The notes beneath the pieces are model-generated. The model ran no database searches and was not told where the DNA came from. It saw nothing but the letters and a program-made list of their open reading frames with translations. Of a stretch of 41,207 bases of DNA, positions 1 to 41,207 are shown piece by piece. The stretch is taken from assembly GCA_002841605.1 (NCBI GenBank), contig PHAF01000001.1, positions 1 to 41,207 on the forward strand. Direction: 5' to 3'. The stretch comes from Firmicutes bacterium HGW-Firmicutes-10. Its GTDB lineage: Bacteria; Bacillota_I; Bacilli_A; Erysipelotrichales; Erysipelotrichaceae. Position 1 is the stretch's first letter, and the number at the start of each line of letters is the position of its first letter. The position numbers were made by a program, and so were the translations under genes.

Positions 1-731
1 CCGAGCAACCGGACAGCTGCATGATTTTCTGTAATTTGAAGGCGACCGTGGATGATATTTTTGAATATTTCTCGGACATGAAATTTCCGATTCAACGTCT
101 GCATGGCGGAATGGAACAAAATGACCGGACTCAAATCATCAAAGGTTTTAAGCAAGGCAGTTTCCGCTTTTTAGTAGCAACCGATGTTGCGGCAAGGGGA
201 TTGGATATTGATCAGGTATCTTTGATCATCAACTTTGATATTCCTTTGGAAGCAGAAATATATGTTCACCGTATCGGTCGGACCGGCCGTTTTGATCAAA
301 TGGGTAAAGCCATAACCTTTGTTACTACCAATCAAGGCCGTTTCTTACGAAACATCGAAGATTTCACAGGGGTACGAATGGAAATGTTGCAGTTGCCGGA
401 TAAAGAAACATTACAAAATGCTCATATCGACAGTGCGCGTCAAATCAGAGAGAAGAAAATCGTTAAAAAAGTCAAAGGCGAGCAGTTGAATGAGGGTATT
501 ACAGCTCTTCAAATCCGTGCCGGAAAGCAGTCTAAAATTCGACCGACGGATATTGTGGGTGCGATATGTTCAATCGAGGGTTTGAGCGCTGAGGATATCG
601 GTGTGATCAATATCGGAGAGTTATTCAGTGAAGTCGAAATCCTTAATGAAAAAGGGGATATGGTTTATCAGCAGTTACAAGAGTTGCCGATCAAAGGAAA
701 ACTGCGAAAAGTCATAAAAATGAGAAAATAG
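1..731 (+). CDS. dbpA: DEAD-box ATP-dependent RNA helicase, DbpA/YxiN type (C-terminal part; 5' end is outside the window)
   Basis: The frame is open from the window edge into ORF 21..731. Helicase C-domain motifs VATDVAARGLDI and HRIGRTGR (motif VI) are present. The C-terminus is a DbpA-type RNA-binding domain (IRPTDIVGAICS...IKGKLRKV). Confidence 0.85.
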   Translation, partial: EQPDSCMIFCNLKATVDDIFEYFSDMKFPIQRLHGGMEQNDRTQIIKGFKQGSFRFLVATDVAARGLDIDQVSLIINFDIPLEAEIYVHRIGRTGRFDQMGKAITFVTTNQGRFLRNIEDFTGVRMEMLQLPDKETLQNAHIDSARQIREKKIVKKVKGEQLNEGITALQIRAGKQSKIRPTDIVGAICSIEGLSAEDIGVINIGELFSEVEILNEKGDMVYQQLQELPIKGKLRKVIKMRK

Positions 732-745
732 TGCGAAGGGTAGAC

Positions 746-775
746 TGCACCCCATTTAGTAGACAAGTAAATAAA
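746..775 (+). repeat. IS left terminal inverted repeat
   Basis: TGCACCCCATTTAGTAGACAAGTAAATAAA aligns with the reverse complement of 1909-1938. Confidence 0.7.
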
Positions 776-835
776 ATAGTTAGATGTAGTCAATCATAAA
801 ATACCTCTATAATTGGATTATGGAGGTGTTTTTTT

Positions 836-1093
836 GTGGCAAAGAAAGGACAGAAATTTAGAAGATATGAGTTAGAGTTTATGAATAAGGTTTTGAAGGA
901 ATATCGAGAAGGATCAAGTGCGGGCTATCTTTCTAATAAGTATGGCATTCCAGTAGGAACAATACGCACGTGGTCATTCATCAACAAGCGACGTGGAGCA
1001 TTAGGAATAGTTAAGCGAGGTAGATCGGTTGGGTCAAAAGCTAAAGACTATAAAGAGCGATATGAAATACTAAAAAATTCCAGGACTTCTTAG
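836..1093 (+). CDS. IS3-family transposase OrfA (HTH DNA-binding subunit), GTG start
   Basis: GGAGG lies 9 nt upstream of the GTG. The HTH segment YLSNKYGIPVGTIRTW is typical of IS3 OrfA. The ORF ends shortly after an A6 tract at 1072-1077. Confidence 0.75.
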   Translation: MAKKGQKFRRYELEFMNKVLKEYREGSSAGYLSNKYGIPVGTIRTWSFINKRRGALGIVKRGRSVGSKAKDYKERYEILKNSRTS

Positions 1094-1160
1094 TCAGTCA
1101 AGAACAAAAGAGAAAATAAACTTCATCAACACATACAAAGGAGTCCATCGATTCGGACTG

Positions 1161-1904
1161 ATGTGTGAGGTTCTTGAAATCAGTCCAAAAACCTACTATA
1201 AATATCGCAATGTGCCTGACAAAGATTATGAAGATTATAAACTGATTAGGCGCATTTTTAATCAAAGCATGAAAACCTATGGTTATCGACGTATAACAGA
1301 TGAGCTTAGAGAGAAGTATGGAATTATCTATAACGCTAAGAAAGTGCTAAGAATCATGAATAAATATGGAATACAGCCTCTTTACATCAAGAACCAACAA
1401 AGAAATGGTCAAAAAGTTAGAATGGAGCGAATGATTAGACCCGACTTACTTCAAAGAAACTTCAATCAAAGAGGTTGGACAACGGATGTAACGTATCTTG
1501 ATTATGCAGGGAAACGATCATTTTTAAGTACCATACTCGACTTACAATCAAAGAAGATTATTGGTTATCAAATAAGTAACAGGAATGACATTAAGTTGGT
1601 CATGGATACCCTTCATAAAGCGCTTAGGAAAACAAAAGATCCAAGTGGACTGGTCCTCCACTCGGATCAAGGGTTTCAGTATATTTCAACTGAATACCAG
1701 ACTGTGTGTGAATCAAGGGGAATACTAATTTCTATGTCCAGAAAAGGAACCCCACTTGATAACGCAGTCATAGAGAGTTTTCATTCATTACTGAAGAAAG
1801 AAACTCTATACAATAATGATATCAAATCTCATGAAGAATACATCAAAATAGTGAAGACATGGTTAGTCTTTTATAACACACAAAGAAGACGAAACAAAAA
1901 GTAG
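1161..1904 (+). CDS. IS3-family transposase OrfB (DDE / rve integrase core); frame open upstream to 1074
   Basis: DDE context is WTTDVTY ... HSDQGFQY ... IESFHSLLKKE. The frame is open from 1074 and overlaps the orfA end. It lies in the +1 frame relative to orfA, whereas the IS3 canon is -1. Confidence 0.85.
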   Translation: MCEVLEISPKTYYKYRNVPDKDYEDYKLIRRIFNQSMKTYGYRRITDELREKYGIIYNAKKVLRIMNKYGIQPLYIKNQQRNGQKVRMERMIRPDLLQRNFNQRGWTTDVTYLDYAGKRSFLSTILDLQSKKIIGYQISNRNDIKLVMDTLHKALRKTKDPSGLVLHSDQGFQYISTEYQTVCESRGILISMSRKGTPLDNAVIESFHSLLKKETLYNNDIKSHEEYIKIVKTWLVFYNTQRRRNKK

Positions 1905-1908
1905 GCAC

Positions 1909-1938
1909 TTTTTTTAAGTGTCTACTTTATTGGGTGCA
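1909..1938 (-). repeat. IS right terminal inverted repeat
   Basis: The reverse complement reads TGCACCCAATAAAGTAGACACTTAAAAAAA. It also contains a hairpin (GTAGGCACTT/AAGTGTCTAC) just after the transposase stop. Confidence 0.7.
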
Positions 1939-1948
1939 CTTCAGGGCA

Positions 1949-2731
1949 CTATTTTTTGATTTTTGCTAGTAGTTTTGGAAGTTTTGGATGACTCATGACC
2001 GAATAATAACCGATCTTATATATGTGGTCAAAATGACTTACATCCAGGATGTTGTATTCGTTCAAACCGTGAGGTTCTACGAGCAAATTACATTTTCTCT
2101 TCATCTCTCTGGTAGGCGAACTGATGCTTAACTGGAATGTCCTTACGGCGATATCATGCAGATTTTCTATTTTTGTAACTGTTTCCGTCGACATTACATC
2201 GACTGCAATTATGATATCGCAATCCTTAAGCAAAGGTTTTATAGGAAGATTATCAAGAACTCCTCCGTCTACGTATTTTTGACCGTCGATTTCCACCGGT
2301 GAAAACAAGATAGGAATGGAGGAGGAAGCAATAACGGCATCGATGACATTTCCGGAACTTCTGTACTCGATTTCGCCGGTATAGAGATTGGTTAAGGCAA
2401 TATACAACTTCTTGGACATATCACTGAAATCTTTTTTCTTAATGATTTCATTGAGATTCTTACGAAGATTATCCAAATTCATCAATCCGTCTACAGGCAA
2501 GATGATCTTGGCATAGTCGATGAATTTTTTATCTTTCATCATTTTATAAATTTCATCCGTGCTCAATCCGGATGCATACAGAGCAGCAGCGATCGATCCT
2601 GCACTTGTTCCAGATACCACCTGAATGTTGACACCTAATTCTTCAAAAGCCTTTAAAACGCCTAGATGAGCTACTCCGCGCGATCCGCCGCCGCTAAGAG
2701 CGATACCGACGACTTTCTTTCTGAAAAACAT
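1949..2731 (-). CDS. Patatin-like phospholipase (RssA-like)
   Basis: Oxyanion motif GGGSRG, nucleophile elbow GTSAGS and catalytic DGG (YVDGGVLDN) are present. RBS GAGGTG precedes the start. The start is 9 nt after the mgsA stop, so the two are operonic. Confidence 0.85.
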   Translation of the reverse strand: MFFRKKVVGIALSGGGSRGVAHLGVLKAFEELGVNIQVVSGTSAGSIAAALYASGLSTDEIYKMMKDKKFIDYAKIILPVDGLMNLDNLRKNLNEIIKKKDFSDMSKKLYIALTNLYTGEIEYRSSGNVIDAVIASSSIPILFSPVEIDGQKYVDGGVLDNLPIKPLLKDCDIIIAVDVMSTETVTKIENLHDIAVRTFQLSISSPTREMKRKCNLLVEPHGLNEYNILDVSHFDHIYKIGYYSVMSHPKLPKLLAKIKK

Positions 2732-2740
2732 GATTTCACC

Positions 2741-3127
2741 TCATCGATCTTTGTTGGCCAGAGCAATCAGCATCAAATCAGCAGTTGACGGATTGCTTGC
2801 CGTAGGGATATCGTATAACACCGCAATTCTCAAGAGTGCTTTAACATCTGGATCATGCGGTTGGGAAGTCAGCGGATCCCAAAAGAAAATCAGCATGTCG
2901 ATTTCTTTTTGGGCGATAGCAGCCCCAATCTGCTGATCCCCGCCTAAAGGTCCCGACATATAGCCTTTGACTTGAAGTCCGCTGGCATCAGCAACGCGCT
3001 TAGAAGTCGTTCCTGTACCGCATAAATTGTGAATAGATAGTTCTGCTTTATGTGTTAAAACCCACTTGACTAAATCGTCTTTGCGATTATCATGTGCTAT
3101 CAGTGCAATGTTTAAGTTTTTCTTCAT
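2741..3127 (-). CDS. mgsA: Methylglyoxal synthase
   Basis: 128 aa with IALIAHDNRKDDLV, LCGTGTT, GPLGGDQQIGA and FFWDPL..PHDPDVKALLR, which are characteristic MgsA motifs. RBS is GGGGG. Confidence 0.9.
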   Translation of the reverse strand: MKKNLNIALIAHDNRKDDLVKWVLTHKAELSIHNLCGTGTTSKRVADASGLQVKGYMSGPLGGDQQIGAAIAQKEIDMLIFFWDPLTSQPHDPDVKALLRIAVLYDIPTASNPSTADLMLIALANKDR

Positions 3128-3157
3128 ATTTACCCCCGATTTTCAACTTTATTGTAA

Positions 3158-3188
3158 CATAAAAGCCGGTGCCTTTCGACACCGGCTT
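3158..3188 (-). terminator. Intrinsic terminator after the heliorhodopsin gene
   Basis: On the minus strand there is a GCCGGTG / CACCGGC stem followed by TTTTATGTT. Confidence 0.55.
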
Positions 3189-3215
3189 ATCTATATCAAC
3201 GGATCAAAGATCCGA

Positions 3216-3995
3216 TTATGGTTGCATTGCTCCAAACAATACCAACCATGCAAGAATCGACTTTGCAGCCAGACTCAATACGATATATGTGCGTTCTCCA
3301 TAGAGATAATCTTTCCACTTACCAATCCCTTTATACTGAAGGATCATATTAATAGGGAAGGTATTAAATGCTACAAAATATGTGCCTACGATAGCCCAGA
3401 CAAACCATGGGACCATATCGAAATTCCCTGTTCCAAACATGTAAATGAAGATGGCGATCCAAGGTGCCAGACCGGCAAGACTGCCCCAGATAAAGGGTCC
3501 CCAGTTGACCTTTTTCTTCTCGGTTCCTGCATTAATCAATTCCATATCCAATCCGAATAAGTTCATGGATGCATTTACGATAAAGATCAGAATCAATGAT
3601 ACGATATCATAAATTCCAAACAACGTAGAAATCAGTACAATCATGATCGATGAGCTCAAGGCATACTCAAACCACCGGAACTTGTTGATGCCTTGTTTGA
3701 GGTCCTCAACGTATTTTTTTGCGTTAAGCACGATCAAACCATGTGCTAATGCTGATATAAGAAGGAAGGATGCGACCAGAATACCAAAGGGTAAAGCAAA
3801 CAATTCACGACTGACAACTTCCAGTGACCGGGTTTCGAAATTGAATGTCTGATAATACTGGATGATCGTCGGTTGAAACTCACTGATTTTCTGAATAACG
3901 GTCGTCGCAAGAAACAACATAGCCAATCCCTGAACAAGGTGGAAACCACCCATGATTAAGTTAAATCTTTTTAGTTTTGCGTAAGTGTCTTTCAT
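3216..3995 (-). CDS. Heliorhodopsin (7-TM retinal-binding photoreceptor family)
   Basis: 259 aa, 7 predicted TM helices. Motifs are GGFHLVQ, SALAHG, NKFRWFEYALSSSIMIVLI, VNASM and QYKGIGKWKDYLYGERTYIVLSLAAKSILAW. They match the conserved His/His, Glu counterion and Schiff-base Lys regions of characterised heliorhodopsins as I recall them. No type-1 pump motifs are present. Confidence 0.85.
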   Translation of the reverse strand: MKDTYAKLKRFNLIMGGFHLVQGLAMLFLATTVIQKISEFQPTIIQYYQTFNFETRSLEVVSRELFALPFGILVASFLLISALAHGLIVLNAKKYVEDLKQGINKFRWFEYALSSSIMIVLISTLFGIYDIVSLILIFIVNASMNLFGLDMELINAGTEKKKVNWGPFIWGSLAGLAPWIAIFIYMFGTGNFDMVPWFVWAIVGTYFVAFNTFPINMILQYKGIGKWKDYLYGERTYIVLSLAAKSILAWLVLFGAMQP

Positions 3996-4021
3996 TTGAG
4001 AATATCTCCTTTTGTAAGTAT

Positions 4022-4050
4022 ATTATATATCTTAAAATAATATAATGCAA
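4022..4050 (-). promoter_or_regulatory. Predicted sigma-A-type promoter of the heliorhodopsin gene
   Basis: The minus strand reads TTGCAT (4050-4045) - 17 nt - TATAAT (4027-4022), about 25 nt upstream of the ATG. RBS is AGGAG. Confidence 0.5.
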
Positions 4051-4059
4051 TTAAATTGC
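4047..4059. promoter_or_regulatory. Perfect 13-bp palindrome overlapping the heliorhodopsin -35 (candidate operator)
   Basis: GCAATT-a-AATTGC. Confidence 0.3.
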
Positions 4060-4195
4060 GTAAAATATAAATTGTTTTTTTTGTAAGTTTTTTTCTTAGG
4101 TTTAAACTTGAAGAATTTAATTGATTTTGCTATTTCGGTCAAAAATCCTGAGGATTTATTGAATTATGTTATCATTTTAATAATCGAGGTGCATC

Positions 4196-5662
4196 ATGTT
4201 AAAATCAAATACAGATTTTGAAAGTATCGGCTTTCAACTTAACTCAAGTTATAGCAGTTTGCCCAAGAAACTATACACGCTTATGCAACCAGAGAAAGTT
4301 ACAAAGTCATCGCTGGTCGTTTTTAACGATGCTTTAGCCATGCAACTCGGCTTGAATTTTTCGAAAATATCAGATCAAGACAAAGCAGCGATTTTCTCCG
4401 GGATGTTACGTATACCGAGCTCTAACCCTCTGGCTCAAGCGTATGCCGGACATCAGTTTGGTCGATTTACCTATCTTGGCGATGGAAGGGCATTGTTGTT
4501 GGCAGAACACATGACACCAGATCACAAGCTTATCGATATTCAGTTGAAAGGATCAGGACCGACCCCGTATTCACGAGGCGGGGATGGCCTGGCAGCGTTG
4601 GGACCTATGTTGCGAGAATACCTTATCAGTGAGGCGATGGCAGCATTAAACATTCTCACAACAAGAAGTTTGGCGGTCGTACTTACTCATCAGAAAGTTA
4701 AAAGACAGGTTGAACTGGATGGGGCGGTTTTAACACGTATAGCTCAAAGTCACATCCGGGTCGGAACCTTCCAGTATGCGATAGCTGAAGGCGGATTAGA
4801 AACTCTAAAAGCGTTGGCAGATTACACCATACAAAGACATTATCCGCATATAAATGAAGAAAACCGCTATTTGGGATTATTGAATGAGGTCATCAAAGCA
4901 CAGGCAGAACTGATTGCTCAGTGGCAACTGACCGGTTTTGTGCATGGTGTGATGAATACCGATAATATGGCGATCAGCGGAGAAACGATCGATTACGGGC
5001 CATGTGCATTTTTGGATGTTTACGAGCCGAAGACCGTGTTTAGTTCGATCGATTATTCCGGCCGTTATGCTTATGTCAATCAACCGGCGATAGCCGCCTG
5101 GAATCTGGCGAGATTTGCGGAAACGTTGCTTCCGATTCTTAATAAAGATCAGTTCTTGGCTCAGACTCTAGCACAAAATGCGGTGGAAACGTTCTTGCCG
5201 CAGTTTAAAGATGAGTTTCTGAAGGGGATGAGAAAGAAGTTGGGGTTGTTCAACATAGAAAGTAATGACGAGACTTTGATTGAAGAACTGCTTTCAATCA
5301 TGCAGAAAGTGAAGGCAGACTATAACAAAACATTTGTGAATCTAGCATTGGACTTGGATAGCTTTCGAATAAATCCAACCTATAACGCATGGCTAGAGAA
5401 ATATGAGCTGCGCAGAAGCAAACAAAAAGAAACTTTTGCAGAGTCCGTTGAATTGATGAAAAGAGTCAATCCCTCCATCATCCCACGCAATCATCTGGTA
5501 GAACAAGCTCTGTTACAAGCAAGTGAACATCAGGATCTAAGTCTTTTTGAGCATTTACTCGATTTGGTCCGTCAACCATTTGCTTACATGGATGAGCAAT
5601 TGTATCTGGATCAACCGGATTTACAATCAAGCAAGCCTTACAGGACGTATTGTGGAACATAA
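4196..5662 (+). CDS. selO: Protein adenylyltransferase (AMPylase) SelO/YdiU family
   Basis: 488 aa with AYAGHQFG, LGDGRA, LKGSGPTPYSRGGDG, HIRVGTFQ and HGVMNTDNMAISGETIDYGPCAF. The C-terminus is ...YRTYCGT, with the conserved near-terminal Cys. Confidence 0.9.
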   Translation: MLKSNTDFESIGFQLNSSYSSLPKKLYTLMQPEKVTKSSLVVFNDALAMQLGLNFSKISDQDKAAIFSGMLRIPSSNPLAQAYAGHQFGRFTYLGDGRALLLAEHMTPDHKLIDIQLKGSGPTPYSRGGDGLAALGPMLREYLISEAMAALNILTTRSLAVVLTHQKVKRQVELDGAVLTRIAQSHIRVGTFQYAIAEGGLETLKALADYTIQRHYPHINEENRYLGLLNEVIKAQAELIAQWQLTGFVHGVMNTDNMAISGETIDYGPCAFLDVYEPKTVFSSIDYSGRYAYVNQPAIAAWNLARFAETLLPILNKDQFLAQTLAQNAVETFLPQFKDEFLKGMRKKLGLFNIESNDETLIEELLSIMQKVKADYNKTFVNLALDLDSFRINPTYNAWLEKYELRRSKQKETFAESVELMKRVNPSIIPRNHLVEQALLQASEHQDLSLFEHLLDLVRQPFAYMDEQLYLDQPDLQSSKPYRTYCGT

Positions 5663-5720
5663 TGTAACTGTGAATGTAAATCATCAGGTGAATTTTCGAC
5701 ATTTTCAAAAAAACGCAATG

Positions 5721-5744
5721 ACATGAATTTGTTCATGTTATAAT
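5721..5744 (+). promoter_or_regulatory. Extended -10 promoter of rbsK overlapped by an inverted repeat
   Basis: TGtTATAAT spans 5736-5744. Inverted repeat ACATGAA-tttg-TTCATGT spans 5721-5738. Confidence 0.35.
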
Positions 5745-5763
5745 AAATCAAAAAGGAGTTATT

Positions 5764-6681
5764 ATGGGAAAAATCGTGGTTGTTGGTAGTATCAACATGG
5801 ATTATACGGCTTTAGTAAAGGATTTGCCTTTGCCAGGCGAAACATTGTTGGCGAAGGGGTTTCAGATGTCCGGAGGCGGAAAAGGGGCCAATCAGGCTAT
5901 GGCCGCCGCAGCGTTCTCTAGTCATGTAAAAATGATTGGAATGCTGGGGGATGATCCGGCGGGACATGCATTATACGAAAAGATGCAAAACAAAGGAATC
6001 GATATGAGTTGTGTCGGTTTTTGTGAGACGCCGACCGGAAATGCATTGATCAATGTGGCTGATCAGGGAAAAAATACGATCGTCGTATTCCCAGGAGCAA
6101 ATCATAAATTAACGGAAGATGTAATCGAGAAACACAAAGATGTCATCGTGGATGCAGATTTGGTCATGATGCAACTTGAAATCCCGATGGCAACCGTGAA
6201 GAAAGTTGCTGAGATCGCTTTTGAAGCCAAAGTTCCGATTTTACTGAATCCGGCACCTGCACAAAAGCTTGACAGTGAGTTATTAAGCAAGGTCACCTAC
6301 ATCACTCCCAATGAAACCGAATTGCTGCGCCTGACCAATTCGTTTGAAACTCAGCGAGGAGCGATGGCCTTGCGGGCACTCGGAGTTAAGAATGTTATCA
6401 TCACATTGGGATCTAAGGGATGTTATGTCAAAACCGATAATGAAGAGTTTAGGGTCGAGAGTTTCAAAGTTGATGCGATCGATACGACTGCGGCGGGAGA
6501 TTCGTTTAGCGGCGCACTTGCGGCTCAGCTGGCATTGGGAGTTGAGTTGAAAACAGCATTAAAAATCGCGAATGCGACCGGTGCACTGACGACTACGAAG
6601 GTCGGTGCTCAAGAGGCATTACCAAGTAAAGAAGAAGTGGAAGCTTTGTTGCTGGCCAATCCGAAGTATTTAAAGGATTAG
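5764..6681 (+). CDS. rbsK: Ribokinase (PfkB family)
   Basis: GSINMDY, GGKGANQA, TPNETE and DTTAAGDSFSGAL motifs. RBS is AAGGAG. Confidence 0.85.
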   Translation: MGKIVVVGSINMDYTALVKDLPLPGETLLAKGFQMSGGGKGANQAMAAAAFSSHVKMIGMLGDDPAGHALYEKMQNKGIDMSCVGFCETPTGNALINVADQGKNTIVVFPGANHKLTEDVIEKHKDVIVDADLVMMQLEIPMATVKKVAEIAFEAKVPILLNPAPAQKLDSELLSKVTYITPNETELLRLTNSFETQRGAMALRALGVKNVIITLGSKGCYVKTDNEEFRVESFKVDAIDTTAAGDSFSGALAAQLALGVELKTALKIANATGALTTTKVGAQEALPSKEEVEALLLANPKYLKD

Positions 6682-6686
6682 ATTAT

Positions 6687-6712
6687 GACCTCTGTTCGCA
6701 GAGGTTTTTTTC
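6687..6712 (+). terminator. Intrinsic terminator after rbsK
   Basis: CCTCTG-ttcg-CAGAGG followed by T8. Confidence 0.75.
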
Positions 6713-6845
6713 TCCCATAATTTCCGGATTTGGGGTGGTAAGAGTCAGTTGTCAATGATACAATAAATGTCGAATGGGTGAGATATTCAACGAGTACATT
6801 TGGGTACGGTTTGGATCATTTCCGAGAAATTCATGGGAGGAAAAT

Positions 6846-8222
6846 ATGATTGATTTTTTATTGCAGTATGGCTGGATTGTTTTAGCTGTAGTCATTCCGA
6901 TTGTCACGATTCCTGTTTGGTATGTTAAATCACCACCGGACAAAGCGATCATTATTTCAGGTTTAGGAAAAAGGAAGGTCATCGTCGGTAAAGCCGGTAT
7001 TAAAATCCCTTTTTTACAACGTACGGACCGACTCGGCTTGGAAATGATTTCAGTCGATGTCAAAACAGATTCTTTTGTGCCGACCAATGATTACATCAAC
7101 GTTAAGATCGATGGTGCGGTCAAGGTTAAAATCAGTTCCGACCCGGTAATGATCGAATTTGCGGCTCAAAACTTCTTGAATCGCAGTTCGGATTACATCA
7201 CTAGTCAAATCAAAGATGTATTGGAAGGGAATACCCGTGAGATCATCGGAAGCATGCCTTTTGAAGGCATTGTTCAAGATCGCAAGTCGTTTGTTGAGAA
7301 GGTTCAAGAAAACGCGGTTCCTGATCTTCGTAAGATGGGTTTGGAAATCATTTCATTTAATGTTCAATCTGTCATTGATGAGAATAATATTATCGTGGAT
7401 TTGGGTATCGATAACGTTTCACAGATCCGTAAAAAAGCGCAAATCGCGAAAGCTCATGCAGATCGAGACGTAGCGATCGCTACGGCAGATGCTAAGAAAA
7501 TGGCGAATGATGCCAATGTCAAAGCTGAAACGGAAATCGCTTTGAAACAAAAAGAACTTGCGGTACGCGTGGCTGAATTTAAAATCGAGCAAGATACCAA
7601 ACAGGCGGAAGCTGATGCGGCTTATGAAATTCAAAAAGAACAGCGTCGTGCGGTTATCGAAGAGAAAACCGCAGAAGCTAACTTGGTAAAAACGGAGAAG
7701 GCTGTTATCGTTCGTCAAATGGTTTTGCAAGCAGAAATCGAGAAGCAAGCAGAAGCTGAGAAGTTCAGATTGATGTTGGAAGCCGATGCGAATTTATATC
7801 GCCGACAACAGGAAGCACAAGCTCGTTTGATCGAAAAGCAAAAAGAAGCCGAAGGTATTTTAGAATTAGGTAGAGCGGAAGCGGAGGCTATTCGTGCGAA
7901 AGCATTGGCTGAGGCTGAAGGTATCGATGCTAAAGCTGAAGCTATGAAGAAATATGGTGAAGCCGCAATTTTGGAAATGTATTTCAATAAACTACCGGAA
8001 ATCGCGTTAAATGTCGCAAGTCCGTTAACAAATGTCGATAGAATCACGATGTATGGTGATTCTCAAAATTCGAAATTGGTTGGCGATATTGTCAAGGCAA
8101 CGACACAGATTTCTGACGGATTAACTGAAGGAATGGGAATCGATATCAAGTCGTTTATTCAAAATCTGATTAGTAAAAACAGAGTTGAGCATACGATTGA
8201 GGATATTGATCCGACGTTATGA
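6846..8222 (+). CDS. Flotillin / SPFH (band 7) family membrane-scaffold protein
   Basis: I chose the start at ATG 6846 (GGGAGG upstream) rather than ORF-track 6774. It has an N-terminal TM, an SPFH domain, then a long Ala/Glu-rich coiled coil (AEAEKF..., EAEAIRAKALAEAEGIDAKAEAMKKYGEAA). Confidence 0.85.
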   Translation: MIDFLLQYGWIVLAVVIPIVTIPVWYVKSPPDKAIIISGLGKRKVIVGKAGIKIPFLQRTDRLGLEMISVDVKTDSFVPTNDYINVKIDGAVKVKISSDPVMIEFAAQNFLNRSSDYITSQIKDVLEGNTREIIGSMPFEGIVQDRKSFVEKVQENAVPDLRKMGLEIISFNVQSVIDENNIIVDLGIDNVSQIRKKAQIAKAHADRDVAIATADAKKMANDANVKAETEIALKQKELAVRVAEFKIEQDTKQAEADAAYEIQKEQRRAVIEEKTAEANLVKTEKAVIVRQMVLQAEIEKQAEAEKFRLMLEADANLYRRQQEAQARLIEKQKEAEGILELGRAEAEAIRAKALAEAEGIDAKAEAMKKYGEAAILEMYFNKLPEIALNVASPLTNVDRITMYGDSQNSKLVGDIVKATTQISDGLTEGMGIDIKSFIQNLISKNRVEHTIEDIDPTL

Positions 8223-8227
8223 TCACA

Positions 8228-8254
8228 GGCAGGGGAAACCCTGTCTTTTCATTT
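8228..8254 (+). terminator. Intrinsic terminator after the flotillin gene
   Basis: GGCAGGG-gaaa-CCCTGTC followed by TTTTCATTT. Confidence 0.65.
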
Positions 8255-8319
8255 ATCCACTTTGATTATTATGATAAGATTATTCTGTCCAGTCGATTCC
8301 ATCAACAGAAAGGAGAATT

Positions 8320-8610
8320 ATGAACGCATCTTGGTTAATTCATGTTCTTTTTCTGCTAGTTCTGGTTATTTTGATTTTGTTTCTGCGGTTTAATCCGGAA
8401 CTTGGAAAATGGGGTAAGGGTTTCTGGTTCGGTTTATGGCTGCTCAACAGTTTTCTGTATATACGAACGGTCATCGCTAAATTATTCCCCTCACCAGGTA
8501 GTTGGGATGATTTGATATTCGGGGTAATGTTTGCGTTTACTTCGTATGCAATGCTGACAGCGATCAGCTCGACGTGGTTATATTTGTTATATAAAAGAAA
8601 AACGAAGTAA
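8320..8610 (+). CDS. Small hypothetical membrane protein (96 aa, about 3 TM)
   Basis: RBS AGGAGA, a hydrophobic profile and a terminator downstream. I recognise no family. Confidence 0.5.
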   Translation: MNASWLIHVLFLLVLVILILFLRFNPELGKWGKGFWFGLWLLNSFLYIRTVIAKLFPSPGSWDDLIFGVMFAFTSYAMLTAISSTWLYLLYKRKTK

Positions 8611-8645
8611 AGAAAAGGTCTCATTCAGTGGTGAGACCTTTTACA
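8611..8645. terminator. Bidirectional intrinsic terminator between convergent genes
   Basis: AAGGTCTCA / TGAGACCTT stem flanked by an A-run and a T-run. Confidence 0.7.
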
Positions 8646-8675
8646 AGATAATTCTATTTAATTGTTTTGTCTAAA

Positions 8676-10172
8676 TCAAGGACCGAAACTCGGATCCGGT
8701 AAACCAACCACAGCATGAGCAATTACATAGATATCACCATACAGCGATTTTTCAATGTAGTATTGACCCGGAGCAACGGTTTCAACCATTCTTCTTCCGA
8801 CTTTCACTAAAGGATACATTCCTTTTCCGGCATATACATGAGTTTCATCAAGATCATACATAGCATCGAGCTCGTAATTGACAACTATGAGGTTACCGAT
8901 GAAAGATACTTTTACTGTTCCGACTACTGTACCGCCCATGCATTGTCCAGCACCGGCAATAAGTGGCATTTCATAGTAACCAGGAACAGTTATTTTATTT
9001 GTCCAACCCCAGCGGCTGAATCCGTCTTCAAGGAAACATCTGGAATTTTCACCCTTAGCAAATGCTGTTTCGTATACGAAACATTGAATATAAACTTTAA
9101 CATTAGCAGTAGAGTAACCAAGAACTACATCATCATCTCCGTAAACGGTTGCGGTATTACCATACTCTTCTGCTCCACAGAGATCTTTTCCGTAGTCTTC
9201 CCATGCGAACATTTTATCATAGGTAAACTTCTCGATATCGCCTTTATCGTAATCATAAGCATCGAGTGTTCCAAGGGTTGCTAAACCGAATAGATCACTT
9301 TGATCTTTGACAACAACAGTAGCATGCACATCGTTTTCCGGGTCGCCCCAAACGACGGCTTTGGTATCTGAATAAACATCTCTTTCGGTGGTGACGGTTA
9401 CAACATTATCATTCATGAATTCTCCATCTTCATCATAAGTACAACTCAATGTTGCATCTTTGACTAAGAGGTAAGGGAATGTTATTTCACCACAATCAAC
9501 ATCGATTGGAGTTCCGTCAAGGACATCTTCAATTTTTGTAATCGTTGCATCAAGATCACCGGTATTTTCAATTTTGATCGTACCGCTGACATTATGATCA
9601 GCGTCAACAAATCCTAAATAAGTTACATCAACTTTCCATGTAGCTTTTCCATCGCCACTACCATCGACGAACAAGTAGAACGCATCTTTATCAACTGATT
9701 TTGCGATCGACCAGTCATGGGTGCGATTGAAAGTGGTGTTAACAGTTTTACTTACGGTTAGCTCTTCTTTTTCGGTGCCTGGGCAATAATCGGAAAGAAC
9801 GAAGTTGCCATCGTGGGTTCCTTTATAGAAAATAGTTGCTTCAAGCTCATCAATATCGAAATATGGTGTCATGAAATGGTAAACTTTGCTTAGAACTTTG
9901 GTTGGGGCATAAGTACCAAAACCAGATCCGCCTAATCTAAGTTCTGCATCTGTAACATCGCCGGCTTGATTGAATATCCAGTGCATCCAACCATCAGCAG
10001 TACGGCCTTCCTGACCGACATATTCACAATGTTCTGAATCGGTTCCTTGGCGTGTCCACTCAACTGAACCATCCCATGTAGTTACAGCCATTGTGGAGAT
10101 AGCAAACATCGCGAAGAAGACTGTTAATATGATACCGAAGTCAAACCATTTCTTTAAGCGATAATTAGTCAT
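8676..10172 (-). CDS. Secreted or membrane-anchored protein of unknown family (498 aa, Asp/Thr/Val/Gly-rich, 8 Cys)
   Basis: Strong RBS AAGGAGG. N-terminal signal/anchor is FDFGIILTVFFAMFAISTMAV. The composition is beta-rich and acidic. I recognise no family. Confidence 0.7.
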   Translation of the reverse strand: MTNYRLKKWFDFGIILTVFFAMFAISTMAVTTWDGSVEWTRQGTDSEHCEYVGQEGRTADGWMHWIFNQAGDVTDAELRLGGSGFGTYAPTKVLSKVYHFMTPYFDIDELEATIFYKGTHDGNFVLSDYCPGTEKEELTVSKTVNTTFNRTHDWSIAKSVDKDAFYLFVDGSGDGKATWKVDVTYLGFVDADHNVSGTIKIENTGDLDATITKIEDVLDGTPIDVDCGEITFPYLLVKDATLSCTYDEDGEFMNDNVVTVTTERDVYSDTKAVVWGDPENDVHATVVVKDQSDLFGLATLGTLDAYDYDKGDIEKFTYDKMFAWEDYGKDLCGAEEYGNTATVYGDDDVVLGYSTANVKVYIQCFVYETAFAKGENSRCFLEDGFSRWGWTNKITVPGYYEMPLIAGAGQCMGGTVVGTVKVSFIGNLIVVNYELDAMYDLDETHVYAGKGMYPLVKVGRRMVETVAPGQYYIEKSLYGDIYVIAHAVVGLPDPSFGP

Positions 10173-10254
10173 ATTCTATCCTCCTTGTTTTTCTATTTTA
10201 TTTCCTCTACAAGCAAGATAAAGTCGGTTGTGCCTTCCCCTCCTTTCATATAAA

Positions 10255-10288
10255 ACACAAAAAACCGACCAATAATCACTGGCCGGTT
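10255..10288 (-). terminator. Intrinsic terminator inside the 5' leader of the 498-aa gene (attenuator candidate)
   Basis: The minus strand reads AACCGGCCA-gtgattat-TGGTCGGTT followed by TTTTGTGTTTT. It lies about 85 nt upstream of the ATG at 10172. Confidence 0.55.
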
Positions 10289-10366
10289 ACGCTACTAGCT
10301 ACGATAAACGAAAAGCGTCCAATTGCTCGTTTATCATCATCGCTTCCATTATATTCCTGTACATAA

Positions 10367-10395
10367 ATTCTATCATGACGTATTTTGAGAGTCAA
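10367..10395 (-). promoter_or_regulatory. Predicted sigma-A promoter driving the leader and the 498-aa gene
   Basis: The minus strand reads TTGACT (10395-10390) - 17 nt - TAGAAT (10372-10367), with TG at the extended -10 position. Confidence 0.55.
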
Positions 10396-10581
10396 ATTAT
10401 ATTATTCGACTTTTTTGTGGTTTTTGTATTATTTCGTCGAATATTCACAAGTAGAGCAATTTTCCTAAAACGATAAGTGTTATTAATATCGAAGATATAT
10501 TTTCACTTAAAAAAAAGCAAAAATTTAAAAAAATCTGATTAAAATCAGAGTCTTTAGCTTTTAGCGCTTTTGTTAATTGGG

Positions 10582-10610
10582 TTGAGAAAATACCCTTAAT
10601 TTGATACAAT
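10582..10610 (+). promoter_or_regulatory. Predicted promoter of the GT2 gene
   Basis: TTGAGA - 17 nt - TACAAT with an upstream TG. Confidence 0.5.
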
Positions 10611-10638
10611 AAACGCATATAGCGAATGGGAGAAAATT

Positions 10639-11565
10639 ATGGATCATCTTGTCAGTGTCATTGTTCCGATTTATAATGTTGAACGGTTTTTAGAGCGTTG
10701 TTTTGAAAGTATCATGCATCAGACGTATAAGAATTTTGAGATAATTGCGATTGATGATGGAAGCACGGATGAAAGTTCGGCGATTTTAGATCAGTGGGCA
10801 CAGAAGGATCAAAGAATCAAAGCCACTCATCAAAACAATATAGGAGTTGCGGCTACGCGAAACGTCGGTTTGAAGTTGGCTACGGGAGAATATGTGTTAT
10901 TTGTGGATAGTGACGACACGATATCACCGACAGGCATAGAACGGTTACTCAATAAAGCCGTGTATAATAATTTGGACATTGCTTATGGAGCCGGTTATCG
11001 TATCAGCATAACCGGAAAAGTTGCGGTCCCTACCAATAAACCCGATCACTTGCTCGATAAAGTGCTAACCGGACCTCAATACATGGAGGAAGCCATTCGC
11101 TCAAAATCATATAATAACGGAGTGTGGAACAAACTTTACAAGCGGACATTCTTGATTGAGAATGAATGCTGGTTTAAGGAAGGGCTTGTATATGAGGATA
11201 TCCTTTGGTCACCTCAAGTCTTTTTGAAAGCACAGCGCGTTCAGTTTGTTGATGTGGATTTTGCGAATATCTTTGTTCGACATGGTGCGATCACCCAAGA
11301 CCCATACAATCTGGCGATCAGGCATCATGACAGCCTGTATATATTTGATACATTGACAGAAATTTATCTGAATGCGAACATTACCGACGATCAACGCATG
11401 GTTTTTCTGGATTATGTAACTAATCGCAGAGTCAACCTTCTGAAAAATTACCGGGCATTTTACTCGAAAGAACAGATTCGCGAGAATATGGCAGAAATTA
11501 AGAAGTATGCAAAGTTATGGAGTACACGTGTCAATGCATTCTCGCTTCTCTTTCAAACCAAATAA
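10639..11565 (+). CDS. Family 2 glycosyltransferase
   Basis: The N-terminus VSVIVPIYNVERFLERC...IAIDDGSTDES...VDSDD is a typical GT-A/GT2 signature. Confidence 0.85.
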   Translation: MDHLVSVIVPIYNVERFLERCFESIMHQTYKNFEIIAIDDGSTDESSAILDQWAQKDQRIKATHQNNIGVAATRNVGLKLATGEYVLFVDSDDTISPTGIERLLNKAVYNNLDIAYGAGYRISITGKVAVPTNKPDHLLDKVLTGPQYMEEAIRSKSYNNGVWNKLYKRTFLIENECWFKEGLVYEDILWSPQVFLKAQRVQFVDVDFANIFVRHGAITQDPYNLAIRHHDSLYIFDTLTEIYLNANITDDQRMVFLDYVTNRRVNLLKNYRAFYSKEQIRENMAEIKKYAKLWSTRVNAFSLLFQTK

Positions 11566-11582
11566 TTCATATTGAACTTGGT

Positions 11583-11611
11583 AAACCCTAGGCCTGCGCC
11601 TAGGGTTTTTG
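11583..11611 (+). terminator. Intrinsic terminator after the GT2 gene
   Basis: AACCCTAGG-cctgcg-CCTAGGGTT followed by a T-run. Confidence 0.8.
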
Positions 11612-11686
11612 ATTAAATCAAAATTAAGAGTATAATGAGACTAAAGAAATATAAACATCACAATTAAAATGAAATGAGGATTAAAG

Positions 11687-12397
11687 ATGAACTTAAATCA
11701 ATCTGAACGAAGGATTCATGTCACCTTACTGATCATAGGTCTTATGGTACTTGGTTGGTCCTATATTGATCATCGCTTAACTTTTGGTTGGATATTGTTG
11801 ACTGTGCCGATTGTCATTGCATCCATACTTTTCATTTCTACTTATAAGAAATTCACATTTACGACCCTGATTTACATCATCGGATTTTTCTGGGCTTGCT
11901 TGTTGATGGTCGGAGCAAAATATACATATACATACGTTCCGATTTTCGACAGCATCAGTGAAGCCTTTGGATTAACAAGAAATTATTACGATCGTTTCGC
12001 ACATTTTGCTCAAGGGTTTGTGCCGTTTTTGATATTTCGGGAATATCTGATGCGCAGGGGAATTTTATCAAATCGTAAATCAACCACGCTCATCGTTATC
12101 GGATTGGTATTGGCGTTTTCTGCATCCTGGGAGTTGCTTGAGTATTCCACAGCCGAACTATCCGGGAAGTCACAATCATTTATTCTCGATATGCAAGGAG
12201 ACATTTGGGATACACAACTGGACATGTTGTCAGCAATTGCAGGTGCTATCACTTCATGGTTGTTATTAGGAAAGATTCATTTGCGACTTATTGAGGATAA
12301 AATGAAGAAGCAAGACCATTTGCTTATCCATTCAGACTCAGGTTCGGTGGGTGATAAGGTAAAATCGAATGGAGATGACAACGATTTAATCACTTGA
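11687..12397 (+). CDS. DUF2238-type (E. coli YjdF-like) polytopic membrane protein
   Basis: Multi-TM protein. The segment NYYDRFAHFAQGFVPFLIFREYL resembles the DUF2238 core. RBS is GAGGA. Confidence 0.65.
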   Translation: MNLNQSERRIHVTLLIIGLMVLGWSYIDHRLTFGWILLTVPIVIASILFISTYKKFTFTTLIYIIGFFWACLLMVGAKYTYTYVPIFDSISEAFGLTRNYYDRFAHFAQGFVPFLIFREYLMRRGILSNRKSTTLIVIGLVLAFSASWELLEYSTAELSGKSQSFILDMQGDIWDTQLDMLSAIAGAITSWLLLGKIHLRLIEDKMKKQDHLLIHSDSGSVGDKVKSNGDDNDLIT

Positions 12398-12421
12398 CAT
12401 CTGTTTTTTTCTTAGTATAAT
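12394..12421 (+). promoter_or_regulatory. Near-consensus sigma-A promoter of psuK-psuG
   Basis: TTGACA (12394-12399) - 16 nt - TATAAT (12416-12421). Confidence 0.6.
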
Positions 12422-12460
12422 AAGCAATAGATTAGAAAGTAAGCAAAAGCAAGAGGAAAT

Positions 12461-13543
12461 ATGACACAGAGAGAAAAAGAAATACTGGCGATATTGAAAT
12501 CTGAGCCAACCATATCTCAACAAGACCTTGCGGATCGATTGGGTATAACCCGTTCTTCAGTAGCGGTACATATCACCAATTTGTTGAAGAAGGGCTATAT
12601 TTTGGGCAAGGGCTATATATTACAAGAGGATCCCTATATCGTCGTCATCGGTGGCGCTAACATAGATATACAGGGAACTCCGAAGAACCGGCTGACATAC
12701 AAAGATTCCAACATCGGGGAAGTTCGGATTTCTTTGGGAGGTGTCGGGCGAAACATTGCGGAAAACTGCGCGAGACTAAACATTATGACAAGATTGATCA
12801 GTGTGATCGGTGACGATTTATATGGGCAACAGATGTTGAAACATGCACAAACCGTCAATCTTCATATGCAAGACTGTCTGATTTTGCCTCAAACACCAAC
12901 TTCGACTTATTTGAGCATACTTGATGAGTCACGTGATTTGGCTGTTTCCATCAATCATATGGACTCCATCGATTTATTGACTGTGGATGATCTAAAAGCA
13001 AAGCGCTCACTGATCGAACATGCACAATTATGTGTGCTTGATACCAATCTCTCTGAGGATGTGCTGAAATATCTTTTGACAAGTTTTCCGAATACGATAT
13101 TCTTCGTAGATCCGGTATCGGGAGCAAAAGCACAGAAAATCAAGCCATACTTGCAAGCGATTCATACGTTGAAACCAAATCTTTTGGAAGCTAAGGTGCT
13201 TTCATCACTAGACAACGACTCAGATTCACTTGAAGATTTGGCGAAGTCTTTGAAAAGCCAGCGGGCGTTTATCAGTTTAGGATCTCAGGGAGTCTATGTT
13301 ATCGATGGCAAGAAGCATGTTCACTTCCACTCGCCACCCATTGATGTCATCAATGCGACTGGTGCAGGGGATGCCTTTATGGCCGGACTGGTATATGCTT
13401 ACTTGAGGGGATTGGATATTGAAGAAACCACTTGGATAGCGATGGCAGCATCAAGGCTTGCCTTATCGCACACCGACACCATCAACCCAAATCTCAGTGA
13501 GCAATTATTACTTAAAACAATGGAGGAAATTAAGAATGTTTGA
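12461..13543 (+). CDS. psuK: Pseudouridine kinase (PfkB family) fused to an N-terminal winged-helix DNA-binding domain
   Basis: The N-terminal wHTH is ILAILKSEPTISQQDLADRLGITRSSVAVHITNLLKKGYI. The PfkB kinase body carries GGVGRN and NATGAGDAF. The gene overlaps psuG by 8 nt. Confidence 0.75.
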   Translation: MTQREKEILAILKSEPTISQQDLADRLGITRSSVAVHITNLLKKGYILGKGYILQEDPYIVVIGGANIDIQGTPKNRLTYKDSNIGEVRISLGGVGRNIAENCARLNIMTRLISVIGDDLYGQQMLKHAQTVNLHMQDCLILPQTPTSTYLSILDESRDLAVSINHMDSIDLLTVDDLKAKRSLIEHAQLCVLDTNLSEDVLKYLLTSFPNTIFFVDPVSGAKAQKIKPYLQAIHTLKPNLLEAKVLSSLDNDSDSLEDLAKSLKSQRAFISLGSQGVYVIDGKKHVHFHSPPIDVINATGAGDAFMAGLVYAYLRGLDIEETTWIAMAASRLALSHTDTINPNLSEQLLLKTMEEIKNV

Positions 13544-14453
13544 GAAATATCTGGATATAAGTGAAGAAGTAAAAAGAGCTTTAGAAAATAGTCAACCGGT
13601 GGTCGCATTGGAATCAACCATCATATCTCATGGTATGCCTTATCCAAAAAACGTTGAGACCGCGTTGAAAGTCGAACAAATCATCCGTGATAACGGAGCT
13701 ATCCCGGCAACCATCGCCATACTGAATGGAAGATTGAAAGTCGGATTAAGTCATGATGAAATCGAAATGTTAGGAAAAGTTGGGGATGTGGTCAAAGCGT
13801 CCCGCCGAGATATTCCTTTTATTATTGCTAAGGGATTAAACGGTGCGACCACGGTTGCATCAACGATGATATTGGCAGATTTGGCCGGTATTCGCGTATT
13901 TGCGACCGGCGGAATCGGTGGTGTCCACCGAGGAGCCGAAACATCCTTCGATATTTCCGCAGACTTGATTGAACTGGCTCAAACCAATGTTGCGGTCATT
14001 TGTGCCGGAGCAAAGTCGATCCTAGACATCGGATTGACACTGGAATACCTCGAGACTCACGGAGTTCCGGTTGTCGGCTATCAAACAGATGAGCTTCCGG
14101 CGTTTTATACAAGCAAGAGCGGATTCAATGTGGATTATCGTGTGGACAATCCTCAGGAGTTGGCTTTGGCAATCAAAGCTAAATGGGACTTGAACTTGCA
14201 AGGCGGACTGATCGTTGCCAATCCGATCCCTAAAGCCTATGAAATGGATTCGGAAGTGATCAATCAGGCAATTGCTGAGGCTATTAAACAGCAATTCGCT
14301 GCCGGAGTCAAAGGGAAAGAAAGCACTCCATTTCTATTAGCAAAGGTCAAAGAACTGACCGGCGGTGACAGTTTGGACTCCAATATTCAGCTTGTTTACA
14401 ACAATGCCAAAGTCGGTGCACAATTGGCTGTTGCATTGAGCAATCTAAAATAA
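13536..14453 (+). CDS. psuG: Pseudouridine-5'-phosphate glycosidase
   Basis: Start is ATG 13536 (GGAGG 9 nt upstream), not ORF-track 13458. VVALESTIISHGMPYP, GGIGGVHRG and CAGAKSILD are typical PsuG/IndA motifs. Confidence 0.9.
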   Translation: MFEKYLDISEEVKRALENSQPVVALESTIISHGMPYPKNVETALKVEQIIRDNGAIPATIAILNGRLKVGLSHDEIEMLGKVGDVVKASRRDIPFIIAKGLNGATTVASTMILADLAGIRVFATGGIGGVHRGAETSFDISADLIELAQTNVAVICAGAKSILDIGLTLEYLETHGVPVVGYQTDELPAFYTSKSGFNVDYRVDNPQELALAIKAKWDLNLQGGLIVANPIPKAYEMDSEVINQAIAEAIKQQFAAGVKGKESTPFLLAKVKELTGGDSLDSNIQLVYNNAKVGAQLAVALSNLK

Positions 14454-14458
14454 AAGTA

Positions 14459-14487
14459 TGGACATCGTTTATTCGATGTCCTTTTCT
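14459..14487 (+). terminator. Intrinsic terminator after psuG
   Basis: GGACATCG-tttatt-CGATGTCC followed by TTTT. Confidence 0.75.
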
Positions 14488-14573
14488 ATGATAATATTAA
14501 AATAGCAAACAACCAGTAAAAAGCAGTTAGTCAGATAAATATTGTGCTTTTTGGTTAGAAACGGAGAGTTTGA

Positions 14574-15332
14574 ATGAAACTGTTTATTGAAAAGGATTAT
14601 AATGCATTAAGCAAGAAAACAGCGGAGCTTGTGGTCAATGCTGTTTTAGAAAAGCCAAATCTGATTTTTTGTTTGCCTGCCGGTGGATCACCGATCGGAA
14701 TGTATCAATGTCTGGTGGAAATGTATAATAACAATGAAGTCTCATTTAAAGATATGATCACCTATGACATGGATGAGTATGTCGGAATATCAGCCGATAA
14801 CGAAAACAGTTATGCCTTTTTTATGCAAAAGCATTTCCTGAAATTCGTGGATGTTAAAAATGAAAATGTCTTTTATCCCGACGGGCTTGCGGAAGATCTT
14901 GCTAAAATGTGTGAGGATTATAGTGAGCAGATATTCGCTAAAGGCGGATTGGATCTGGCAATTACCGGAATCGGATCCAATGGGCATATCGCATTCAATG
15001 AACCTGGGGAAAAACTGATTGCCAGAACGCATGTGGTCGAGCTCGATGAAACGACAATTAAAAACAATGCCCGTTTCTTCGATGGAAACTTGGATTTGGT
15101 TCCCAGACAAGCCATTTCGATCGGTATGGAAGATATCATGAAGAGCAAACTTTTCTTAGTGGTTGCCAGTGGTAAACACAAAGCAGAACTTATCAAAAGA
15201 ACATTTGAAAACACGGATATTGATCCGATGTGGCCGGTATCTTTCTTACGTTTGCACCCCAATTGCATCTTTATCATCGATGAAGATGCGGCATCCTTAA
15301 CAGACTTTCAAATATTAAAGAAATACATGTAA
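14574..15332 (+). CDS. nagB: Glucosamine-6-phosphate deaminase
   Basis: LPAGGSP, MDEYVG and GIGSNGHIAFNEPG motifs; 252 aa. Confidence 0.85.
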   Translation: MKLFIEKDYNALSKKTAELVVNAVLEKPNLIFCLPAGGSPIGMYQCLVEMYNNNEVSFKDMITYDMDEYVGISADNENSYAFFMQKHFLKFVDVKNENVFYPDGLAEDLAKMCEDYSEQIFAKGGLDLAITGIGSNGHIAFNEPGEKLIARTHVVELDETTIKNNARFFDGNLDLVPRQAISIGMEDIMKSKLFLVVASGKHKAELIKRTFENTDIDPMWPVSFLRLHPNCIFIIDEDAASLTDFQILKKYM

Positions 15333-15358
15333 AAAATCCCGATCGGGATTTCTTTTTA
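15331..15358. terminator. Bidirectional terminator between nagB and the ADP-ribosylglycohydrolase gene
   Basis: AAATCCC-gatc-GGGATTT flanked by an A-run and a T-run. Confidence 0.65.
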
Positions 15359-16435
15359 GTCAATCAGACTCAAATTTTCGGTTAGTTTTTCTGCGATATC
15401 GAGCAGCAGATCTTTATCCTTCAATCCGTCAATAAACCGCTGAGGGATCGAAGACAATCCGACTTGTGCACCGATCAACGCACCTGTCAACATTGCTCGC
15501 ACCTGATTTTGACCTCCACCGTTGATCGCATGCAAAACACCGGATTCAAAATCAATATCAAATCGTGCAGCCAGATAATAAGCGGCCGGTAACATATGAT
15601 AGATAGCACAGGGCATTCCGTATACCAAAGAAGCTTTCCAGGCGGGTTCAATGATGATCGAAGGATCTTTAGCGGCCATGGCCATATAAGAGGGTGAAAG
15701 CAAGGCATCCGGAGATGCGAACAGTCCGGCATTGGAAGGTGCAGGTTCTCCTTTTTTCGGTGCCTGAAGGTTTCCGGTTGTGACCGCATGAAAAGGGATT
15801 TCTTTTTTATGAACTTTTCTCATCAGCTTGCCGCTAAGGTTCTCATCCAGTTTGTGCCCACGGATCAACATCGCCAATACTAAATTGTAGGCCACCGATA
15901 ATGAACCTACGATATCATCAGCCTGCGTCAACGCCGTGTTTGAAGCAACGATGTGACTTAGTTTATTCAAATCAGCGGCAAAATATATGGCCATGGGGAT
16001 ATTTCGCTCAAGTGACTCGGTCGTGTCACTGTTACTTGCGACTTGACTCCAAGGTAAATCCTCGATGATCCGCTTTTGATATAAGTGTCGCATGACCTGG
16101 CTTGTATAACCGCCTTTGCCACCCATCGGCGTTCCGTCGAGATGAGGCAGGATTTCTTTATCGATCATTTCTTCAAACGTATTCTGATCATATCCTTTTT
16201 GTCTAATCAAATATTCGGCCATCTTTTGAATGATCCATCCTTGCTGAGAAAGTTCCCCTGGTTTTAGTCCGGCATGGTATCGATCCGGTTGAGGGTTTGT
16301 GTAATCATCAATCCATTCACCGTATTTTTCTTTTAATTCATTCAAATCATAGAACCAATGAGGCCCAACTCCTAATGCTTCACCGATCAAAGCACCGATG
16401 AACGCTCCTTGAGCTCTGTCTTTAATATTTGTCAT
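15356..16435 (-). CDS. ADP-ribosylglycohydrolase family protein
   Basis: I chose the start at ATG 16435 (AGGAGAC upstream). The N-terminus DRAQGAFIGALIGEALG and the C-terminal GGQNQVRAMLTGALIGA fit the family signature. Confidence 0.8.
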   Translation of the reverse strand: MTNIKDRAQGAFIGALIGEALGVGPHWFYDLNELKEKYGEWIDDYTNPQPDRYHAGLKPGELSQQGWIIQKMAEYLIRQKGYDQNTFEEMIDKEILPHLDGTPMGGKGGYTSQVMRHLYQKRIIEDLPWSQVASNSDTTESLERNIPMAIYFAADLNKLSHIVASNTALTQADDIVGSLSVAYNLVLAMLIRGHKLDENLSGKLMRKVHKKEIPFHAVTTGNLQAPKKGEPAPSNAGLFASPDALLSPSYMAMAAKDPSIIIEPAWKASLVYGMPCAIYHMLPAAYYLAARFDIDFESGVLHAINGGGQNQVRAMLTGALIGAQVGLSSIPQRFIDGLKDKDLLLDIAEKLTENLSLID

Positions 16436-16590
16436 GGTAAGTCTCCTTTGTTTAAATGTACGACAACCAAATGTTTCCATCAAGTGATATGAATATTGCT
16501 AATTAGACTGGATCGGCTGTTGACATATATCTAAATCATAGATGGAATTTATAATTAATGATAAGATATCATTAAGAACTATATTAAGGA

Positions 16591-18360
16591 TTGTCAAACA
16601 GAAAGAAGACGATACCAACGAAAACACAACGAAAAGCAAAGTTGATGACTCAAGTGCTGGATCTTTTTAGTCATCACTTCACATTCCTTATTATTACTGT
16701 AAGTATCATCATTTCGTTTGGCGTACTAGTCATAGTGCCATTATTTACTTATGGTTTTGAAATAGCTCTATCAACCTCCGGGTTAAGTTATCTGTCGCTG
16801 TCAAATCTGCTTCGCTTTGTGATAAATCCGATTTCGCTGCTCTTTATATTTTTTGTCCTCTTGATTCTCAGTATTTTCATCGTATTTACAGACAATTTTC
16901 TTAAAGAATTTTTCTACTACAGATATCACCACCTCAACCTAAAGAAATCAAGTTTGATCCTCTCTAGTTTGAAACTCACTTTTCAATCATTTGCCACTCT
17001 GCGAATTAAATATATAATGTCTGTCTGGATATTGATGGTATCCTTTAACTTGCCTTTTTTGATTTTTACTACCCGATATGATCCGATGATGCGATACATC
17101 GCATCATCTAGTTCGCAAATTTTGATTTGGCTTATTATATTCGGAATATACACTTTATGCATTATGGTAGTGAACCGAAACGATTGGAAGATCTTAAGAA
17201 AGCATTTGATTTGGAATATAAACCAAGGCTTGTTATTGCTTTTTATGTACATCATAACCTTAATTATCGCAATACTAATGGTTTCATTTCTTATCCCTCA
17301 AATGATAGCTGTTGCCGCATTTATGTCGGCATTAGATCGGATAAATCAGGGATTTACCGTCTTTCTGTTTATCGTAAGTACACTTTTTCACTATGCAGTC
17401 TATATGGTTTTCTCTTCATCTACTTTGATTAAAGATGAAGCAGAAATTACCGAACAATTTGTCATTAAAAAGGAAAGCTTTTTCCGCTCGCCGATACACA
17501 AGTTAATGCTGGTAATGCTTCTTGTTTTGTTTGTATTTGATATTTATCTTTATCTTGGTATCATCCGTAATGGCTCAATGCTTCAAACGGTTCAATTTGA
17601 TCAAATCACCATAACTTCTCATCGCGGTTATTCGTACAGTTACCCGGAAAACACGCTTGTTGCTATTCAACGAGCTATCGAAGTATATACAGATTATGTT
17701 GAAGTGGACGTTCGCATCACCCAAGACAATGAGTTTGTATTATTGCATGATGACAATCTGATGCGCACCACAGGACTGAATAAGTCGGTTAGAAGTCTTC
17801 CGCTACAAACAATACAAAGTTTAGATGCGGGGAAATGGCTAAATCCGAAATTTGCGGGAACGAGAATCCCGACGTTAAGAGAAACTCTTGAATTTACAAA
17901 AGGGAAGGTAGGCGTCAATCTTGACCTCAAACTAACTGAGAGTCAATCGTATGTAATTCCGGATTTAGTCGCAATCATTGATGAGTTTGAAATGCAGTAT
18001 CAGGTCTTGCTTACATCCACTTGCCTGACTTGTCTGGAAATGGTGAAAGAGATTAATCCAAACATACAAACGGGCTATATCACATATCGTATAACACCGG
18101 TCTTACTGGCAAATCCTTCGATCGATGTCATCAGCATGAAGTCATCCTTTGTAACACAATCCATTGTAAGTCAAGTACATGGTGCCAATAAAAAAATCCT
18201 TGTGTGGACTGTCAACTCCAGATCAGAGATTGAGCGCATGAGTCGTTTAGGGGTGAATAACATCATCACTGATCGCCCGTTTTACGCAAAGGAAGTTATT
18301 TTCAAATTGACCGCAGACCGATTCATTGTGACTTTACTAAAAGTCATCTTGAACTCTTAG
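16591..18360 (+). CDS. Membrane-anchored glycerophosphodiester phosphodiesterase (polytopic N-terminal domain + GDPD domain)
   Basis: The catalytic domain is ITSHRGYSYSYPENTLVAIQRAIE...VEVDVRITQDNEFVLLHDDNL. The N-terminus has about 330 aa with multiple TMs. The start is uncertain: TTG 16591 or ATG 16645. Confidence 0.8.
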   Translation: MSNRKKTIPTKTQRKAKLMTQVLDLFSHHFTFLIITVSIIISFGVLVIVPLFTYGFEIALSTSGLSYLSLSNLLRFVINPISLLFIFFVLLILSIFIVFTDNFLKEFFYYRYHHLNLKKSSLILSSLKLTFQSFATLRIKYIMSVWILMVSFNLPFLIFTTRYDPMMRYIASSSSQILIWLIIFGIYTLCIMVVNRNDWKILRKHLIWNINQGLLLLFMYIITLIIAILMVSFLIPQMIAVAAFMSALDRINQGFTVFLFIVSTLFHYAVYMVFSSSTLIKDEAEITEQFVIKKESFFRSPIHKLMLVMLLVLFVFDIYLYLGIIRNGSMLQTVQFDQITITSHRGYSYSYPENTLVAIQRAIEVYTDYVEVDVRITQDNEFVLLHDDNLMRTTGLNKSVRSLPLQTIQSLDAGKWLNPKFAGTRIPTLRETLEFTKGKVGVNLDLKLTESQSYVIPDLVAIIDEFEMQYQVLLTSTCLTCLEMVKEINPNIQTGYITYRITPVLLANPSIDVISMKSSFVTQSIVSQVHGANKKILVWTVNSRSEIERMSRLGVNNIITDRPFYAKEVIFKLTADRFIVTLLKVILNS

Positions 18361-18623
18361 GGGAATATCGGTGGCGCTTATAGTCATTACCGACAACTTC
18401 GTCGTAGTTACAATGAAGACCGCTTTTCAGCGATCTTTATTGCACAATAATTGCATATCAGTAACACAGACATTCATGATTATTGAATTTTCTTCTCATA
18501 CAATCTATACTTGAATCACGTTCAGTGAAGAAAACATTTTTGTCATCAGAGAGCAAGTATAGGTATAGAATCTTTAAAAATGCGCAACATACTCTAACAA
18601 AGATATCAAAAGGGGAAGTATTT

Positions 18624-19370
18624 ATGAGTAAATATAAGTTTATAAAAAAAGTGGAAGAGATGATAAAAACAGAAGATATAGCAACATTGAGGTTGATCGG
18701 CCCACTTCTCAGATATGTGCCAGGAAAATTCCAAGCCAAAGCAATGGAGAATTCAAGTAAGGATAATCCATACTTAGGTTTTGTTGTGGAACCATACAGT
18801 ACTTTTCTGTTTTATGAGTTAATTGATTTGGATTGGGCTAGAAGATTGATCCCCGATGGGTTTGAGTTAGAGAAAACTAAGGTTTTTAGCGATGGACAAC
18901 CCAAATACTACATAGCTTTTGCATCTTTTAATGTGAAGACATCCGCCTTTGCCGGCACCAGATTGGAAGTTAATATAATTGCCAGAAGTAAGAAAACAGG
19001 GCTAATCAGCTGGATCATTGTCGATTATGATACCAATACCCTGAGTCATGATGCTCTTAAGGGAGTTATAGACAGTACGACTAAGCAAGCGGTATTTACC
19101 ACCGATTATGAAGGCAATATCATCGTGGATATATCCAATTCTGAGAAAAACAGAGCATTGATTTTTGATTTGGACAGTAATGGTGCTGAATATAAAACGG
19201 TTGAAAAAAGTTTCTGGCTTGAGGGGAATTTATCCGTAGGATATGGCAGAGAAATATCAAAAAACTCTCCCGCTGCTTTTGCGATGAAGTTTGACCCGAG
19301 GGAAGTTGAGAAAGCCTGCAGGGTAGATGTGAATAAGATTAATTCAATTGAGAATACCTGGTATCCGTGA
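18624..19370 (+). CDS. Hypothetical protein (248 aa), possibly acetoacetate-decarboxylase-like / DUF2071-type fold
   Basis: Start is ATG 18624 with AAGGGGA upstream, not ORF-track 18483. The family call rests only on weak resemblance. The ORF ends at a TGA that is in frame with the next ORF. Confidence 0.55.
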   Translation: MSKYKFIKKVEEMIKTEDIATLRLIGPLLRYVPGKFQAKAMENSSKDNPYLGFVVEPYSTFLFYELIDLDWARRLIPDGFELEKTKVFSDGQPKYYIAFASFNVKTSAFAGTRLEVNIIARSKKTGLISWIIVDYDTNTLSHDALKGVIDSTTKQAVFTTDYEGNIIVDISNSEKNRALIFDLDSNGAEYKTVEKSFWLEGNLSVGYGREISKNSPAAFAMKFDPREVEKACRVDVNKINSIENTWYP

Positions 19371-19384
19371 TTGTTTAACAATCA
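19368..19384. repeat. 17-bp perfect palindrome containing the TGA stop of the preceding ORF
   Basis: TGATTGTT-t-AACAATCA. Confidence 0.8.
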
Positions 19385-19622
19385 AGTAGATGAAGCTTTG
19401 TATTTTCCATTTGCTCAGCACTATTTGTCAGATAGCCCGGGTAATTACAGCGAGCATGATCATGTGGATGAAATGATTGAGGAATATCGAAATCTTGATT
19501 TGGATAATATACCTCCTTACTCTGTAGAATCTCTGAGAAAAATGATGAAAATGGGTTTAGTAAGCAACTCAATCGTTATAACAATACTACTGTTAATCAT
19601 ACTGGTATTGTTGATAAATTGA
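19371..19622 (+). CDS. 83-codon in-frame continuation of the previous ORF, with a C-terminal TM anchor; independent translation is doubtful
   Basis: It is in the same frame as 18624..19370, separated by a single TGA. It has no Shine-Dalgarno of its own. It ends with the hydrophobic segment VSNSIVITILLLIILVLLI and is followed by a strong terminator. Confidence 0.3.
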   Translation: MFNNQVDEALYFPFAQHYLSDSPGNYSEHDHVDEMIEEYRNLDLDNIPPYSVESLRKMMKMGLVSNSIVITILLLIILVLLIN

Positions 19623-19673
19623 GCAACTTAGAGGTTAATGCATTTTAGCTGAATAATTTGATATAGAACAAAA

Positions 19674-19698
19674 GATGAACCAAAGGTTCATTTTTTTG
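19674..19698 (+). terminator. Intrinsic terminator
   Basis: ATGAACC-aaa-GGTTCAT followed by T7. Confidence 0.8.
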
Positions 19699-19870
19699 AG
19701 TTAGAAAATACGATTTTACATATGATGTCTGAAATGATGCGTTTGCAGGGCGTTCATAATGATTCAAATACAGATTCGATAAAGCATGGCATCGGATAAA
19801 TTTCTCTAATCGTGTCACCGAAATGCATGAATTAAACGATTTTATGAAATCGTTCACTAGTTCATATCGG

Positions 19871-19899
19871 TTGACCTTTCACAAGTCAAAGCATAGGAT
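19871..19899 (+). promoter_or_regulatory. Predicted promoter of lplA-pdhABCD
   Basis: TTGACC - 17 nt - TAGGAT, about 20 nt upstream of the lplA RBS GAGGAG. Confidence 0.45.
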
Positions 19900-19919
19900 A
19901 GAGATGAGGAGTGAGATAA

Positions 19920-20906
19920 ATGCGCTATTTGATCAACAAATCAACAAATCCTTATTTCAATTTGGCATTGGACGAATATGCATTGAAGCACATAAACCTT
20001 GATGAAGATTTCTTCTTTTTGTGGCGAAATGAACCTTCGGTCATCATTGGCAAAAACCAAAACACGGTAGAAGAGATAAATCAGGCGTTTGTTGATAAGA
20101 ATAGTATAAAAGTCGCTCGACGAGTTTCCGGAGGGGGAGCTGTTTATCATGATTTAGGTAATTTAAACTTTACTTTTATCATCAACGTTGATGATCCAGG
20201 TGAAGTTAATTATAAAAAGTATGTTCAGCCGGTCATTGATGCTCTACAGGAAATGGGTGTCAAAGCAGAGGCTTCTGGCCGAAACGATATTCTGATTAAC
20301 GGTTTAAAAATCTCAGGAAATGCTCAACGCATGGCCAATAAAAAGCTGATGCACCATGGAACATTGCTTTATGACGTAAATATTGAAGATTTGGTACAAG
20401 CATTGCATGTCACTCCAGATAAATATATATCGAAAGGTGTAAAGTCGGTTCGCTCTAGAGTTACTAATATCAAGGAGCATCTACCCGACAGTACCGATAT
20501 ATTCGATTTTTGGAACTCATTGCATTTTTTTCTTTCCAACAAAGGCAAAGACAAAGAAATCGTATTGAGTGAGAAAGAAATAGCGAAGATCGAGTTTGAA
20601 GCAGTGAACCGATTTGCGACATGGGATTGGATCTATGGCAAATCCCCAGAGTTTAACTTTGTGAATAAGAAACGCTTTAAAGGCGGTAACCTTGAGATTA
20701 AAGCAGATGTCAGACATGGACATATTCAGTCCATTCATTTTAGCGGAGATTACTTGGGTTTAAATGATGTAAATGTTATTGAAGAAAGATTAAGAAATGT
20801 GCGTTTCCTTCGGGTAGATGTCGAACATATATTAAGTGATTATGATTTGAGCATGTATTTTAACGATATTTCCAAAGAAGAATTTTTATCATTGATGTTT
20901 GATTAG
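19920..20906 (+). CDS. lplA: Lipoate-protein ligase A
   Basis: 328 aa. RRVSGGGAVYHDLGNLNF and KISGNAQR motifs, with a C-terminal accessory domain. Confidence 0.9.
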   Translation: MRYLINKSTNPYFNLALDEYALKHINLDEDFFFLWRNEPSVIIGKNQNTVEEINQAFVDKNSIKVARRVSGGGAVYHDLGNLNFTFIINVDDPGEVNYKKYVQPVIDALQEMGVKAEASGRNDILINGLKISGNAQRMANKKLMHHGTLLYDVNIEDLVQALHVTPDKYISKGVKSVRSRVTNIKEHLPDSTDIFDFWNSLHFFLSNKGKDKEIVLSEKEIAKIEFEAVNRFATWDWIYGKSPEFNFVNKKRFKGGNLEIKADVRHGHIQSIHFSGDYLGLNDVNVIEERLRNVRFLRVDVEHILSDYDLSMYFNDISKEEFLSLMFD

Positions 20907-20968
20907 AATCAGTTAAATACAAAATGATTTGAAGTTAAAGACTTTACAGAAAGGAACAGGTATTAGAC

Positions 20969-22084
20969 ATGACAGATGAAAAGAATAATATAATAATCGA
21001 TTTTGCTGCTCATCTTCAATCCGTTGAAGAGAACTATAAGATGATTCAGATCCTAGATGAAAATGGGAAAATCGTTAACAGTGATTTATTGCCAGATTTA
21101 AGTGATGAGCAATTGGTCCAATTGTTTAAAGATATGTTGTGGTCACGAGCTTTAAATGATCGTTGTACAATATTATCCCGTCAAGGACGTTTAGGGTTTT
21201 TCGGACCGACTGCCGGACAAGAGGCCAGTCAATTAGCTAGTTACCTTGCATTTGAAAAGAATGATTTCTTGCTTCCCGGATATCGTGATTTCCCTCAATT
21301 AGTAAAGCATGGATTACCGCTTCACAAAGCTTTCCTATGGAGCAGAGGTCATGTTGAAGGGGGTCAATTCCCTGAAAATCTAAATGCCATTCTTCCTCAA
21401 GTCATTATTGGAGCTCAAATTACTCAGGCTGCCGGTGTGGGTCTTGGTATAAAAAAACGAGGTAAGAAACAAGTGGTCTTTACTTATACGGGAGATGGCG
21501 GTTCTTCTCAAGGGGACTTCTATGAAGGAATGAACTTTGCGGGAGCATTCAAAGCGCCGGTTGTATTCTTCGTTCAAAACAACCAATATGCAATTTCTAC
21601 ACACTGGCGCAAGCAAACTGCCGCAAACACATTAGCTCAAAAAGCTGCCGCTGCAGGTATTCCGGGAGTTCTGGTGGATGGAATGGATCCGCTGGCTGTC
21701 TATGCCGTATCTAAGGCAGCTAGAGATTATGCGCTTGCCGGAAACGGTCCAGTCTTAATCGAAACGTATACTTCCCGGTTTCAACCTCACTCCTTGTCCG
21801 GTGACGATCCGAAATTATATCGTGATGAAGCCAGTTTTGCTGAGTGGGAAGCAAAAGATCCTTTAATTCGTACACGAATTTATCTGACTGAAAAAGGGCT
21901 TTGGGATAAGGACCAAGAAGAAGATCTTATTAAGCAGTTTGATAAAGACATCCTGGAAGAAGTTAAAATAGCAGATAACGCACCGAAGCAAAAAGTTTCT
22001 CAGTTTTTGGAGTTAATGTTTGAAAAGCCGACTCAGATACTGAAAGAGCAAATCGAGTATTATAAAAATAAGGAAGGTGATTGA
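20969..22084 (+). CDS. pdhA: Pyruvate dehydrogenase E1 alpha subunit
   Basis: The ThDP-binding region is [20 protein letters not shown]...[13 protein letters not shown]. The gene sits at the head of the pdh cluster. Confidence 0.9.
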
Positions 22085-22086
22085 TC

Positions 22087-23073
22087 ATGGCACAGTTAAC
22101 AATGATTCAAGCAATTACCAATGCACTGGATAATGCCCTTGAAAAAGATGAAAACACGATGATCTTTGGCCAAGATGTCGGTTTAACCGGTGGAGTTTTT
22201 AGAGCAACACAAGGTTTACAAGCCAAATATGGTGAAGAACGTGTGTTTGACACACCATTAGCAGAATCCGGAATCGGAGGTTTGGCGGTCGGCTTGGCAT
22301 TTGAAAACTTCCGGCCGATACCTGAGATTCAGTTTTTTGGTTTTGTTTTTGAAACGATGGATGCCATTGTTGATCAAATGGCACGTACACGTTATCGCAC
22401 CGGAGGTACTCGTACGATGCCAATCACCATTCGCTCACCTTTTGGTGGCGGTGTTCATGCCCCGGAATCTCATTCGGATAGTCTTGAGGGTTTGATGGCT
22501 CAAACTCCAGGTATAAAAGTAGTGATTCCAAGCAATCCGTACGACGCAAAAGGATTATTATTAGCTTCCATTGAAGACAATGATCCTGTCATATTTTTGG
22601 AACACATGAAAATATATCGTATGTCCAAAGAGGAAGTGCCGGAAGAGTACTACACGGTTCCCCTTGGAAAAGCGAAAGTAGTTTTTGAAGGAACAGATGT
22701 AAGTGTCGTCACATATGGATACATGGTCCATGAAGCTGTGAAAGCAGCAAAACTACTTCAAGAGGAAGGTGTTTCGGTTGAAGTCATTGATTTAAGGACT
22801 GTATCACCGATCGATGTTGAGACAATCATTGTTTCGGTTGAAAAGACCGGTCGATTGGTGGTCGTTCAAGAAGCACAACGTCAAGCGGGAGTTGGTGCAG
22901 CAATCATGGCTGAAATAGCAGAACGCAAACGTGCGATTTTGGCATTGAAATCACCCATCGGTCGCGTAAGTGCTCCCGATAGCATTTATCCTTTTATGTT
23001 AGCAGAAAATGACTGGCTACCTGATGCACAAAAGATCATAGACAAAGTAAAAGAAGTTATCCACTTCGATTAA
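22087..23073 (+). CDS. pdhB: Pyruvate dehydrogenase E1 beta subunit
   Basis: ATG 22087 follows the pdhA stop. [19 protein letters not shown] is a typical E1-beta motif. Confidence 0.9.
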
Positions 23074-23085
23074 GGAGGTAGAATC

Positions 23086-24411
23086 ATGGCTTATGAAGAA
23101 AAACCAGGTAATAGAGACCTTATGGAAATAAAGGAAGGCACATCTGAAAGTTCAACCTTTATTGTTCGCTTACCAAAAGTTGGAGAGGGGATTACCGAAG
23201 GAAAACTTGTCACATGGCTTGTGTCTGTTGGAGATGCAGTGACTGAGGATGAAGCCATTGTTGAAGTGCAAAATGATAAATTGTTGCAGGAAGTACCTTC
23301 ACCGGTTACCGGTGTTCTTTCGAAAATCTTAGTTGAAGCAGGAAACACAGCTCAAGTTGATGAAGCGATTGCTGAAATTAAGATTAATAATCATGTTTCT
23401 TCTAAAGAAGAACCCGTTGCTTCAAAAGAAGAAGTTGCGCTCGATACAAAAAAAGGGAAACAAGTCCAACCATCAAAACTACAATCCAATCAGTCTGTTG
23501 TCGCTGGAAGAGTATTGGCTATGCCATCGGTTCGCCAATATGCACGAGATAAAGGTGTTGAAATATCAGATATTACGGGAAGTGGAAAGCATGGTCATAT
23601 AACCATAGAGGACATTGATGCATTCATAGCTGTTTCAGTTAAAGAAACGAAGAAAATCAGTACAACCAAACAAACGACACAAGAGGTATACGCAATTGCC
23701 GAAACTACCGACACGACTCGCGAAAAAATGTCTGTAACAAGACGTGCGATTTCAAAAGCGATGATTAATTCACAACGACATGCTTCTCATGTATCGATTT
23801 TTGATGAGGTTGAAGTATCAAGATTAATAGCACATCGCAATCGCTTCAAAGAGGTTGCCGCAGATCAAGACATCAAACTGACCTATCTGGCTTACATGTC
23901 GAAGGCCGTAATTGCTGTATTGCGTAAGTATCCCATACTTAATGCAAGTGTTGATGAAGCCAGTGATGAAATCGTTTATAAGAAATATTTCAACTTAGGA
24001 ATAGCCGTCGATACCCAACGCGGACTATATGTGCCAAACATTAAGAATGCTGATAGAAAAGGTATTTTCACGATTGCTAAGGAAATCGTTGAGTTAGCCA
24101 ATAAAGCCCATGAAGGCACATTAGAACCTGACGAAATGAAAAACGGGTCTACTACGATTACTAGTATCGGACCTATTGGAGGGAAGTGGTTCACACCGAT
24201 CATTAACTTCCCTGAAGTTGCAATTTTCGGAATGGGTCGAATTGAAAAGAAACCGATTGTTCTTGAAGATGACATGCTAGCAGTAGGAAGTATTCTTCAT
24301 TTATCCATGAGCTTTGATCATAGAATTGTTGATGGAGCGGTTGCTCAAAATGCAATGAATGAACTAAAACGATTCATGGAAGATCCAGAACTTCTCTTAA
24401 TGGAAGGATGA
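23086..24411 (+). CDS. pdhC: Dihydrolipoamide acetyltransferase E2 (single lipoyl domain)
   Basis: AAGGAGG RBS. The lipoyl-Lys context is [15 protein letters not shown]. There is a peripheral subunit-binding domain ([16 protein letters not shown]) and a catalytic DHRIVDG motif. The N-terminus has an extension of about 25 aa before the lipoyl domain. Confidence 0.9.
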
Positions 24412-24418
24412 TGATGAA

Positions 24419-25822
24419 ATGGTCGTTGGAAATTTTGCGAAAGAATTAGATTTAGTTGTTATTGGTTCTGGCCCAGGAGGTTATGTTGCCGCCATTCGTG
24501 CAGCACAACTGGGCAAAAAAGTTGCCATAATCGAAAGAGATGCTATCGGTGGTGCCTGTCTGAATGTCGGATGTATTCCATCCAAAGTGTTAATTCAGGC
24601 GGCTCATCATTTTGTGGATGTTAAATCTGAGAAATATGGAGTTGTTGCGAAAGAGGTTGTGTTTGACTTAGAAAAAACACAGCGATGGAAAAATGATGAA
24701 GTAATCAGCAAGTTGACAAAAGGTGTTGAGTCGCTTCTAAAAAAGAACAAGGTTGAAATTATCAGAGGATCAGCATTTTTCAATGAACCGCATCAGTTGC
24801 GGGTTGTGATTGGTGATGAAGCTCAATCGTATCAGTTTAAGGAAGCCATCATAGCGACCGGCAGTCGACCATTGGAAATAAGTGGTTTACCTTTTAAAGG
24901 TCGTGTCCTTGATTCGACCGGAGCTTTAGAACTGAAAATAATACCCAAGCATTTTGTTGTAATTGGAGGAGGTTACATTGGTTGTCAGATGGCGAGTGTT
25001 TTTGCAAACTTAGGATCAAAAGTTACTATTATTGAAGCAGCGGACAATCTTTTAATGGGCTTTGAAGATGATATGGTGGACTTGGTTAAAAAGCAATTTG
25101 CATTGAAACATGTGGATGTCATAACCAAAGCCAAAGCAAAAGTCGCAATAGAATCAGAGGATGGTGTCCATATAACGTATACAATAAACGGTAAGGAAAG
25201 TTCTGTTGATGCTGATATTGTTATGGTGAGTGTTGGTCGAGTTCCAAATACGGATGATTTAGGATTGCAAATAGCAGGAGTCGAAGTGGATCAACGAGGC
25301 TTTATTAAAGTAGACGAACAAGGACGCACATCCCAATCTCATATTTTTGCTATCGGAGATGTTACCCTAGGTCCTGCGTTAGCACACAAAGCGAGTTACG
25401 AAGCGAAGATCGCCGCAGCTGCTTTGGCTGGGCACAATGTTAAAATAGATTATGTTGCTATGCCAGCTGTGTGTTCCGCGGATCCAGAATTAGCAATTGT
25501 CGGGTTATCGAAGAAACAAGCAGAAGAAAAGGGCATTGAAGTGAATGTATCATTATTCCCGCTTGCAGCAAGCGGTTCAGCCATCTCGCTTGGTGAGACG
25601 GAAGGATTTGTTCGGATAATCACGGAAAAACATACAGGACTTATATTGGGAGGACAAGTTGCAGGTGTCGGAGCTGGTGCGATGATTGCAGAACTGGCAC
25701 TTGCAATCGAAACAAGAATGAATGTAGAAGATATAGCTTTAACGATTCACGCTCACCCAACCATGTCTGAGGCAGTCTTGGATGCAGCTGATTTTGCCCT
25801 TGGATTGCCGATTCATATCTGA
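24419..25822 (+). CDS. pdhD: Dihydrolipoyl dehydrogenase E3
   Basis: GSGPGGYVAAIRAAQLG, redox-active GGACLNVGCIPSK and the C-terminal HAHPTMSE motif. Confidence 0.9.
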   Translation: MVVGNFAKELDLVVIGSGPGGYVAAIRAAQLGKKVAIIERDAIGGACLNVGCIPSKVLIQAAHHFVDVKSEKYGVVAKEVVFDLEKTQRWKNDEVISKLTKGVESLLKKNKVEIIRGSAFFNEPHQLRVVIGDEAQSYQFKEAIIATGSRPLEISGLPFKGRVLDSTGALELKIIPKHFVVIGGGYIGCQMASVFANLGSKVTIIEAADNLLMGFEDDMVDLVKKQFALKHVDVITKAKAKVAIESEDGVHITYTINGKESSVDADIVMVSVGRVPNTDDLGLQIAGVEVDQRGFIKVDEQGRTSQSHIFAIGDVTLGPALAHKASYEAKIAAAALAGHNVKIDYVAMPAVCSADPELAIVGLSKKQAEEKGIEVNVSLFPLAASGSAISLGETEGFVRIITEKHTGLILGGQVAGVGAGAMIAELALAIETRMNVEDIALTIHAHPTMSEAVLDAADFALGLPIHI

Positions 25823-25925
25823 TTTTCGAGTACAAATCATGATGTATAAATAAGCTATATTTGTAGGATGCTCTCAATAAGACAATAATTGAGGGATAAT
25901 ACCACAAAACGAATCCAAATCATAG

Positions 25926-25961
25926 ACTGCGCTCAGCATTGTACTAGGCGCAGTTTTTTTA
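25926..25961 (+). terminator. Intrinsic terminator of the pdh operon
   Basis: CTGCGC ... GCGCAG stem (15-nt loop) followed by T7. Confidence 0.6.
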
Positions 25962-26004
25962 ATGTAATCCAATCTCCTTATTTTCTCGATTCTGACGTAA
26001 GATT

Positions 26005-26033
26005 TTGCATTGGATATTTTTACAAGGTAGAAT
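26005..26033 (+). promoter_or_regulatory. Predicted promoter upstream of the P-loop gene
   Basis: TTGCAT - 17 nt - TAGAAT. It would give a 5' UTR of about 135 nt. Confidence 0.45.
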
Positions 26034-26171
26034 GACTAGAAAAAATTGGATGGTGTATAATTAACAAAGAAATCATCTGTTTGAGCTTGCTTAATTATTT
26101 TGCATAAGTACGTTATGTTAAACTAAAAAACACAAGCCAAATTTATTGGCATATTGTAAGGAGGAATTACT

Positions 26172-26771
26172 GTGAAAATTAATGATGGGATCATTAAGCA
26201 TTATCTAAAGAATGTGTTCTTTATCAATGGTACAGCGTATGCCGGCAAATCCACAATGGCAGCTCTATTGGCCAGTAAGCACAATATGATTCTGTGTGGT
26301 GAGAATTACCATACTAAAACAACAAGCATCCTTGCTTATCCTGAGCAATATCCGAATCTATGTTATTTTCATACTATGAAAGACTGGCAGGAGTTTGTTA
26401 ACAGAACTCCTGAAGAGTATTCAGCATGGATCGAAGGGACGACAAATGAGTTGGTCGAATTTGAGATTGCGGAGTTGATTCACATTTCAAAAGACCGAAA
26501 AGTAATCGTTGATACGAACATTCCCATTGAGATCCTGAAACGTATCGCTGATCATCATCAAGTTGCGATTTTGCTATCTCCCCAATCCATGTCTGTCGAT
26601 CGTTTCTTCGACAGAAAAGATCCAGACAAGCAGTTTTTGCTTTCGCAGATTCAAAAAGCGGAAAATCCCGAGAAGACCATGGAGAATTTCCGCAAATGCA
26701 TTGCTAAGATCAACAGCAAAGAAAACTATGACATGTTTTTAAACAGTGGTTTTTTCACCATCATCAGATAA
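26172..26771 (+). CDS. Small P-loop NTPase / kinase-like protein (199 aa), GTG start
   Basis: AAGGAGG lies 7 nt upstream of the GTG. Walker A is NGTAYAGKST. I recognise no specific family. Confidence 0.65.
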   Translation: MKINDGIIKHYLKNVFFINGTAYAGKSTMAALLASKHNMILCGENYHTKTTSILAYPEQYPNLCYFHTMKDWQEFVNRTPEEYSAWIEGTTNELVEFEIAELIHISKDRKVIVDTNIPIEILKRIADHHQVAILLSPQSMSVDRFFDRKDPDKQFLLSQIQKAENPEKTMENFRKCIAKINSKENYDMFLNSGFFTIIR

Positions 26772-26883
26772 CAAGATGATGTCGATACTCGGCTAGAAAC
26801 ATTGGCTAAGTTGGAGGAGCATTTCGGTCTGATTCGCTGATACCATGCACCTTCTGTTGATATACTTTAATAATAGATAATCA

Positions 26884-26908
26884 CAAAAAAAGCGCTTTTT
26901 AGCACTTA
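26884..26908 (-). terminator. Terminator downstream of tRNA-Leu
   Basis: The minus strand reads AAGTGCT-aaaa-AGCGCTT (one G-U pair) followed by TTTTTGTG. Confidence 0.5.
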
Positions 26909-26938
26909 TTTGAAACTTTTAAATTTAAATAATAAGAA

Positions 26939-27025
26939 TGGTGCCCGAGGACGGACTCGAACCGTCACAATATCACTATTGGTGGATTTTGAGTCCACTG
27001 CGTCTACCAATTTCACCACTCGGGC
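26939..27025 (-). tRNA. tRNA-Leu (anticodon CAA), class II with long variable arm, CCA encoded
   Basis: The reverse complement is GCCCGAGTGGTGAAATTGGTAGACGCAGTGGACTCAAAATCCAC...GGTTCGAGTCCGTCCTCGGGCACCA. The acceptor stem is GCCCGAG/CTCGGGC, the anticodon loop is CT-CAA-AA, and a T-loop GGTTCGAGTCC is present. Confidence 0.9.
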
Positions 27026-27036
27026 ATTGCTTTATT

Positions 27037-27065
27037 ATTTTAACCAACAATAGGCAAATAGTCAA
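27037..27065 (-). promoter_or_regulatory. Predicted promoter of tRNA-Leu
   Basis: The minus strand reads TTGACT - 17 nt - TAAAAT. The -10 ends about 11 nt before the mature 5' end. Confidence 0.55.
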
Positions 27066-27133
27066 TGTATAAAACGAAAAAATATAAGAATTCTTTATGC
27101 TTCACTACATTTGTGCATCGATGTCAAACATGG

Positions 27134-27161
27134 TGGACAAATCGCAGAATTTTGTTATAAT
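27134..27161 (+). promoter_or_regulatory. Predicted promoter of tRNA-Ser
   Basis: TGGACA - 16 nt - TATAAT with TG at the extended -10 position. The -10 ends 12 nt before the tRNA 5' end. Confidence 0.5.
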
Positions 27162-27173
27162 AGTACTTGCGCT

Positions 27174-27261
27174 GGAGGATTGGCCGAGCGGTTTAAGGCA
27201 CCATCTTGGAAAGGTGGCGAAGTGCAAGCTTCCGTGAGTTCGAATCTCATGTCCTCCGCCA
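27174..27261 (+). tRNA. tRNA-Ser (anticodon GGA), class II, CCA encoded
   Basis: GGAGGATTGGCCGAGCGGTTTAAGGCACCATCTTGGAAAGGTGG...GAGTTCGAATCTCATGTCCTCCGCCA. The anticodon stem is CCATC/GGTGG and the loop is TT-GGA-AA. It has a long variable arm. Confidence 0.9.
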
Positions 27262-27272
27262 GTTGTAAATAC

Positions 27273-27298
27273 GACCCACTGAGTAGTGGGTTTTTTCT
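27273..27298 (+). terminator. Intrinsic terminator after tRNA-Ser
   Basis: ACCCACT-gagt-AGTGGGT followed by T6. Confidence 0.8.
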
Positions 27299-27592
27299 TG
27301 CAGTTGACTCAATAATTTACTGAATATTCATCATTCATCATGAGATTGAAAGTTGATAGGGAAATAGAAAAAATCCTAAACATTGATATTGGTGGAGGAA
27401 GATCATGCTTTCCAGCGTATCATATAATGCATATCCAATGATGAAAATTGTATGAATTTGACAAAGCAATGACAATTCTTGCCAAAATAGCGCTATAATG
27501 ATGACAGATATATTATAAGTGTGAGTACTGGCACCTGTTTACTGTTGGTATGCTATTGGATTTTGGGTATCAATGGATATAAGGAGAACTGT

Positions 27593-29413
27593 ATGCAAAG
27601 GAAGTTTAGACAAAAATTGATATTTACCGCGTTTATCGCAACTTGTTTTGTCGCCTTATCTGTTTTCAGCGTCATATTTTTGCCAAACCGGCTGCACAGT
27701 GAAATAACCATCGAAGCCGGAGATTTTACATCACTGAGTGAAGAGCAATTCATCAAAACCAAAGATCAAGGGGAGTTCACCGAAGATATAAATGATATCG
27801 ATCTTTCTGTGCCGGGCGAGTATATCGTCAGAGTAGAAATCGGATTTATGACCTACCGCTCAACGTTAAAAATCATTGACACTCAAAAACCCATCGTCAC
27901 GCTTCGACAACTCATCTCTCCTTTAGGTAAAGAAATTGATCCGAAAGATTTCGTGCTTACATCCACAGACAACACGGAGTTGCATTATGAATTTATAGAA
28001 GCACCCGATCCCAATACAATCGGCATACAACAGGTCAGTATTCAAATATCCGATTTGGGTAATAATAAAATCATAGAAACATCAACGGTCTTCATCACAC
28101 AGGTCAAAGACAAAGTTACGATTGAAGCCGGAACTCCGGCACCGACGATCGATGATTTTCTTATGGAAGAAAGAACGAATGAGACCTTTATAACTAAAAT
28201 CGATTCATTGAAACTGGTCGTAGGTGTTTATCCGATCGAAATTCAAATCGGCGATCGCATCCTTGTATCCCGATTGGAAGTCATCGATACGATCGCACCA
28301 ACGGCAACGGTTGTTGAACTGAAAGCATTTGTGTCCGACACCATACCGGCATCGAAATTCGTCAAAAACATCGTCGATGCATCCAAGGTTACCGTAAGTT
28401 ATAAAGAGAACATCGATATCACGGCAGAAGAAGGTACTTTTGAACCCGTCATCCTGCTTACGGATGCCGGTAACAATGTGACGGAACTTATCGGAAAAAT
28501 CGTGGTAATCAAAGATACAGAACCACCTGTGTTCAGTGGATCAGGACTAAGAAACAGAACAGTCTACATTGGAGAAAGTTTTAATGTGCGGACACAAGTA
28601 TATGCGGTCGATAATCGCGACGGCAATGTGTCCATATCCGTCAGCGGCAGTGTTGATTTCAGTAAAGTTGGGACTTACCCCATTACATTTACTGCCAAAG
28701 ACAAAGCAGGGAATTCATCTACGGAAAAAATCACGGTTACAGTCATCACCCATCCGCCATTTGTTCCGAAGGGGGATACAGGAAATAGTGAATTAAACGC
28801 GCTTGTTGACAAACTGTTTTCTAAAATGTTGCATGGAGACATGTCGACGTATCAAGTCACCAAGGCAATTTATGACTTTGGTCGAACGATACATTACCAA
28901 GCCGGACCATGGGCTTCAGAATGGACAGAGCGAGCCATTTGGACGATCACCAACCGCGTTGGAAATTGTTATGGACGCATGTATGCCATGGAAGCTATGT
29001 ATGTCCGCGCCGGCATCGCAAATCGCGAGAGAATCAAATACAATGGTGAACATTCCTGGAATCAGGTCGATATTGGCAAAGGCTGGCAAAATATTGATAT
29101 CGGATATCCGGACGTATTTTTAGTTTCAGACAGTTACCTGTTTAACAAAGCCATAAACTCATCCACGATTTTGGACGATAACTGGTTTACCGAAACACCG
29201 GTTTACGGTACTGTCATAGTTCAACATATCGATGACACCTCAGGTACATTGATTACATCCAATGGTACGATCAGTGGAATCGTTGGTGTCAAATACTCAA
29301 CTAACAGTGTCTCGGTAAGTGGATATTCATTTGTTTCAAAAACGAGCAATTTCAGTGGAGTATTCACCGAGGCGACGATTACGGTCGTTTACCGGTACAA
29401 GGAAACCGATTAG
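27593..29413 (+). CDS. Membrane-anchored multidomain surface protein: Ig-like repeats + transglutaminase-like Cys protease core + C-terminal MucBP-like domain
   Basis: Start is ATG 27593 (AAGGAG upstream). The N-terminal TM is LIFTAFIATCFVALSVFSVIFL. Repeated modules end in DTxxP (DTQKP, DTIAP, DTEPP). The Ig-like segment is VYAVDNRDGNVSISVSG...GTYPITFTAKDKAGNSS. The Cys-His-Asp core is GNCYGRMYAMEAMYVRAGIANR...EHSWNQVDIG...WQNIDI. The MucBP-like tail is GTVIVQHIDDTSGTLI...ITVVYRY. Confidence 0.8.
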   Translation: MQRKFRQKLIFTAFIATCFVALSVFSVIFLPNRLHSEITIEAGDFTSLSEEQFIKTKDQGEFTEDINDIDLSVPGEYIVRVEIGFMTYRSTLKIIDTQKPIVTLRQLISPLGKEIDPKDFVLTSTDNTELHYEFIEAPDPNTIGIQQVSIQISDLGNNKIIETSTVFITQVKDKVTIEAGTPAPTIDDFLMEERTNETFITKIDSLKLVVGVYPIEIQIGDRILVSRLEVIDTIAPTATVVELKAFVSDTIPASKFVKNIVDASKVTVSYKENIDITAEEGTFEPVILLTDAGNNVTELIGKIVVIKDTEPPVFSGSGLRNRTVYIGESFNVRTQVYAVDNRDGNVSISVSGSVDFSKVGTYPITFTAKDKAGNSSTEKITVTVITHPPFVPKGDTGNSELNALVDKLFSKMLHGDMSTYQVTKAIYDFGRTIHYQAGPWASEWTERAIWTITNRVGNCYGRMYAMEAMYVRAGIANRERIKYNGEHSWNQVDIGKGWQNIDIGYPDVFLVSDSYLFNKAINSSTILDDNWFTETPVYGTVIVQHIDDTSGTLITSNGTISGIVGVKYSTNSVSVSGYSFVSKTSNFSGVFTEATITVVYRYKETD

Positions 29414-29431
29414 AAAATGAAAGGGAGACAT

Positions 29432-29902
29432 ATGAAAAGAATTCTTATAGCTTTTATGATCATGGTGATGATAGCAGGTTGTACTCAAAATCCTGAACCT
29501 ACACAAAACTATACTTTTCAAATCAAAGGACTTGAAATAACCATGGGAGAAACCGCGATTGATTTCTTGGTCAAAACCGGCAATCCACTCAATCAGTATT
29601 CCGCACCATCATGCGCATTCGACGGGGATGATACGGTATACGATTTCGGCAGTTATCAAATCACGACATACGTAAAAAACGGTAAGGAAATATTTACCGG
29701 AGTCTACTTGCTTGATGATTCCGTTTCGACCAAAGAGGGTGTTAAAATCGGTTCACCGCTTTCAAAAATGCTTAGTACTTATGGGGATGATTATCAAGAG
29801 AATTACGGTGCATACACTTACTCCCTCGGACTTACGGATTTGTCTTTCGTCGTTATCAATGATGTGATCACCTCAATATCTTATTTGCATAAAGTCGATT
29901 AG
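29432..29902 (+). CDS. Lipoprotein of unknown function
   Basis: Signal peptide plus lipobox MKRILIAFMIMVMIAG-C. RBS is AAGGGAG. An alternative ATG is at 29417. Confidence 0.7.
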   Translation: MKRILIAFMIMVMIAGCTQNPEPTQNYTFQIKGLEITMGETAIDFLVKTGNPLNQYSAPSCAFDGDDTVYDFGSYQITTYVKNGKEIFTGVYLLDDSVSTKEGVKIGSPLSKMLSTYGDDYQENYGAYTYSLGLTDLSFVVINDVITSISYLHKVD

Positions 29903-29919
29903 CGTCTTCAGGAGGACTT

Positions 29920-31308
29920 ATGGTATTTAGCTCTCCCGTTTTTATATTCATATTTCTACCGATCGTATATCTGGCCAATCTGATAATACCCAAACGTTTC
30001 AGTAATGGCTTTTTACTGTTTTTTTCGTTGATATTTTATGCATGGGGTGAACCGCTCTATGTTTTTTTAATGATCTTTTCTGCATTTGTTAATTATGTTT
30101 TGACGTTGTGGATAGCTAAAGAGACAAATTGGCGTAAAATCGTTCTGATTGGTTCAATCATATTCAATCTTAGTATCATCGGTGTGTTTAAGTATGCGGA
30201 CTTTCTGATTTTATCGGTCAATAGTCTGTTTAGTACTACACTGCCATTGCTTAATCTGCCACTGCCCATCGGTATTTCATTTTTCACTTTCCAAACGATG
30301 TCCTATGTATTTGATGTGTACAAAAAGGAAACGACAGTGCAAAGAAACTACTTTTCCCTGTTGTTTTACATCACATTCTTTCCACAGCTGATCGCAGGAC
30401 CTATCGTACAGTATCACGACATCGCCAGCCAGATAGAATCGCGCACAGTGACGCTGGATAAGACAAGTGAAGGCCTTCGCCGCTTTGTTATCGGAATGTC
30501 CAAAAAAGTATTGCTTGCCAATGCTATGGCCATCATCGTTGACCGGTTGTATACCTTACCGAACTCACAAATATCGATTACCGTTGCATGGATTGCAGCT
30601 ATCGCATATTTATTTCAAATATACTTCGACTTTTCCGGTTATTCAGATATGGCTATTGGTATGGGAAAAATGTTTGGATTTCATTTCAAAGAAAACTTCA
30701 ATTATCCCTATATTGCTACGTCCATGCAAGACTTTTGGCGTCGCTGGCATATATCTTTATCCTCTTGGTTTCGGCTATATCTCTACATTCCCTTAGGAGG
30801 CAGTCGCAAAGGCAAGAGCCGGGCCATGTTTAACCGCATCATCGTATTCTTCCTCACCGGCCTTTGGCACGGCGCTTCCTGGACCTTTGTTATTTGGGGG
30901 TTATATCACGGAATATTTCTTCTTATGGAACAGACATTTCTGAAAGTTGAGCGCTGGCCGAATTTTGTCAGAAGAGCGTATATGTTACTGGTCGTGTTGA
31001 TCGGATTCGTCATTTTCAGAGCAGAGAATTTCACTCAGGCACTAATATTCATAAAGGCACTGGTAACATTTTCCTTGCCGGGTGCAATGGCTTTGAAGGA
31101 GCTGATGATTTTGATAACGCCGTTGACGGTGGGACTATTTGTGATCAGTGCAATTGCATCGACCCCAATCATGAAAATAGTCAAACAAAAGACTCAATCA
31201 ACTGTGACTTCGACTTTATCCTATGGCTTTACATTTGCTCTTTGGATCGCCTGTCTGCTTAGTCTTGCGGCAAACACGTATAATCCTTTTATATACTTCA
31301 GATTTTAG
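29920..31308 (+). CDS. MBOAT-family membrane O-acyltransferase (AlgI/DltB/PatA-like)
   Basis: Polytopic protein. FWRRWHISLSSWFRLYLYIPLGGSR and the WHGASW region contain the conserved MBOAT His. RBS is AGGAGG. Confidence 0.9.
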   Translation: MVFSSPVFIFIFLPIVYLANLIIPKRFSNGFLLFFSLIFYAWGEPLYVFLMIFSAFVNYVLTLWIAKETNWRKIVLIGSIIFNLSIIGVFKYADFLILSVNSLFSTTLPLLNLPLPIGISFFTFQTMSYVFDVYKKETTVQRNYFSLLFYITFFPQLIAGPIVQYHDIASQIESRTVTLDKTSEGLRRFVIGMSKKVLLANAMAIIVDRLYTLPNSQISITVAWIAAIAYLFQIYFDFSGYSDMAIGMGKMFGFHFKENFNYPYIATSMQDFWRRWHISLSSWFRLYLYIPLGGSRKGKSRAMFNRIIVFFLTGLWHGASWTFVIWGLYHGIFLLMEQTFLKVERWPNFVRRAYMLLVVLIGFVIFRAENFTQALIFIKALVTFSLPGAMALKELMILITPLTVGLFVISAIASTPIMKIVKQKTQSTVTSTLSYGFTFALWIACLLSLAANTYNPFIYFRF

Positions 31309-31316
31309 GAGGCAGG

Positions 31317-32705
31317 ATGAAAAAATATCTCAAACTCACTTTCAGCATTTTGATCATCGGCACATCCCTGATACCGCTTTTGGCAACAGCTTTGGGACTT
31401 AATTCAATCAATTTGGATCGAAGTTCGCTATCCTCAATGCCGGCACTGATCAAAGACAATCGCATCAACACATCATTCACATCCGAGTTTGACGACTTTT
31501 TTACGGACCAGTTTTCCTTAAGGACTTTTTTGATATCCGCATATAACGAAATATATGCCAATATTTTCAAGCAAAGCGGCAATGACAAGGTCATCGTAGG
31601 CCAACAGGGATTTCTGTTTTTTGAGGAAACACTGGATGATTATCTGAAAGTCAATCAGCTAAGTCATAATGATTTGATGCGCTTCAATGAAATTTTGCGC
31701 ATTCAAAGCAAGTTTCTTCAATCAAAAAACATTAGCGGATATTTAATGATCGTACCCAACAAAGCAACGATATATCCTGAGCACATGCCATCCTCATTCA
31801 AAGCCATCGGCGAAAGAAGTAATTTGGATCGCATTAGCGAAATGGACTTGAATATAAACACTATTGATTTGACATCTTTACTGATAAAACAAAAATCTGT
31901 TTATAAGGATGATTTGTATCACCGTCAGGACTCGCACTGGAACAACATCGGAGCAGCTTTTGGGTATTTGGAAATGATGAAATCACTAAACAAAGAGAGT
32001 CTGTCATTGTTAGATCTGGCTATGGAGAAAAAAGTTGATTGGCAAGGCGATTTGGCCAGGATGCTTTATCCATCCAAAATCACCCTTGAGCATCAGGTTT
32101 ACTTTCAACTGCCAAATCAGTTTACCTTCACAAAAGCCATTCGAACCTTTGAGGATATTCAGATTGAATCCATCAACTCTGCCAAAGAAGGACGACTAAT
32201 CATGTTTCGAGACTCATTTGCCAATGCATTGATCCCTTATATTTCCGAATCGTTTGCGCAAGTCAATTACGACCGCACATTTCCATATGATTTCAGGCGC
32301 ATTAAAGAATTGCAATCAGATGCACTTGTCATGGAGATTGCTGAGCGAAATATTAACTGGTATCTGCAGGCAACCCCTATATTGGAAGTAGAAGGAGAAG
32401 AACAAACGATCGTTGCGTCTTCTTTAGTTTCATTGAAAATAACCGTGGAACAACAAAAAAAATCGGGTCTATTCTATTTGAATGCCCGATTTGATGATCA
32501 GAAATCAGCTGAGAAAATCATTGCTGTGAAGCTGATACATGAAGGTGCAACTTACGATGCCTTTCCGATATACCAGGACGATGATTTTGAAGATGATATC
32601 ATAGAATATGGCTTTTCGATATACACCTTAAACGAACTTGATCTCAATTCACTTGAAATCTATGTATTTATGGATAATGCGTGGGTTAAAATAATCAATA
32701 AATAA
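31317..32705 (+). CDS. DHHW / AlgJ-AlgX-like extracytoplasmic O-acetyltransferase partner
   Basis: It has an N-terminal anchor. The motif YHRQDSHWNNIGA is the DxHW signature of AlgX/AlgJ/PatB-type SGNH-like proteins. The start is 8 nt after the MBOAT stop. Confidence 0.75.
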   Translation: MKKYLKLTFSILIIGTSLIPLLATALGLNSINLDRSSLSSMPALIKDNRINTSFTSEFDDFFTDQFSLRTFLISAYNEIYANIFKQSGNDKVIVGQQGFLFFEETLDDYLKVNQLSHNDLMRFNEILRIQSKFLQSKNISGYLMIVPNKATIYPEHMPSSFKAIGERSNLDRISEMDLNINTIDLTSLLIKQKSVYKDDLYHRQDSHWNNIGAAFGYLEMMKSLNKESLSLLDLAMEKKVDWQGDLARMLYPSKITLEHQVYFQLPNQFTFTKAIRTFEDIQIESINSAKEGRLIMFRDSFANALIPYISESFAQVNYDRTFPYDFRRIKELQSDALVMEIAERNINWYLQATPILEVEGEEQTIVASSLVSLKITVEQQKKSGLFYLNARFDDQKSAEKIIAVKLIHEGATYDAFPIYQDDDFEDDIIEYGFSIYTLNELDLNSLEIYVFMDNAWVKIINK

Positions 32706-32707
32706 AG

Positions 32708-33628
32708 CTATTCCGGATTTGTCAATTTGACACTTAAATCATAAACCTGCTTGCCCAAGGATCGATCCAATGCGTGCTTAGCGGGTTTTTCTTCAATGGT
32801 CAAATGAAAGAACTTGTCGCTTACACCTTCCATCTGTGCGTCCGCGACTAAGTAGTAAATCGCTTCCCCGGAAATCTTAGGATCTTTTAACATCGGTTGG
32901 ATAAAAAACTTGGAAAAAGTCCGATACAGCCAGCCGTTGTTACTGCCGATATGTGTCTTGACATCCCCGGGATGCATGGCGTTGATTGTGACTCCAGAGT
33001 CTTTCAGATGATCAGCAATCTCCCACATAGTCAGAAGCTGTGCTGTTTTCGAAGCACCGTAACCCCGCAGTCCGGTATAATGACGTTTTTTCCAGTTTAA
33101 ATCATGGATGTCCAATCCGTTAAAACGATGCCCCTCGGAGTTGATATGAAGAATTCGTGAGGGTGCACTTTGTATCATCCGATCGAGCAGTAACTGTGTA
33201 AAGTGAAAAGAGGCCAAATGATTTACAAAAAATACCGTTTCAAAACCTTCCGGTGTATAAGTGGCTTTGGTTGAATGCAATCCGGCACAGTTGATCAAAA
33301 CATCGATTCTGGGGTAGCGTTCAAGAATTTCTGAGGCCGCACGGCGGATGTGACGCAACTCATTAAAATCCGCGACGACGATGTCTATGTGAGCCGGATG
33401 TTGCGATAACACAGCTTCTCTGACTTTTTTTGCCTTTTCATGATTCCTTGCGACCATAACGACCGTTGCTTCACCTTTTGCAAGTTGTTTGAGAGCTTCA
33501 AGACCGACTCCGGAAGTTGCTCCTGTTAATACGACAACTTTCCCTTTCATCGATGCATCACTCTTTTTTTGTTCAGCCTTCGCATTTCTTAAAAACATTA
33601 GCTCATCAGGCAGTTCGTACATTTTCAT
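32708..33628 (-). CDS. Classical short-chain dehydrogenase/reductase, retinol-dehydrogenase-like subgroup
   Basis: TGATSGVGLEA (TGxxxGxG), NCAG, catalytic YGASK, and AMHPGDVKT. RBS is AAGGAG, 9 nt after the upstream stop. Confidence 0.85.
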   Translation of the reverse strand: MKMYELPDELMFLRNAKAEQKKSDASMKGKVVVLTGATSGVGLEALKQLAKGEATVVMVARNHEKAKKVREAVLSQHPAHIDIVVADFNELRHIRRAASEILERYPRIDVLINCAGLHSTKATYTPEGFETVFFVNHLASFHFTQLLLDRMIQSAPSRILHINSEGHRFNGLDIHDLNWKKRHYTGLRGYGASKTAQLLTMWEIADHLKDSGVTINAMHPGDVKTHIGSNNGWLYRTFSKFFIQPMLKDPKISGEAIYYLVADAQMEGVSDKFFHLTIEEKPAKHALDRSLGKQVYDLSVKLTNPE

Positions 33629-33637
33629 CGTAGCTCC

Positions 33638-34114
33638 TTATCCGAAATACTTAAACATCATCTTACGGTAAAATTTACCAAAGCGGGGAATACCATTAAA
33701 TATGTCTCCCCACAAATCGTAGTAATCCCGTTGCTCGATGATCAATCCCTCATTATTGAGGGTCAACCGCGTACAACCGTATACCGGTGTACTAGGCGTT
33801 TTCTTAAATGACATCGTCATCTTCCATTCCATGGAAATAATATTCTCATTTTTCATCACATTCGACAAATCCATCGACAGTGACTCACATCGTTTTGTCA
33901 AACGGTTGCACATCGCTGTGAAGTCATCGATTCCTTCAATACGCTGGATGGAATCCTGGAAGACGATATTGGGATGATAATAGGGGAATATATGGGACCA
34001 GTCCGGTTTCCCGTTTTTGTTATAGGTTTTCGACCACAAACGAACAACAGACTCAACAGTTAACTCTTCTAGAGGCTCATTCACTTGCTCAATGACCGTA
34101 TCTTGATTACTCAA
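33638..34114 (-). CDS. SnoaL/NTF2-like fold protein (158 aa), TTG start
   Basis: The size and alternating hydrophobic pattern fit the NTF2-like superfamily. It overlaps the upstream stop by 8 nt. The family call is tentative. Confidence 0.6.
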   Translation of the reverse strand: MSNQDTVIEQVNEPLEELTVESVVRLWSKTYNKNGKPDWSHIFPYYHPNIVFQDSIQRIEGIDDFTAMCNRLTKRCESLSMDLSNVMKNENIISMEWKMTMSFKKTPSTPVYGCTRLTLNNEGLIIEQRDYYDLWGDIFNGIPRFGKFYRKMMFKYFG

Positions 34115-35741
34115 TGTCAGATCCGCCTTTCTTCTTTGAATTTGATTTTATCACATTTTTGATGATTGCATCAGCCGCAAGCTTTCCGGTAAGTATTGAC
34201 ACCGGAACGCCGGCAGGATTGAATGTCCATTGGCCGGCCTGCTTAATCGAATCGATCGGCGTAAGTACGGATTTGGCTAAGCGCGTGAACCGGTATTCGG
34301 TTGGGAAGGGGTTATTGGCAAAGGACCAACCGGTCAACGATCCCTGAGTGTTATGTGTTTTTCGGGCGATGGACAGCGGTGTCGATACGATCGTCTTACG
34401 AACATGCTTATTTAAGTCATCGATGGTAGCATTGGATAAATGCTTGATCATCAAAGAAGTGATGTAATGTTTGAAATCATCGTATAGATTCAACTCATCA
34501 AAGTGTTTGACCAACTGGTAATCAAACAGTAAAGAAACGATCAGCCCTGTCTGACCTTCGGGGGAAAGAGCAGGATCACGCAACACGGGGATTGAAACTT
34601 CAAGTGTGTTATATTCAACAAAATCGGATATCCAATCAAATAACCGGTCTTTATCTTCTATGAATTTTCCTTTTTGTTTGATATCTTCCAGTGAGATATC
34701 TGCAAGGCCCTCTATGCGCGGTGTATAAAAACAGTGAGGTCCAAAGATAGCCTCGAAATACTGAGGCGGTAAATCTGTAAGCATGTATACCGTCAAGACG
34801 GAATCAGCACCTGTTTTGTTCTCAAGAAGTTTGATATGCCGATTGATTTTTGATAAAAGCTTTGGTGAAGCAATATTTTTGCGATCAATCATATGATAAA
34901 GCCGGTTGGTATCGGCTGCCCATAACAATTGATCATAAGAATATACTTGCCCTTGGGCTGTAGTGATCTGCTTTCTTTCAACATCGATTCCATTGACCTC
35001 TTGATTTGTCTTGATCTTACCACCGTTGGACAGTATCAGAGATTTCAGTTGATCAACGATCGTTTGCGTCGAACCTTTGGGATAATGATATTGCATATAC
35101 AGCGTGAAATAGGAAAGAGCGAAGAATGTCGGTGTCATTGAAAAGAAGTGTTGCGTAATGATAAATATGAGAGATTCATTGCTGGTGCGGGTTTTCAGAA
35201 AATCATTGATTGGATCAAGCATTTTTGACATTTTGCGAATATTGAAAGCAAATTTGAAAACCCACGGCAACAGCGTATGGGTCAAATAGTCCATCTCGTA
35301 AGGTTTGGGTAGAAACAGCGGATTTTCGATTCCATATAAAACATCCATCGTCTTCATGACATGTTTGATATCTGTCACAATGACATCGATATCCTTAACA
35401 TTATCCGGATACAATTGCTTTAACATAGAACCATATTGCTCGATATCGGATTCTTCCGTCAGTGTGACCGACTGTGAACCGATAGTGATTTTAATGGGAT
35501 TTGAAAGAAACTCAATTTCAATCCCGAGTTGTCGTAACATGGGAAAAACGATGCCCGAATCGATGATACTGCGTGCACCTTTGTCCAGCACATGACCATC
35601 CACGTTAAAAGAACCCAGCAAACCGCCGATTTCCGCCTCTTTTTCCAAAAGCAATACATTGAGATTTTCTTTGCTTAGATATGCGGTAGCCGTTAGCCCG
35701 GCAATACCACTGCCAACTACGATGACATCAACATGGTTCAT
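34107..35741 (-). CDS. FAD-dependent oxidoreductase of the phytoene desaturase (CrtI) / RetSat-like family
   Basis: Start is ATG 35741 (GGAGG 9 nt upstream), not ORF-track 35882. The dinucleotide fold is VDVIVVGSGIAGLTATAYLSKENLNVLLLEKE..GG. The ~544-aa length and the C-terminal GQWTFNPAGVPVSILTG fit the CrtI-like amine-oxidase superfamily. Confidence 0.8.
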   Translation of the reverse strand: MNHVDVIVVGSGIAGLTATAYLSKENLNVLLLEKEAEIGGLLGSFNVDGHVLDKGARSIIDSGIVFPMLRQLGIEIEFLSNPIKITIGSQSVTLTEESDIEQYGSMLKQLYPDNVKDIDVIVTDIKHVMKTMDVLYGIENPLFLPKPYEMDYLTHTLLPWVFKFAFNIRKMSKMLDPINDFLKTRTSNESLIFIITQHFFSMTPTFFALSYFTLYMQYHYPKGSTQTIVDQLKSLILSNGGKIKTNQEVNGIDVERKQITTAQGQVYSYDQLLWAADTNRLYHMIDRKNIASPKLLSKINRHIKLLENKTGADSVLTVYMLTDLPPQYFEAIFGPHCFYTPRIEGLADISLEDIKQKGKFIEDKDRLFDWISDFVEYNTLEVSIPVLRDPALSPEGQTGLIVSLLFDYQLVKHFDELNLYDDFKHYITSLMIKHLSNATIDDLNKHVRKTIVSTPLSIARKTHNTQGSLTGWSFANNPFPTEYRFTRLAKSVLTPIDSIKQAGQWTFNPAGVPVSILTGKLAADAIIKNVIKSNSKKKGGSDIE

Positions 35742-35862
35742 ACTCTTTGACCTCCAAGATGATGTGAGAATATTCATGTTTTTATCATAACACAAAACAT
35801 TATTTACAACATATTGAAAGAAACTTCTGATACGAAAAAACAATGGAATCAATGAATCAAGG

Positions 35863-35889
35863 GTTAAAAAAACCCGTATCAACGGGTTA
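35863..35889 (-). terminator. Intrinsic terminator after the YczE-like gene
   Basis: The minus strand reads AACCCGT-tgat-ACGGGTT followed by T6. Confidence 0.7.
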
Positions 35890-35897
35890 TAATTGAA

Positions 35898-36542
35898 TCA
35901 TTCGTTTAAGCCCAGTCTTTTTACAAGCGGGGTAAACCTCGGTATAAACCAGGCAATCATAGGACCAAACAAGAGCATACCAATGACCGTGCCTTCCCTG
36001 ATAGGGATCGGGTTTTTAAAAGATATCGCGATTACGAGTGCACCAATGATCGAAAAGACATCGACCAGTTGACGGATCGTACCAAACTTCAATTTTGTTT
36101 TGGTTGATATGGCCATACACGCGGCTTCAAGGGGAAAACTTAGAAAGTTGATTGACATGATCAAGGCTACAGCCATGATGATAACAAGCAATGAACCTAA
36201 ATAAATCAGCATGTTAATGATATAGCTGTCAATGATCACACCGCCCAACACTTCATAAAATACGATGTTAACGAAAAAGCCGAGCAGGATGGCCATAAAT
36301 ATCTGAAGGAAAGACAATAACTTAAAATCTTTCTTCAAAATGACCAATTGGACAAGCACGCAACTTAAATTCATCATCATTGAAAATGTACCGACTTTAA
36401 TACCGATGACTGTAGAAGTTGCTTGACTGAAAGCATCCCAGGCACCGACACCGACTGCGGCTTTTAATCCCAGTGCCACACCGGTTGCTGCTACAACTAT
36501 GAAAAAAGCGGTAAACAGACTTTTTTTGATAAACAACGACAT
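35898..36542 (-). CDS. YczE/YitT-like polytopic membrane protein
   Basis: 214 aa, about 6 TM. The N-terminus LFTAFFIVVAATGVALGLKAAVGVGAWDAF resembles the YczE/YitT family. Confidence 0.6.
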   Translation of the reverse strand: MSLFIKKSLFTAFFIVVAATGVALGLKAAVGVGAWDAFSQATSTVIGIKVGTFSMMMNLSCVLVQLVILKKDFKLLSFLQIFMAILLGFFVNIVFYEVLGGVIIDSYIINMLIYLGSLLVIIMAVALIMSINFLSFPLEAACMAISTKTKLKFGTIRQLVDVFSIIGALVIAISFKNPIPIREGTVIGMLLFGPMIAWFIPRFTPLVKRLGLNE

Positions 36543-36636
36543 TTTTTATCCCCATACTTTCTGCTTTTCAAATACATGTTTCAATATAACACAAATTTGC
36601 GATTGATTATAGTCGTTTGACATCAATCCCAAAATT

Positions 36637-37125
36637 TCATCTTTTGACTTTAGAGTCTTTTTGACTTAAGTCTAAACCAAAGTAAACTGCTTCACTGATC
36701 GGATTGTGATAGTAAGCAGCAATCTGACTGAATTCCAATTTGCGATACAGGTTCATCGCCGGAGTCATCGTTGATAAAGTATCCAGCAGAATCTCTTGAT
36801 ATCCGATTTGCCGGGCATCATCGATCACCTTCGAAGACAACTGCTGACCCAAACCAAGATGCCGGAATTTTTCGCGGATAAACAACCGCTTCAACTCACA
36901 ACGTGTATCATCAAATCTGCGTAAACCAATGCATCCGGCAACTTCACTATCAACATAAGCGATATATAACCGGCCATCATCCAGTGCATACTTATCCGGC
37001 AAGTTCGCAAGTTCCTTTTCAAAGGCTTGAAACTGTAAATCAATGTCAAGAGAATCTGCGTATTCTCTAAAAAGAGTGCGGATAATGTCTAGTTTATCAT
37101 AAGCATATTCTATGGTTATGTTCAT
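36637..37125 (-). CDS. GNAT-family N-acetyltransferase
   Basis: The acetyl-CoA motif is LFIREKFRHLGLGQQL (R/Q-x-x-G-x-G/A); 162 aa. Confidence 0.85.
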   Translation of the reverse strand: MNITIEYAYDKLDIIRTLFREYADSLDIDLQFQAFEKELANLPDKYALDDGRLYIAYVDSEVAGCIGLRRFDDTRCELKRLFIREKFRHLGLGQQLSSKVIDDARQIGYQEILLDTLSTMTPAMNLYRKLEFSQIAAYYHNPISEAVYFGLDLSQKDSKVKR

Positions 37126-37322
37126 GAGTCAGTCCTCGCTGTGATGAATCATATTTTACCATTGTTTCAAATGTCATACAAGCAAGCAGGCAGTTATCTT
37201 GAAGACAAGCAGAAAACACAGCAGAAAAAGATTTTAGCATCAAAAAAACGATTCAAAGAGCGAGGATTGCTATATAATAAAGACAGATAATGACGGTTGA
37301 CCGTTGAGAAAGAGGGAAATGT

Positions 37323-37844
37323 ATGGTCCTTCGAATCTATCCGCAGTTTTCCTTATGCGGACTCAATTGTGTCTTGTGTCCGCGCTACAATACCGAAGGC
37401 GCATCCCGTTGTCCGGGTTGCGGTGCAGATGGTTTCAGTGAATCACATCCGGTTTGTTCCATCATGTCATGCAATAAAAAGAAGGATAATGTTGCCTTCT
37501 GTTTTGAGTGTTCAAGTTATCCGTGCATACGATACCAAAATGATGAGAAAGATTCGTTTATCAGTTACATTAATCGATCCAAAGACATGGAGATGGCAAA
37601 AACAGATTTAGATGGCTATTTAGAGGTTCTTAATGAAAAAAGTCAAATGTTGAGATACTTGCTTGAAAATCATAATGATGGAAGAAGCAAAAACTTTTAC
37701 TGTCTTGCGGTCAATTTACTGGAGGCAGAAGACTTGCGTGAAGCGTATCAAAGGATAAGGGAATCCACGGATACGGTCACAACGAGGAGTATCTTGACTC
37801 AAATCGCCAAAGAGCGTGGCATTTCAATATCCTTGAGGAAATAG
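37323..37844 (+). CDS. Cys-rich DUF3795-like protein
   Basis: The Cys pattern is CGLNCVLCPRY...RCPGC...CSIMSCNKKK..AFCFECSSYPC. RBS is AGAGGGA. Confidence 0.6.
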   Translation: MVLRIYPQFSLCGLNCVLCPRYNTEGASRCPGCGADGFSESHPVCSIMSCNKKKDNVAFCFECSSYPCIRYQNDEKDSFISYINRSKDMEMAKTDLDGYLEVLNEKSQMLRYLLENHNDGRSKNFYCLAVNLLEAEDLREAYQRIRESTDTVTTRSILTQIAKERGISISLRK

Positions 37845-37856
37845 AGGAGGGATCTT

Positions 37857-38834
37857 ATGCAAGAAAGCCCATTTATGGAGTATCTGAAGAAAATTGGTTG
37901 CAGCGAGAATTCGATCAAATATTCAATCAAAGTAATATCTGAGTTTGAGTGTTATCTAAAAAAAGAACATCTGGATTTTGAATCGTTAAATCAAAGTGAA
38001 ATCGAAAGATATCTGGACTATCTGATCGATCGTAACGAGGATGATCTTGACCGATTAATCGCACTGGCCCGCTACGGCCGACACCATCACCAAATGGCTT
38101 TGCTTACCGCGATGCTCGCTCTTTTGGATGGTGGTGAAGTCATGGGCAACTTTCATAAAGCACTAAAAGAACATTTAGGCGACGGGATAACAAACATGAT
38201 TTTCGAAGGGATCGAACTGCCGTCTTGGGGAACGGATAACCGAAAAAAGGCTCGAATGATGCAAATCGTGATGGAACGATTAAAAAACAATGTTGATAAA
38301 GAAAAATGGCAGCCCATCCTGCTTCAATGCCTTCGGGATCTTCCCGATGCGATGTATTCAAAGCAAGTTCAGCTGTTTCATCAATGTAAAGACGTCGAAG
38401 AATATCTTGATAAAAGGAAAGAGCATTTTCTTGATGAGATGCGCAGATTGAATCAAAGCGGGCAACTTTATTTCGGTCAGCCCATCACCTATTCGGTATT
38501 GCAGTTTCTGGAGAATAACGATCTTATCAGCCGGGGGATCATCAAAGAAGGGAAACTTCACATCGTTAAGATACCCTATATGACCGATGATTGGTTGCAT
38601 GCTCAAAGTGAAGAAGAAAAGCGATACTTATATTGTCATTGTCCATGGGCAAGGGAGTCGATTCAGTCAAACAGCGGGATAAAGATGGTTTCACCTGAGT
38701 TCTGTGCGTGCAGTGCAGGGTTTGTCAAAAAACCGTTTGAACTCATTTATAAACAAAAAATTGAAGTTGACATCCTACAGACCATTTTAAATGGAGATGA
38801 TGTCTGTGAGTTTGCGATTCACTTACCAAAATAA
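37857..38834 (+). CDS. Hypothetical protein (325 aa) with a C-terminal Cys cluster
   Basis: RBS GAGGAGGG, 12 nt after the upstream stop. The C-terminus is YCHCPWARES...FCACSAGF...DDVCEF. I recognise no family. Confidence 0.6.
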   Translation: MQESPFMEYLKKIGCSENSIKYSIKVISEFECYLKKEHLDFESLNQSEIERYLDYLIDRNEDDLDRLIALARYGRHHHQMALLTAMLALLDGGEVMGNFHKALKEHLGDGITNMIFEGIELPSWGTDNRKKARMMQIVMERLKNNVDKEKWQPILLQCLRDLPDAMYSKQVQLFHQCKDVEEYLDKRKEHFLDEMRRLNQSGQLYFGQPITYSVLQFLENNDLISRGIIKEGKLHIVKIPYMTDDWLHAQSEEEKRYLYCHCPWARESIQSNSGIKMVSPEFCACSAGFVKKPFELIYKQKIEVDILQTILNGDDVCEFAIHLPK

Positions 38835-38862
38835 AGACGAGGATTAAACCTCGTCCTTTTTA
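38833..38862. terminator. Bidirectional terminator between convergent genes
   Basis: GACGAGG-attaaa-CCTCGTC with a flanking A-run and T-run. Confidence 0.75.
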
Positions 38863-39693
38863 TTCTTCATCATCTCTTAGAATGTATTGTATGACAAGCG
38901 ATCCAGGGCCGCCATGGGTTATCATGGCCGGAGCCAACAATAGCGTTTCAATATCCGCATTATGAATTTTCTCTTTGATCTGTTCGATGGCCATAGTCAC
39001 ACTTTCCATACTGAAGGCATGAGCGATGTAAATCCGGTGTTTGTCATTGACGCCTCGCTTGATCAAATCATCCACGACTGCCTTGATAGCCGCATGTATG
39101 GTGCGGGCGACACCAAAACGTTCAATCCGCTGGCGGTCACTGGATTGCGCCATGATGGGTTTTAATTGAAGGAAACTGCCTAAAATTGCTGCCGCAGGAG
39201 TCAATCTTCCCGAACGTTTGAGAAATTCAAAATTAACAGGCATCACGTATGACTGCGTTTCCTTCAGACAGGCATTCAAACGATTAATGATCGTGGTTTT
39301 GTCATATTTCTCTTTGAGTCGCGCAGCCAGTTGTGTCAGATAGCGATTGACACCCGCAACCGACTGAGAGTCAAACACCGTGACATAATCAATGTCCATA
39401 CTTTTTGCTACCCCGCTAGCCATATCAAAAGCAGAGCTTAATCCTCTACCGGTGGTGATATGCAGAGTATCGGTGTTTTCTTCTTCATAGGCGACCATGA
39501 TATCGCCGGTTGAAGGTTGTGAGGTTTGCGGATGATGATCCTTAATCAACTCAATAAACTGACTGGAGTCAATATCCAAATAGTCTTTATAAGTCGTTTC
39601 ACCAATCATGACTTGATTAGCCACCAGTCGAACATTTAGTGCGGCAGCTTCCTCTATGGATAAGTGACAGGTCGTGTCGGAAATGATTCTCAT
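38860..39693 (-). CDS. DegV-family fatty-acid-binding protein
   Basis: 277 aa. The N-terminus is IISDTTCHLS and the TSQPSTGD motif is present. RBS is AGGAGGTG. Confidence 0.9.
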   Translation of the reverse strand: MRIISDTTCHLSIEEAAALNVRLVANQVMIGETTYKDYLDIDSSQFIELIKDHHPQTSQPSTGDIMVAYEEENTDTLHITTGRGLSSAFDMASGVAKSMDIDYVTVFDSQSVAGVNRYLTQLAARLKEKYDKTTIINRLNACLKETQSYVMPVNFEFLKRSGRLTPAAAILGSFLQLKPIMAQSSDRQRIERFGVARTIHAAIKAVVDDLIKRGVNDKHRIYIAHAFSMESVTMAIEQIKEKIHNADIETLLLAPAMITHGGPGSLVIQYILRDDEE

Positions 39694-39753
39694 AACAACA
39701 CCTCCTATATAACTATCGTATCACTAAAACACAGAAATAAAAGTAAATTAAAG

Positions 39754-39781
39754 AAAAAAGTCTGCCCAGGCAGACCTTTTA
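39754..39781. terminator. Intrinsic terminator after rluF (bidirectional shape)
   Basis: GTCTGC-ccag-GCAGAC flanked by A6 and T4. Confidence 0.7.
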
Positions 39782-39785
39782 TTGC

Positions 39786-40508
39786 TTATTGTGATTGATT
39801 CTCAAGCAGATTCATCAGCTGATCGACTTCTTGATCGCTAAGTTGACGCCATTCGCCTTTTTTAAGATTACCAAGCTGGAAATTCATGACGCGCATCCTT
39901 TTCAGACGGACTACATGATAACCCAAAGCAGAGCACATCCGACGTATCTGACGATTCAGTCCCTGATTGAGGACAATGATAAAAGTTGTGTCATTGACGA
40001 TTTTTACCCGACAGGGTAAAGTCGTCGTCATCTCGCTTCGAACAGGATTGTAAATCTGTACTCCCGACTCCATTTTTTTCTTAAAGTCCGGTTTGATCGA
40101 AGAGGAAAGATGTACGATGTATTCTTTTTCATGTGCATTCTCAGCGCGCAAAATCTTATTGACAATACTGCCATCACTGGTAAGCAGAATCAATCCTTCA
40201 CTGTCCTTATCCAATCGACCGATCGGAAATACCCGCACCGGATAGTTGATAGCTTCAATGATGTTGCCTTTGACATCCGCCTCACTTGTACAGGTGATTC
40301 CCACGGGTTTATAGTAAAGCAAGGTCACATGCTTTTCTTTGGACTTTATCTCAACACCATCGACCAAAACGACGTCTTTTTCATCGACTTTCATTCCGAC
40401 GACTGCCAAAACACCGTTGACCGTAACCCGGCCATCGATGATCCACTGATCGGCATCCCGCCGTGAACAAAGACCGCTGGCACTAATGTAGTTATTTAAT
40501 CGTTGCAT
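39786..40508 (-). CDS. rluF: RsuA/RluF-family rRNA pseudouridine synthase (S4 domain + catalytic domain)
   Basis: Start is ATG 40508 (AGAGG upstream). The S4 domain is RLNNYISASGLCSRRDADQWI. The catalytic motif is GRLDKDSEGLILLT. Confidence 0.8.
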   Translation of the reverse strand: MQRLNNYISASGLCSRRDADQWIIDGRVTVNGVLAVVGMKVDEKDVVLVDGVEIKSKEKHVTLLYYKPVGITCTSEADVKGNIIEAINYPVRVFPIGRLDKDSEGLILLTSDGSIVNKILRAENAHEKEYIVHLSSSIKPDFKKKMESGVQIYNPVRSEMTTTLPCRVKIVNDTTFIIVLNQGLNRQIRRMCSALGYHVVRLKRMRVMNFQLGNLKKGEWRQLSDQEVDQLMNLLENQSQ

Positions 40509-40560
40509 AGATACCTCTTTCGATACTTGTACAGTATACATTAAAAACGATCAAAGTTAA

Positions 40561-40585
40561 GAAAAAATGCACGGTTGTGCATTTA
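40561..40585 (-). terminator. Intrinsic terminator after the aldehyde dehydrogenase gene
   Basis: The minus strand reads AAATGCAC-aacc-GTGCATTT followed by a T-run. The stem overlaps the stop codon. Confidence 0.65.
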
Positions 40586-41207
40586 GAAAGCTTCAGATAT
40601 CGTTTTTCCTTGCATATGCAAAATCAGATAATCCGGTCCACCGGCCTTCGAATCCGTCCCACTCATGTTGAAACCGCCAAAAGGCTGATAACCGACGATC
40701 GCACCGGTACACTTACGATTGAAATACAGATTGCCGACATGGAATTCGTTACGGGCTTTCTCCAGATTCATCCGATTGTTTGAGATGACTGCACCCGTTA
40801 ATCCATATTCAGTGTTATTCGCAACCTTCAACGCTTCATCAAAGTCCTTGACCTTACAGACAGCCAAAATCGGCCCAAAAATCTCTTCTTGCATCAAACG
40901 TGAATCCGATGCGACATCGACGTAAATCGTCGGGTCGATAAACCAGCCCTTCGATCCATCGGCTTTACCGCCAGTGACACAACGTCCTTCGGCCTCTCCG
41001 ACTTCGAAGTAAGAAGTAATCTTATCAAAAGCATTTTTATCATTGACCGGACCCACGAAAGTATTTTTATCCTCAGGATTGCCAACTTTCATTGCCTTGG
41101 TTATTTCGACCATTTTACTTACGACTTCATCATAAACATCTTCCACGATAATTGCTCGTGAACAAGCACTGCACTTTTGACCGCTAAAGCCAAAGGCGGA
41201 CTTGACG
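40583..41207 (-). CDS. rocA: 1-pyrroline-5-carboxylate (L-glutamate gamma-semialdehyde) dehydrogenase, C-terminal part (5' end is outside the window)
   Basis: The frame is open to the window edge (…[21 protein letters not shown], containing the catalytic Cys). EEIFGPIL is present. The C-terminus [40 protein letters not shown] is typical of RocA/PutC. Confidence 0.85.

Follow-up and report, generated by a model that had tools for sequence, protein, structure and literature searches.

A probably stand-alone heliorhodopsin gene of an Erysipelotrichaceae-type bacterium, with neighbours shared only among its closest relatives

Introduction

Heliorhodopsins (HeRs) are light-sensing membrane proteins. 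The gene for the HeR of Trichococcus flocculiformis, TfHeR, shares its operon with those for a class II CPD photolyase, DUF2238 and a signal peptidase, and TfHeR binds and stimulates the photolyase (PMC9769723). AbHeR regulates glutamine synthetase (PMC9529153) and OcHeR regulates an ABC transporter, an exporter (PMC11109279). In a set of 448 helR genes, 38.6% were predicted to be co-transcribed with a neighbour, leaving ~61% that stand alone, and ten recurrent groups of HeR neighbours were defined, which include glutamine synthetase, NAD+ synthetase, MerR, TerC, ABC transporter, SDR, alpha/beta hydrolase, DUF2177 and DUF2238 and contain neither mgsA nor patatin nor SelO (PMC11109279). The genomic contexts of HeRs have been characterised as lineage-specific and 'promiscuous' (Bulzu et al., PMC8612252).

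Here we analyse a HeR gene carried by a 41,207-nucleotide stretch of DNA, the whole of which is referred to as the window. A preliminary description, made from the letters of the sequence, had presented the gene as a single-gene transcription unit in a new, cleanly delimited and hence informative context, adjoining mgsA and a patatin gene and divergent from selO. The coordinates confirm this placement (Table 1), but the context is already on record. Contigs from NCBI (GCA_002840205.1), ENA, JGI and Logan encode the identical protein, and the three contigs that reach far enough, those from NCBI, ENA and JGI, have the same neighbours, including an IS3 element. The HeRs of GCA_002840205.1 and of Erysipelotrichaceae MAGs are 95-100% identical to the query protein and lie in the same gene order, and GCA_002840205.1 shares the identical IS3 insertion with the window, from which it shows no substantive difference. 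The window represents a further assembly of the same population or of one nearly identical to it. The protein, its family and its arrangement are already known, 95%-identical proteins carrying the name 'heliorhodopsin HeR [Erysipelotrichaceae bacterium]', and the gene is that of an ordinary stand-alone HeR.

Table 1. Position of the HeR gene, its flanking signals and the other genes discussed, in window coordinates
Feature	Position	Strand	Remarks
Heliorhodopsin (HeR) CDS	3216..3995	minus	ATG start; 259 aa; H19/H85/E110/K245; seven TM helices; TM1-TM2 loop beta-hairpin
Small hairpin CGGATC-TTT-GATCCG	3200..3214	minus	directly after the stop codon
Intrinsic-terminator-like hairpin	3153..3188	minus	AAGCCGGTGTC-GAAA-GGCACCGGCTT, then UUUUAUGUU
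RBS AAGGAGA	4005..4011	minus	9 nt upstream of the ATG, inside AAAAGGAGATATT
Sigma-A-type promoter	4022..4050	minus	-35 TTGCAT at 4050..4045; 17-nt spacer; -10 TATAAT at 4027..4022
Top-conserved upstream block TTTTACGCAATTTAATTGCATTAT	4042..4065	minus	inverted repeat GCAAT-N3-ATTGC overlapping the -35
mgsA	2741-3127	minus	downstream of HeR; 88-nt gap
Patatin gene	1949-2731	minus	downstream, same strand as HeR
selO	4196-5662	divergent from HeR	200-bp common intergenic region
DUF2238 gene	11687-12397		7.7 kb from HeR
SDR gene	32708-33628		29 kb from HeR
Amino_oxidase flavoprotein	34107-35882	minus	only carotenoid-enzyme relative in the window

Results

Family assignment and key residues

The predicted product of the gene is a genuine full-length heliorhodopsin. 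It matches Pfam PF18761 across the entire profile (positions 1-242 of 242) with E=1.5e-92 and 309.7 bits against a cutoff of 26.7, and it scores 283.7 bits on the HeR equivalog NCBIfam NF038020, for which the cutoff is 100; the profile-HMM searches bear out the identity that the preliminary description had read from motifs. Searching all PDB sequences with the query returned heliorhodopsins only, at E-values from 1e-54 to 1e-46, among them TaHeR (6is6, 1e-54), the eukaryotic Cv06 (9vfc, 1.5e-49) and 48C12 (6su3, 7e-47). A database search for HeRs yielded 4728 homologs at E<=1e-10. No Pfam match to PF01036 (Bac_rhodopsin, type-1) was obtained at E<=0.01, and TM3 of the query reads NKFRWFEYALSSS, not a motif of the type-1 RYxDW kind, in agreement with the absence of type-1 pump motifs noted before.

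Each of the signature motifs quoted in the preliminary description is present in the ORF, namely GGFHLVQ (with H19), SALAHG (H85), NKFRWFEYALSSS (E110), VNASMNLFG and SLAAKSILAW (K245). Position-by-position HMMER alignments equate H23, H80, E107, S237 and K241 of 48C12 with H19, H85, E110, S241 and K245 of the query, and H23, H82, E108 and K238 of TaHeR with H19, H85, E110 and K245 (TaHeR numbering being corrected for the 6-residue offset of chain 6is6_A), which confirms the proposed Lys, Glu and His columns. E110 is found within FRWFEY, the TM3 counterion motif of the family being RW(F/V)EY. By this mapping K245 is the Schiff-base lysine and S241 the serine of TM7, E110 is the single glutamate counterion, and H19 and H85 are the histidines of TM1 and TM2.

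One-genome-per-species scans retrieved 325 stretches encoding relatives of the query. We translated the HeRs of the best 80 of these 325, which are 74-98% identical to the query, and aligned them together with it. Across the 81 aligned sequences, 107 of the 259 positions are invariant, and H19, H85, E110, S241 and K245 are the same in 81/81.

Predicted structure, topology and ligand sites

The AlphaFold2 model, of moderate confidence (pLDDT 70.6, pTM 0.61) and built on a shallow 26-sequence alignment, comprises seven long helices, and residues 45-64 of the TM1-TM2 loop form a beta-hairpin (strands 45-52 and 57-64). A beta-hairpin in this loop is characteristic of HeR crystal structures. The top 10 Foldseek matches of the model are all solved HeRs (TM 0.74-0.82, E down to 4e-17), and type-1 rhodopsins align with a TM of ~0.5 at 10-14% identity. 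The predicted fold is HeR-like. The loops on the N-terminal side hold 14 Lys and Arg residues vs 3 on the opposite side, and this charge bias predicts the N-in, C-out (inverted) orientation typical of the HeR family, so that the positive-inside count supports the inverted topology raised earlier for this protein.

A carotenoid-binding fenestration has been proposed for HeRs, involving F212, C216, G219, F254, N255 and P258 of Cv06 (bioRxiv 10.1101/2025.11.27.691015). Through the alignment, these residues correspond to F168, S172, G175, F210, N211 and P214 of the query, of which F168, G175, F210 and P214 do not vary across the 81 clade sequences. We infer that the apoprotein would bind all-trans-retinal at K245 and that an exogenous xanthophyll may bind at the predicted F168/S172/G175/F210/N211/P214 motif.

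The transcription unit

The TTGCAT-17-TATAAT promoter of the preliminary description was located upstream of the gene (Table 1). A consensus scan does not list it because its -35 agrees with TTGACA at only 3/6 positions. In an upstream alignment of the window with the five closest loci (hereafter L001-L005), the -10, the -35 and the RBS block are kept in register in 6/6 genomes, the -10 reading TATAAT, TATACT or TACAAT and the RBS block AAAAGGAGATATT being invariant.

The upstream stretch of highest conservation, TATATTTTACGCAATTTAATTGCATTATAT, contains the inverted repeat GCAAT-N3-ATTGC, and the block at 4042..4065 may be a candidate operator or UP element. The palindrome block occurs a single time in the window (0.03 expected by chance) and persists in L005 despite a different upstream gene. 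At more distant HeR loci, the motif was not found upstream of HeR, and with its single occurrence in the window we rejected a regulon marked by this palindrome.

On the other side of the gene, compensatory changes preserve the pairing of the small hairpin in L002, L003 and L005. The larger hairpin has an 11-bp stem at 3188..3163 and is conserved, one stem pair covarying as G-C/G-U/A-U across six genomes, and the RNA of the downstream hairpin region folds with -31.8 kcal/mol (z=-5.09). The U-tract of this terminator, UUUUAUGUU, is short and interrupted, and the tail overlaps TGTTACAAT, an extended -10 placed to serve mgsA. Rfam families (riboswitches, known sRNAs) gave no match of meaningful score in the gene flanks, and we rejected such elements there.

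Since the promoter, the RBS and the covarying terminator hairpin are conserved in the five syntenic genomes, a stand-alone transcript is likely, and these signals indicate that HeR most probably forms a stand-alone transcription unit. Because the U-tract is short, some read-through into mgsA-patatin would be possible. The preliminary description had named a hairpin plus T-run terminator and had concluded that no partner is co-transcribed: the hairpin is upheld by its covariation and the T-run is real but short and interrupted, whereas the conclusion stands for the likely stand-alone transcript and has to be softened for the possible read-through.

Recurrence of the neighbourhood

We compared the neighbours in the window, by tblastn, with the best 80 of the 325 HeR loci. 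The DEAD-box helicase, patatin, mgsA, selO, pfkB kinase and flotillin genes adjoin HeR only in L001-L005, which are the five closest of the 80 loci and whose HeRs are at least 92% identical to the query. L001-L003 and L005 retain the order HeR-mgsA-patatin, and L004 retains HeR-mgsA, its sequence ending just past mgsA. The divergent HeR-selO arrangement is kept in L001-L004; in L005, selO is no longer beside HeR and the HeR promoter block is retained. At the remaining 75 loci, neither mgsA (within 6 kb) nor selO was found beside HeR (0/75), and the sole trace outside L001-L005 is a pair of distant patatin (32% identity) and pfkB (22%) genes in L080.

A de novo search, in which the flanking ORFs at the 80 loci were clustered, detected no tightly recurring HeR neighbour family. 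The commonest flanking family, an ABC ATPase, is present at 22/80 loci at a median distance of ~4 kb, and the others (DEAD-box helicase, histidine kinase and response regulator, as read from representative sequences) are generic. A same-strand neighbour is less than 60 nt away upstream of HeR at 8 of the 80 loci and downstream at 9. With a top family at 22/80 and generic families otherwise, we rejected a conserved partner among the clustered ORFs. None of the published co-transcription groups is a same-strand operon neighbour of HeR in the window, where mgsA lies behind the terminator instead, and no DNA_photolyase domain was found in any scanned ORF of the window.

The mgsA/patatin/selO context was likewise rejected as a functional clue, these neighbours being found only in the five closest of the 80 loci. 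Their distribution indicates that the neighbourhood here is synteny by descent and gives no functional clue, and mgsA, patatin and selO would be bystanders. The survey of recurrence suggested in the preliminary description thus ended at 5/80 loci, and the context loses the informative value expected of it. Nor does a clean stand-alone setting single the gene out, ~61% of HeR genes standing alone (PMC11109279).

Selection, inheritance and host

Relative to L001-L005, HeR has a dN/dS of 0.02-0.04 and a dN that is the lowest or near-lowest among the neighbouring genes. The HeR proteins are 92-98% identical with a dN/dS of 0.02, and the corresponding values for selO are 67-86% aa identity and 0.14. 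The substitution pattern indicates that the HeR gene is in use and under strong purifying selection. Its GC content, ~0.40, is the same as that of the flanks; with GC fitting the flanks and with synteny and promoter conserved, no sign of recent horizontal transfer was detected, and we rejected a recent horizontal acquisition on these grounds. The labels of the closest genomes read Erysipelotrichaceae or Firmicutes, and from these taxonomic labels only, the host would be a monoderm. Vertical inheritance in an Erysipelotrichaceae-type monoderm is the best explanation for the HeR gene.

Chromophore supply

The earlier statement that no chromophore pathway lies nearby holds for the 41-kb window, in whose ORFs Pfam and NCBIfam models detected no phytoene synthase, lycopene cyclase, Blh or carotenoid-cleavage dioxygenase (crtB/crtY/blh/CCD). 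The flavoprotein at 34107-35882 reaches 71 bits on the CrtI-family model vs a cutoff of 238. In the PDB it matches best an uncharacterised protein and, at a weak level, gamma-carotene desaturase, with no close solved homolog, and its homologs are generic, widespread 'phytoene dehydrogenase-like' proteins of anaerobic Firmicutes. A SnoaL-like protein and the SDR come after the flavoprotein, and none of the three has a homolog near HeR at the 80 loci. Given its score and the lack of HeR linkage in the 80 loci, we did not accept the flavoprotein as a retinal pathway; it may conceivably have some retinoid- or carotenoid-modifying role. Retinal, made by no gene in the window, would probably be scavenged from outside, uptake of retinoids and carotenoids being possible for monoderm cells.

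Habitats of the clade

The contig of L001 bears the label 08E140C01 and encodes a 98%-identical HeR in the same synteny as in the window. The label 08E140C01 stands for a borehole of the Horonobe underground laboratory, with groundwater sampled at 140-250 m depth (PMC11657941). The clade as a whole (75-98% identity, 107 invariant positions) has the Lys, the counterion and the retinal pocket intact, and anaerobe labels attach to many of its members, among them Dehalococcoidia, Anaerolineaceae, Christensenellaceae, Syntrophomonadaceae and AnMBR reactor MAGs. The occurrence of HeRs in strict anaerobes is on record (PMC8612252). Other clade members come from anaerobic reactors and sediments, and the cultured facultatively anaerobic members include Trichococcus, Jeotgalibaca and Halolactibacillus.

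Retinal synthesis is normally O2-dependent. A photoreceptor with an O2-requiring chromophore, under strong constraint in dark anoxic habitats, is odd. The lineage of the window turns up in other sample types too, and the population therefore need not be confined to the dark and may see light. Introduced organisms can also be present in boreholes that are drilled from lit galleries.

Discussion

Proposed function and alternatives

We consider it probable that the gene encodes a functional, vertically inherited HeR with its own transcription unit, which serves as a retinal-binding sensory helper of an unlinked partner. Upon light absorption, the protein would pass through a slow photocycle and serve as a 'helper' rhodopsin, sensory or regulatory, whose basic loops on the cytoplasmic side would modulate a partner with its gene elsewhere in the genome. 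We propose a helper mechanism because of the TfHeR-photolyase, AbHeR-glutamine synthetase and OcHeR-ABC transporter precedents, and by analogy with these, a helper whose partner is unlinked would be the likeliest mechanism here. Counted against the helper view are the lack of a recurring neighbour at the 80 loci and the dark, anoxic sources of near-identical genes, where light sensing and O2-dependent retinal synthesis are both difficult to envisage.

A partner might instead be sought next to the gene. In one such reading, read-through couples HeR to mgsA-patatin in a light-regulated methylglyoxal or lipid-remodelling module. The genes do follow on the same strand across a gap of 88 nt and an interrupted U-tract, UUUUAUGUU, and their order is maintained in L001-L003 and L005, with at least mgsA in place in L004. 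This coupling nevertheless appears improbable: a strong covarying hairpin separates HeR from mgsA, the terminator tail overlaps an extended -10 promoter that belongs to mgsA, mgsA is within 6 kb of HeR at none of the 75 other loci, where a patatin is seen in L080 alone and at 32% identity, and neither family figures in the ten published HeR-neighbour groups (PMC11109279). A second reading, in which one regulatory region serves both HeR and the divergent selO and the two respond jointly to redox stress, seems to us very unlikely. Redox proteins are AMPylated by SelO, and a role in countering oxidative damage caused by light has been proposed for HeRs. The two divergent genes have a 200-bp intergenic region in common, an arrangement kept in L001-L004, and HeRs have been linked to glutaredoxin, peroxiredoxin and catalase (Bulzu et al., PMC8612252); however, L005 still has the HeR promoter block without selO beside HeR, selO evolves several-fold faster (dN/dS 0.14 vs 0.02), and it is beside HeR at 0/75 other loci.

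Other alternatives concern the activity of the protein itself. We regard it as scarcely credible that the protein transports ions in a light-gated or light-driven manner, as viral V2HeR3 does. The nearest relatives of the query in sequence and in structure are TaHeR and 48C12, for which we know of no report of ion transport (Pushkarev 2018, Shihoya 2019). Some viral HeRs are cited as transporting protons (in PMC11109279 and PMC12873467), but the query carries the fenestration motif, which is missing from the mostly viral HeR subfamily 2 that includes ion-transporting members (bioRxiv 10.1101/2025.11.27.691015). A genuinely light-independent function in a dark anoxic lineage, for instance the binding or sensing of a retinoid or carotenoid, or lipid scrambling, is possible but unlikely. 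It would accommodate the 98%-identical syntenic copy from dark, anoxic groundwater 140-250 m deep, the many anaerobes in the clade, a window without a retinal pathway and a purifying selection (dN/dS ~0.02) strong enough to show a gene in use, and it has a precedent in the lipid scramblase activity mentioned for a proteorhodopsin in PMC10730872. Against it, none of the 81 sequences departs from the Schiff-base Lys, the counterion or the residues of the retinal pocket, and this invariance speaks for retinal binding as the property that selection still maintains. The lineage, moreover, may see light in other sample types, and borehole organisms can be introduced. We are correspondingly doubtful that this tightly conserved HeR clade of distant anaerobes is maintained for something besides ordinary photoreception. 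If the cells never meet light or O2, selection would have to uphold something else, which could be a light-independent function that depends on retinal or a carotenoid, or a dependence on scavenged chromophore.

With a retinal-binding helper of an unlinked partner as the preferred reading, the gene represents one more stand-alone HeR among several thousand, and its neighbours give no functional clue. This is a useful negative, as mgsA, patatin and selO should not be put forward as HeR partners. A strongly constrained HeR clade in anaerobes and the deep subsurface offers a modest lead for the questions of chromophore source and of a role in the dark.

Comparison with known heliorhodopsins

We compared the TfHeR group through the sequences of T. 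ilyis (L069) and Trichococcus sp. (L073). Over its full length the query shares 78-79% identity with these Trichococcus HeRs, and both they and the query are HeRs of Bacillota monoderms with invariant key residues. The T. ilyis gene lies downstream of genes for DNA photolyase, DUF2238, DUF6448 and signal peptidase I, in the operon that has been described for T. flocculiformis TfHeR. Whereas the Trichococcus HeR is part of an operon, the HeR of the window is alone, with no photolyase in the window and with its only DUF2238 gene 7.7 kb off.

The best solved match is TaHeR of the Thermoplasmatales archaeon SG8-52-1 (PDB 6is6, 7clj and 7u55), with ~42% identity and a TM of 0.79-0.81. TaHeR is archaeal, and relative to it the query has a TM1-TM2 loop that is 7 residues longer, while its TM4-TM5 and TM5-TM6 loops carry small insertions. 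The founding member of the family, 48C12 (PDB 6su3, 6su4 and 6uh3; E=7e-47), is ~40% identical to the query with a TM of 0.76-0.82. Q213 of 48C12 is replaced in the query by M217, a Met that TaHeR has too, and the 48C12 fenestration residue A210 is replaced by P214, which is also a Pro in the eukaryotic Cv06.

Heliorhodopsin across phylum labels

Among the best 80 of 325 related stretches encoding heliorhodopsin (HeR), loci L006–L080 carry HeR proteins 74–84% identical to the query in metagenome-assembled genomes (MAGs) with labels of different phyla. These are Bacillota and Chloroflexota (Dehalococcoidia, Anaerolineaceae); a few loci are labelled as diderms: L009 (Fusobacteria), L074 (Desulfovibrionaceae) and L063 (Sumerlaeota). 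Such identity across phylum labels points to horizontal transfer, to extreme constraint, or to contigs that were mislabelled or misbinned. In its upstream region, the Fusobacteria-labelled L009 is very similar to L019 and L024, two MAGs of Bacillota.

A conserved CRP/FNR-like palindrome, exemplified by TGTGCGTTTATCACGG and CGTGATAAAATCACTT, lies ~55–65 nt 5' of the HeR start in Christensenellaceae-type loci (L035, L039, L041, L044–L046, L048, L057–L059, L062, L064, L065, L067, L068 and L072). Its presence suggests that HeR expression in these loci may be regulated, and by a factor other than the one acting in the lineage of the window.

Variation beside the HeR gene

The IS3-family element sits between the DEAD-box helicase and patatin genes; of four listed contigs with an identical HeR, three (L081–L083) have it too. 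In the syntenic stretch L001, tblastn matches place helicase and patatin ~60 nt apart, leaving no space for the element. The insertion looks like a recent, strain-level event. In the JGI contig L082, the gene called at the mgsA position (3869–4174) encodes 101 residues, versus 128 in the window (2741–3127), and its record contains no MGS Pfam match. A frameshift or a deletion may have shortened the gene in this variant, or the assembly may be wrong here.

Other genes of the window

Features of the window, with strand and gene content
Feature	Position	Strand	Content
IS3-family element	836-1904	+	orfA, 85 aa; orfB, 247 aa (rve and HTH_21 domains)
498-aa ORF	8676-10172	-	
DUF2238 membrane protein	11687-12397	+	
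295-aa ORF	18483-19370	+	
199-aa ORF	26172-26771	+	
Four-gene cluster	32708-36542	-	YczE-like membrane protein; COG1233 flavoprotein; SnoaL/DUF2358-like protein; SDR

The four-gene cluster is the only gene set of the window whose substrates could conceivably be isoprenoids or retinoids. The ORF of its COG1233 'phytoene dehydrogenase-like' flavoprotein spans 591 aa, as compared with ~544 aa in homologs, and the top NCBIfam match of its SDR, to the PRK06197 oxidoreductase subfamily, falls under the cutoff of that model. The 498-, 295- and 199-aa ORFs have no Pfam or NCBIfam matches; the 498-aa ORF is conserved in the syntenic stretches L003 and L004 (67–70% identity).

The DUF2238 gene lies 7.7 kb from HeR in the window and ~4 kb from it in L002, another syntenic stretch. 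DUF2238 is among ten recurrent neighbours of HeR operons (PMC11109279). It also forms part of the Trichococcus HeR operon, to whose copies the DUF2238 protein of the window is 34% identical.
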